From positions 62,001 through 126,000 of the forward strand of contig MU058153.1 of NCBI GenBank assembly GCA_013265495.1: 64,000 nucleotides of DNA, read 5' to 3'. The translations under genes were made by a program, and so were the position numbers. The DNA comes from Vicugna vicugna (lineage: Eukaryota). Positions 1 through 64,000 of the stretch are shown here, piece after piece (the stretch's first letter is position 1; every line of letters begins with the position of its first letter). The notes under the pieces are model-generated. The model searched no databases. It saw only the letters and a list, made by a program, of their open reading frames with translations, and was not told the origin of the DNA.

Positions 1-84
1 TTTTTAACAGAGGTACTGAGGATTGAATCTGGGACCTTGTGCATGCTAAGCATACACTCTACCACTGAGCTATACCCTTCCCCC
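1..84 (-). mobile_element. tRNA-derived SINE (camelid Vic-1-like), tail cut by window edge
   Basis: Reverse complement reads GGGGGAAGGGTATAGCTCAGTGGTAGAGTGTATGCTTAGCATGCACAAGGTCCCAGATTCAATCCTCAGTACCTC, with Pol III A/B boxes. Three further similar copies occur in the window. Confidence 0.85.
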
Positions 85-389
85 ATGCATTTCATAATTT
101 CTATAATTCCTGTTCTTAAGTCAAAGTAAAAATATTATACAAATCATTTTATGGTATAAAATAAGGAGTGAAGGAAGTAGGAAAGAGAAGGCAACAATTA
201 GTGGTCTAGCGGTCTGGGGTTTAAGATTACCTTTCACATTAGTGCAGCTTCGTGAACCATTTGAACGGTTGGTATTTATGTGTGGTGCACAAAGGCTGAG
301 CTGCCATCAGCAGTTTTCTGAATGTCGCTTGAACTCCTGTCAAGTAACGGGATATTCATTCATCTTCATCAGCTATAAATTTGGAATCC

Positions 390-700
390 CAATTCAATTT
401 AAAAATATTTATTGAGCTCTTAATATGTGCCAGGCGCTCTGCCAGGCACTGGAGCTACAGAGGCAAACAACACACAGTGCATGACCTCAAGGCTTTCCAT
501 TTAGACAGAGGAGAGACATGTTTGAAAAACAAAAACAAAACAAACGCAAGCAAGCAAACTAAACCCACCAAATTCAGTGCGATTATTACAACGAAGTCTG
601 TGTGAGGGCAGGGACTCAGTCTGTCTTACCCGCTTTTCATCCTTGGTGCCAAACGTGGTGCCCAAAGTGCAGAAGACCATCAACAGCTGTTTGTTCAATT
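390..700. mobile_element. Two L2 3'-end fragments (minus ~390-595, plus ~595-700)
   Basis: 'aaatatttattgagctcttaatatgtgccaggc' and 'gagggcagggactcagtctgtctt...' resemble the L2 3' terminus. Confidence 0.65.
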
Positions 701-1009
701 TTATTTTGATGAATGAAAAGTGAAACTGTCAAAGAATTCCCAGGGTAGGCAGTACCAGAATTCCTTCTTCAAATAAAATATTAGTTTCTAATCTTTCTTA
801 GAAGCAATTCCAAATGTGAATAATTAGGTCTGGTGTAAATGAGCTGTTCTTATATTTGAAGATTGCACTACATGCATGTCTTATTCAGCAGGAATGGGAG
901 ACTTAACTACAGGTGGAAAACTTCTTCAAAGACTTGCGCAGAGCGCAGATCTGCCTTCCTTTCCATTTTACTAATGGAAATCAGCTGGAGGGCTAAACAT
1001 ACGGACAAG

Positions 1010-1205
1010 ACAGCCTGTAAAGGGAAAAGAGCATGGATTTTGAGTCAGAGCAACCTGGATTTAGCCATGGTGCTCTAATATCCAGCTGGGTGACCTAGAG
1101 TAAATTGCTTACTCTCCCTGAGCTTGCTTCTTGATCTTTAAAAATGAAGGGTTAGATACATCTCAGGGTTATTGTGGAAATTAAATAAAATAATGTGTGA
1201 AATTT
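1010..1205 (+). mobile_element. MIR SINE
   Basis: MIR core-like 'agctgggtgacctagagtaaattgcttactctccctgagc...tctttaaaaatg...cagggttattgtggaaattaaataa'. Confidence 0.75.
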
Positions 1206-1234
1206 TCTATGAAAATTAGAGATAATGAATGTGG

Positions 1235-1613
1235 CGTACTAATTTTCGAGGGCTACCATAACAACGTAGTACAGTTTGAGTGGCTTAAACAGCAGAAATT
1301 TATTTTGCCACAATTTTGGAGGCCAGAGGTCTGAGAGCAAGGCATGGGCAGGCTTGGTGTCTTCTGAGGCCTGTTTCTGCGGCTTGGGAGACGGATGCTT
1401 TTTCTCTGTGTCTTCACATGTCTTCCTCTGTGTTTATGTCTGTGTCCTGTTCTCCTTTTCTCCATATTGGCTTAGGGCTGACTCTAATGATCTCTTTTTA
1501 ACTAAATTACCTCCTTAAAGGTCCTACCTCCACGTAGAGTGGCATTCTGGGGGACTAAGGGATTAGGACTTCAACATATGAAATTTGGGAGGGACACAGT
1601 TCAGCCCACAACA
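1235..1613 (-). mobile_element. MLT1A-like MaLR solo LTR
   Basis: 'gtggcttaaacagcagaaatttatt...ggaggccagaggtctgag...ttaggacttcaacatatgaa...gacacagttcagcccacaaca'. Confidence 0.85.
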
Positions 1614-1919
1614 CATGAGTTTCCTTTCTTATTTCTTCTTCATTAATTTTTTGGTAGAATTTTGATATTGTAATTCATTGAAAGCTACTGGTGAATGAAA
1701 GACAACTCTCCCCACCCCCACCACCCCAAAAGCATGCAAAGCTGTGGGCGTGGCTTAGCAGGATGAAGGTTCTTCTTCAGGATCAGTGTTTATTCTTAGA
1801 TGTAACGTGGGTTTAACGCAGATACATTATGACATTGTAGACCTGATAGAAAATAGAAAGCTTCATCAGCTACTTAAAAATGTTTTGTATGTTTATCCAC
1901 AAACTTAAATAGAAAGAAA

Positions 1920-2400
1920 TTGGAGTTCATGGGCTATTTTCAGCTCTTTCGACAACACTTAAAACTTGATTCCCACTAACATGCTGTATAAACAAGAAAC
2001 AGGTGTAATAAAGCTAAGTATATAGATACTCAATGTTGCAGGACTTACTGATTGTCCTGGCCGAGCTCAGACAGGTGCAATATCACCAGCGTCATTTTCT
2101 GTGCATAGTAAAATTGATATAAAGAGTAACTCAATAGAAGAGATACAGTCTGCTGTGAAGAGTTTATAACACTTGTCATAATGGATCTGTCAGAAAAAAA
2201 ATGTTTACAGTTCATTGCAGAATATAAAATGTTTGCTAAATCAGCAGTAAAAGTCGAAGCTCAGATAAATTTGCAGCAAGGGTAGCAACACAACACAGCA
2301 TAACATAAATACACCCAGCAGGAGAGCAGAAGAAGAAAAAAAAGCAGCAGCAACTTAGTTCCGAGCAGGATTTGATTTACGTCATACAGAAATATAAGGG
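1920..2400 (+). mobile_element. Possible highly degraded CR1/L3 LINE 3' fragment
   Basis: Weak resemblance to the L3 3' region (e.g. 'gtcctggccgagctcagacagg...gtcattttctgtgca...gaagagtttataacacttgtcataatgga'). Confidence 0.3.
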
Positions 2401-2999
2401 GTATTAGGAAGATCAGGGCATCAGAATGCTAACACAAATCAAGATGTCCTGTGCCAGGTGGGATTGCTTGCACAACAATAAATGGTGGCAGTGCCAGGTA
2501 AGAGGCAGCAGCTACTTTTTGAGTTCATTTCAAGTTGGGAAGTTTCTGTGTGTGGGGTGGCCATGTAATTCTGAATACTGTATTTGGATGTCCGACTGGA
2601 ACTCAACTGTGTGGACCGTCACCTGACCATTGGTGCAGCTCTTCTCAGATAGAGAATTGCTGGTTCTGAATTTTGAAAAGGAAAAAAGGGCTATAAAAGA
2701 AAGGTTAATGCTATTTTAGGAAACAACTCTTCTTGGTAGGAAGAAGTTGGGAAATAGAGTTAAGAGTGTCTCTGTCTTCAAAGTAACAGGAGAAGGCCCT
2801 TCCAACGGTGTTAGTTCTCTGTGACCGCTCATCCTGATGACTGCTGTGTGGATCAGGAGTGATCCCCAAACATAAGTTGGACAAATACATCTCTTTCCAC
2901 CAGAATTCGGAATTGCTTGTGAATGGGGTAGTCTCTGCGTCATTAAATCTGTAATATGCTTGCTCCTCTGTGACATTGCATTCCATGCAGCCCACCACT

Positions 3000-5900
3000 G
3001 GTCTAGAAAGGGTATGTACATCTCTGTGCCCAATTGCTGCTTCCAGATAATTCTTCTTCCCACCTCCTCACAGATTCCCACTACTCAGCCTTGTTGTCCT
3101 CACCTGCACACTCTTGGGTCACTCCTTAATTCCTTGAAGATTGTAGCCCTTGGTATATTGTTTCATTCTCCAGCTATACCCCCATCATAACTATTAGTGA
3201 TTTTAATGTCCATGTGGATGAGAATTCCATTATCTTGGACTTTCAATTCCTAACCTTCTCTGATTCAATAACTGTGTCCTCCACTACATTAACCACTTAT
3301 TGCCAAAGTCATATCGTAGGTCAAGATATGACCTGTAAATATAGTCTCCCTGTAGTTGAAATGTTAGGCATTCCACATTTAGACCATCCCTCTCATCTAA
3401 GTTGCTCCTTGTAGCATCTGAATAACAAATTTTCCACTTTGCCAGGACCTTCGGTCTTTGATTTTACCTCATTTTTTAATGGCCTTCATATCCTACTTTC
3501 TGTGTCCTCATTTTGATTCTTGAACAGTTTGGATTTCATGGTTCAACACTGCAATAACTCCCTTGCATGTATTTCCAATTATCTTGTTCATTTCTTACTT
3601 TATATACTCACCTGAAAAAATTCTAACCTTGATCATGTCTAACTCTCTTCCCGTAGCTTGGCTAAACTTCACAACTGAACATGGCTGGAGAAAAACACAA
3701 CCATCCTGCTTTGTCTGACTGTAAAACTTCAGCCACTACTCTTACTTCTGCCCAACACTCCTAATTACGTTTCTCTATTCATGCTCACAAACCTAGTGCA
3801 CCTCTTCTGTTTTTTCCTTGAACATCCAGCACCTCCTCTTCTCTCCTCATACTCAGATGTCTGCCGTATGTTCTATTTCACTGAGAAAATAGAAACTGAG
3901 GGAAGAACTCCCACAAATTTCCACCTTCAAGCCTGCATCTTTGCCCATGGATTTCTTCCTTTACTTCTGTTAAAATGAAAGAACTCTTTGCACTCTTCTC
4001 TGGGGGTCAGCATCTCCACTTGAACATTGGTCCCATCCTCTTTAACCCACTTAAGAACATCATTTCATTAATTCATCTTTTCTTCTTCATGATTAATTTT
4101 CATTATCTACCAGATCCTTTTTCCAAGCCTATAATATCTCTCATCTTAAATAAGAGCAGCAACAAGAAAAACCTCTTTTGATTACTCTCTCTCCACCTAT
4201 TGCTCAGTTCTCTGATCCTGCTCCTCTCACAGCAAAGTTTATCAGTACCTGCTGTCTCTAATTCTTCTTTTCTCCCATACTCTCTTGAACCATCCTAATC
4301 AATCTTTCCACACCCTTTATAACACTGCTTTTGTAAACATCAGCATTGACCTTCTTGTGACTAAACAGAACAGTCCTTATTCTGTTCATTTGGTGATCAG
4401 AATTTGATGCAGTTGATTGCTACTTCCTTAATTTTTAAATCTTTCTTCCATTGGCTTATAGAGCATCGGAGATTCTTGATTCTCTCTTATTTTGCTGGCC
4501 TCTTGATCTTAATGTCCTTTGCTAGTCCTCTTTTATTGCCTCGGCAACTAAACTTCTCAGTTCTTAGATATCTCTGTCTATCCTCACTCTCTTTGAATAT
4601 CCATGTTCTCACTTAAACTCATGGCTTTAAATATCATTTATCTGTTGTTAATCTTCAAATATATATCTTTATCCCAACCGTTCTCTTCTGAAATTCAGAT
4701 TCATGTATCAAATTTCCTACTCATCTTCTTCACTTGGAAGTATAAAATACACCTCAAATTTGATGTGTCCCAAACTGAATTCCTGATTTTCTTCCTCACA
4801 TACCTTCCAAAGTCACTGTTCCCATACGATGGCAACTCCATCCTTCTACGTATTGAGGTCAAAATATTCATGGAAAGAAAGTGCCAATTGTTGATTTGTG
4901 GCCTCTTTTATTCTCAGGGATAACTGATGATTCAAATTTTGATCAAATCTTCCACCATTACAGTAACTCGTGAAATTTACAGGCATGTAAGAGATCCAAG
5001 CTCAAATTCTGGCCAAGGTTATTATATACAGGACCAAGCACCTGTACCTCATTGTTGAGATTATTTGTCAAGTAATGACTAACCAATATTTAAGAGATGC
5101 AGCTGCACCAGAAAATGAGCATAAAATATAAAAGCTGAGGGGACCACAGAGCTGACAGTTTCCCTGAGCTGACATCAACCTGTTCCTATCAACTTCTTTT
5201 CTTATGAACTTGTATATGCAAAAAGCAAAGTGATTTGGGGGCTTCAGAAATTGCTATATGAGTCAGAAGATCTCTGCTGTGCTATTGTCATGGATTCTAC
5301 ATTGATTCTTATCCTGCATTATTTTTAAGCTAAGTAAGCATGATGTTTGGTGAAATAAGATATCCAATAAATTTGACCATCAGCCTGAAGCAAGACCAAA
5401 GCTGCAGGCCAATTGTTATGAGTGTTGCTGTTTAGAATCACATTCTTCTCATTTTCTTCTCCCATTCCACCTATTCAGTCAGTTAACGAGTTCTGTTGGC
5501 TGTATTTTCCAAATATCTTCAGAATCTGAAAAAATTTCACTTACCTGCACTGCGCTAATCCTGATCTTAGCCATAGATAATTCTCTCTTAGTTGCTGTAA
5601 TAGCCTTTTAACTGGTGTCTCTGTCCTTACCCTGTCCACCCACTTCTCCAAACTGCAAGTAAAATGTTCCTTTCAAGATGAGTCAGTCATGTCACTCTTC
5701 TGAGAATCCTCCTAGTGGTTTTCTATGTCACTCAAAGTAAAAGTCAGGTACTTACAGTGACCTATAAAGCTCTACTTGGCCTTGCTGCTGCTCTAAAATC
5801 TCATCTCCTTTACTTTCCGTATTAATCTCTCTACTCTGGTCACACTGGCACCCTTGTTGTTTCTTGCAAATGACCAGACCTCCACCAGGAGGACTTTGCA

Positions 5901-6255
5901 CCTGCAGTTCTTTCTGCTAGAAGGTTCTTTCTCAGAATATTTGCCTGACTTTTCCACTCACCTCCTCTAGGACCTTGCTCCAACATCATCTTCTCAATGA
6001 AGCTTTCCTTGACTAAAGATAATCGAGGAATCTAAACTTACAGCCCCTCCCTTTCTCCATTTTTCTTCCTATTCCTTAACAACCTCTGACATATTAAATA
6101 AATGATTTATTTGTTTATTACCTGTCTCCGTCTCCTAGAATGTCAGCTCTAGTAGGACATGACTTTCTGTTTGCTTATTCACTTCTGTTTGTGTAGTGCC
6201 TAGAATAAGCCCAAGACTTGGTAGCTGCTCAATAAATATTAGTCGAATAAAGTAG
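3000..6255 (+). mobile_element. Long L2 LINE fragment (ORF2 relic plus 3' end), interrupted at 4871-5442
   Basis: CT-rich L2 motifs 'catggctggagaaaaacacaacc', 'catggctttaaatatcattta', 'cacctcaaatttgatgtgtcccaaactgaattc', and terminus 'tagctgctcaataaatattagtcgaataaa'. Confidence 0.85.
4871..5442 (+). mobile_element. Unassigned solo-LTR-like insertion inside L2
   Basis: The L2 sequence resumes in register after it. TG...CA ends, TATAAAA at 5127, AATAAA at 5366, flanks ttca/ttct. Confidence 0.55.
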
Positions 6256-6272
6256 GCTATTAAAAATACCTG

Positions 6273-6646
6273 ATGTAATGGAGACTCTGGCCCCTTCACT
6301 GGTCCATTTTTATGGGTCCACTCATGCTCCAGCTGGTGTGAGTTCACTGTTAATGTCACACAGGTGATTACTTCTCTGGGGAGACAGCCCACTGCTAATG
6401 TCTGGTTATACAGTGGTACAAAAGGCTGTCCTCTTCACTCAAAGAAGGACTAACTGTGGCACATTGATTGTCCAGACACTGAGGTCAGACTAAAGATAGT
6501 CTTCAGCTGAAAACATAACCTGGGTTAGTATTTTCCATCTCTCCACCCAGATTTCTTCACTCTACTTCTCAGTTTCCTCTTTTAACAAATCACTTGAATA
6601 AGAAGTTCTCACATTAAGCTCTACTTCTAGGAACCCAGTCTAAGGT
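6273..6646 (+). mobile_element. LTR16-like ERVL solo LTR
   Basis: 3' end 'aacaaatcacttgaataagaagttctcacattaagctctacttctaggaacccagtctaag' is typical of the LTR16 group. Confidence 0.6.
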
Positions 6647-7161
6647 CCCTGAAAATAGGAGAAGGATTTATTAAAAAATTTATACATCTTTTCTTCAATC
6701 TATTTTTTGAAGGAAAAATAGAGAAGGCAGTGAAATGGAGAAGGTTACTTCTATGGAACATTTCAATGAACACATATTAAAAGTGACATATTATGTAAGT
6801 CCATGGATTCTTGGGGTGTAAAAGAGTAAAATCTCTCAGACTTTCAGTTTAGTTCTTGCCTCTATCACATACTTGGGGATCAAAGAAAATTTAACTACTA
6901 GCTTCAGATGAGCTATAAGATTGTGGACATTTTTGTTAGACTCTTTGAGCCACATATATAGTTTAGAATTAAAATAAAAATCCCTAGTTTTCAGGGCTAA
7001 AGTAAGAATTATATAAGATCATGTCAGTGAAACTACATAATATAGTTCCCTACATGTGATCTATAAATCAACATAGATTCCCATTGGAGGAATAAGGGCA
7101 GAGGCAAGACACTAAAGCAGATTCTCAAAACTTTTGTCTAAATGTGTTTTTTTTTTAAACT

Positions 7162-7596
7162 TGTTGCAGGTTGAGTTCCTTGGGAGATAGACTCTGAGAC
7201 AATGGTTAGGTTGCAGTATGTTCATTAAGGAGTGTCCTTGGGATCAACACTCATGGAAATTAAAAAAAAAAAAAGTAAGTTTGGGCAGAGGGAAAAGATA
7301 TATTGATATGTAGGTCCACTGACAGTCTTCACCAACCCTCAGGAAGTGTTGGATCTTGAATGTCCCCTCAAAATTTTTCCCTGTTTGGCTCAAGTGGCCA
7401 CGCCTTTATGGTCCCATACTGATTAGTCACTGACATGACCAACCATGGGAGTGGGTGTGATCTTGAGCTAAGCATCTCTTTGCAGCTGAGGCAATCCCTG
7501 ATGGTGCTGATGGCTCAAGGCTGCTGACAACATTCCTGGGAGCTAGGGAAAAAAGCTGAAGGGGAAGCCAGGTAGCACATAACATTGGTTACCACA
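7162..7596 (-). mobile_element. LTR33-like ERVL solo LTR
   Basis: 'tgcaggttgagttccttgggagatagactctgaga...gagtgtccttgggatcaacac...tttgcagctgaggcaatccctg...ttaccaca'. Confidence 0.7.
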
Positions 7597-7636
7597 AATC
7601 CTAATATTTTGGAAGGAAATGGAGACCTCTCTTCTT

Positions 7637-7900
7637 TCATTCCATCACTCACTCAAGAAGTATCTATTGAGATCTTATTTTGTGGATGGCAATATGCTAA
7701 GTACTAGAGGTATAATGAAGAATAAAAAAAATTGGTCCTTGACCTTGAAAAGTTAATGGTCAAATGTGGCAGAAGACTTGTTTGTAAACAAATAAATACA
7801 AGCTGGTGAGAGCTATTTCAGAACTAAGAGGGAAAAAAGTGCTGTGGGAACAAAAAGGACAGAACAGACAACTCAGCATGGGAATTTGGGGAACACTTCA
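7637..7900 (-). mobile_element. L2 3' fragment
   Basis: 'cactcactcaagaagtatctattgag...atgctaagtactagaggtataatgaagaataa'. Confidence 0.6.
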
Positions 7901-8609
7901 CCTTGGCTTCACCACTCATTTATGTCTAAGTCACTGAGCTGTTTCTACAGACAACTACAAAGAAATTGCTTACATAATACATCACTTTCAGTAGGTGCTC
8001 ACTGAAACATTTTAAACTGTTCTTTAGAGCAAGACTTTGTCTCCAGACAAATGTGTGCCCCAAACTATCCATTTAACTTATGGCATATAGCAAATCACGT
8101 TCTTTCTCAAAAATTACAAAGACTTAGGCATGTGTGTCAAGGGATGTGTATTCTTCAACTCAGGGAAATTTTAAGTGGCTGAAGGTAAGTATCTTTAGGA
8201 AAAAAAGATTTATTTAAGGGGAAAAATATATTCACTGGCACTATTTACTGTCAAGCTGATTCAACATGGTGGTCAGACATAAGTACTCAACAAATGCTGA
8301 TTATTATTCATTAATAAAAATTACTGAGTCACTCAATAATCAAATGCACACCGAGGGCCCATAATAATCAGGAATTACTGAAATAATATGTCTTTATGCT
8401 TATTAAAAGCATAAGTCACACTCCCATGACGTGAGTCTTGAAACTGATGTGATCACTGTCTGAACAGCATGTATTTTAATCACTGATGTCGAGGTATATT
8501 TATGAATTTTTGGAAATGCCCTAAAATAAAACCTTAAAAACATTCCAGCTGAAAGTTCAAAGAAACTGAGGAAAACCAGAGCTTGGTTTGGAAATTGGCC
8601 ATGGAAAGC

Positions 8610-8800
8610 AGTTTGGAGTAACATAAAACAAGGGGCTTTTGAATCACAGGGAACTGTGGCTTTGTGCTTAATCCCTCTGAGCCTTAATTTCTTCATCTGT
8701 TAGAGACGGAAAATAATATTCTCCCCAAGAGTTAATGTGATGTTTAAATAAGATGATAAATGTTAAGTGCTTGGCTCAGAGTAAGTACTCACAAGTGTCA
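8610..8800 (+). mobile_element. MIR SINE
   Basis: 'cttaatccctctgagccttaatttcttcatctgttagag...atgtttaaataagatgataaatgttaagtgcttggc'. Confidence 0.7.
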
Positions 8801-9044
8801 GTCTCTTTGCCTTTCCATTCCCTAAAACACTTTCTAAGAAAATTATGATGAGGGGTTACAACATTTAACAGGACCAGCTCCATCAGTGAATGAAAATAGC
8901 TCTTCCATTTCAGTCTTCAGAAAGGTTAATGTCAATACACATTATAAATAACGGTTGCATCAGTAATGACCTGTACTGTCATTTACATAAATGGATGAGA
9001 GTCAAAGTGCCTGGTATACATAGAAAACTTTGAGGGTCTTTATA

Positions 9045-9265
9045 AAACAGCAGAAAGACCATGGGCCTTGCTGCATGTAGACTTGAATTTTAATTCCAGC
9101 ATCCCTGAGAACTAACCGTGTGACCTTGCAGCTGGGATTACTTAACCTCTCTGAGAATCCATCATTCACAGAAAATTGGGGATCAAATATTCCGACTGCA
9201 CAAGGCTTTTGTAAGGATCAACTAAGATAACATGCATTAAGTGCTGGGTATAGTCATGGTGTTTT
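9045..9265 (+). mobile_element. MIR SINE
   Basis: 'tgtgaccttg...ttacttaacctctctgag...ttgtaaggatcaactaagataacatgcattaagtgct'. Confidence 0.7.
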
Positions 9266-9994
9266 AGTCAGTCAGTGAGTTGGCATAGAATCTGGCGGCA
9301 CCTCTAAGAATTTCACACCCGTCATCCCCTTTTGATTCTCCTAATTCACCCCTAATCTCTATAACTGGCTCCTTCTTACTTGATGTTATAAAAGTCTTGA
9401 ATATAATTTCTCGAGTGACGTCAGCCTTCTTGGTAGTTGGCTGCAGGCCCATCCACTAAATTTTATTCCAATTTATCAAACAGCACGCAAGATTGTGCTT
9501 AGTCGTACGGAAATGGAGTTTCAGAACATAAACATTCATAGGACTGCAGGTTGTTAGGGCAGGAAGGGGCCTTAGAGACACCTACTCTCTTCACCTCATT
9601 TTACAGATGAGAAGGCTGTGCTGATTTCCCCCTTTCCTGGGACTTAGAATCTCATCCAGGCAAGTCATGGGCCGGAAACAAGGTACAACTGACATTAGCT
9701 CATGGTGTTTGGAATCACCTGCAGCCCATAAGGTAACACATTTTTTTCTGACCCTTGTTGCAAACTGGGGACGTTAATGACTATTATCAACTGGCACATG
9801 GTGTTCACTCCACACTATTAATCTATTTCATAATTTCTCTGTCCTCTATTTCTAAAGATGATAATGTCTTTGCTATCAGAGGCTATGCTTATAAATCGTT
9901 GATGTCCCAGAGAAATCCATGAATGTTGGTAGATTGAAACTTTTATTTTAAAATTGACAAAACTTTAACAACTGACTGCCCCAATGATTACTGA

Positions 9995-10225
9995 ATAATA
10001 GCCATCATTTGTTGAGCACTAATGTTTCTCCAAGCACTGTTTTTTCGTGATTCACATTTACTACCTCTTTTGATTTTTATATCCATCTCTGACGTCAGTA
10101 CTATTATTATGACCACTTTACAGATGAGAAAAAATGAGTCACAGGTGTTAACTTGTTAATAATTTGCCGAAATTCACAATAAGGGGGCAGATGTGGATTT
10201 AACCCAGGCAAGCTGAGTGTCCACT
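9995..10225 (-). mobile_element. MIR SINE
   Basis: 'catttgttgagcactaatg...ctattattatgaccactttacagatgagaaaaaatgag...ggatttaacccaggc'. Confidence 0.75.
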
Positions 10226-10987
10226 GAACGGATGAATGTTTTACTCACAAGACCATTGTTAGAAGATCAGGAGTAAAATGATCTGATGCATTTTCTTCAA
10301 TGTTGTTGGTTCCTGTTGTTGCTGTTGTTTCTAATCTCGCCTCATTCTTGGATCTCTGTTTTGTATATCACATTTTTGGAAACTATGGTAGTGTAAATAG
10401 ATCTGACCGCATGTGATGTTCAGAGGAAAAGCTCTTGCCCTGACCTAATGAGATCCCACAGCATCTTACTCAGAGTCCTTCCTGTCCTTGTCAGCAGCAG
10501 AATCAGCAGCTGTAGCCAAGAATGTCAGGAAAGAGGCTAGATTAAATATAAATATGTCTATGGAGTCATGTCTAAGGCAGACTTTTTAGGTCACTGCAGC
10601 TGGGAATAGAAAATGATTTTGAATTTTGAGTGTGAGGTTAATTTCTAAATAAGTGAGGCTGAAAAGTATAGTACATGGCACCTACGGGTACCAGCGACTG
10701 AGAAAAAATATTAAGAACATTTTAAAAAACATACCATGGGAAACATGCTGTGATATCTTTTGTTTATCTTTCCTCATAAAAAAAAATCCCAGCCAGGAAG
10801 ATTGTAAGGGAAACATGTATAATAACTTCCACTAGTGGCACTACTTGAAATGGAAACTTTTTTTTCCACTTAGCTAACTCTGTAACTATGGAGGAAAATG
10901 AATAACATAAATACAATATGTGCTAAACTCATCAGAACGCATGCTTGAAGTTTTCTATAAGCATTTGGGCTTTAAAGATCATTTGAG

Positions 10988-11930
10988 GGGATTTCTGGTT
11001 CTGGCCAAAATGAAGTAGCCCATTCCTCCTGGGTCCTCCTCCGTACAGCTGAAAAACTCTGGACACAGCACAAGAAACAAGCACGGGAAGATAGACAGTT
11101 TGAAAGCAGGCGGGTTACTTGGAGAATCTGGGACTTGAAAAATGAGAGTACTGAGTTCCCTGTTTCCTCACTGGCTCCCATATATTCCAGACAGGGCCCT
11201 GTAGAAGCGCTCAGTCCAGAACAGCCAACAGATCAAAAGAAGCTCTGAGAACGCCTGTTATTCCTGGTCCAATGACTGGGAAGTGATGGGCTAAAATAAC
11301 AACAACAACAAAACGTCTTGGCAAATACTCATTCTACTCAAGCCAAACCCCCACGGAGAATGCGTTACCCTCTCTGCTACGGTTTCAGGAGGGCTGATTG
11401 CATTGTTTGCGTTCTCCCCACCCACCCTACCCTCAGAAGTAGATGGGGCGCTAGGACCCCCCCACCTTCTGGGGGGCGGTGCCCAGCTACGCGCGAATCC
11501 CAGCTCAGCCAAGGTAGTGTATGTGGGCCTGAGCCGGGAGTTGGCCGTCCGTCCCCCGCACAGCAGAGGCAGGCTGTGGGTGTAGGGTCAGCAGGATCCA
11601 GGGACTGGCTGAGTCTCCGCCTCCATCCGGTAGCAGTCAGACTTCACTAAATGGCGAAAGTCAGAAGAAATCAGTGCCCCACTTTCCTCTGCCCCTGGTG
11701 TCAGTGGGATCTGGTGGAGGGCTGAAACTCCACACACCCACCTGGCACTGATGAGAATGACCAAGTCAGTGGGTGGTGAACTGAGAGCTGCTTAACACTC
11801 TGTTCCTGGCCACACACAACCCCTCACCCCGTGTCAGAGGGGCGCAGTGGGGAGCCGAGCCTCCAGCCCTATCTGTCCTCAGTGAAGCAAAGTGAGTTGG
11901 TTCCCAGTGGGGCTGGTTGAGACTTGCTAT
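10988..11930 (+). mobile_element. Old L1 (L1M-type) 5'UTR fragment, GC/CpG-rich
   Basis: Begins 'ggggatttctggttctggccaaaatgaagtagcc...aaaactctggacacagcacaagaaacaagc', the L1M 5'-end signature (gacttccggtt...caagatgg). No ORF1 follows. Confidence 0.6.
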
Positions 11931-11959
11931 CCTCTATTAACTGGATACCCTCTATTAAC

Positions 11960-12062
11960 TGCATTTTCTTTCCTTTTCCGATTTCCTACTCCTCTACAGA
12001 TGTTTCCTTTAGCTCCCAAACAAAATACTTGTACTTAGATCCTTGCCTCAGGTCACCTTCAA
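11960..12062 (+). mobile_element. LTR16/LTR33-like 3' fragment
   Basis: 'ctcccaaacaaaatacttgtacttagatccttgcctcagg'. Confidence 0.5.
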
Positions 12063-15000
12063 AGTAATACCTCATTCAAGTAACACTCACTTGAACATTT
12101 TTTTAACTTCAGAGTATTAATATTGGAGTTGCTGCATTTCTGATTATAAAGATTATAAAGTAAATCATCTCTACTGTCAAGGAGTCAACATTTTGGTGGA
12201 GAAGCCAGAAACTCACTATGTTAAAAAGAAGTTAAGATTGTTTAACTCGTCGTAGGAGAAATAAGATGACATAGGGACAATCTAATGCTAATGAAATGTA
12301 TCAAGTTCCTTGGATTTATCATCCCATAATCCAGATTTGAGTGCAACCTTATAAACAGTCCTTCATCATTCCAATTCTTTCTAGAAGCCTTGTACATAGT
12401 AAGTTAAAGCAACACACAATTATACATTTATTCATCTGCTGAATGAAACTTTATTAAGAATCTAATATGGGTCAGGCACTGTATTACACAATTGACATTA
12501 TGCTGGTACTCTGAGGGATTGAATCAAACAGAACACAACATCCAACAGAGAATGAAGGGTTAACTCAAATAGAAGAGAATGACAGAGGAGAGAAAACCTC
12601 TCAGTATCTAGAGGAATAGGAGGTTTCAGCGTTGAGGAAATCACATCCCCTCTTCCTGCCCAAAAATAAGAAGGAAAATATCAGAATGCAAAGATAAGTT
12701 ATTCTTCTCTCAATTTCAATAGAAAAACGGAAAGGTTCAGGGAATGAAAAAGAATGAAAGCTATAAAAATGTACTTGGCAAGTACATTTCAATTTACTTC
12801 AGTTTATTATTCTTTATCTATCTCATCTAAATAGTTCCTTTAGGTTAACTGAATAGAATTGCAGAGTATTCAGTGGGGACCGCAGGAGCAGGAACCGTAC
12901 CTTGTTCAGTGATGGAATCAGTCCTTCATCCCCATTTTGCCTTTGCATATGCGCTGTTCAAACCTTCAAGTCTCAACATCCTGGTCTTTCTACTGTGATT
13001 AGCAAATGCCAAATCAATTTAAGAACCATTGCACTGAACATCAAGGAGTTAAATCATCCCTTGGAAACTGAGTTAGAACAGATTCTGATATTGGTTTTAT
13101 TGAATCACTTAATTCTATGTAAAGAGAAAGAGGAGCCTAAGTGTGAGGAATGTCTGAAAGTCAGTAGTGTCATACCCTACCCAGGCCTCCCCTTCTCGGG
13201 TGTGCCGTCTATGACAGGCAATCCCTTGGGTCACACCTGCATCAGAAACATTCTTTTACATGGCTTTCATCTGACATTCGGCATTCTTTTCATATATATC
13301 ATCACAGTGCAGAGGTATACCCAAGCCATCATTGCGTTCTCTGTCATGTTTTCAAATACCCTAGAATTTCCCTGTGTCTGTTTTTAACACAACTGTACAG
13401 AAATCATTAACTGAAGAAATTACTGTTTAATATTTTTCTCCACTGTGAGAATTACTCAGTTTTGTATGTTTTGCTCTGTCTTCCTCATCACTAACGTCCA
13501 GTTTTCAGAAAAGTACATGCCACAAAGTAAATACTTGTCGAATGAAAAGTGACGTGTGTGAAAACAGTCTTCATACCAATGCACTGCAAACTTTAGAGTA
13601 TGTAACACTTCTGATCTCTTTCCGTTCCTCGAGCCAGATGTTTTAATTCACTAAATTGGGGCAGGGTTCATGATTTTTGTTTCTAAGAGGCTCAAGGGTG
13701 ATGCTCAAGCAGCACTTTGGGCAGCACTTGTCCACATGACTCTATGGCCTCGCTGAAGAAACCAATGATAAGATTCCAAAGCTGCACTTGAACGGTTGTG
13801 GCCTTCAAAGCCCATTTGAGACATTGTACATAGTGATCAGGGATTTCTGGTGTCCCCATTTCTGGTGTCCCCATATCCCCCATATATAGGGATCTGTCTG
13901 TTGTTTTACTTGGGCCAAGAATAGACTCAGGTAGCCCAAGGGATTAGGAAATTCCTTGGACATTTTTACTCTGGACCTTAACTATCTACAGCTCACATTT
14001 CACTATGTATCCCTGATGGTGGGGGTAATTTCATTACGATTTCACATTTCCTCCTTTTGCACCAGTTTGAATCAAGCTACTGATGAACACTGCCTTCCTC
14101 GCAGGACTGCCTAGCCACTGATTTATTTCTGAGTTTTGGAGGAAAGTTTCAGAGAACTTGAAGTTCATATTTACCTACCTGTTTCCCACCATTCACAGAT
14201 GGACTGTCAAACACCACGTATCAATTCAAATCTGAGAGTACATACAACGCTGTATCTCCTCCTGACACTTCAACTGGTTCATTTGCCTACTGCCACCTCT
14301 CTTGTTGCAATTCTGTTCTGACAGTGTCCAGTTTCTGAGAAATTTAAATTCAACTCAGTGCTTTACTGCAATAGTTGCACAGTGATTGGCATTTTAGTAA
14401 CTGTTTGGAACTAAATGAATTGCAAGTTTCCTCTACCCACTACTGTTTTGAGGAGGAGTGACTGTCTCAAGTTTTGAGGAAGAAAAAAACCATCTAGTCA
14501 AAGAAGTGGGAAAAAAGAGAGTAATAATGTATATACAAAGACTGCTTACAATTGCTGTGCGATCCTTAGGAGGCAAAGGTGGGCTGTAATTCTTTCACTC
14601 TGATTATTATAGAGTCTCTTCTGTGGTCTTAACCACATCTCCCTTTTCTGGAACTGGACTGTGAATGGGTGCTGTTCCAGAAACCAAGTAAGACAATGGA
14701 ATCACCATCTATCCTTACATCAATCTTCAGCTCTTCGATTTCAAGCAGATTTGGAGCTCTGTAATCTGCTACTCCATCACACGGGCCTGGGACCTTAAGA
14801 TCATTGCCATTCTTCCTAGTCATCAACTAATGTTTACATAGTAGAATATGCCTGCACAGAGCATCGTTCCTCTAAAACATCTCCAAATTTCTAACTTGTC
14901 TTTAAAAGAATGAAAGAAAGAAAAATCATTCTCTTTACCCAGCATCGTATTTGGTAAGTAGACAATTGAGGGAAAGTAGATTTGGATTTTTCCCTCCAAG

Positions 15001-17824
15001 GTTCTAGTATGCCTATTGGTATCACACTATGTTCTTAGAAATCACAAATTTCTCAGCCCTCTGATGAAAATGAAGTCCCCATGTATCAGAGACTGTTATG
15101 AATCACAAATCCACGTCACTGAAAATTTACCATCACCCAGAGTTTTGACCTGAGAAGGTACCCTCTCTCTCATTTATACCTTACATTGCCAGTAATTTTC
15201 CCTCCATGATACTTTCTCTAGCTCGTTTTGTTCCGAATTTCCAGACTCCTCTCTACTGGTAAATCACACTGGCTCATTATACGGGCTTCAGTAAGTGGGA
15301 TTTTCCTGCATCAGTCTTTCTTCACCTCCTGCATTAATCTTCTCTTCTCATTCTTTTTTGGACATTGATGAGTTGCGGTCCCCCACTCCCTTTAAATGCA
15401 CACCTCCACCTTCTCCAGCTAAACAGAGCCAGGATATCACCAGCTTCAATGCACAGAACTTGAAACAAATGACCCTGACTTCTTGTCAGCTTTGTATGAA
15501 TAAACAGATTAGATTTCTGTTTTCCCCATGTAATTCTCTGCTGAAAAATGCATTTTTCAGCAAATATGTCTTAGCTGAGGTACATAAGTGTTCTCATTTA
15601 GCAAAAGGCAGCCTGTGATGCAGAAGAATAAAAGGCTTTGGTTGAAAAAGGCCTTAGAATAGAGAATGTTCTATATCTCATATAGATGCTGAAAAAAATA
15701 TTCATTGAACTGGGTAACATAGTAAGTAAGTTAGAAAAGTAGATCCAGCTCAGTGATTCTCTCCAAAAGTGCCCACCGGTCTATGCATGAAGCACAGAGG
15801 CTTTATTTCTTCATCTTCACTTTGTGTAAGCAAGGACACTTGCCGTCCTTTGTCTACTACAATTGTAGGATAACTTGGGGAGTAACACAAAGAAGATCGT
15901 TCCTTGAAGCTGGAAATGTGTCGTGTTGAACTCTGTAGCCACAGCGCTCAGCAATATGTCTGGACCGTAAAACGTATATGATGGATGCTCGCTGGGTGAA
16001 AAGGATACTGGAGAGGAAATAAAAACGCAAAGCCATGAAAAAACTCTCCAAATCACACCCTCTCCGTTCAAATATTCATGAATTGATGAGGCGAAGAAAT
16101 TGTTCTGCTCCGTTACAATATCTGTCCCCATTCCCTCTTCCACACATGTAAGCAGCAAGCACTTACTGTCAGATTGTGACCCTGGGGAAGTCATTCATTT
16201 CCACTTGAACCAGCTGTTTCAAATAACTTGTGCATGTTGCGTTTACCAAAGGGAAATTATACCTTTTCTTTCTTTGATTCACTGAGGGATTTTTATTTGG
16301 AAAACATTTACTTGCATCTTTCAGCTGCTGTGATAGATTTCACAGCAAGCATCTCACTGTGAAAGAGGAGCCCCTGCAAACTGCTAACCTTCTTCAAGGT
16401 CCCTTGTGGTGCCAGGCGAAGGGGAACAGGAAGGGAGGCGGACGGGGAGCAGAGTGTTCTCCTGGAATCAACTCATGTGGGGCCACTTCTGAGCAATCTG
16501 TTGAAAAGCAGCCTGTGGGAGGGAAACAGGCTTGGAGCTGCCAGGGCAGCGTTCAGATCTTAGATGCAGAATTTTAAGTTATTGGGCCTTTATATTTCAC
16601 CTCTATAGAGAATAAATGAGAAGAAGATACACCTCTACAGAGTGTATGTAGTACAATGTTTCTAATACATAAGAGATGCTCAAAAATTGTAGCTATTCTT
16701 GTCCTCATTTAGAAAAAACAACCTCTGCCCTTTTAAATAAGGAAACAATAAAATGTGCACATCACTAGGGACGTCATTAGGGAGAACCTGATTGCTTTTT
16801 CAATAGAGGTGATAGAATTGCAGTAACCGACAGCAGTACACACGCCACATTTTCTTGCTGGATCCAACTTGTAACAAATAATTCATGTTTCTAGGGAACA
16901 AGTTCTTTGTCTTTGGTACTTAGAAATAGTTCTAGCATACAGTAGGTATTCAACAAGCATGTGCTTAATCATGCGATGTGTAGATTAGGAGTACAGACTG
17001 TGATGATGCTAAGCAATGGTACAACCTTCATTTCCTACGAACTGGCTAGGTGCAGAGCTTGACGTGCTGTACAAAAAATAGAGAAACGAATGAAGGGGAC
17101 ACTGCCTTTGCCCTCTAGTGTGATTCGGTAGCCAGAGCATATAGGATATGTTCCAGGAAGGGTGAGTCATCTTATGACTGGAGCATCAGATTTGGGGAGA
17201 TTTGAGATGTAATGTTAAATATATCTGGAAATGTGGAATGATATGATATAATAAATGACCTTGAATTCTCAGAAACCGTCAAAAATATTTGATCTAAAGG
17301 AAAGGCTGATCAGATGGGAGCAGTTAGGAGGATATTAAAATAGTCTGGTTTGCTAGTTTTCCATCTCTAACCTACAGGACACAAAGCAACGAGTGGCAGC
17401 GCTCAGAGATCCGTATCCTTACTTTGACTGCAGTCAGCCTGCTTTAAAATGAATCACTATATATTGAAAAATCAGTAGTCTTGGGCAGAGGTGGGAAGAT
17501 GACACACTTCTGACCTAACGTGTCAGGGGGACAGACAGGTCAAATTTGGCAGTTATTAAACAATTACAGTTCAGAGTTAGGTGAGTCATTTCAGGTTTGG
17601 AAAAGAAGGAAAATTAAAAGATGCTCATAAAAATGCCTTGGCTGGAATAAGATGAAATTAACCTGGGGGGGGAAATGTAAGAGGAAGAAATAGGCTTAGG
17701 TGAAAAGATGAATAATTCTAGATATGGAATAAAGTGAGACTAATTAGTCTGAAAAGTGGGGAACAAGAAAATTCATAAGTAAAATACTCTAACCCAAGGA
17801 TGCCCCCAGAATTGTCCAAGTCAG

Positions 17825-17965
17825 ATAGGCCAGAATCAACTTGGGAGCTTCAAATTGATACATTATTGGGTTTTTGCTTTTGGAGAGTCTAGTTCAGCAG
17901 ATCTGGGATAGGACAGGGAAAGCCCTATTTTTCCTAAAAGTGCTCACATTTTCTGATGGGTGGCC
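17825..17965. mobile_element. MER5-like hAT-Charlie fragment
   Basis: 'agaatcaacttgggagcttc...agagtctagttcagcagatctgggatagg'. Confidence 0.55.
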
Positions 17966-18108
17966 ATAGAATAAAATCCACCCCAGGGTCTTGGGATGGC
18001 CACCTGGATTTAGGTATAATTTGATGCCCAGGAATGAACAGTGAACAAATGACTAAAAGAAGAAAGGATAAAAATGACATCCACGAGTTTTGTTTCCCAC
18101 TAAATCTT

Positions 18109-18129
18109 TTGTTGTTGTTGTTGTTGTTT
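18109..18129. repeat. (TTG)n microsatellite
   Basis: ttgttgttgttgttgttgtt. Confidence 0.9.
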
Positions 18130-19019
18130 ATTCTTAATCATAAAAAAAAATAGATTCTATCCCTAAAGAGAGAAAGTTTTGTTTTGGTTAATCTGGTCCT
18201 TTCAAGGAGAGAAGAGATACCCCATTTCCTTCATGGAAACCTTCCTCTCCTTGATACTGAAGCTGGCTGAAACCAAAGTGTTACATTTCTCCCAATGAGA
18301 AAAGGGTACATGTAAAAATTAAGTACAATCACACCATTTTAGTATTTGAGGCAACTTTAAAATCACACAGTCCGACTCTCTCACTTAAAATAACCGAAAA
18401 TGTCAAAGAAATTCGCTATTTATCCTCTAGGTGAAAAGCTGTTTATAGGCCAGGATGATTTCTTATTTACTTTTGTATTCTCTATACCCATTCCATTTCA
18501 GGTTCCTAGTAAACATGTCAGTTTTATATGCTGTATTAAATTACCCAAGATATTTATTTCTTCTTTCTTGCTCTCGCGCATACACACATGTGCACATGCA
18601 CACACGTACACACACTTATATGGATTATGGTCTATGATTTAGTTCCAGTCAGCATAATGCCAAGATTCCACACTTGCCAAAATGTGGCTTAGCTGGAGAG
18701 AGCAGCCATCTATTTTTTTAACTCACTACGTTAAAAAATTTGTACCGTAGAGAGAGCAAGGAATTCTTCACTATAGGATGGAACAAAAATTCCAAGGATA
18801 TAGAATTGCACATAAGGTTGTCTATGAAGTTTTGGTAATGGCTATGCTGAAATGATAACTTCGATAGCTACCAGGACAGTAGTTGAGGAATTTCACACCC
18901 CAAGTGAAAGTAAAAGGGGAAAAGAATCTAAGGAGATTTCTGAAGGAGTGGGAAATGTTTCAAACTTTCTTTCAAACTTTGGAGATATTTGGAGAGTTTG
19001 ATTGATCGACAGTGAACAA

Positions 19020-19170
19020 TATAACGATCAGTACTTCTATAAGGAGATTTCCAATTTGCAGAGTACCCTCACAAATGTTATGTCATTTATTTCTCACAAC
19101 ATTACAATGTGATGGTTCCATCAGATAGTAGCTTCTTCCATTTGTAGATAAGAAAATTGAGACAACAAGG
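19020..19170 (-). mobile_element. MIR SINE
   Basis: 'tgtcatttatttctcacaac...ccattttgtagataagaaaattgagac'. Confidence 0.65.
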
Positions 19171-21037
19171 ATTCATCAGGAGCATTTAGGTGGCTGAATT
19201 ACTTTTCTTGCATTTAAATAGCTTTGCCACTTTTTAAAACGGTCAGGAAAGACCACCTTTGAGATGAGACCCTGTGATGTGTTACAAGCAACACACTGAG
19301 CCCTGTCGTTGAAAATGAATCTGTATGGGCTACTAGCCGACTTCAAGCAACTCCACTCTGCTTCTGAACTATATTTTTATCTTGGCAAAGAACACAGAAT
19401 TTTCAGTCTGCTTTGGCAGTTCTCAGATCCATAATCGCCCAATCCAATTAAAGGTCTATTCACTTCCACCATTACCATTACACTAGGTTGCTCTGCAGTG
19501 ATAAAAGTAGGTTGAACAAAGCAAATCCCATCTGAAAATGAACGATTCTGCCTATTTATTGACATCATCCTTGTCTGTTGTGGACTCACTTGGTATTCAT
19601 TTCCTGGGGCTTTCAGGAGTGTCTGTTTGCTAAGTGAATGAAAGAAAAATTGAAAGCATCAATGTTTACCTGACCTAAGACTTCCATGACAAAAAAAGCT
19701 AAGACCAAAGAGCAAATTAATGCATACATTGGTCACAAACTATAGAGGCAAATGTTTGGAATGTCTTAAAATTTTAATGCATATTTTATACCCCACTGGG
19801 AACATTTAAAAGCTTTGACCTTAGCCTATAACAATTTGGGAAAAAGGAAGGGGGAATGAAGTCTGAACTACACATCGAACAAACTGAATTTGTGTCCAAT
19901 AATGTGAAATGTTTATTTAAACCAGCCCAGCAGAATGTGACAATCTATAGACTAGAGATAGGGGATGTGAGTTCCAGAGGTTGTCAGTAGTTACCAGCGT
20001 GCTCATCCTAAATCATTTAAACTCTACGGTTTTGAGATAGAAAACCAAGGCAGAAGGACTGTTCTGCAGTCAGAAAAACCTAGGATAGGATTCTAAAATC
20101 TATGAGGAAGCCCTCACCTACTAAGTGTAGCTAAATCATCCAGAACCCAAAACATGGATACTATGCCTCTGACCTAAAATTTAAACCACAAAATTTATTA
20201 TTAGCCCTTTCTCCTGAGACTACCCAGACTAAGGCATTTCCTAATTGAGAGAGAAGCATAAATCTCATTTATCATAGAGATTTGGGCAACATATGAAACC
20301 TGGGCTATCAGGGAGGCCAAGAGAAGTGCAGATAACAAGGTCCAAAAATCCTTCCTCATGTCAAAGTGCTAGTAGCCTCAGTACATTCTCTTGTTCTTAA
20401 TGTTAACTCACACCCTGGAGACAAATGAAGAAGAAGTAGGGCGGTCTGCATGTAATAAGGATTATTGAAACTTTACAAAAATGTTTGACAATGTGCCAGG
20501 CATATAAAAACATCAAATACACTTTAGATGTTATTATATTATTATTATTGTCATCGCTATTGTCATGATCCTCAGTATCATCTGGCAAAATCATCTTAAA
20601 GGCTATCAGGTAGTCCCTGAGTTAGCAGCTCTGATTGTAGTCTGTATTCCCCAATGCCCCAGTATGAACTTTGAATCTGTAAGGACATAAATCAAAGGCA
20701 CAATGTCTTTAATTGGATATTCCAGTGCAAATGATCCCTTCACACAAGACGTGCACCTCCCCCATGCAGAATATCTAGCAAAACATTCAGATATCTGCCC
20801 ATCCCCATTCCTGTAATTGATACCCAGTCTTTAGATGGAGCACAGACGAATGCCACAGAACAGGTTAAACTAACTGTTTTCAAACAATTCACTCAAAAAG
20901 AAAAATGAGACTTAGTTATTCAAACTGAACTAGATACCCTATGACCACCAATCAGCTTGAAGTCTACACTGGAAGCACTGTCAGCCTGTGTCTTCCAACT
21001 CACATAGATCCCAGTGTGGGAAAGGGAAACAATGGTA

Positions 21038-21294
21038 TAAAACACTTTCTTTCCAGGGGCACCGTGTGCACCCTGAGAATGCAATTTTTGTGTGGAAGTC
21101 AGACACTAACTTGCCTCTTCCTGAGAACATGACTAAAACACTTTCTTTCCAGGGGCACCGTGTACACCCTGAGAATGCAAGCAACACACTGAGCCCTGCC
21201 GTTGAAAATGAATCTGTATGGGCTACTAGCCCATACAGATTCATTTTGTGTGGAAGTCAGACACTAACTTGCCTCTTCCTGAGAACATGGTGAC
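21038..21294 (+). repeat. ~95-bp tandem duplication with templated insert and 21-bp perfect inverted repeat in copy 2
   Basis: Copy 1 is 21038-21131 and copy 2 starts at 21134. Segment 21178-21231 matches 19285-19338 at 53/54 bp. Inverted arms are 21205-21225 and 21227-21247. Confidence 0.95.
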
Positions 21295-21927
21295 TGCACT
21301 TCAGGGATCATAAAGCCTTCAGATATTTAAGGAAACAGTACTAGAAGGTCAAGTAGCCCTCAGATGACTGACTGCAGAGATCTTATTAAAGTAAGACCAC
21401 CCTTATTTATTAAGGGAGCTTCTTGGAAAGAAAACCAGCTTTTCATTTTTGTGTACCCTGCAGGTAGTTGTCTTCAAGGTAGGGGCCATCCCATCAAAAT
21501 TTATTCCTGAAATGCCTTCAGGTCAGACTCCACCCACTGGCCAGGGTTGTTATGGATGATCAAGTTATTCTAGACTTCCTCCTTACAAGCCAATGTAATG
21601 CAATCACTAAGACATTCTTCTCTACCTGAATTAATGCCAGGTGCCAAATGGAAAAGTCAGTAGAGACTTTTAAATAGAGACCTGAATTTCTAAGTTAGAT
21701 CCTGATAATGTGGGGATTTGCTCAACTTGTTGGGTCCAGGATCCTGAGGACGACGGTTGTGGTCAACATTGTTGGTTGACCTCATCCTGCTGCTTGACGT
21801 CTTGTTGCTAGAATCCTTTACTCAATGCTATAAGAAACAAATGTGAACTAATTTATTTCCTGACTAGTTTGTCTGATTAATGATGGATTACCATACTCAT
21901 GGGAACATTTTCTGGAAACCAAGACAA

Positions 21928-22387
21928 TGTAGGAATGAGAGGTAACTCTCCATGTGTCCTTCATATCTCTGCATGTTAGTAGAGCAAAAGTCTTGGAAGA
22001 CAGTGATAATGGCTCCCTCTAGAGAGAAGTACAGATTTGTTTGCTGTACTGTAAAATAAAGATGGTGTCTCCATTCCTGGGCAAAGATAAAGTAACCTTA
22101 TTACCTATCATCAAAGATTTAGATTCTCTAAACTGAGATTCCTCTCTCGTTAACACACACTGCACATATAGATGTCTAGCTTTTCTGTGCTATTCTGCGG
22201 AACGTGGGGCTCTGAGAACCAGCACAAATGCTGATGCTCTAGACATTGCTGTGGCTGTAAGTAATACAGTTTTTCTCTCTGATCCAGGAGGCTCATGTCT
22301 TTTGCCACCCCCCATGCAATTGTAGCAAGCTGACTTTTTCATTTGTAAGCAAGATAAAGTCTCAAACTCTGTCCAGAGTTCTTTACA
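21928..22387 (+). mobile_element. ERVL solo LTR (MER54/MER73/MER74/LTR53 group)
   Basis: TGT...ACA ends; 'cttggaagacagtgataatggctccctctagag...aataaagatggtgtctcc...gggcaaag'. Confidence 0.7.
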
Positions 22388-22731
22388 GAGGGTGGCCAGG
22401 GTCTTGGAATTATGGTAACAATTGTTCTTATTTTCTTATTTTATCTGCACTTTATTGCACTGTATGATTGCTAACATATTTATAGTGATATTTAACAGTT
22501 GTTCTTAAAAGATTCACTCTCTAATGTGGTGGCTGACTCACCCTGAGATCACTAAGTACCTCTTTTCCTTCTCATTGGAAAAGTAGTTGCATTAACAAAT
22601 GTGACTATTTTTTACTAGTCTTAAATTAGATCAAGATCATGTGCCACTTACTAGGGGCAGATTCATAAGAAAGCATGTAATGTCTATAAATAATCTACCA
22701 AAATTTTTTTGTTTACAAAACATGTTTATTT

Positions 22732-23080
22732 GTAAGGATGGAGTAGGTTTAGGCTGAGGCAACACATAATCCTCAAAATTTTTGTGGCGTAACACTTAGT
22801 TTATTCCTCATTTGCACAAATTCTGCTGGCAATGCCCCAGGAAGAACCCTTATTAACTTAGTGATGGCAGTGAGCTTAGCCATTCAGGTTGCTGGCTCTC
22901 CATTTCTGCCCCGACACCTGCCTCAGGAGGGGAGAAGATGTTGGACTATTGCATGCAGGCTTTTCACTGCCTCAACACGAAAGCGACACATGCTAAATCC
23001 ACTCACAGTTCATTGGCCAGAATGGGTCATATGACCCCAGCCAGACTGAAAGGAAACCGAAGAGTGTAATCTTTCATATG
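22732..23080 (-). mobile_element. Old MLT1 (J/K/L-like) MaLR LTR
   Basis: 'ccactcacagttcattggccagaatgggtcatatgacccc' plus MLT1-like end 'taggtttaggctgaggcaaca'. Confidence 0.65.
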
Positions 23081-23092
23081 TTTAAAAAACAT

Positions 23093-23225
23093 GGGGAAGG
23101 GTATAGCTCCAGTGGTAGAGTGCAGGCTTACCATGCACGATCCTGCGTTCAATCCCCAGTACCTCCATTGAAATGAATCAGTAAATAAATAAACCTAATT
23201 ACCTCCCACCCACCCCACCAAAAAA
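23093..23225 (+). mobile_element. tRNA-derived SINE (Vic-1-like)
   Basis: GGGGAAGGGTATAGCTCCAGTGGTAGAGTGCAGGCTTACCATGCACGATCCTGCGTTCAATCCCCAGTACCTCC plus tail. Flanks aaaaaacat / aagaaacat are a probable TSD. Confidence 0.85.
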
Positions 23226-23454
23226 GAAACATAGTCCTGTCTAATCATCTATAAAAAAATAGAAAAAAATTACCTTTGGATCCTATTAGAAAAAACTTAT
23301 GATTGAGTCAATATTGATTGCCAGTGTCTGCACAGGGAAAATAAACAAACATGGACAAAAAGCACCTTCCGCATATCTAGAATGGTCACCGGGTTGTCCC
23401 TGAAGCTGCAAGCATTGTGTAAAACTCTTCTTACGTCTCTCTATGAGATAACAT

Positions 23455-23720
23455 AACAAATAATGCCAATTCTCAGCCTTGGAAGTATTTGAATAAATAT
23501 TTCAGAGATGATTTGAAGTATATTTCATATATATTATCTCATTTAATTCTCAAAAAACCCTACAAGTAAAGGTTTTTTTTTTTAATTTTAAAAATAAGGA
23601 AAGGTAGTTAAGGAGAAGTCAAGCGACTTGTCCATGGATTCAGTGGGTTGGGGAAGCCTGACAGTTTAACTCTTGGGTCCAGACTCTTTACCTCCTCTAC
23701 CCTCTTCTTAACATCCACAT
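23455..23720 (-). mobile_element. MIR SINE
   Basis: 'tattatctcatttaattctcaaaaaaccctac...gaagtcaagcgacttgtccatgg'. Confidence 0.6.
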
Positions 23721-24475
23721 ATTGCTAAAGAACGCACTCGACAGGTATTACCAAGTGATTAATATCTCTTAGAGTCCTACAAGTTAGTCTTATTGTTAGG
23801 AAAACTGAGCTGAAGTATGGTCTGTTTCCAAGTGTACAGACATCCAAGTTCAGCAAAACTAGAATATGAGAATAATTCTGAAAGTAAAGGAAGGGAATTG
23901 AAGGCTTTGTGGTCAATCTGGGCTAGTTTTTTGCTCCACTTGGCTTCATAAGATGCATAATATGCATCATGAAGACAGATGAGACACTTTAGGGTCTTGG
24001 TTATCTGGCTGATATTTGCCGTACTTCCAGGGTACACAGGAACCCTATTCATATTTTAAAAGCATTCTTTCAGAACATAATTGGGTCAATTATGATTATA
24101 TTTGGGGCAATAATCAGAAACTGGTGAATTGTATTGGCAATGATGTTTAAATTGTACTAATATCAAAAATACATGACAATACGTTGGCCGTGTTAAACAA
24201 TAATGATTTTTTTCATAGCACATAATATATGGTCAAAGCCATTTCATGTCTATTATCTGACTTCGGATTTCAAACATCTGGTTAGTGAGGCAAAGTGTAT
24301 ATTGTTATCACCATAATTGAAATGGAGAAGTTGCAGCAGAAGTTAAATGGTTTCATTTATTTTTGATACAAATTAACCGTATGCTCTTTAATCCAGGTTG
24401 GGTGACAAAGAGTGAAATAAGGTATTTCTTAGATGTCAAAGAATGTGCAGATCTCTACAAGGTGGAACAGTGAAT

Positions 24476-24640
24476 CAGTGATGGAACTAAACTGAATCAA
24501 ACAAAATTTGATTAAGGTTCCATTAAGATAATATTTTGATGCTTAGGTTCTGACCTAGTTCAATTAAATATGAACACAAAGGGAAGTCATTTTTCAAACT
24601 GGTTTGGTTCATGGTTCAATTAGTAGATAATATTTTAAGA
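24476..24640. mobile_element. Possible ancient hAT (OldhAT1-like) DNA transposon fragment
   Basis: Starts 'cagtgatggaactaaactgaatc', with degenerate GAACC/GGTTC subterminal repeats and 'agataatatttt' twice. Confidence 0.3.
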
Positions 24641-24799
24641 CAATTAAGTATATTCATGATTTTTCATGATCATGAGCTTTAGATGCATGGTTTGGTTGTA
24701 AGCAAGTTGCTAATTAAATTGGAGTACTTTTGGAAGGAAACAGAAGGAAATAGAACACAGTTATTTTCTGAGAGGTTATATGCAAACCTCTATATCACT

Positions 24800-24980
24800 C
24801 CATCTTTACTGACTCTGTGAAACACCTGTCATGATTCCAATTTTACAGATAAGAAAACTTAAAACATTATGTTGGTTAAGGATGATTCCCATAGTCACCG
24901 AATTAGAATGAGTGAAAATTAGAAATGTTCTCATCTGTTCATAGGTTTTATGACTCAGAAGCTCATGTGACTTTCTCAGG
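24800..24980 (-). mobile_element. MIR SINE
   Basis: 'gattccaattttacagataagaaaact...ggttaaggatgattcccatagtcac'. Confidence 0.65.
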
Positions 24981-26074
24981 CAGTGTGTGCCATCCACGTG
25001 TATGATAGCATGGCCATTCTACATGGGCAACTATTTCTGATTAACTTTCTACTTGTTTTCACTTAATGAGAATATTTTCTGTACAAAACTTTATGTCATT
25101 TTTCATCTACCCAAATAAGACAGGACTGAAGGTTTTGTCAAGGAACTTCTTTAAAAATATATAGTTTAGTTTGCGATTTTATTAGCACACTAAACTCTTT
25201 TCTGTGCCAATGCTCACATCTGTACCCTCTGGTAAACTCTTCCCAATCACATCTGCTTACTGTCACACAAATACAGCTCAGATATTACAGAAGATGCCTG
25301 AAGTCCCTAGGGAAAATCAATTCAAATTCATGAAAAAGTGATTTAGAAGAAGAAAGGAGAACAGAATTCATAATTCTACATCTGGATTTGGGAGAATTAC
25401 TGTTTAGATTCCGTGCTGACCCTGACTCAAGAGATTTGTCTTAATAAGGAAGCTTTTTTGTATCGCCACCATCCCTTCAAGCAAGGGGGTTACTGGATCT
25501 TTTTTTTTTAATTGCAAACTAATAAAATCTTGAGGAATTCATCAGGCTTCTAGAGAGTCTGAATTCCACACGTGCAAACGGTCAGCTTTAAGTAAGTCAT
25601 GCAAAACTCTATTTAAAATGACTCAGCCTTTCCCTGAATATGGGAAATGGGAAATGTTACTCGGTAGTTAGAATAAAATGGTTTGAATGGCGAGGAATAG
25701 ATTAAACTTGCTCAGTCACTGAGCAGAGATAATAAGAGATGATTTGAAAGTGGAAATAGTCATTTGTGATGGGTCTCGCTGTTAACACACTAGCGTGTGT
25801 GAAGGCATTAGCGAGCACGGGTGAAACCAATGAGCATTCCTGCATCTCTGTAAATCAAGAGGTTTCTTCCTGCTAGAATTTCTCATACCTGGCCTGACTT
25901 CCATTCCCCAACCAAACCACAAGGGGCATGGGATAGACAGAAAACATCAATGAATGCAAACCAGGAAACCCTGTGGAAAAGGTCCGCTGAAGAGATCTTA
26001 GCAGGCTGATTCCTAACTGACAACAAAGGTTCATGCAAGAGAATGCTAAGGACATGGGACTTTAAATATGTGCG

Positions 26075-26310
26075 GCTGAGAGGTTCACGCACAGCTTGGG
26101 ACTTATACAGAGCTGGGTTCCAAGCCTGCTTTTGTCCATTTCTGTCCTTTATAATAGCCTGATTGGGCAAGTTACTTAATTTCTTTGAGTCTCAGTCTCC
26201 TCATTTGTAGATGAGTGATAATAATGGTGGTGTGTATCTCACCTGGGATCGAATTAGGCCATAGATGCAAACGCACAGCACACTGCCTGGTCCGAGTAAG
26301 CCCTCTGTAC
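26075..26310 (+). mobile_element. MIR SINE
   Basis: 'ttgggcaagttacttaatttctttgagtctcagtctcctcatttgtag'. Confidence 0.75.
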
Positions 26311-26899
26311 ATGTCATTTAAAATTCAAGACCAAAAAGAAATCTATCAAACTGTAATACTTTTTGGACTGATTGAAGTCAGAAGCAGTATGTTCGCAAGC
26401 ATTCTAAATAGTTCATTAACCAGTATTTGCTGTATTCTTACTAGGCACGTAGTCCTGTCCTGCTGTAACTGAAGCCCTGAAGTCCCCAGACACTGAGGAT
26501 AAGACATACTTCTCTACAAAACATCTAATTTTTCCCCATTCTGTAAAAGTCATCAGGTTTTCACACTTTGAGGCGTTTATATTTTACCACTTGCAGAATG
26601 TGGGGCTTCTCTGACAGCTTTCCTGCCTCAAGTCCCTCCCTCTGTTCTACTCTGGGGGAAAAAAGTCACTTTGTGATTGCTTTTCTTTCCAATTCTCATC
26701 TCTTTTAGACTGTCTTTTAGTGTAAACTGTTTCCTGTGACAGCTAAATTTCTTTGGCTATATGCACTCGTTAATTACTTTCCAAAGCATCTGTTGCTTGT
26801 CAGGCAAACATGTTCCACATGTTTGTGAGAATGGCTTTTCTTTCTAGAAAATTCAGTTAAGACATTCTGTAATACGAGGAATAAGGAAATGAAGCCCCT

Positions 26900-27080
26900 C
26901 CCATTTGTTAGGCACCTGTTATCTGTCGGGCACCCCTCTAATAATTTCCTCTAATCCTGTTAGTAACCCTGTGAATCAGGTCACATGGCACCTATTTTAC
27001 TCATCAGGAAGAGGAAGACTTGTAGAAGTCAAGTTATTTGCTACACAAATAAAACCTGAATCCAAGTGTTTGTATTGCTG
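26900..27080 (-). mobile_element. MIR SINE
   Basis: 'catttgttaggcacctgttatctgtcgggcac...taatcctgttagtaaccctgtga...gaagtcaagttatttgc'. Confidence 0.6.
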
Positions 27081-27302
27081 TAAAATTCTTGGGGGCAGTG
27101 TTTTCTGATTTGATATTTGGATTGTGGGAATCATATAATGGAGACATAGTACCTCCCTTTTTTAAAGCAATAACAGTAATAGCCATGAGCATACCTACTG
27201 TCAAAACTACCACCTAAAATTCACAATAATTTTAGTTTACAGAGCATCACTCTCAAGGAAAAAGTTCTGTATGCACTAAGTAGGCATAAAGGGCAAAATA
27301 AG

Positions 27303-27967
27303 TGTGGCAGACAATTTCATTGATCTCCAAGATTTCTGTCCCCTCCCCACTATATATCTGTATGATCCCCTCCCCTCGAAGGGTGGGCCTTGTGAGTATA
27401 ATGGGTCTTCACACCTGTGATTATGTGACACGATACAGCAGAAGAGATATTTCAGATGTAAGTATGGTCCTTAATCAGTGGACACTGAGGTAGTAAAAAG
27501 GAAGGTTATTCTGTGTGGGCTTGATCCAACCAGATAGGTTCTTAAAAGAAATCAGATCCAAACTGAGAGAGATTGCTCCTGCTTTCACTGAAGAAGAAAA
27601 CAACCAGGTTGTGAACTGAGCTGGAAAGAGCCATGTGGCAAGGACACACGGCCAGCCTCTAGGTGCTGAGGACATTCCCTGGCCAAGAGCCAACAAGAAA
27701 ATGGGCACTTCATTCCCATACTGGCAAGGAACTCAGTTTACCAATAGCCACTCACCTTGGAAGAGGACCCTGAGCCTTAGATGAGATCACACCCCTGGCT
27801 GACACTCATCTCAGCCTGGTGAGACCCTGAGCAGAAGACCCAGTTAAACCATGCCCATGGATAAGGAAAAAAATACATATGTGACTACATGTGTATGTGT
27901 GTGTGTGTGTTCTCTTAAGCTACTAAGTTCAAGATAATTTGTTTCACACTAATAGAAAACTAATACA
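27303..27967 (+). mobile_element. MLT1E-like MaLR solo LTR with internal (TG)n
   Basis: TGTGG...AATACA ends; 'ccatgtggcaaggac...gcctctaggtgctgag', 'cagcctggtgagaccctgagcagaagacccag'; 5-bp flanks ataag/ttaag. Confidence 0.85.
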
Positions 27968-28145
27968 TTAAGTCAACTGTCAAATGAGTGATAGACGGTA
28001 AGCAGTATGAGTTTAATAAAGTATAAATACATCAATTGTGGAGAGACGTGTTAATATTGCTGCAGAAGAAGAATTCTCAACTCAGTGGGGCTAGATGCCC
28101 TATACCAAAATTTCCCATTCTACTCTCCTTTGTAATATGTCATTT

Positions 28146-30890
28146 TCTTAGGTTGGTTTCCCCAGAAGCAGACCCTAAGACAAGGATTCACATGCACAAG
28201 ATTCTTCATGAAAATGTTCCCCGGAAAAGCTGAGCAGTGAAAGGGAAGAAACCAAGCAGAGAGACAATTTCAGGCAAAACCCCAGCTATAGCTGACTATC
28301 ACACTGGCAATCTAAAGTATAATTGCATCCTAAAGTTTACCTTTATTTGGGACAAAAAATTGGGGCTTTCATATTTGGCAGCACTCAGTCGTTGCCTGTT
28401 ATCCTCCTGCTGCTGGCATTGCCACCTCACTACAAGTACAAGCAAAATCAAAAGCAGCTCCAGTAATTCAGGGGAATTAAGTAATTCAGTAATTCTTGGA
28501 AGAGAGACATGGAAGAGGACAGTTAAAAGAAAGAAAGAAAGAAAAAAAAAACAGGAGATGGACTTCTGGTTTCCAGGCCAGCATGTAAGAAGCTTGGGCG
28601 TTACCGTTCTGTTTTAACAAGAAGTGAAACTGAATAAACTAAAAAATCAACCACTCTTCTTATATCCATAAGAGAAACGAAGTCATGGGGCCAACCACTG
28701 CCCCCCAAGTTGGAAAGACTGACAGGCAAATACAGAGAATAATGATATGTTAGAGCAGAAACCTCTGAGGAATCAATATTAGTGTAAGAAGCCCTGAATT
28801 ATAGTTGATGAATTCCTGGAGACTCACTGTGTGTGAGTCCGAGAGTTAAAAACTCCAGAGGGACCCCTAACCAAGTTCTCATGATGAGTATTGAAAAAAA
28901 ATTCCCTCATATCTCTGGCAGGGGGAGGAGAAAAGGGACCATTTTTCAATATGCCAGGACATTCTGTTCTTAACAAAGTCTGCCCTCAGAAGAATCTATT
29001 TTACCAGAGCCTGAATTATTGGGGTTTTATCAGAGCCCCAGGAAGGAAAATGTCCAACTCCAGCCCCCTCTAACCATACTGTTCCACTTAAACGCAGGGG
29101 AGAACTGAGAAGCATGTATAAAGCTCACTGTCTAAGGGTACAGGCTCATTAAAAATCTGAGACCTAATCAGAGAACCACAGAATGCTTCCCCCAAACATT
29201 ACTGTCACGTTACTAAAGCAGTTCCATTTACCCGGAGCGTTCATGTATGGCTTTCCAGATAAACTTACAACACATACTAAAAGGCAAAAAACCACTTTGA
29301 AGACACAGAAAAAGCATCAGCCTCAGACTCAGATATGACAATGATGTTGGAATTTAAAACTACTAGGATTAATACACTAAAGAATCTAATGGATAAAGTA
29401 GACAGCATGCGAGAACAGATGGGCAATGTAAGCAGAAAACAAAAATTCTAAGAAGCGAAAATAAATGCTAGAGATCAAACACTGTAGCAGAAATAAAGAA
29501 TGCTTTTACTGGGCTTCTTAGTAGACAGGGTACGACTGAGGAAAAAATCTCTGAGCTTGAGGCTATCTCAAGGAAAACTTCCAAAACTGAAAACAAATAA
29601 CAGAATATCTGGGACAGCTACAAAAGGCATAATATAATCATGATGGAAACAGCAGATGGAGAAGAAAGAGTGAAAGGAACAGAAGAAATATTTTAAAATA
29701 TAATGAACGGGACTTTCTCTAAATTAATGTCAGACAGAAAACAACAGATCCAGGAAGCTTAGAGACTAATTATGTAAAATAAACGCCTGAAAATCTGCCC
29801 TTGGGAGACAATGTGGCAAAACTCACACAGGGAGAAACAGACAATCTGAAGAACGTCAAGAGAATGAAAAGATAAGGCATGGTTTGGGAGACAATTTTGC
29901 AAAAAAAAAAAAAAACCTGATAAAAGACTGTTACCCAAACATACAAAGAAGTCTTAAAGCTCAACAGTAAGAAAACAAGCAAGCCAATTAAAAAATGGAC
30001 CAAAGACCTTCACAGATACCTCACAAAAGAAGAAATACAGATGGCAAAAAAGCATAGGAAAAGAAAAGATGCTCCACATCATATGTTATCAGAGAAATGC
30101 AAATTACAACGCTTCCCAACTGCACACCGATTAGAATGGCCAAAATCCAAGACACTGACACCACCGAATGCTGGTGAGGTTGTGGAGCAACAGAAACTCT
30201 CAGTCATTGCTAGTGGAAATGCAAAATGGTACAGCTGCTTTGGAAGACAGTTATTTACCCAAAGGTGTTGGAAACTTACGTCCACACAAAGACCTGCACG
30301 TGGATGTTTACAGCAGCTTTATTTATAGTGGCTGAAACTTGGAGGCAACCAAGATGACCCTCAGTTGGTGAATATATAAATAAAGTTTGACATATCCAAA
30401 CAATGTAATATTACTCAGTGCTTAAAAGAAATGAGCTATCAAACCATGAAAAGATATGGAGAAAACTCAAATGCATATAACTAAGTGGAAAAAGCCAATC
30501 TAAAAAAGTTGCATACTATTCAGCCCCAATTATATGACATTCTGGAAACGTCAACGTTAAAAAATTCAGTGCTTGCCGGGGCTTAGGGAGGAGGGAGGTG
30601 TGAACAGGCTGAGCATGGAGGATTTTTAGTGCAGTAAAGCTACTCTGTCTGATACCATGATAGTGGATATATGTCATTATAAATTTATCCAGACCTATAG
30701 AATGTGGGGGGCAGGGTGTATGTGGGAAATCTCTGTATCTTCCTCTTATTTTTTATGAGCCTAAAACTGCTATAAAAACAGAGTCTATTAAAAATAAAGA
30801 AAAAAAGAACATGATAATATACTGGAAATTTGTAAAAGAGTTCAAGGGATTCAAGTGAGCCTGGGTGATGTACCAGTGATAGCTATTACA
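28146..30890 (-). mobile_element. LTR16/LTR33-like ERVL LTR split by the L1 insertion (parts ~28146-28525 and ~30812-30890)
   Basis: 'tcttaggttggtttccccagaagcagaccctaagacaaggattc' on the left; 'gagcctgggtgatgtaccagtgatagctattaca' on the right. Confidence 0.55.
28554..30797 (+). mobile_element. L1MC1-like LINE with 5'UTR, partial ORF1, ORF2 fragments and 3'UTR (internally deleted)
   Basis: 5' 'ggacttctggtttccaggccagcatgtaagaagc'; ORF1-like 29270-29795; ORF2 C-terminal relic 29850-30370; 3' 'gtgggaaatctctgtatcttcctc...cctaaaactgcta...agtctattaaaaa'. Confidence 0.85.
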
Positions 30891-30999
30891 CTTATGTACC
30901 ACTGAAAAGATTACAATTAACAGCTTAAAAACTCTGGAGTTCTGCTTCTAAAAATTAAAAAACAGTAAATTGATTAAGAAAACACATCTTTTAATACTA

Positions 31000-31220
31000 C
31001 TATAACTGCCATTCATTGAATGACTATTATGTCCCAGACACCATTTCATTTAATAATTAGCACAACCTTATGACATTCATTCTACTATAATCTTCATTTT
31101 ACACATGAGGAAATTTTGGTAACAAGAGAGAAAATAATGTGGCCTAGCGAATGTGCCTTGTGAGTGGGTGAGCTGAAATTTGAATTATCTGAGCCAATAA
31201 GCCACCACCACTTTCAGTAG
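31000..31220 (-). mobile_element. MIR SINE
   Basis: 'cattcattgaatgactattatgtcccagacac...cttcattttacacatgaggaaa'. Confidence 0.7.
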
Positions 31221-31718
31221 GTTTAATTTAAGATGTTGCAAACTGTCTCAAATAATAACTGTAAAAATTGTTTACTCTGTGCCAGTGGATCTTCTAAGTA
31301 CTTTATAGATGAACTCACTTAACACTTCGAAAAAGTATGTGTCTTTAGCATTTTTTTGAGTGATGTGTGTCATTTATGGTGGTCAGCCAATCCACAACTC
31401 TGAGGGGTGCTCCAATACTCTGGAAACACTGTGTTCATAGTTTCTTTATCTCTCTTCCATTCTCCCTTCCCACCTTTCACTTCCTTCCTATCTTGATTTA
31501 TTCTTTAACGAACTTGCTTTTGACACCGCATTTCAGCAAAAATCATGGTAATATTAGCGAGTAACAAAAGATCAGTTAAATATGAAACCTGTCTGCAAGG
31601 AACTTACAGTCTATTACAAGAAATTAGATGAATGCATAAAAGTCTACAGCATAAGTTGAAAAGGGGGCCTGGGAGAGACTACTTGATAAATATTCAAAGG
31701 AGGAAGAAATTGAATTTA

Positions 31719-31924
31719 CAGTTGACCCATGAACAACACAGGTCCACTTATGAGTGGAATTTTTTCCCATAAACACTACAGTGCTACATGATCCACAGCT
31801 GGTTGAATCCACCAGTGTGGAGCTGTGGGTACACAGGGATGACTTTGGGGCTTGAGCATCTGTGGGTTTTGGTACATAAGACGGGTCCTGGAACCAACCC
31901 CCAGCATTGTTCAAGGGTCACCGG
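31719..31924. mobile_element. Tigger2-family MITE (Tc1/mariner)
   Basis: TA followed by TIR 'cagttgacccatgaacaa' and inverted 'ttgttcaagggtcaccgg'. Confidence 0.8.
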
Positions 31925-32310
31925 TTTTCGAAAATGTTGACAGTTGAAATAGACTTTGAAGGATAACGTGTGATTTAATTTACTGCAAAGACTTTCATCA
32001 GTGACATGAAATGCCACACAGAGACAATGGGTTTTTCCTGTGTTTATTTAGACAATCATTCACTTCCAATGTAGGTATGTGGAATTGAGCACCGAGAATA
32101 ATGGACAAGTGCTTATTAACAATCTCATTGTGAACCAGTAGATGTAAAATCTCAAACCACAGCTCATCATATCAAACTACAAAGCACCCAGAACAGATGG
32201 ATTTTTGACTGCCTTCCAGGACTTCAATTAAATAACCCAAAGTACACTGCCTTCATTGAGAAGTTCTAACATGAGAGACTGTTACCACTCTGTGGCTAAT
32301 GCTTATTTGC

Positions 32311-32440
32311 AGGATGAACATGCAGTTTGTTATCCAAAGAGGAATGATTTCGACAGGAAAAGAAGGTGATATTAATAATTATAGCTGGACCACCAGCATC
32401 TGCGTGAACTGTCCCAGGGTATCTAGAGTATATTCTTGAT
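32311..32440. mobile_element. MER94/MER81-like hAT-Blackjack MITE
   Basis: 'ttgttatccaaagaggaa...gatattaataattatagctggaccaccagc...aactgtcccaggg'. Confidence 0.55.
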
Positions 32441-32909
32441 CCATTGCCAACTTTAGCGGTGGGTACTGCTTTTAAGTTCTACCAATTTCCTAGACTCTGA
32501 ACACCGATGCTAGTGTAGGGCTTGTTGATGGCAGGGGAGTTTGTGAACTCCCTGGATTCTCATTCTGCCCATAACTCGCACTGGCCGAGGGAGATGTTTG
32601 AATTTCATGGATAGATAATTTTTCCTTAGAACTCAAACTCAAGGATCATATGCTATTATTGTTCCAGATGATGAAAGACTCTAAGGAAAAAAAAAGGAAT
32701 TTTATAAATTTCCTATCTTGAACACTCATTTTAAAAAGGTGTTGATTTTTGACTCCAAGTATAGAAGCAACTCATCTCTACCTTTTTGTGGTAGCTACAT
32801 TTATGAGAAACACGTCTTTAATAACCGTAGAGGAAAGATACTTGCGAGGAAATGCATCTGTGTTGGTCTCTCTCTTTCTCTTTTAGCATTTAGGGTATCA
32901 AGAAAGAAG

Positions 32910-33450
32910 CATAGAATAATGGAAAGATTTTTGTGGCTGGCAAATTATATTCCAATTCTAGCTCTGCATTTACCAGCGGAGTGATTTCTGGCTTAACCTA
33001 TCTGCATCTTAATTTCTTCATCATCTTATAGTACTCCCTATGAATCAAGCCTTCTGATAAATAACTTAATCTCATTTTAACTGTTACAGCAACACTTTGA
33101 GGTAGAAATTTTTAATACCACATTTTCAGATGATAAAACTGGTTACTCTCCAGTCTATATCCATGCTTTATGTTCTGTTTATAGCATTTTAATTTATGTA
33201 TTTACATTTCCAACTAGTGTGTACTTTCCAAGGGACAGAAATTGTGCCATTTTTGATTATCCCAGACACACAATTTGATACTCAATAAATAAATGTGAAA
33301 GAAAGAACGAGAAAGAAAGGAAGGAAAGAAGAAGAAAGAAAAAAGATGCTTAAAGTGATACATATATTCAGGATCTGAATTAGGAATTGAACTCGAGTAA
33401 TCTGAACCTATAGTCTTTGTGCCTCACTACTCCTATATACTGTCTCCCTA
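32910..33450. mobile_element. Cluster of MIR and L2 fragments with (GAAA)n tract at ~33297-33345
   Basis: MIR cores in both orientations; L2 3' end 'gatactcaataaataaatgtgaaagaaagaa'. Confidence 0.6.
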
Positions 33451-33929
33451 GCTCCCCTTTCTTCCTCTCAGATCTGTGGCTCTTGGATATACTGGAGAGT
33501 CATGTGCTAGAAAATAGACGCATTCCCTTGCCCAACCTTCAAGGGACTCATTCATACTAGAGGGCTCATTTAATGATTTATAATGGATGAATATCTCTTT
33601 CCTTGGCAGGAAATCTATTTGGAAAAAAAAAACAAATTAAGATCAGTTACTTGATGCATTTGTGGGATCTGATCCAGGAAAACCCATAAAGAAATTACTT
33701 TGTCAGACTCAGTCTTTTTCAACAAGCTAAGCTACTTTTTCAGTGTTTCTGGTAGGAGTAGATTTTTGATGTATATTGATATTATTACTGTTATTATTAT
33801 TAATGAAAATACCATTAGCACCTTCAAAGATGCACAAATGAGTAGGGATGTATAATTTGTGACATTTTCAAAGTGTGAATTTGAATCTTGCATGATTCAT
33901 AATAAAGCTTTTAGCTATTAAAAAGTGAG

Positions 33930-34572
33930 CAACTCGAGGATATGGAAAAATTGGAATCCTTGTACGCTACTGGTAGGAATATAGAATGATGCTGCTGCTG
34001 TGGAAACAGAGCCTCAAAAAGCTAAAGACAAAATTACCATATGACCCAACAATTCTACTAGATATATAACCAAAATAATTGAAAACAGATAATTGTATGC
34101 CAATGTTCACTGAAGAGTTATTCATAGCAGCCAAAAGCTGAAAACAACCCAAGTATCCATCAGTAGATGGAGGGAAAAACAGAATGTATATACATAAAAT
34201 GGAATATTATTTATCCATAAAGAGGACTGCAGTTCTGACACATGCTAAAACAGAGATGAACCTTAAAAAATTATGCTAAATGAAATAAACCAGGCACAGA
34301 AGAACAAATATATAGTTCCATTTATATGAAATACATAGAATTAGCAGAATCAGGGAGACAAAATTGATCTGAGTTCAGTGGCTGGAAGAGGAGGAGACTG
34401 GGAATTATTGGTTAATGGCTATTAAGTTTCTGTTGGAGGTGATGAAAAAGTTTATGAAATAGATCATGAAAATGTTCCAATTAATGTCATGAATTATCCA
34501 TTTAAAATTGTTAAAATGGCAAATCTTATATATATGCACATATGTATTTTTTACCACCATTAAAAAAATAAA
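33930..34572 (+). mobile_element. L1MB-like LINE 3' fragment
   Basis: 'gaggatatggaaaaattggaatcc...aattaccatatgacccaacaattc...tatttttttaccaccattaaaaaaataaaa'. Confidence 0.85.
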
Positions 34573-35169
34573 ATCTATAGTAATGTGACTTTTCATCATC
34601 TTCTCATGCCAAATGTAGTAACTCTCCTAACACAATATAAAGAGTTTTTTGTAAAAAAGAAAAGGCTATTTTCTGAAAAATGGAACTCCGGATGAACTTG
34701 AAGGGGTATTGGACTGTGACAAAGGCAATACGTGACTACCCACGGGAGTATGATAAAGAGAAAGGTCAGTGAGAAACGTCTTACAGCTAAATTTAATAAT
34801 GTGCAGACTTCTCAGGAGATATTGCTGGTGAGCATTGTGGGTCCACTGTGCCACAGAAGTTCCCAGAATTACACTAATCTCTCAAGTGATATTTTCCAGC
34901 ATGAAAAGAGGCCTCAGAATCAATGATTTGGGTAATCTGGAGTCAGATTATATAGGCATCTTTGTAACAGTACCACTGACATTATTTAATATGTTAATAC
35001 ATATAGCAGATTACTGAGAAAAACCCAGTCTTCAGGAGTTTCCGAAGTCAATTTACCGTAGAATTTATTTACACACATCAATAAAGCAAATATTTATCTA
35101 TCCTCAACTGCAGTCTTGTTGCTGCCACATACAGTATCTTCTGCCTTATCAAATGGGAGGTCAGAGATA

Positions 35170-36230
35170 ATAAATTATATTATTCATAAAAAAAGTTTAT
35201 ATTCTTCCCTGAATGAGGATTTCTCTTTCCCACTCTATTGATGTCAGCCATGCTCGTGGGACTTTCTTTGGCCAATGAAATATGAGTGGAATTTCCTGGG
35301 AGAACTTTTAAGAGCCAGCGTATGGTACTCTACCCTCTCCCATGTGACAAGAAATGGTCCAGGTAGAAGCTGCTCTATCAGCTAAATTAATGATAGACAT
35401 GTGCTGAACGTGGGGGAGGAAGAAGGGTGAGTAACTGGGATCAGGGAAGTCAACTGTGGTAGACTGTATTATTGCCTAAAACTATCTTCTACTTTTCCCT
35501 GTAGAAAGATTATACTTTTCTGTTCCAGTATCAGCCGTGGCCACAGGACTCATCTGGCCAATGACATGTGAACAGAAGTAATGTGTATCCTGTCTAGTGA
35601 GCCAAAGTATGGTGTCCCTGATTCATGACATTGTCAATATTCCACATAGAAAGGCTGTTCAGTCAGTTTGGATCCTGGATTAAAGACAACATAGAGCAGC
35701 ACTGCAGTTGATCTAATGACAGAGGATGGTATGGGTAAGAAATAAATCATCATTGTTTTAAGCCACTGAAATTTTTTGTTCCATACCTAGCCTTGCTGAC
35801 CTAATAGATCAGGAAGCCCAGGACATGATAATTAATTATCTCAACTCCCTGAGATACTATGAATGGTCCAGGAGTGGGGCTCATAGGTCAAACCAGGCTA
35901 ATTAACATCCTCTTCCCAAATTCCAATTTTGATTAGTTGGTTTCAAAGCAATAAATATTTAATCCCATTCATTCGGAGAAAGTTGCCCTTGGAGAATTAA
36001 GCACAGCAAAGTAGAGACTGTGATGGAAAGAGATGGAGAAAGAGATGCCATGATGTCAATGTCAGTGTTATAAATGTCAAATTATTAACAGATACAGTTA
36101 TTCCTGAAGCCAGTTGCTCTTCCCAAATTTGGTTGCATGAGTCAATAAATTATCTACCTCCCTTTCACCATGTTTCTTTGACTCTTTGTTTATAATTTGA
36201 GTTGTTTTTTTTGATGTATCATTCCTTTAA
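35170..36230 (+). mobile_element. Several old MLT1 (H/I/J/K-like) LTR pieces; clearest copy ~35455-35810
   Basis: 'tttggccaatgaaatatgagtgga', 'tggccaatgacatgtgaacagaagt', 'aagaaataaatcatcattgttttaagccactga', 'ttcctgaagccag...catgagtcaataaat'. Confidence 0.65.
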
Positions 36231-36849
36231 TGTGTTAATTGTAATTAAAACAATATAGCAAATCTATAATTTATGCAGACCTCTACTTTGACAAACTATA
36301 AATGACGGATTTTTTTCTGTTAAAAAATAAAAATTTTCTGTACTAAATCAAAAGCAAATGTTATGTCATATATTTCCACTGCATACAATTCCGCCATCGA
36401 ATTCCACCTGTGACTCTTTGTTTTTTAATCCCCAAAAAGGAGCATATATTAGACATTGTAGATTAGAAAGTATTAAGTGTGTTCCTTCACTACAGGGCTT
36501 GTCAGAGCGTTTTTATTTCTTAATATGCCCTGCGTTCTTTTAGGAGGGTCCTATATCATACATAATTATCCCATGACATTTTTTATTACAGAATCCATCT
36601 GGAGGGCAGAACTTCAGCTCCAAGGAACCCCAGATGGCCTTACATTTTCAGGTTCTGTAAAGGAGAAGTGATGAAATTAGTACCTGCATTACAAAATTAT
36701 TCTGAGGATTAAGTGAGTTGATACATGTAAAGTAAATATCACCCACACATGTTCAGTATGTGCGTGTGTTTTCTGCAACTATGTAGAAAGCTTTGGGATA
36801 GCCTTTGTTTTATTCTCTGGAAGCTACTAAAATTTTACTTTATCAATGC

Positions 36850-38195
36850 TGTTAGGCAATTTTACTATATGATATGGTTTGCTGTATTTGTGTATTGTGA
36901 TGGGGGGGCATATTCTGTTAGGAATTATCTGTTTTAGGGTTTATTAAAGTTTTTCATTCCATGAGCTGAAAATTTTCATCAAATCTGGGAAATTTTTGGT
37001 CATTATAACATCTAATATACCATCCACTCGCTCTACAGTTTTCTTCTGAGGTGTTCATTACAGGGATACTAAACTACCTGATGTTTTCCCACAGATACTG
37101 AGGTTACTTCTGTATTTTTCATTTCTTTTTTTCTTTCTCTCTGTGTTTCATTTTAAAAGTTTCCATTTCTGTATTTTCAGGTTCATTTATCTTTTCCTTC
37201 TGCAGATTCTAATTTGAGGTTAATCTTATTCTATAAAATTTTTATTTCAGATATTGCATTTTTCTTTCTAGAATTACTCTTTCTTTCTTTCACTTTTATA
37301 TTCATGATGTCCTGTAAATTACTGAACATGTTGTTATAGTTTGATATCCTAGTCTGCTGATTTCATCATCTCTAGCACTTCTGGATCTATTTTTATTTAC
37401 TAATTTTTCCCCTGGATTGAGTCACATTTTTCTGCTTCTTGGAATGTTCAGTAAATTTTTTTATTAAATGTTGAAATCATTATATATTACATTGTTGGAT
37501 GTCTAATTTCTTTGTGTTGTTCCAGAGAATGTTGAGTTTTGTTCTATCAGGTAGTTAAGGTACTTGCTATTGGATCAATCCTTTCTAGCCTTATTTTTAA
37601 GTTTTTAAAGGCATTCTAGTGAAGTCTTTACTTTAGAGATAGTTCAGCCGTAGCCCTAAGGCATGACACTCCTGGGCTCTCTCCTGAATTCTCTTGGTAT
37701 TCAACAAGGACTGGCAATTTTGACAGGTTAGAAGTCAAATACTTTTAAGCTCTGTGTGAGCTCTCAGAATTGTTTGGTTTACTAGTCTTTGTTCTCTGCC
37801 CAGCCTTACGGAGCATCACAGTTAAAGCTCAAGGGGCTCACATACAGGTTGTTTTCTGCGTAGCTCCTCCTTTTCCTGAAAGTCCTTTTTATAAATCCCA
37901 GCTACCGCATTTTCTCTGTACTCTTACCTCTGTCTCCTCAGTGGGACTGCCATTTTCCACTTATGACCTCACTCACTGCATCACTGTCCAAAAATTGCTT
38001 CCAGCCAAAAATCGATGGCAGATTTGAGACTCATCTTATTTGCTTTCCTACTTTCAGGTATCACAATCTTGTGCTGTCATCACTGTCTGAAAATGCCTTT
38101 TTAAAAACATACAATTTTTTTTGTTGTTTTGAACATTTTTTTACAGAAGAAGGGGATGTCAATCCAACTTATTCCATCACTGCTGGGAGTGGAAT
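36850..38195 (-). mobile_element. Old L1/HAL1-like 5'UTR-ORF1 region, antisense
   Basis: T-rich antisense ORF1 motifs ('tcaaatctgggaaatttttggtcattat', 'tcacatttttctgcttctttggaatg'). Ends with a reverse-complemented L1 5' terminus 'cttattccatcactgctgggagtggaa'. Confidence 0.7.
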
Positions 38196-38429
38196 TTCCA
38201 TCATTACTATTGCTGCTTTTAGAAATCACATGAGTGGAAATGCATTTTGTTCCCCTACCTTTAACAGTTAACCCCACCAATATTATTTTTGATATTATTC
38301 TGCGGCTGTTGCTAAATTTTTTAGTAATCCCATTATTTTTTTCCTGGGCAAAAATTATGTTTATTAGTAACTTTGTCATAAATTAAGTCAGAAATATTTG
38401 TGCTCTAAATAGACTGTCCTCCATAAGGT

Positions 38430-39490
38430 TTACGTATTCATTTTAGTTACTTCACTGAGTATCTACTATGTGTCACACTTTATATGAAAGTTCTCTAATT
38501 TACCTGATAGCCTATATATAAAGTAGGTGCCATTTTTTCATTGTAAAGATGGAAATTTTTTATTTCAAACATTCAGTTAATTTACATGGCTTACATGGCT
38601 TTAAGGTAAAGGGCTATAATTTAAACTTAAGTCTCTCTGCCTCTTTATCAAGTGCAGGAAAAAAGAAGAGAAGCCAAGTTAGAAACAAAAGGTTACAGCC
38701 GCGTGTCGTCCAGTGATACATGCTAGAAGCATGGGCTGCCAAGTGCTTCCTGTCTGAGATTAATGCTCCACAGTGAGTTAAGAATCTTGTTCGAAATGTA
38801 AATGAGTTAAACTACTAAGCAGAGTGTTAAAGTTCTACTAATGATCTTCATAGAAAAACTTTCTTGAAGAAAGCAGTGAACTACTGTTTTCTTTAACACT
38901 GTTGCAAGCTCCTTATATCATCATAAAATAGTAACAAAGAACTGGGCAGGTGGAGTAGCACTGTCTTACACCCTCTGGCTTCATAGCACTGAATGACTTT
39001 CTGGACCTCAGCTTCCTCGACTGAAAATAAAGACAGCTGAATAAAAATAATTTGAACATCTTTTCCTGATCATTTAATGATGATTAATTATTTAGGAATA
39101 AACATACATAACAGGGACAAGATGAGGTAAGCATATTAATAAATGCCTTTCATATTTCACATTAAGGCATAAAGTATCTGATAATATATTAAATATTTCT
39201 TACAGGTATTTGAAGCATTGAAAGGCTGAATCTCTAGATAGCATAGTGTTTAAACACACAGGCTCTGTTGCCAGATTAGCCTCAGTTCACATTCTGTTTT
39301 CCATTTACTGCCTGTGTCATTTTAAGCAATTTATTTAATCTCTGAGTTTTGGTTTAAATTATTTAAGAAATGGAATATTAATACCCAGGTCACAGAATTT
39401 TTATGACTATGAAATGAGTCCATGAATATAAGAGATTAGCTCAGTATCTGTTATGGTTAACTGATTAACAAATGATATTCATTGTTAAAT
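38430..39490. mobile_element. Three MIR/MIR3 fragments (~38430-38640 minus, ~38950-39070 plus, ~39240-39490 plus)
   Basis: MIR core motifs 'ctctggacctcagcttcctc'-like and 'ttaagcaatttatttaatctctgag'. Confidence 0.6.
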
Positions 39491-39862
39491 AAACCATCTG
39501 CAGGTGCATTCTTCTGAAATCACGTAGCCCTTTTACATTGCTTATCTGATATTGCTCATATATCCTCACTTTGTATATTACTTATTTGGTTAGTTTATTC
39601 CCATAGTTACCTTATAAAGTCCTTCAGAGAAGATAGCATGTCTTAGGGAAAAAATATACAAATAGTTCATGTACAATCATTATGATCGAATAAACAGATA
39701 AATTAATTAACGCCTTAAATTTATACCAGATACTAAGTTCTGCTGAGCTACGCAATACCATCATTTTCAAGGTAATTACTTATCACGTAAGCACAGCACA
39801 GAGCCTTGGAGAATAATGTGAATGCTGGATACAAAAACCTCATTTAAAAGTTCTTTTCTTCC

Positions 39863-40231
39863 TGTATTAGTTCTCTAGGGCTGCCAGAATGAAATATCAT
39901 AGACAGGGTGAGTTAAACAGCAGAAGTGTATTTTCTCACAGTTCCGGAGGCGAGAAGTCTGAGATCAGGGTGCTGGCAGGTTTGCTTTCTTCTGGAGCCT
40001 TTCCTTTTGGTTTGCAGATGGCTGCCTTCTCCCTGTGTCTTGCCTCTGTGCCTGAGTGCTCTCTGTGTGTCCAGATCTCCTCAGATTAGATTGGGGCCCG
40101 CCCTGACAGCCTCCTTTTAATGTAACTGCTTCTTTAAAGACATTATCTCCAAATACAGTGACATTCTAAGGTCCTGGGGTTAGGAGTGCAACATATGAAT
40201 GGGGGCAGGGGGTACAAATCAACCCAGAACA
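39863..40231 (-). mobile_element. MLT1A-like MaLR solo LTR
   Basis: 'tgtattagttctctagggctgcc...ttaaacagcagaagtgtattttctcacagttccggagg...tctccaaatacagtgacattct...aacccagaaca'. Confidence 0.85.
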
Positions 40232-41095
40232 CTGTGTCCTTTCCCTCTTTGTCCTGAATAACTTGTTAATTAATTGCAGAGACTTGAGAGAGTAACTTGC
40301 TGACCATCTCTCTCGGTTGTGTACTTGTGTGTGTATCTGTGCAGTTGAGCATTCTTAAAACAGACACCTAAGCACCCTGTGGATGTGGGACATTCCAAAT
40401 GGAAAAGCGAGAAAAATACACAAGACTGTTGTGCTTGCATGAAGTCACTAGTGTATTTCTTCAGACTTCTGGCAAGCTACATACATGATTTAGGAAAGGG
40501 ATTTGCGCTGAAGGTACTATAAAAACAGTCTTCTCTGGGGGATATTTAAAAACTTCAGGATGTTATGCATTTTACACTTGAAAACTTATGTCAGGAAATT
40601 TTGCTTCTCTCCAAGGACAAAATCTCAAGTGATAGTTGACGTTTGGTTACCTTTAATCCTTTTTTTATTTTTATTTTTTTCCTTTTTGCCTTGAGGTGGA
40701 CTGTGTTTCCAGCTGACAGACCTTTATGTCTCTTCTTTGGAATTACATTTCACACAACCCCCTGAATCACCTCAGAAAATTACCACGATTAATCAATGAA
40801 GACCAGAGAAATGAAAGAATAACCACCTGTCTGTAGTCAGTTTCCTTTGATGCAGTACATACACAAGTGAGCTAGAGATTCATGAGTTTGAAAGCTAAAC
40901 TCGATTAGAAGCTGAACTTTTTTTACATAAGGAGCTGTTTCATCTTTATGTTTAGAGCTCTGCTCAACAGAAATTTGTTCAAGGTATATGGCAAAAGAAC
41001 TAATTAGAATTAATAATGGCACGATAAAAAATTATTTTTAGAGAGACTTGCAGTATTAGTATAGACACACTATTTTATGGAGTTTTTAATGAGTG

Positions 41096-41746
41096 TGTTA
41101 CTGAACCAGACTTGGGTCTGTTGGCCCCTGTGCAGTAAAGCCAAGCCACTGACCCTGGGCTGTGGTGAAGGAAAGTGCAGCATTTATTGTACGGTGCCAA
41201 ACAAGTAGTCTGGGGAAGCTAATGCTTAAAAAAACTCCTAATGGGCTGCAGGGAAGCAGTTTTTAAAGGCAAGCTGAGGGAGAGGAGTCTCAGGGTGTGT
41301 GATCAGCTTGTGCACAGTTCTCAGGCAGTGAGGTAACAGGGCGATGTCACAGGGTTAACATTGTCGATTTTCAGGCACATGGGGATGATGTGCTCATGGT
41401 CATCAAGCAGTTGCCTTCTTTCCTTTGGTGGAAGTTCTAGCGTCTATGAAACAACTCGGGACGTGTGCATCAGGTACTGTTATTTAGGTCCTTCTGGGAG
41501 GAACTAAAGACTCTGTGACTGCCATGTGGCTGATCTACTGTTTAAATTGTTACAAGCTTTCCCGGCCCCACTGCTACATCGGTCACTACATGTTCACATC
41601 TTTTGCATCGTTAATTCTTGAGCCAGACTTTTGTGACTCAGGAGAGGCCTGGGAGATTACAGCTTTTCTACCGAGAAGAGGCAGACAGAGGACAGGAAGG
41701 GAGGGGTCTGTCCCGGGAAGGCCCCATAGGGTCCTGCTTGGTTACA
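41096..41746 (-). mobile_element. ERV1-class solo LTR with perfect 4-bp TSD
   Basis: TGTTAC...GTTACA ends, AGTG at 41092-41095 and 41747-41750, antisense AATAAA (tttatt) near 41183. Confidence 0.85.
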
Positions 41747-41769
41747 AGTGGAAGTTTTGAGTAGCGTTT

Positions 41770-42351
41770 TGAAGGATACCAGAATATGCCACCCCAAAAT
41801 ATGCCTCCTTGGCCTATGGATTATTTTGAACTAAAGGCCATTGAGAACCAGCAGAAGCAAGAAGAGCTCTAAAAACAAGGCACATTTTTGTTTTTTTTCC
41901 TTTTGTAAAGGAAATCTACGTAGGAGATTTACATTTTAAAAAGAAATTTACATTTGTAAAGCTGTCTCCCTTTCTCATACCAAGAAGAAGGTTCTTAATA
42001 ACTCTTACCGGTGGAGAAGGCACCAGTTTAAATCTGCATGGCAAATCTTACCAAACAAACCTCATTTATCATACTTTTCCTGATCACCTTCCCGTCATTT
42101 TCTCCCCTTCCCAGAAGCTGAAACCTTCTTCCCTTTGTTTAACCTAAGGCAGTAGGTATATAAGCCCCAATTCGAACCACCCTTTTGAGTTACTCATTTC
42201 TGGGTGCTCCCATGTGTACACACTCAATGTACATGTTAATAAACTTCTGTCCGTCTTTCTCTTGTTAATTTTTCACCAGTCTAATTCACAGCATCACAGC
42301 TGGAGAATCTAAGACAAGTGGAGGGAAAAAAATTCTTTTCCTCCCTTAACA
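41770..42351 (+). mobile_element. MER34/MER39-like ERV1 solo LTR
   Basis: 'tgaaggataccagaatatgccaccccaaaatatgcc...', TATA-like 'tatataag' ~42158, AATAAA ~42238, ends 'ttcctcccttaaca'. Confidence 0.8.
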
Positions 42352-42959
42352 ATATTATAACCATCTCAGTAACAGAAGTTCAACTGCTGGTGATTAGGGA
42401 TTTTAGCAAATGAAAATAAAAGAACTGCTCACTTCCAAAATGTTCAAACATATTTTTCATCCCAATAAATAAGGACTTTGTGAGAGTTATACTTAAAAGT
42501 CCCTTTCTAAATTTCCTAGAATAACTGGGAAAGCAATCAGCAATCACAGGAGAGAAAGAGAGAGATCACCATACCATTGTACATAGGTTAATGGTGTTTC
42601 ATTGTTTACCTATTTGAGGTTGCCTTTTATGATCACTGTTGCCCATCTTTAGATGCCATCTGGTTCCTTCTAGGTTTCTAACAGTAGCAGCTTTATAGAG
42701 CACATATCAGAATTTTATTAAAATACTTAGATGAAATCCAAGGAAGATTTTTTTTTAATGTTTTCACTTCATCAGAGGTTTCCTGATATTACCAAGTTTG
42801 AGTACAGCCGGAACTATAAACCATTTGGCCCCTCATTTGGGTGCAGTGTTCTTCCACGCCTAAGTTTCAAGACTGTGTCCTCCATTAACTCCTTGAATTG
42901 TGATACAATGCAACTCTGTAAAAACACTGAAATAGCAGTTTCTCACCTTTAATTGAGTG

Positions 42960-43075
42960 AGAAACCATTTGGAGAATCCTAAAAAGCTATGAAACTCCTC
43001 TCTAGGAAAATGTATATAGGAATTTACGTGCACGTTTGCACACAAGTTCAGGATTATGACTGATATTCTTTCACT
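42960..43075. mobile_element. MER103-like hAT-Charlie fragment
   Basis: 'tttggagaatcctaaaaagctatgaaactcctctctaggaaaatg...tttgcacacaagttcagg'. Confidence 0.5.
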
Positions 43076-43575
43076 GATTTCAAGGGTTTTTTTTAATTGC
43101 ATCATAATAAATTAATTTGGACATAAGAATTTTCTAGAATGACTCTTAGTCTTGGTTTGTGTAACTCCAAGAGAGCATTTCTGCTTAGTTTTGTTAAATT
43201 TAACAAAAAGTAATTACACTTACCCATAAGAATAGACAAACTAATCTATGTCCTAAGTCTAATACAAAGTATTTTAGTTTGAAGTCATTGATAGAAAAGC
43301 CCTAAATTCAGGTCATCCAGTCTAATGTAATCACGGGTATTTATTGTAAAAATAGTCATGTGAAATACTGAATACTGTCAATATGTACCTCAATAAAAAT
43401 ACATAACTTCCCACTTAGATATTTATATTCTGGTAAATTGTGACCCTTAGGTAAGGCATTAATGGTGACCAGATGATTTTATATTACCATACATCAAATG
43501 CTATTTTATACGGAGAACTGGTTCAGTAACTGGGGAAAGTAAATATGTGTTTGATATGATCTAAGGATTTGTGGG

Positions 43576-44023
43576 TGTTGACTTAAAGATAAAATGCACA
43601 ACATAAGAGTTGTGACTTTGAATTTTATTTAAATTCAAGGACCATAGTTCAGGAGACAGCCACTCAGTAGCTCTGAGGAAATTGCTCCAAAGAGGTAGGG
43701 GAGGAAGCTATTTCATGTATGATCTTCGGGCAGGGAATACATCTTGGTAAAAGATTACCACTAGTCACATAGAACAGATATCTCAGGCTAATTATTTTAA
43801 TGCTTTTCTAGTAGGAAAAGGTGCAAGAATCTGAGTTCATTAAAATTCTTCCTGAGATACACGTCTAACTGTCTATGGGGCCCGTTTTTCCAGTGCACAG
43901 AGTGCTCCATCCTGGTTTTCATCCTGAGTCCCTCTCGGGGTGCACTGTTAGGTCAGCAACTGCGCGGGTTCTAGTTGTTATAGATCCGGGTGGTGAGCTG
44001 CACTCTGTTCTTCTTTGTTTACA
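43576..44023 (-). mobile_element. ERV1-class solo LTR (lineage-restricted type)
   Basis: TGTTG...TTACA ends, flanks tggg/tgga, 'gtagctctgaggaaattgctccaaagagg'. Confidence 0.7.
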
Positions 44024-44129
44024 TGGATATTATAATCAAGGTAAAATCAACACAGAAATCAAGTAGGGAATAATTATGTATATCGTGTTGTGGAGTAGCT
44101 AGAAAAATCTTTTCAAAAAAGAAAGTCTT

Positions 44130-44420
44130 AAAGACATAGAAAACAAGCTGTGGTTACCAAAGGGGAAGGGGGAGAGGGATAAATTAGGAGTTTGAGATTA
44201 ACATATACATACTACCACATATAAAATAGATAACAAGGACCTACTGTACAGCACAGGGAACTATATTCACTATCTTATAATAACCTATAATGGAAAAGAG
44301 TCTGAAAAAGAACATATATATCTATATATCTATATCTATATAGATAGATAGATAGATAACTGAATCACTTTGCTGTATACCTGAAACTAACCTGTAACAC
44401 TAACACAGCATTGTAATAAA
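44130..44420 (+). mobile_element. Artiodactyl-type L1 3' end with TATC/GATA microsatellite
   Basis: 'gtggttaccaaaggggaagg...gggataaattaggagtttgagattaaca...caaggacctactgtacagcacagggaactatattca...aactgaatcactttgctgtatacctgaaactaac'. Confidence 0.85.
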
Positions 44421-44465
44421 TATTTTCAGTCACAACTAAATCTTGATTAAAAACAACTGTCTGCT

Positions 44466-44843
44466 CATATCAGTCTGCTCACACTGCCATAATTAAGTAC
44501 CGCAGACTCAGTGGCTTAAACAATGGGAATTTATTTTCTCATAGGTCCAGAGAATAGAAGTCCAAGACCAAAGTGCCAGCAGTGCTGGTTTTGGTGAGGA
44601 CCCTCCACTGGGGTTTAGACCACCACCATCTTGCTGTCCACTCACCTCTTTGCGCACAGATGGAGAGAGAGCTTTGATGTCCCTTCTGATGAGGACACTA
44701 ATCATATCAGGTCAGGTCTCCACCCTTATGACCTCATTGAACCTTAATTACTTTCTTAGACGTCCCATCTCCAAATACAGCCACCCTGTGATTTAGGGCT
44801 TCAAGGTATGAGTTTTGGGGACACAGAAGCTTAGTCCATAACA
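44466..44843 (-). mobile_element. MLT1A-like MaLR solo LTR
   Basis: 'gtggcttaaacaatgggaatttattttctca...cccttatgacctcattgaacc...catctccaaatacagccacc...agtccataaca'. Confidence 0.85.
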
Positions 44844-44849
44844 CTACTT

Positions 44850-46650
44850 TTAAGCAAATAAAACTGAAAGAAGTAAGAGAGAGCTGAAGAGATAGAAAAT
44901 GTACAACACTTTTCAAAGGTGTAAAGAGTAATAAATATGTCAAACTTTTGTTTCTCCAAATGTGGGGAAACAAAATGCAAATTGGAGAGAGGGAATGTTT
45001 GAATAATGCTTGAGAATACCCCTGAATTTTTTTTTAAAGTAGCACCTCAAATTTGAGCAGTCTCAAAGAAATGTCATTCAGACTAGATTAAGAATACACC
45101 ATCAAATAAGAACACAAATACATAAATTAGAGTGAAAACTAAAAACATCAAAAATAAGTGAAGATTTTGGGGGAAAAAAAACTCCAGAAAAGAGCAGTAG
45201 ATTATATACCGAGACACAGGAATCAGGTTAACATCAGCATTTATCATCAACCACATGGCTGCAAGAAGACAGGGAAGTAGAAATTTTAAATTATCAAAAA
45301 AAAAAAAAAAAAAAAAAGAAGAAGAAGAACTAAGAAATTTGGGCATAGAATTATATATCAACCTAAATTATTGTTTGAATGTGAAAGTGAAATAAAGATA
45401 GTGTCAAAATTTATAAGGCCTGCAGGGCTCACTGTCAGGGGCGGTGGTGGTGGATTGATGGTGGCAACATCCTTTGTTTACTGGTATGACAGGCAGCATT
45501 TTTTATTCACACATTTATAGTAATAACAATATACTCATCTAACCTATATGACAATAACTAATGATACTGGGATGGAGGCAAGAAATGGAAAAATCAACTT
45601 TTTAGTAAAAGCCTTTCTAGCACAGTTCTGTCAGAAACTGATAAAGCAGAGAGAAAATAAAGTCCAGACTGTTTGAATATCGTGATTAATAAAATTTCCC
45701 TCTCTCTTTACCAAATAGTCGGCAAATGCTCTCTTAAAGCATGGAACAGAATCAATACAGTAACACTCTGATCTCTGACTACAGTGAAATAAAACTTGAA
45801 ATGAAGAGAAAAGGAAATAGTTTACAAAAACTATGTAGCTGGAAATGCTAAAAATCTACAATGAAGTAACCTTTGGATTAAGAAAGAAATCATAAAGAAA
45901 ATATAAAATATTTAGAACAGAAAAGAATTTAAAATAGTAATTGACAGTGTTCCACTTAATTAGCAAACAAAGAAGTATAAAAGCACAACAACAAGATATG
46001 TCTATGCTTCTATAACAGGTCAAACTTAGAAAATTATGTTAGCAAGAAGGTAGGTAAGTGAAAGAGTATAAATTGGTACAAAAATTCTGGAGATCAATTG
46101 GGTGGAACTTAATATGCCCAGTGACGTTGAAACTGCTGTCTCTGGATATATAGCCACTCCTGTCATACAGATTGCAAATAAAATGTAGAAGCTTGGTGTT
46201 TTTTGTTTTGCTTTGTTTTGTTTTTTTAATGCTAGGAACCTTAGATATTCTTCATAAATGGGAAAGTAAAACGGGATGGGTACATGTCATAAGGTACTAA
46301 ATCATAGTCATGATTAGACCTGCAGTAAGCAAAGTGTATATATCTTTAAAACACGGGATACATAGCACATTTTTATATAAATCAAAAATACATACATGAA
46401 TGAGATAATAATTAATATTGTAAAAGACATCTATTAAGCATATTATAATAAATGCTCATGGATAGGGGGAGGAATGACATAAAAGAAGAAGGTAAAATAG
46501 AGCAGAATAAAACAAGGAAGGGGATTTTACAAGGAGCAATGATGATAATTTGCCATAAACTGATCAATAGAATTAATTCAGCTCCCTAAATCTTAGGTCT
46601 AAGAATTTTAAAAAATAAAATTATAAGTGAAAAATAAATTTTAGAAGAAT
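44850..46650 (+). mobile_element. Degraded old L1 (L1ME/L1M5-like) fragments with poly(A) run at 45296-45317 and an LTR fragment at ~45420-45512
   Basis: A-rich L1-like motifs ('ctctgactacagtgaaataaaacttgaaat', 'gtataaattggtacaaaaattctggag'). Confidence 0.55.
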
Positions 46651-47204
46651 TAAATCTGGTTTCTGAGACCAAAAAAAATTTGAAGATTAATAAAATAATG
46701 AACTGAGCTAAAGAAGTGGAAAAACAGATATCTGGGAAATTACTCATCACTTTAAAGTTTTGCCTTAGATTTGCCTCAGGCAGTGAATTTTGGTAAACAG
46801 GGAAGAACTGAGGTTTTTAGAATAGAAAGATAATAAGCAAATGGAAAATATATCCAAAATTATAGTTTATTTGAACACAAAGAATATGTAATTAGGTAGA
46901 TATATAAAATTTTATGCCTTTCTCCAGTACAAGTCTACAGCCCTATGACAGGAGCAGAAAAACAGGCAGATGAGAAAATTCAGAGACATAGATAAGATTT
47001 ATAAAATACTCGGAGGGTAAAATTTTCTTAGTTCTAGAGAGATAAGCCATGGGTGAGAAGGAAGACTGGTATTGCAAAAAGTAGATTAAAAGTGGTAAAG
47101 TTATGGGGAGGGGGAAGAAATGAGACAAAGATTTGGTAATACTTCCAATAAAACAGGTTTAAAATATCTTTCAGAAAATTATTTTAAAATATTAAATATT
47201 GTGA

Positions 47205-47650
47205 GTGATTTGTGATTATAGTTGTCAGGTTTTCCTAAGTTGTGCGGTAGTAGCAATTTCAAAATCTCATTGACTTACAAAAACAGCAATCTGTTTCTCA
47301 TTCTTGTAACAATGATGCTGGCTCCAGGTCAACTGTTGCTCTTCTCTATTGCATATATTGTCTTTCTTCCAAGATCCAGGCTGAAGAAGGAGCCCCTATT
47401 TGAGACATGAATTTTTTGTGCTCGAGGGAAAGAGCAAGATGGCTTGCCCTTAAATCTTCAATGGTTCTTAAAGCTTGTGCTCAGTCATGCCTATGTTACA
47501 TCCAATCACATCCTATTGCCAAAGTAAGTCACATAGATCAAGTCACATCAGTAGTAGAGGGGGAATGTATATTCCTCCCAGTGGAGAGCCAATAAATCTC
47601 ACGGCAGCAGGGAAAAATTCTTCAAGCTCAGAGTCCTCTCTTACAAAGAA
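47205..47650 (-). mobile_element. Old MLT1-like LTR
   Basis: 'aaaatctcattgacttacaaaaacagc...tttctcattc', 'tcacatcctattgccaaagtaagtcacatag'. Confidence 0.6.
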
Positions 47651-50600
47651 AGGGTGGGAAGGAAAAGCAAGACTCTTGATTCAACTTTTATTAAAAAGTA
47701 GGCTCTCTCCTCAGTGTCTGTAGGGATGTCCACCTGTCAATTATGAACCCTTGCTCCTTCACTCTCCAGGAACCTATTAGAAGCTAGGAGTGACAGCAGC
47801 CCAAGTAGCAGCATATTGGTACATTCATAAATTATTTATGAATGAATAAAGCCAAACAGAGGAAACAAAGAGGTAGGAGGTAAGGGGGGATGAATGGTTA
47901 CTGCAAAGCTATAGAAATAGAGGAGTCAGGCACGCTGTTTCCTGGTGGCTCTCTCAGCGCCGTCAAGCAGGACACTAGCCTCATGGAATCATGAAGGATT
48001 TTCCCTCAGCTCCAGCAGTTGATAGGACCTGACATTTTTTTCAACTTATAGTTGGTGTAGAGAGCATTATGAGTCACTAAGACTTTTCACTTTGTCTTAA
48101 TGCTATGATGATAACACTACTATTGACAACAATAAAGTAATTACTATTGATGCAGCATCTCACTATTATGTAAATGCTCTCCTATAGTCTAGTTTTTTTC
48201 TCAAACCAATTCAATACGCTGGGGCTGCTGGTTGTTCTCATTTTGCTCTCCTGCACCGTCCGTCCTTCCCCTTTCTATGTCCTGTTTTGCGTCCTGAGTC
48301 GGGTGAGAGTGTCTGATCTAGAAAGCCTGTTTTACTTGGAATCCGTGGTCTCTGGTTTATAGGTGGGTTTTGCTAAGGAGATAGTAGCTAAGAGGGGAGA
48401 AAAAGAGGGAGATCACATGATCATGGAAAAAAGCTTGATCTTTATCAAGGGGAATTTTTTTTTTTAATTCTAAGGACATCATAAGAAGTAGGCAGGGTAC
48501 TTTTCATACATCAAAGGGCCTGCCTGTAAAAGAGGAGTTATAATCCAACCCCCTCTTTCAACCAAATGGGGAAATAATTATTGGAATAAATAGACACAAA
48601 GGATTCTTCTTTCTCTGCTCCTCAGAGGTTATGCATTCTTTACTGGGAATGAAAGACATCTAAGCAAGTAGTTTATGAAGGGTCGAATGATAAAATCTCC
48701 ATTCCCAGTTGCTTTGGGTGAGAATTTCCTCTACGTCCTTGCTATGCTGTCCCCATCACTGTCATCATCAATGCCATCGATGAATGTTGTGCTATAAAGG
48801 AATGTTGTGAATTGTTCGCGTTTACTGCAACATGAAAACTTGTAAATCTGAAGCCTCCACATGTAGGGGATATTCACAGTAGTTCTCCATGACTCTTTGG
48901 CTATATAAAACATTGACACGGCAACCCAAACCTCGACATACCTGAGCCCCTATTTAGCCATCTCAGATGCCTTTGTCACACACAAAAAGGGGGGACCTGT
49001 TCAGGTCAGCCAAAGTCTACCCAGATCATTGTTTGACTTTATCCTAAATTAATATTCGAATGGAGCCCTTGTTGTGGAATTTGCAACAACTCATTGGAGG
49101 AGTGGGGGAGGAGAGATATGTAGGACAGCCTTCTTCTCTTTCATACCAACCAAAGCACTGCAAAATAACTTCGCTCCCTCAGACTGCTTACTCTGCATAA
49201 TTAACTCTGCTCTAGGAATAGCTGTTTTATAACTGTCGCAAATCAAAGTACTGTGCCACTGAAATATTCACTTGCCAGGAGATCGTGACATCTCATCCTT
49301 TAAATGAGTGATGTTTAAAAACAGCCTTTTCTCCTCTTCTTTTTGAAAGATTGTTTCATTGAACGGACATTCCCTTGAGTTGTATAGAGGGAAATGCCAG
49401 TTGAATCAGCAGCACTCGTACAAAGCGTAACTCCTATCACTCTGCTCCCAGGAGCTTTGGAATTTGCATGGCTTAGCAGACTGGAGGCTGTAATGACAGA
49501 ACTCAGAGCGGGTTGACAGCACTGGAATGTCTAAGGATGTACTATGCTCATAGTCTTCACTTTTCAGAATTCACCTCTTAAGAGGCAGATAGTGCTTTTG
49601 AGGATGAGGCTAATAGTCCCTAATTCCTTGGGTGTTCATTGTGAAAAGCTATTACCCATGCTAAGGTAATTTGCTATAAAACGGATATAATACACAATGC
49701 TGTCAAAATTTCCACTGTAATGCAGCCTTCATAAATGTCTATTACCTTTTCAGCAGCTCCTGATTCCATAGTTTGAATTAACCTTTTTGAAGATGAGTGA
49801 ACATTATTCTGCACAGCACAGCAGTATAAAGCTGCCAATGGAGTCGGGGCTGAGGGAGCACTAGGTAATCACATAGACCATGCCTTCATCACATGGGCAC
49901 ATGGTACCTTCCCAGACAGTGTGAGTCACACAGGGTATGTCTCTTAATTATTAGAAACTCAATGGCGGAATAAAACATATGCCCCTAAAAACTTGCTCAT
50001 TCAATTTACTTCAATTTACTGCTATCATTAATATGTTGAGTGTATCTAGTTAGATGTTGCTGCTCTTTATGCCTCTGATGAAAGTAGAATCATTTTGTCC
50101 CATCAATTATAATCAGGAGTTATAATCAGGAATTAAGAAATTTTCTGTGCTTGAGATGCAAGATCAAGTTAATGGCAAATGAATGTTAAGAAATTTGAGG
50201 GATTTTAACATAGGGATTTGGAAGAGAAGGATTAATCTTGGAATAAAAGCAATATTGAAATGCAGATAATTAAAATCTTTTCTTTGAATTTGCAAATAGA
50301 TTTGAGAAAGATGAGCCCCATGATTAAAAGCAGTAAATCTGGGCAAATGGCTTTTTTCCTTTTTTTTTTTTTGCTCAAATCTCATTCTTCATGTTCATTT
50401 GCACAGTTGACTTTTGTTCTTTTTATGCAAGAGCCCGTGTCTCATCCCCCTTACTGGACTATGAATTTAAGGTGAGAAAGTGTCACTCACCTCTGTAGTC
50501 CCTCCAGTACCTAACATGCTGTTTTGCCCAGAGTAAGTGTTTACAACCTCTTTGTTGAATGAGACTCTGATTTAAGCGGCGGTGATTTGTATTGGTTCAA

Positions 50601-51179
50601 TACAATCTACAGTCTTAAAACAAGCAAGTAAACATTTGCTGAACTTCTTAAACACATTCCCTACTCCATATAAGGCCTCTTCTAATTTCTTTAAGGTATA
50701 TTTTCACCAGTGTTAGAATTATTGCCCATATTAGGTGGCTCAGGTTATTCTTGGCCTTATAATTATCATTCAAAGAAGGCTGCATAAAACTTGTGCCAAG
50801 CTTGCAAAAGCTGGTTAATAAACCAGATGAAGCTTTACACACATCAATCCAACGTACCAGTATTATCCAATGTTCAATATGCAGAATATACTCCTTACAT
50901 CCCATTTTTTGGAAAAAATAATTCTATGCCTGCAAAGCAAGGCAAATTGAACTGCTAAATTTGCAAATATTTGCTTGGCACTGACATTAGATTTACTTAA
51001 TGCCACGATTTAAACATATTTTATTTTAGGAGAGTCTCAACATAAAAATAGTGAGAGAGTTTGGCCTGCTTAAATAAAATGAGAAATAAATAAACAGAGC
51101 AATGAATAATAGGAAGAAATATGACATAAATAATGTTAAGCTGTAAAGTAATTGTAAAAGTTTATAGTTATTGGGCTGA

Positions 51180-51315
51180 ATCTAATATGATATTAATTTT
51201 CAACTGGCATTTCAAACGCTGTCCTAATTAATCAACTGGTAATTGCAGCTATGATTACCAGCTGTGATTGTGATTAATTGCCAATTTTGATTGATCCTCC
51301 AATAATTCTGGCATG
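51180..51315. promoter_or_regulatory. Putative enhancer-like element: dense homeodomain/PBX/E-box/NFI motifs in a palindromic arrangement
   Basis: CTAATTAA 51224, CAGCTG 51259, TGATTAATTG 51271, TGATTGAT 51288, TGGCA/TGCCA half sites. Function is inferred only. Confidence 0.35.
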
Positions 51316-52239
51316 TTCTTCAATATAGAATCTCTGCTACATTAAGTAGGATTTGGGAGGCAGGGTTATTAAAAGCAAATGATCAAGCCCTTCCCTCTCA
51401 TTATGGATCTGTCCTCAGGGGACAAGATTTGTGGTGGCGGAATCATGGATAGATTCACAGTAGGGGAAAGCCAAGAGAGGACAACATTATGCCAGAGATT
51501 ATTTTAATAAAATAGACTCATTGTGGAGATGGAGTGCACATTTCATAATGATTCATTTACTTCCGGCTTACATTCATCACACCCCCTACTAGTTGAGCTG
51601 CCTTTCATTATAACAGTCTGATCTCTTTAGCCCAGCCCAGCCCAGCCACTACCTTTTTCAGCTCTACGGGCAGTGAAAATAAATATCTCTGTGCTTTTCC
51701 AACTGTCACATAGCAAAGTGGTCCATTATTTAGTTCTGTAGGCAAGTACCACGAACCTCGGGTCTCAAGCAGAGGAAGTTATTTCTGGGATTACATCATC
51801 AATGAGAGAGCCTTCAAAGCCATTTCCTCTAATATGCCATTCACCTGATGCCACATTAACAGGGAGCAGGGGCACTTCTGCAACCTAAAAGGGTGGCGTG
51901 TTACCACGAGGGCTCCCCGATCCACAAAGAACTTCTCTCTGCGGAGCCTTGTTCTTCAGGTGAAAGCAGTGATTTCAGGAAGGTGAGCTTTTTTGGAACA
52001 TACGGAAAATCAGACTCATTTCCAATGAATAAGAAAAGAACCAGAATATATGCACCCCAAGGGAAGAGTACAGGGCTTTTATGCTCTGCTGCAGCCTGAG
52101 TACTTTTTAAAGTCCCTACACCAGGTAGGAGATCCAATAAATAACGAATGAATGAAAGAAGGAACGAATGAACACTTGCACACGCTCCCAAGGGTTGAGG
52201 CTTGGCAGGTATTGAAAACTGACTCAATATACACAATTA

Positions 52240-52470
52240 TGTATTGCATCACTTACATTAGATTGCACTCTATACATTTAATCCTTTAACAGCCCTGTGA
52301 GGGAGGCACTATTATTAACCCTTATTTAGAAACGTGGAAACCTAACGCCGGAGCTGTAAGTTAGATAGTTAAATGCACATAACTGATCATTGATAGCTGA
52401 ACAACGGACTTGATGCTAAGCTCACTACAGCTCCAAAGCTCCTGCTTTCAACTATTACGATACTCTGTTT
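52240..52470 (-). mobile_element. MIR SINE
   Basis: 'catttaatcctttaacagccctgtgagggaggcactattattaaccc'. Confidence 0.7.
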
Positions 52471-52741
52471 AATTTTGGGGGAAAAAAATCCAGAAGGCTA
52501 GTAGTATTTTTCTGTATCTTAACAAAACAACAGATGAAGTTACCAGAGTTCATAGCAGAATCTGGACTTGAACTCATCAGTCTGTCACTGAAGCCCTTTC
52601 CTCCACCCCGCCTTTCCTTCCTATGTGTTCACCTCTGCAAGGCAAGCACTGCGCTCAGAGGGGCTGGTCATCTTCCAGCTCTGCCTGATGCCACCCTCAT
52701 TCCTAACTCTGTGGCCTTGAACGTGGCCTTGAATTCATTTC

Positions 52742-53232
52742 CCATTCCTACTACTCTGGCAAAATACCACAAACGTAGTGACTTGAAACAACTCAAATTT
52801 ATTATCTGACTATTCTAGAGGTCTTAAATTCCAGCTCAGTCTCACTGGGCTAAAGCAAAGCTGTCAGCAGGGCTGGCTCCCTCCGAGGCTGTGGGGGACA
52901 GTGTGTTTCCTGGCCTTGGCTGGCTTCCGTGTGCCTTCTTTGACTTGTGGCCCTTTGCTCCACCTTCCAAGCCAGTAACACAATGTTATCACATCTTCTT
53001 CACTGACTGCTTCTGTCTTTACATCACCTCCTCTGACTCTGACTCTCCTGCCTCCCTTTTCTACGGAGGCTTGTGATTGCGTTGAGGTCACCCAGGTAAT
53101 CCAGGGTAATCTTCCCAGTGCAAGATCCTTAATTGAATCACACCTACAAAGTCTCTTTTGCCATGTAAGGTAGCATTATAGGATCTGGGGATTTAAACAT
53201 GGACATCTTTCCGGAGCCATTAGTCAGCTATA
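52742..53232 (-). mobile_element. MLT1D-like MaLR solo LTR
   Basis: 'aaataccacaaacgtagtgacttgaaacaactcaaatttattatc...gcaagatccttaattgaatcacacctacaaagtctcttttgccatgtaagg'. Confidence 0.85.
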
Positions 53233-54117
53233 GAGAGTTGTATGTGATCTCATCTGGAATATCTTTGCTTTTTCCTTGGTTCTTTCCCTTCAATTTATCT
53301 AAAGCATCATCTCCCCACTCCTGGGATTGTATTAATAATATATCCATTATCTAATAAAGACAAAGAACCATAGTCCAGATGTTTTTCATGGCAGTATTGT
53401 TTATGCTTGACAAGTCTGGGTAGCCACATCAGTATCATTTAATTAGAGACTCTGTAGTTCTTGAGGTGATATGAAAGTAATTATGGAAGATGAAGACTGG
53501 CCTGTATTTTAAGTAAAAGAAGGAGAATACAGAATAGTGCCAGCCTTGTAATATGCATGCATTTGAATAAGTCTAGAAGAAAATACAGAAATGTGAATTT
53601 ACTTTACAAGTAATTATGAGCACGTTTATTTAACTTTCTGCAGTATTGTTATCTTATTTTCAGATTCCTACTTCCTCCATGTTGAGTTCCATCAGCTTCC
53701 TAAATTCAAACATCAGTCTTCTCTAAATTCTGCTTTAAAAAGTGTATCCAAAAGTCTAGCTCACTTACAGTATCACATGCAGGATTCATTCCTACCCAAC
53801 TCAATTGTATGTTTTGGATTCCCAACCCACTTAGCATATAACTGAACATTCAATAAAAGGTCTATAAATTATATCGAATTCAAATCTTGTGGAATGTGTA
53901 CTATGCATGTCACCAGGTGTCCTCCTTTGCTGGGGCTAGAACAATTTATGTCTGTCTCTCTGTGGGAATTACTGAGTGCCTCTTTCACTCACAAAGATAT
54001 CCTGATTTGAACGATAAGATAAATTGCTCCGCTAAATATGTATCAAGTTGGTCTTGGTAATAACAGTAAGCCATGGTTCCTAATCTCAACGAAAGAGCAC
54101 TAGAAAGTTTGAGTCAG

Positions 54118-54757
54118 TGTAGCAGGCAGAATGGCTCCCCTACCCCCAAGCGCCCACATCTTAATCCTGTGAGCCTGTGAATATGTCACACCACATGGCA
54201 CAGAGGAATTAAGGTTGCCAATGGGATTAGATTGCTAATCAATTGACCTTAAAATGAGAGATTACCCTGGATAATCTGGGTGTGCTCAGTGTAATCACAA
54301 GGGTCCTCAAATGGGGAAGAAAGTTAGAAAAGAATAAGAGGGAGAGACAACTATGGAAGAGACACAGAGAGATGCAACATTGCTGGCTTGGAGATGACGG
54401 AAGGGCACTGAGAGCCGAGGACCACGGGTGGCCTCCAGAAGCTGGAGGAGGTGAGACAGCAGATTCTCCCTGGAGGAGAAACAGCTCTGCCAACACAGTG
54501 CTTTTAGTCCAGTGACACCCATGGTGGACTTCTGACCTCTAGAACTGCAAGACAACACATTTGTCCTGTTTTGTTTTTTGTTTTTTGTGTTTTTTTAGAT
54601 AATTACATTTATTTATTTTTTATATTTATTATTGGAGGAGGTACCGGGGATTAAACCCAGGACCTCATGCTTGCTAAGCTTGTGCTCTACTGCTTGAGCT
54701 ATACCCTTCCACCATTTGTCCTGTTTTAAGCCACAAAATTTGCCATCACTTGTAGAG
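54118..54757 (+). mobile_element. MLT1D-like MaLR solo LTR, interrupted by a SINE
   Basis: 'tgtagcaggcagaatggctcccc...gagattaccctggataatctgggtg...ggacttctgacctctagaactgcaaga...ttttaagccac'. Confidence 0.85.
54573..54712 (-). mobile_element. tRNA-derived SINE (Vic-1-like) with perfect 15-bp TSD
   Basis: TSD CATTTGTCCTGTTTT at 54558-54572 and 54713-54727; antisense A-rich tail; TTTT/AA L1-endonuclease site. Confidence 0.9.
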
Positions 54758-55429
54758 CCTTTTTTTGGATGATAACAATAACAAATAATGACAGGATAGA
54801 ATGTTCAAGTAGGAAAGCTTTAATTGCTGAATAATTAAGAACTGATAAAGGGAAAGTAAGGACTACACCTATTTAACCAAGGCAAGCCAATCTGCAAGAG
54901 TCCTCAGAGACATCTGATGATTCCAGAAAGAACCAGCCTAGTCCAAGGGCTGCTTTGACTCAGTACAGCCATTTCTCTGACTAGAAATGGCACCATGTTT
55001 CGTTCACGTCCCAGGGGAGTAAGAGCGATTATAAAGGATTCTAGGCGAGCGGTGTCATACGTGCTATGTGTCTGATCAGAGCACTTACTCGGGTATGGTT
55101 GCAGCTGGAGATAAAAGCTGAAATGACTGCTCCTTGTGGGAAGAGGAGCTGCAGTGGAGGAAGCAACTTCCACTCACCGAGCAGGCTTTTCATCTTGCCC
55201 CTTTCCCAGATACACGGACAGTCTCCTCTTTGAGTGAGGGGATCTGGACTCTGATCTCCATCCTACAAGATAGGTCACCCACTTTCTCAGTGAACTCGAT
55301 CAGTAGTCAAAAGAAACGAGTGCTTCAAATAAGAAAAAGAAAGAAACTGATATTCGTAAGATCTTGTGCTGGGTCCTTTATAGACTCTCTCTCAGTCAAC
55401 ACACATGACACCCTGAGGCATAGATTTTT

Positions 55430-56010
55430 ATATTAGGACTCTCTCTGTTGCAAGTGACGGTGCCATAGCATAAGCTCTGTTAGGCATATTTGGAACTGAG
55501 GATTTCATGCAGCTGAGAATTCTAGTAGTGTTAGAGACATTAAGAAACGTGAGTTTTGGGGGCAATAGTAGCTCAGTGGTAGAGTGCGTGCTTAGCACGC
55601 ACAAGGTCCTGGGTTCTATCCCCAGTTCTTCCATTAAAGAAGAAAAAAACCAATATGAGTCTTGAATGCTTTCCTTTCTGCCTCTCTCTACCTCTCTTTC
55701 CCCTCTCTTTCTCTGTATGAGGTAGCATTTTTCCATGCACTGCAGTGTGGAATTGGCAACTCGGGCTTCTAGGTTTAAGAAGCTCGAAGGATGCTGGTTG
55801 GCCTGGCTTGGGTCATGTGAGCATCCGTGGACCCATCTTTGTGACTAAGGACATGGATACTAAGATTGGTGAAATCTACATCACCTGAGCAATCCTATAA
55901 CAAAGGCCGAGAGGAAGGCTGGAATGGACAGGCCCGTGGAGAGCATGTTAAGTGGGGGAGGGGCAGTTTCCCAAAGAAAACAATGCTCTGCTAAACAGAA
56001 GAGAGAGGAA
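55430..56010 (-). mobile_element. Old MLT1-like LTR nested in a MIR and interrupted by a SINE
   Basis: 'ttaggactctctctgttgcaagtgac', 'gatgctggttggcctggcttgggtcatgtg', 'gggcagtttcccaaagaaaa'. Confidence 0.6.
55558..55650 (+). mobile_element. tRNA-derived SINE (Vic-1-like)
   Basis: GGGGGCAATAGTAGCTCAGTGGTAGAGTGCGTGCTTAGCACGCACAAGGTCCTGGGTTCTATCCCCAGTTCTTCC plus A-rich tail. Confidence 0.85.
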
Positions 56011-56769
56011 GACTGCTGAACGAGCTGATGTGCAGAAATGTTAGTTAGAGTATAATTTCCCCATGTAGAAATGAGTAAATGACGTATGCAAGAGGTTTAA
56101 TTGTGTTTTTAACAATCACACAGCTAATACACACGTGACAGGTGGGAATCCGAGCCCAGTTCAATCTGATGCTAAAGCCTGTCCTCCTCCCGCTTTGGGC
56201 CCTGGGCCACTGCAGTGCTCACAGACCCTGGAAAGGAATAGCTTTTCTTCAACATTAGAATTGATACATTTAATTTATAACAGAACTAAAAATTGCACTA
56301 TCAAGTTGTAGAAATGATTATTTGGGGACTATAAAATGTCTGTTTCCTGGGAAATTGTTTAGCAAGGAGCATGGCTTTCATTGTCTTTTAAAATATTTTA
56401 AAAGGGACATCACAATCTTTTAAGGCCATTAGAGGAGTCTTTTAGTGGTTTAAAATGGTTTTTCACATGGTTTAAAAATGTTTTTTTCTCACCTTGGTAG
56501 CTCATCATCAAAAAAATACTGTAAGTGTTCAAATGGGGTAAGAAAAATCTTTCATTCCTACACAGTGCTAACAGGATTTCAAATTGGTCCACCTTTTGGC
56601 ATGGAGAAATTTAGCCAGAGGACTCAAAATTCTAAGAAAAAAAAAATTACAATCAGACTAGCACATAGTTTTGTTTCACGGATTCTTCAATGTGGTAGAG
56701 ATAGTGGGATGCATAGAAAACGTTCCAAACATCAAGTTATAGGGGACTGGCTCAATAAATTATGACAAT

Positions 56770-57050
56770 GATAGTACCTAATATTTGTTGAACTCAAGCA
56801 ATGTGCTAAATATTATGCATACTATTCAAGGCAGTTTTTAAATCTCATTTCATTCTTGCAATCAACAACCTACAAATTAGATATTACTATTATGTCCATT
56901 GTCTTCCTGCTGAGCAAAACAAACAAACAAAACCTATGATTTGGAGAGAGTAAGCTGAATGTCAAGAATACTTATCTCCTAATTAGCAGAGCCTGGACTC
57001 ATATCCAGGTTTATCTGACTCTCAAACTCATGCTCTTAACCACTATGCAA
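56770..57050 (-). mobile_element. MIR SINE between old L1 fragments (~56660-57400)
   Basis: 'gcagagcctggactcatatccaggtttatctgactctcaaactcatgctcttaaccactatgc'. Confidence 0.7.
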
Positions 57051-59999
57051 TGTTCTTATGTATCTATTCAATGGAAGAATATTCTGTGATTTCAAAAAAA
57101 GAAAAAAATATAGATCCATTTAAACATCAAAAAGTATTTGTGAAAATTATGAGGTTAAAAAATGCAGGTGCTAAGAGTGCATATTAGAACCCTTGTTTTA
57201 TTTTTTAATTAATGTTTACTGATAATAAATTTATATTCATGAATTCATTAGGCATTATTATTTTTATGTAATGAATACAGGCCATTTTTACATTCCTGAT
57301 TTGATTTTTCTGTAGTGAAGGAATTATTTACCATAAGCATGAAATACTTTTTTTTTTTTAATTATAAGAGTAAATCAATGATTTCCATTTTGGAAAAGAA
57401 AGGACAAAATTGTCTTGTCCATCGTTTCTCAACTCATTCTGTCTACCTTGATGATTCATTTTATAAGATACTCTAGTCATTGGGATTTAGGGGCTTTGCT
57501 CTTTGTGCCCAAAACTTCCCAACAGGAAAGATTTGATATGTAGAGTAGGCACCTAGTTAACAGGATAACAAAATAGAATTCCTATAGTGGAGGACTCCAG
57601 CTTATAACTGAATCTTAATGCTGGGGAAACATCAGCAAGAGCTAAAAATAATTTTTCAAAAATGAGCTAATCAAACATTTTTCAACCTCCAGAAAGATTC
57701 TGGCAAATTATTAGCCTTCCTGCTTAATCCCCTGCTGAATTCATATCTTGCTAATCCTGTGCTGTTCCATGAATGATTGCAAAGCTCTGACTCACTAATG
57801 CTCCAATATAAAAAACAATTATTATGATTATTTCTTTGAACAAGAGTACTTTTGAAAAATTGCAAAATATCCCTCTGTATTTTAAAAATGGAGGAAAAAC
57901 TGTAAAATGAAAATTATTCAAAAATCATAAAACAGTTTTAATTGGATCATTTATTAAATTCTGAGACAAGTTTGAAGAAGCTTCTGTCTTTTCTGTTTCT
58001 GAAATTATAAAGGGAAGTTCTGAGTTGTTTCTGGCCTCCTTCTTCTAACTGTTAGGAAGACCAAACACATCCAAAGTCAACACCTTCCACGGACAGACAA
58101 CTAATGGATGGGAAACATGTTTTTTTCATGATATAAGAAAGCTTTCAAACAAGATGTCCAGATGAAGTATGGGTTTTGGATTTTACAGTGACATTCCACA
58201 ACAGTCATCCTCTCTGACTTCAGTCCATTTTTCTCCCTCCTGATATTGCAAGTCCGCGGGGATTCTTGCCCCAAATCTTTGAATAACAAAGTAGCTTTTA
58301 AAATGCTCTTGAAGTTTTTGGCCTAGTTGTTAAATCTGCTGCCATCATTTGGTGACAAGTGAAGAGAAGAGCAAGGGCATTCATAGCTCTCAAAGCTCAG
58401 CTCCTAATTATATTCATAAAGGGGCTGAAAACCCCCCTCTGTTTTTTCTTTAACATCCATGCAGTTCCCAATACCAGTGTGCATAATACATGCCTTTTCT
58501 TTTACAAAAATATAAGTGCTCCACCCCTAAGCAACAGAATGAATCATATTGTACTTTGAGATGCGTGATCAACTTTGAGATATGTTGATGTAAGAAAAGG
58601 AACGTACAATAGACTGAGCTGACAACTTCTGATAAGATGGAAGTAATGACAGAGGGTAAGGTCCATAGATTACAGCTTTCAAACCTGAAGGGTCTGCAAC
58701 CACTCCCTCTGCTTTGTGATTTCCTGTCCACCAAGGTTCCTCTCAACTCTTGACTTTCCTACCATAGACATTTCTTTGCTATCTAGACATTTCCTGACCT
58801 CACATACGCAGCACTGGGAAAATAGTTCCATTGCATCGAGGTGTTTGTAATAGAGCAAGAGCATAATCAAATCACTGAAAATCGGCTCTGAAAGGAACTT
58901 TGGTGCTGACCCCCTATTTTAGAGATGTCAAAACCTGTAAATGTAACCATTGCTCCCAATCTTTGATAAATTCAGGACTAAAACCAGTATCTCCTGATCT
59001 TCAGCCTTACCACCCTCTTTTCGTTTCCTCCTTGTCCTGCTGATACACAACATGCTAATAGTCATTATAATGAAACATGTTATAATCAGCTTATCAATTT
59101 GGAAATCCTAACTGCATACAACTGGCACACTGATCACTTTATTACATCTGCAAATGTACACACAATGTACACTTCTTAAATGACCAGACTGAAAGGAGAA
59201 ATCTCCCATGTTTTCATATCTCGACTCCTGAATATGGCATTGAAATTGCACACTTATTCCAGAATTTTCCAGCATGTAGAAGGAAGGAGTTTTCCTTGTG
59301 TATGTAGTGGAAACCAGAATGTGAAAAGAAAGCAAGTGAGGGGAGGCAGGGATCTACATGGGCATTTTAGACTCGACGAAAGGATAGATGTCCAAGACCA
59401 TGAACTCTGGGGACATTTCGCTGGTTCATCAGGTCACTTTTCACTGAGCTATTTCCACTCCCAGCCCCACTTGGATTAGAATCACAAGTTATCATCATTA
59501 GGAATAATAAGCTCTTTGATCTTGTATCATCATATATCATGAAAATAGATAAAGAAGGAAATTTTATGAATGGACAATCCAAGGGAGAAATAAAACTTTA
59601 TTTCTAGAATATAAGTTCTTTACTGTTATCAGTTGCAATACAAAAACCTATGAAACAAAGATCTTAAAATATTTATGAATCATATGGACCTACTAACAGA
59701 TAAGCATTTTTCATCTGGCCATTTTAATAGTCAGTGGAAAATATACTGTGAAAAGTTGGATTCATACAGCAAAATGATAGCCCCGGGAGAGGACTATGAA
59801 TAAGTCCACTGTCTTTAAACCTGCTAACCTTTCTATATATAAAAGATTGCAGAGTGTACGTTTCTATTATACCCATATAATTCTACATGTCAGAGACTCT
59901 CTTTTTTCTCTTATTAGTCTTAATAGAAATTTTGAAATCAAGAAATCTAGAATAAATTATGGATTCCTGGCCTGTGTGTCTATAAGGAAAGAAACCTCT

Positions 60000-60380
60000 T
60001 TTTGAAAAGCCCTTCATAAATAAATTCAGTATTAGTTAGATCATAATGGAATGTTTAATAAACCATTATACATTTAACTGATGATTTTACAGACATTAAA
60101 AATCATATTTTTGAAGTATTTTAAAGAACATAACCAAAAGCAACATACAAAAACTATCTGATTATAATTTTATTAATGATAAACAAATATTTATATTTTG
60201 TAGAAAGAGAACTTTTATAAAAACTCCAAAACAGTAATGTTATGATTGTCTGTATGATTATGAGTAAGTTTCACTTTTTCTTTCTTTCTTTCTATATGTA
60301 TATACATATATATAAATTATTTTTTTTCTGCAATAAAAAGACTTTACTGTTAAGGGGAAAAAATGAATGCCATTTTTAAA
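60000..60380 (+). mobile_element. Degraded L1ME-like 3' fragment
   Basis: 'atgattttacagacattaaaaatcatatttttgaagtattt', 'gattatgagtaagtttcacttttc'. Confidence 0.45.
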
Positions 60381-61329
60381 AAGGTCCTATAGAGAAATTT
60401 TTTTCTTTTTCTTTATCTAATGCATTGCTAAAAGCATTTCCATATCAGTTCCATCCACTCTATCTTGCAAAACAGGGAGGAAAATGCCTCTGTAATAAAT
60501 GAAGACAGCAAACAACGAAATGTGGCCAAATCCATAAATCCCTTTGCTTAGCAAAGCAATTTTTGCGGCTGCAACAGTTGGAATCAATTACTGTAGACTT
60601 TCATATTGTAATGTCGGCTGAGTCTCAACTCCAGGAGCTGGAGCTTGGGAAGAAGTCACTTGCACTGAGCAAAGGGGCTCAGAAGAAAAGACCAGTCTGA
60701 TCAGAAATGACTTCATTTCACGAATCATTGTGCTCTTTACCCTGTGCTTGAAGATAAGCAGTTCAGGTCGGGTCATGATATAGCGGTCTCTTAAGATGCT
60801 GCCGTCAATGTCTAATTAGCGTGGCTCTCAAAAGCCTCAGCTCAGCTCATTCTTTCCTCACTGGGCTTACAGGAAAGGAAGGTGTGCTTTTCTCTGCTGT
60901 CAGCATTGTTAGTTACTCCAGTCCTGTGCTATATATACCCTGTTACAAAAGGGAGTTTATTTTTGGCTCAGAAAACTCAATGAGTAGGAATTTGGCCAAG
61001 ATAATATCTCTGAGTCAACAATAGAACAACCTTCTAATGCTCAGGATCCACAGACAGACCATCTCTGATGTTTTACTTTTGCAAAACTTTATTTGCATTG
61101 CTTTTGCAAAGCAGTGTACACAGCTTGTCATCGAGGTCTTAAAATTCTTTCATTGCAGGAGTCATCAGGTTATTTGAATTCCGAGAAATGTTGCTTCTAG
61201 TAATAAGTGCCTTTCTTTGGTCCTGGGGAAACAATTAGGCATACAACGCCTACAAAGAACTGCTCATAATGAGCCAACCCAGGTAAGTGACTAAGACAGC
61301 AGTGTAGAGGTCCCTTCTAACCTACAGAC

Positions 61330-62180
61330 GCTTACATCTCATGGCCCACTAGAAGCCTCCACCTGAATGCCTCATACGCCAAGTCAAATTAACATGCTAA
61401 ACACTGAACTCTTTCTTTTTTCTCATTTTATTGTGGTAAGAACACTTAACATGAGATCTGCCCTCTTAACAAATTTGTAAGCACACAATGCAGTAGTGTT
61501 AACTGTAGGCACGGTGCTGTACAGCAGATTTCTGAAACTTTCTCATCTTGCATAACTGAAACTTTATGCCCATTGGTTAGCAACTGCCCATTGAACTCTC
61601 GATCCCCTATTCTGGCGTTTTACCTATTTCAGTGAAGGTTCTTTATTATCACTTAAGCAAGTGACTTGGAATTCCTGACAACTTCCCTTTTGTAAGCACC
61701 TACATCTCATTTACCAGCAAGACATTCTGATTCTACCTCTAAGATAGGTGTAATGGCTGACCCCTTTCCTCCAACTCTGTCTTCTTGGTTCATGTCACCA
61801 TGGTAGCCTCTTTAACTATATTGTTGGACATGCATTCTTCCTCCACTCTGATCATTCCCCATACAGCAGCCAAAGGGCTTATTATAAATCATGGTACAGC
61901 TTCAACCGTTGGCCACAACCATCAATGTCTCCTCATTGCATGTAGATTAAGACCCAGATTCTTTACTGTATGGCCCATTGTGTCTTGATCTTTACCTGCT
62001 TCCCCCATTTAAAACTCTTCCATTGCCACACTCCAGTCATCTTCAAACACAGCAGTGTTTTTTCCAGCATTAAGGCTCTTCTCTGTGTGAGTCTATGCCA
62101 CTAAGGTTTTCCTGGCTTAGCATTTTCCTGCCCTTGAAATCACAGCCAAAACATCACTTTCTAGACACAGCCTCCACTGA
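61330..62180 (+). mobile_element. L2 fragment interrupted by L1MA
   Basis: 'ctccacctgaatgcctcatacgccaagtcaaattaacatgctaaacactgaactc', 'cacctacatctcatttaccagcaagacattctgattctacctc'. Confidence 0.7.
61413..61591 (-). mobile_element. 5'-truncated L1MA8/9-like 3' end with 8-bp TSD
   Basis: 'ttattgtggtaagaacacttaacatgagatctgccctcttaacaaattt...catcttgcataactgaaactttatgccc'; TGAACTCT at 61405-61412 and 61592-61599. Confidence 0.85.
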
Positions 62181-63074
62181 GTAAGTGAATACTTCTCCAA
62201 GGGCAAACTTGGCATGGAGCTGTGGAGGAGCCTCCTTATAGACTTGCACAGACTTGGAACCTCTCTTGAGTTCCTGCCTTAGCTAACCCAGTTCCCAGCA
62301 CTCCCACACCAGTGGTATGGCTTGGATAAGTTCTTGGACTAATTACCCTTCCAGGATAGTTCAAATGTGACTCCTCTTGGTGTTAGTAATAATTTATGAC
62401 TCTTATTGTGCCACAAGTCAAACTCAGTGGCTCAAGAAAAGTACAAACTTTGTATACAAAGCATGGGTTACTTTATAGGGTCCTTATTTTTTCAAAAGTG
62501 GGGCGGAGTGTTGTCTTAATGGCTCAGTTATACTACGTTGAAGCATAGGAATAAATCCAGATTGTGCTTTAGCACCTGCTGAAAGCCAGGCCTCGATGCT
62601 ATCTAACATGTGATGCACTGTCATAAGTCACCCTTACGGAAGACGCTACTTGGAGTAACACAACATGCAGGGGCTCACGCAGGCAGTGCCTGTGGACGTG
62701 GACATATTTCCATAGTGTGTTTCCCTCCTGTATTATTTCACCTCCTACGCTACTTACATATTTATAGAAGCCTCTGGTGATTCTTAATGATGTTGTTCAG
62801 TTTAGTTTCTTAATAATTTCCTTGGTTTTATGCTAACGTTCCTGCTGTTGATTGTTCTCTTATTTTAATTATGCTTCATTCTAAGCGGCACTTCTGGGAG
62901 TGGGCTGAAGTTTTCACTGCAGTGTATTACAAATGAAAATGATTTTTAAAATCCCACGAAGTGTAAAATGCCAACCATTTGCACTTTGGCAGGGGTAGGT
63001 GGGTAGGGCCTTATCAATACTGGGAAAGTTACATTTCTTGGCTATAGGGATTGATGGCCAACTCTAGTAAGTTA

Positions 63075-63340
63075 GCTAATAAAAATGATGGCGGCTAACA
63101 TGTGTTGGACATGAACTGCAGGCAGAGACTTGGTTAGGTGCTTTACGTTGATTCTTTCATTAAATCCTCACCACAACCCTCTGAGGCCTAAGTTATTAAT
63201 GTGCCCATTGGACTCACATGGAAACAGAAGCCTAGAGAATTTCAGACTTGTGTCCAGAGACATGCATAGCCAAGCAGTGGTGAGAAAGGAGGCCTCTTCT
63301 GACTCCACAGCACATGCTTTTAACCACTCTGCTCTGCTTT
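63075..63340 (-). mobile_element. MIR SINE
   Basis: 'tcattaaatcctcaccacaaccctctgagg...gactccacagcacatgcttttaaccactctgct'. Confidence 0.8.
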
Positions 63341-63554
63341 CTTTCAAGTTAAGGGAAATATCAATCCATCATAAATGTTAGAAGAGAAAAACACACCTAT
63401 CACTCCAATCTTTTTCTTGCTTATAAGCACGGGGGATTTTTTTTTTAATCATTTTGTTGTTTAAGGATTAAACATTTAAGAAGAGATAGTTGCAGTGTTC
63501 AAGGCTAAAGAGAAATCAAATCATTCTTACCCAAACTTGGATAAAATATTATGT

Positions 63555-63800
63555 TCAAAAGAACGTAACTTTGGAATCACAGAGTCCTGATTTTGAATGC
63601 TGTATTCCTATATACAGGACACCGGGCATCTACTTAAACTCTCTGAATTTCGACTCCTGTCTCTGTAGGTGGAATTAATAACAATAGTTAGATAAATAGA
63701 TGATAGATGGGTACATAGATAGAGATTGTAAGCACCAGATGCAGTAATACATAGACAATGCCTCACACAGTGTCTGTCATGTATTTGCCTAATCATTATT
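63555..63800 (+). mobile_element. MIR SINE with degenerate (GATA)n
   Basis: 'ctttggaatcacagagtcctgattttgaatgc...tacttaaactctctgaatttcgactcctgtctctgtagg'. Confidence 0.65.
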
Positions 63801-64000
63801 ATTCTCCCCTATGCTCTATTTCTGTTTCTATTCATAGAACTATAAGCAAATAATTCCTTATTTTTTCTCTTTTAGACATCACCTAAGACCAATAAATGTC
63901 CTTGGGGCTGACCACCAATCACTTCATTGGCCCCAACAATCAACTTCAACTGTTGGTCTCCTTACTATCCCTTTAATTTATCAGGCACACTCCCTACCTG

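What the first reader, a model, noticed from the sequence alone, without database searches (positions are those of the whole stretch)
21038..21294. Complex repair scar: tandem duplication carrying a 54-bp templated insertion copied from 1.9 kb upstream
Seen: a ~95-bp unit (TAAAACACTTTCTTTCCAGGGGCACC...CTGAGAACATG) occurs twice, at 21038 and 21134. Copy 2 is opened at '...GAATGCAA' by sequence matching 19285-19338 at 53/54 bp, in the same orientation. The entry junction shares CAA with the donor, and the exit junction rejoins the unit through ATTTT. Known: microhomology-flanked templated insertions from nearby DNA are signatures of polymerase-theta end joining and of FoSTeS/MMBIR template switching. 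Inference: one germline event with at least three template switches. It is recent given the near identity of the copies, so it may be lineage-specific or polymorphic.
Basis: partly seen in the sequence, partly recalled or inferred. Interest (0 to 1): 0.75.

Follow-up and report, generated by a model that had tools for sequence, protein, structure and literature searches.

The report
Real repair insertion, false tandem duplication
A 62-base patch copied from DNA 1.9 kb away and then folded back on itself is present in several related animals, likely as an ordinary DNA-repair scar that some chromosomes carry and others lack, while the tandem duplication around it is likely an assembly error that wrote the two alleles side by side.

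Summary
The net insert is 62 bp: a 54-bp copy of 19285-19338, then 16 nt of its own reverse complement, with 3, 5 and 4 nt of microhomology at the three joins.

The insert is real. Contigs of 6 of 8 laid runs, from five organism labels, hold it.

The duplication probably is not. Run X3 joins 21036 to 21133: insert, one unit only. In the other five, contigs pass unbroken through the two places where a tandem copy would branch, and both an uninterrupted and an interrupted unit are present, as in heterozygotes. The window's copy 2 starts exactly at the base (C) by which X3's insert allele differs from copy 1, which fits an assembler writing out both arms of a heterozygous bubble. The source individual's reads were not seen.

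Verdict: a polymorphic complex microhomology-mediated templated insertion, a known class, inside a likely false duplication. The scan has noted similar scars elsewhere in this genome, none at this locus. Interest low.

The parts
19285..19338 (+). Donor of the insert (54 bp), still in place
   Evidence: 53/54 identical to 21178-21231; runs X6 and X12 hold the 54 nt as one contig with no other letters at 1.5-2 times flank depth, which suggests donor = insert there
19328..19338 (+). Small natural inverted repeat GGCTA-C-TAGCC at the donor's end; the likely primer of the fold-back
   Evidence: sequence; such 5-1-5 repeats are common, 109 in the window; the donor region alone does not fold better than shuffles (z +1.1)
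21037..21131 (+). Copy 1 = uninterrupted (empty) allele: base A at 21037, part A 21038-21084, T 21085, part B 21086-21131
   Evidence: contigs over the A-T-B join in X1, X6, X8, X12, X14; 21068 reads A, not the window's G, in X1, X6, X8
21132..21133 (+). Seam between the copies: one unexplained A, then a C that equals the base before part A in the insert allele of run X3
   Evidence: joint 21036 to 21133, skips 96, depth 36, 97 letters on the short side; in-register context
21134..21180 (+). Part A' of the insert allele; ends in CAA shared with the donor's start (entry microhomology, 3 nt)
21178..21231 (+). Direct-orientation copy of the donor
   Evidence: no other letters in the inserted bases in any contig laid
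21205..21247 (.). Perfect hairpin, 21-nt arms around 1 nt (folds as 20 bp with a 3-nt loop); 21232-21247 are the 16 fold-back bases; TTTT 21244-21247 is the exit microhomology
   Evidence: covered by a contig in 6 of 6 runs that laid
21244..21289 (+). Part B' of the insert allele, continuing into the unique right flank
   Evidence: 46/46 identical to 21086-21131; contigs run unbroken across 21289/21290 in 6 of 6 runs

Best explanation
The window shows one uninterrupted unit followed by a unit carrying a 62-bp insert; these are likely two alleles of one locus that the assembler wrote in tandem, and the insert is likely the scar of one germline break repaired by three microhomology-primed template switches. 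Inferred steps: a break opened at 21084/21085; the left 3' end (CAA) primed on the donor 1.8 kb upstream and copied 51 nt; the new end TAGCC folded back on GGCTA and copied 16 nt of its own strand; the resulting TTTT annealed to the right end, losing one T. The mirror-image order (starting from the right end, with a strand switch at the donor) gives the same letters and cannot be told apart. The insert allele now segregates with the empty allele. The source individual was likely heterozygous, and a k-mer assembler (k about 47) likely wrote left flank, empty arm plus 46 shared bases, one filler base, then the insert arm from its first differing base. Shown: the anatomy, the insert in independent runs, a single-unit insert allele. 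Inferred: heterozygosity, the artefact, the repair pathway, neutrality.
For: Insert real: fold-back-to-B' contig in 6 of 6 runs that laid, A'-to-donor contig in 5 of 6, labels A-E, five studies. Single unit: X3 joins 21036 to 21133 at depth 36 and runs unbroken from 21202 through B'. No branching: contigs cross the start of A unbroken in X1, X6, X8, X12, X14 and the end of B' unbroken in all six, while the same tables break exactly at the donor repeat and at the two ends of the allele bubble (21084, 21244), so 31-mer branches do break these contigs. Seam: copy 2 begins at the base where X3's insert allele differs from copy 1; differences from the window run at 0.17-0.52 per 100 bases, so a real breakpoint would rarely fall there. 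The three differences between the copies (21037, 21068, 21085) lie 31 and 17 nt apart, one bubble for k=47, and copy 1 ends 46 nt after the last; the same arithmetic gives the observed 21115 and 21151 for k=31. Weak: no listed run holds more than 0.92 of the words; predicted 0.935 for a heterozygote, 0.968 for a tandem carrier, 0.887 for X3 (seen 0.88). Known precedents: complex germline MMB-TIs, 33 and 26 in two people (PMC8421209, section 10 part 1 read); heterotype false duplications (PMC9516828, passages).
Against: The reads of the assembled individual were not seen, and only contigs were laid; contigs drop rare variants and graph cleaning can remove an edge. Branch depths are not clean halves: uninterrupted 0.47-0.76 of flank (4 runs), entry 0.58-0.91 (4 runs), exit 0.34-0.97 (5 runs), and the tool warns that contig depth is no copy number. 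Five of six runs look heterozygous, which is a lot unless ranking by shared words selected them. The seam can also be read as a real slip: B ends in TG and ACT follows a TG three bases downstream in the flank. One base (21132) is unexplained, k=47 is fitted after the fact, and the window has no N at the seam. Whether the insert alleles of the five other runs also carry C before A is unknown. A 1.8-kb-distant template is unusual for polymerase theta: in worms about 3% of inserts mapped to distant sites and most are under 25 bp (PMC5068794, passages).
Confidence: 0.7

Rival explanations
1. One real event made duplication and insert together. A later in-register 96-bp deletion of 21037-21132 gave the single-unit insert allele, which spread, while the window's animal kept the original form.
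For: The window's letters allow it. It explains the C in X3 as a leftover of the seam. The seam can be read as a short slip with 2-nt microhomology.
Against: The deletion would have to cross over one base outside the homology (joint with 0 shared letters). The unbroken contigs across the start of A and the end of B' in five runs of four labels argue that they lack the tandem form. The original allele would have to be rarer than its derivative in every label sampled.
Confidence: 0.12
2. The tandem form is real but later and private: in a heterozygous ancestor a template switch or non-homologous join between homologues placed an empty unit in front of an insert unit.
For: Explains why the copies look like two alleles. 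A true allele-specific tandem duplication is mentioned in PMC9516828 (passage). X12 may hold another junction near this site (residual depth).
Against: The breakpoint would have to fall exactly on an allelic difference, about 0.2-0.5% per base. No listed run reaches the word share expected of a carrier (weak).
Confidence: 0.08
3. Same alleles and same artefact, other chemistry for the insert: the fold-back formed first at the donor (a flap or single-stranded piece), and the finished fragment was captured at the break by end joining.
For: Yeast 'distant inverted insertions' hold two overlapping pieces of one locus in opposite orientation, with 0-4 nt microhomology to the break ends and 2-11 nt (median 6) between the pieces (PMC11724301, section 19 read). 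Here the values are 3, 4 and 5 nt.
Against: Those donors are from anywhere in the genome and the events were seen in mutants. Here the donor is 1.8 kb away and both ends carry microhomology with no untemplated base, which a primed copy predicts directly.
Confidence: 0.3
4. The two forms are paralogues in a larger collapsed duplication, not alleles.
For: Both forms occur together in 5 of 6 runs, and some branch depths approach flank depth. X12 has an unlisted two-piece record that could be the join of a 376-bp tandem unit.
Against: X3 holds the insert form in one continuous path. Ranking by shared words favours carriers of both forms.
Confidence: 0.05

Closest known systems
Complex germline microhomology-mediated templated insertions (MMB-TI, class CM; Osia et al. 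2021, PMC8421209; abstract and section 10 part 1 read)
   Same: Insert of 25 bp or more built from more than one nearby template, several switches, microhomology at the joins, germline variant; 33 and 26 such events per person in that study.
   Different: Non-human mammal; the first patch is a direct copy from 1.8 kb away and the second a fold-back on the first. The pathway is inferred in both.
Distant inverted insertions and fold-back insertions at yeast breaks (Yu et al. 2024, PMC11724301; abstract and section 19 read)
   Same: Two overlapping pieces of one donor locus in opposite orientation; short microhomology at the outer joins, longer at the inner join.
   Different: Induced breaks in yeast mutants with donors genome-wide; here a natural germline allele with a local donor.
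Polymerase-theta templated inserts and snap-back SD-MMEJ (PMC5068794, passages; PMC5728401, abstract; PMC4912351, search listing only)
   Same: Small loss at the break (1 nt), templated patch, snap-back step, microhomology at the final join.
   Different: Those inserts are mostly under 25 bp, copied from within about 10 bp of the break, and error-prone (about 1 in 30); this one is 67 copied bases from 1.8 kb away and appears error-free at birth.
Class 2 templated sequence insertion polymorphisms (Onozawa and Aplan 2016, PMC5110952; passages)
   Same: Polymorphic patch with micro-deletion and microhomology, no target-site duplication, no poly(A), donor left in place.
   Different: Defined by donors from distant regions and proposed to be RNA-derived; here the donor is local and there is a fold-back.
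Heterotype false duplication (Ko et al. 2022, PMC9516828; passages)
   Same: Two alleles assembled next to each other on one scaffold, at a boundary of heterozygous sequence, with a seam that may come from gap filling.
   Different: Their cases are mostly far larger; this is a 96-bp period with no N in the seam, and the read-depth and read-pair tests could not be run on the source individual.

Membership tests
Complex MMB-TI | Insert of 25 bp or more matching nearby templates | tested here: met
   67 copied bases, all assigned to 19288-19338 and to the reverse complement of 21205-21220
Complex MMB-TI | Several template switches with microhomology at the joins | tested here: met
   3 of 3 joins: CAA, GGCTA/TAGCC, TTTT
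Complex MMB-TI | Germline variant, present in real DNA | tested here: met
   6 of 8 laid runs hold it, two gave no contigs; five organism labels
Complex MMB-TI | Made by break-induced replication | not testable with these tools
   pathway cannot be read from one allele
Polymerase-theta end-joining scar | Microhomology at the final join and small deletion | tested here: met
   TTTT, one T lost
Polymerase-theta end-joining scar | Short insert templated from the immediate flanks | tested here: not met
   template 1.8 kb away, 51 nt in one run against under 25 bp and within about 10 bp (PMC5068794); the 16-nt snap-back step does fit
Polymerase-theta end-joining scar | Dependence on POLQ | not testable with these tools
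   needs genetics
Class 1 TSIP (L1-mediated) | Target-site duplication, poly(A), TTTT/A site | tested here: not met
   the single-unit insert allele of X3 has no duplication and no A tail; features from PMC5110952
Class 2 TSIP | Polymorphic patch with end-joining features, no TSD or poly(A) | tested here: met
   both forms in public runs
Class 2 TSIP | Donor in a distant region, RNA-derived | tested here: not met
   donor is local; RNA origin not tested
Heterotype false duplication | The two copies correspond to alleles that exist as single units | tested here: met
   X3 single-unit insert allele; uninterrupted join in five runs with unbroken flanks
Heterotype false duplication | Haploid read depth over each copy in the source individual | not testable with these tools
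   source reads not identified; other runs' branch depths 0.34-0.97 of flank are inconclusive
Heterotype false duplication | [quoted passage not shown] | tested here: inconclusive
   no N in the window; X3 joins across the seam; source reads unseen
Template-switch-born miRNA hairpin | Stem of 30-55 bp (35 preferred) with a loop of 10 nt or more | tested here: not met
   20-bp stem with a 3-nt loop on either strand against PMC10710096 (passages); no Rfam match here
Template-switch-born miRNA hairpin | Transcribed and processed to about 22-nt RNA | not tested

The most novel reading that the evidence does not exclude
The insert is an old polymorphism kept across several camelid species because its one-step perfect hairpin does something: it yields a small RNA, or it extrudes and breaks and so drives recurrent rearrangements here (the window's tandem form and the unlisted X12 junction would be two real products).
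Probability: 0.04. Interest if true: 0.55.

Novelty: new member of a known kind. Interest (0 to 1): 0.2.

Why it matters
As biology it is a clean, fully parseable example of a known germline mutation class and a usable 62-bp presence/absence marker shared by five organism labels; nothing points to a function. Its practical value is as a warning: if the seam is a written-out heterozygous bubble, other short 'perfect tandem duplications' noted in this assembly (for example the 65-bp and 104-bp cases) may have the same origin, and the signature is testable: copy 2 starts at an allelic difference and about 46 shared bases trail copy 1.

Tried and rejected
Parts without cover (not used as evidence). 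No listed contig covers the B-AC-A' seam in X1 (21126-21150 uncovered), X6, X12, X14 (21116-21150) or X8 (21116-21201); residual depth shows no hidden contig there. 14 of 15 allele-join contigs expected in these five runs were seen against 0 of 5 seam contigs (Fisher p 0.0004), but X8 lacks an entry contig it should have, and a filter drops records, so absence proves nothing. X11 and X13 laid nothing. One long unbroken contig of an empty homozygote, filtered out, would look like that, but so would chance; their shares (0.79, 0.78) do not separate the cases (predicted 0.84-0.86 before SNPs). No run covered 19100-19306, so the donor base 19306 was never read directly.

My first reading after (tandem form ancestral, lost in X3; note) rested on a haplotype tree from flank variants. 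I dropped it after because the contigs of heterozygotes are unphased.

Whole-genome search of the window's assembly: none held, so genome-wide copy number of the 54-mer was not counted; depth of 1.5-2 times flank in X6 and X12 argues only against many near-identical copies. No outgroup locus (camel, pig, cow) could be fetched; look-alikes in other scanned genomes: 0.

Host sequence: 21545-22360 resembles a decayed endogenous-retrovirus env end and LTR by my recall only. Pfam on 7 read-through frames and the PDB on one gave no such family. 32 selected ORFs (all 12 of at least 110 aa and 20 shorter ones near the site) gave no Pfam match at the curated cut-off, so no host gene is identified; short exons would be missed. 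Rfam: only two tRNA-like matches at 54.6 and 55.6 kb.

Age: with 0 differences in 67 copied bases the 95% upper bound is 10-22 million years at assumed rates of 2.2 and 1.0e-9 per site and year: too weak to call it recent.

k=49 also places the start of the insert arm at 21133 but does not fit the end of copy 1 or the difference at 21068.

Full report
Observation. The window holds part A at 21038-21084 and 21134-21180 (one mismatch, G 21068 against A 21164) and part B at 21086-21131 and 21244-21289 (identical), with period 96 for A and 158 for B, so copy 2 is 62 bp longer. Bases 21178-21231 match 19285-19338 at 53 of 54 in direct orientation (E 2e-22). An exact-match map shows that 21227-21247 is the reverse complement of 21205-21225. 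It is the only perfect hairpin with arms of 13 bp or more in the 64 kb and folds better than all 200 shuffles (z -7.0). Every inserted base is therefore templated. The three joins share CAA (end of A with the donor's start), GGCTA/TAGCC (a small inverted repeat already present at the donor's end) and TTTT (end of the fold-back with the start of B); one T of the original run of five is lost. Within the window the 54-mer has no further copy with E below 0.3.

Is it in real DNA? No whole genome is held for this window. One run search on 20700-21700 listed 24 runs; 18 hold 0.77-0.92 of 96 sampled words, under five organism labels and eight studies. I laid 8 of the 24 on 19100-21800, four chosen for different labels and four for low shares. 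Six gave contigs; X11 and X13 gave none. All six have a contig over the fold-back and its exit into B'; five have one over the entry from A' into the donor copy (X8 has not). None shows another letter in the inserted bases. The insert is thus real and shared by labels A to E.

The duplication. X3 (depth 36-41) has one contig from 19309 to 21036 that continues at 21133 into the insert, and a second that runs from 21202 through B' into the right flank. That is the insert in a single unit. The other five runs have, besides the insert joins, a contig over the uninterrupted A-T-B join (bridged by the strict rule in X8). In all five the left contig crosses the start of A without a break and stops at the end of A or carries on into B; in all six the right contig crosses the end of B' without a break. 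A tandem copy would give A a second entry and B a second exit, and these tables do break at other 31-mer branches, such as the donor repeat. The simplest reading is a heterozygous bubble: empty allele and insert allele. Depths are only loosely in line (0.34-0.97 of flank) and the tool warns against reading them as copy number. That five of six look heterozygous is expected in part, because carriers of both forms hold more of the window's words. Parts without cover are listed under Tried and rejected only.

The seam. In X3 the base before part A is C where copy 1 has A (21037), and the window's copy 2 is preceded by that same C (21133), with no match further left. So copy 2 begins exactly at the first base by which a known insert allele differs from copy 1. 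Differences from the window run at 0.17-0.52 per 100 bases in the six runs, so a real breakpoint would seldom land there. The three differences between the copies (21037, 21068, 21085) are 31 and 17 bases apart and would form one bubble for a k-mer length of 47; copy 1 ends 46 bases after the last of them. The same rule reproduces the contig ends 21115 and 21151 seen for k=31. This fits an assembler that wrote the left flank, the empty arm with its trailing overlap, one filler base and then the insert arm. It is an inference: k is fitted after the fact, base 21132 is unexplained, there is no N, and the seam can also be read as a short natural slip. False duplications of heterozygous alleles on one scaffold, some with filled gaps, are documented (PMC9516828, passages). 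I put the artefact at about 0.75 and the whole reading at 0.7.

Mechanism of the insert. Most likely a broken 3' end primed on the donor through 3 nt, copied 51 nt, snapped back through the GGCTA/TAGCC repeat, copied 16 nt and annealed to the other end through TTTT. The mirror-image order from the right end gives the same product. This matches the complex class of germline MMB-TIs, 33 of 103 and 26 of 99 curated calls in two people (PMC8421209, section 10 part 1). Capture of a pre-formed fold-back fragment by end joining, as in yeast, fits the microhomology lengths as well (PMC11724301, section 19). Polymerase theta fits the snap-back and final join, less so the distance and fidelity: worm inserts are mostly under 25 bp, primed within about 10 bp of the break, with about 3% from distant sites and about one error in 30 bases (PMC5068794, passages). 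For the insert alone I give primed switching 0.6, fragment capture 0.3, an RNA patch as proposed for class 2 TSIPs (PMC5110952, passages) 0.1.

Age and spread. Both mismatches in the window appear to be later or allelic: 21068 reads A in X1, X6 and X8, and X6 and X12 hold the 54 nt as one contig at raised depth, which suggests a donor identical to the insert. Zero differences in 67 bases bound the age only below 10-22 million years at assumed rates. Sharing among five labels means it predates their split or spread by hybridisation. That the genome is a camelid rests on earlier notes and on my recall of the SINE at 23091-23204; if these are South American camelids, llama-alpaca introgression is large (36% and 5%; PMC7331169, abstract and passages).

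Function. None is indicated. No Pfam family at cut-off in 32 selected ORFs, no Rfam family at the site. The hairpin is 20 bp with a 3-nt loop on both strands, short of the 30-55 bp stem and 10-nt loop used for miRNA-like hairpins (PMC10710096, passages). Expression was not tested.

Novelty. A new member of a known kind. Paper searches concerned mechanisms and background; I did not search for this locus in print and claim nothing about that. PMC5728401 was seen as abstract and outline; no supplements were read.

Noticed in passing
window 20959-20988 and 21305-21334 (run X12): X12's contigs break at these two places and residual depth (194 and 171 depth-bases) points to one unlisted record of about 60 nt in two pieces at depth about 6: a possible further deletion or tandem join around the site, with no microhomology for either reading.
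   Followed up: partly
window about 21545-22360: By recall, resembles the end of a decayed endogenous-retrovirus env gene followed by an old LTR; broken by stops. Pfam and PDB searches found no such family. Public contigs cross it unbroken as far as laid (21800), so it is not a young multi-copy repeat there.
   Followed up: partly
window 2-86, 23091-23204, 54597-54715, 55562-55649: Four mutually similar tRNA-derived short repeats (74-83% identity; two score as tRNA in Rfam); by recall the camelid SINE.
   Followed up: no
window 21068 and 20636: 21068 G and 20636 T are not shared by the laid runs: 20636 reads C in 6 of 6, 21068 reads A in X1, X6, X8. Private variants or assembly errors of the window.
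   Followed up: partly
window 15539-15562: Perfect palindrome with 12-bp arms and no spacer.
   Followed up: no
window 13843-13874: Perfect 15-bp unit in 2.1 copies; could be a small real duplication or another written-out bubble.
   Followed up: no
window 1236-1628 and 39864-40243: A 394-column direct match at 67% identity, probably two copies of an old interspersed repeat.
   Followed up: no
window 20427 (run X12): 3-bp deletion and 11 substitutions over the laid stretch in X12, against 4 in X1 of the same label A: strongly differing haplotypes under one label.
   Followed up: no
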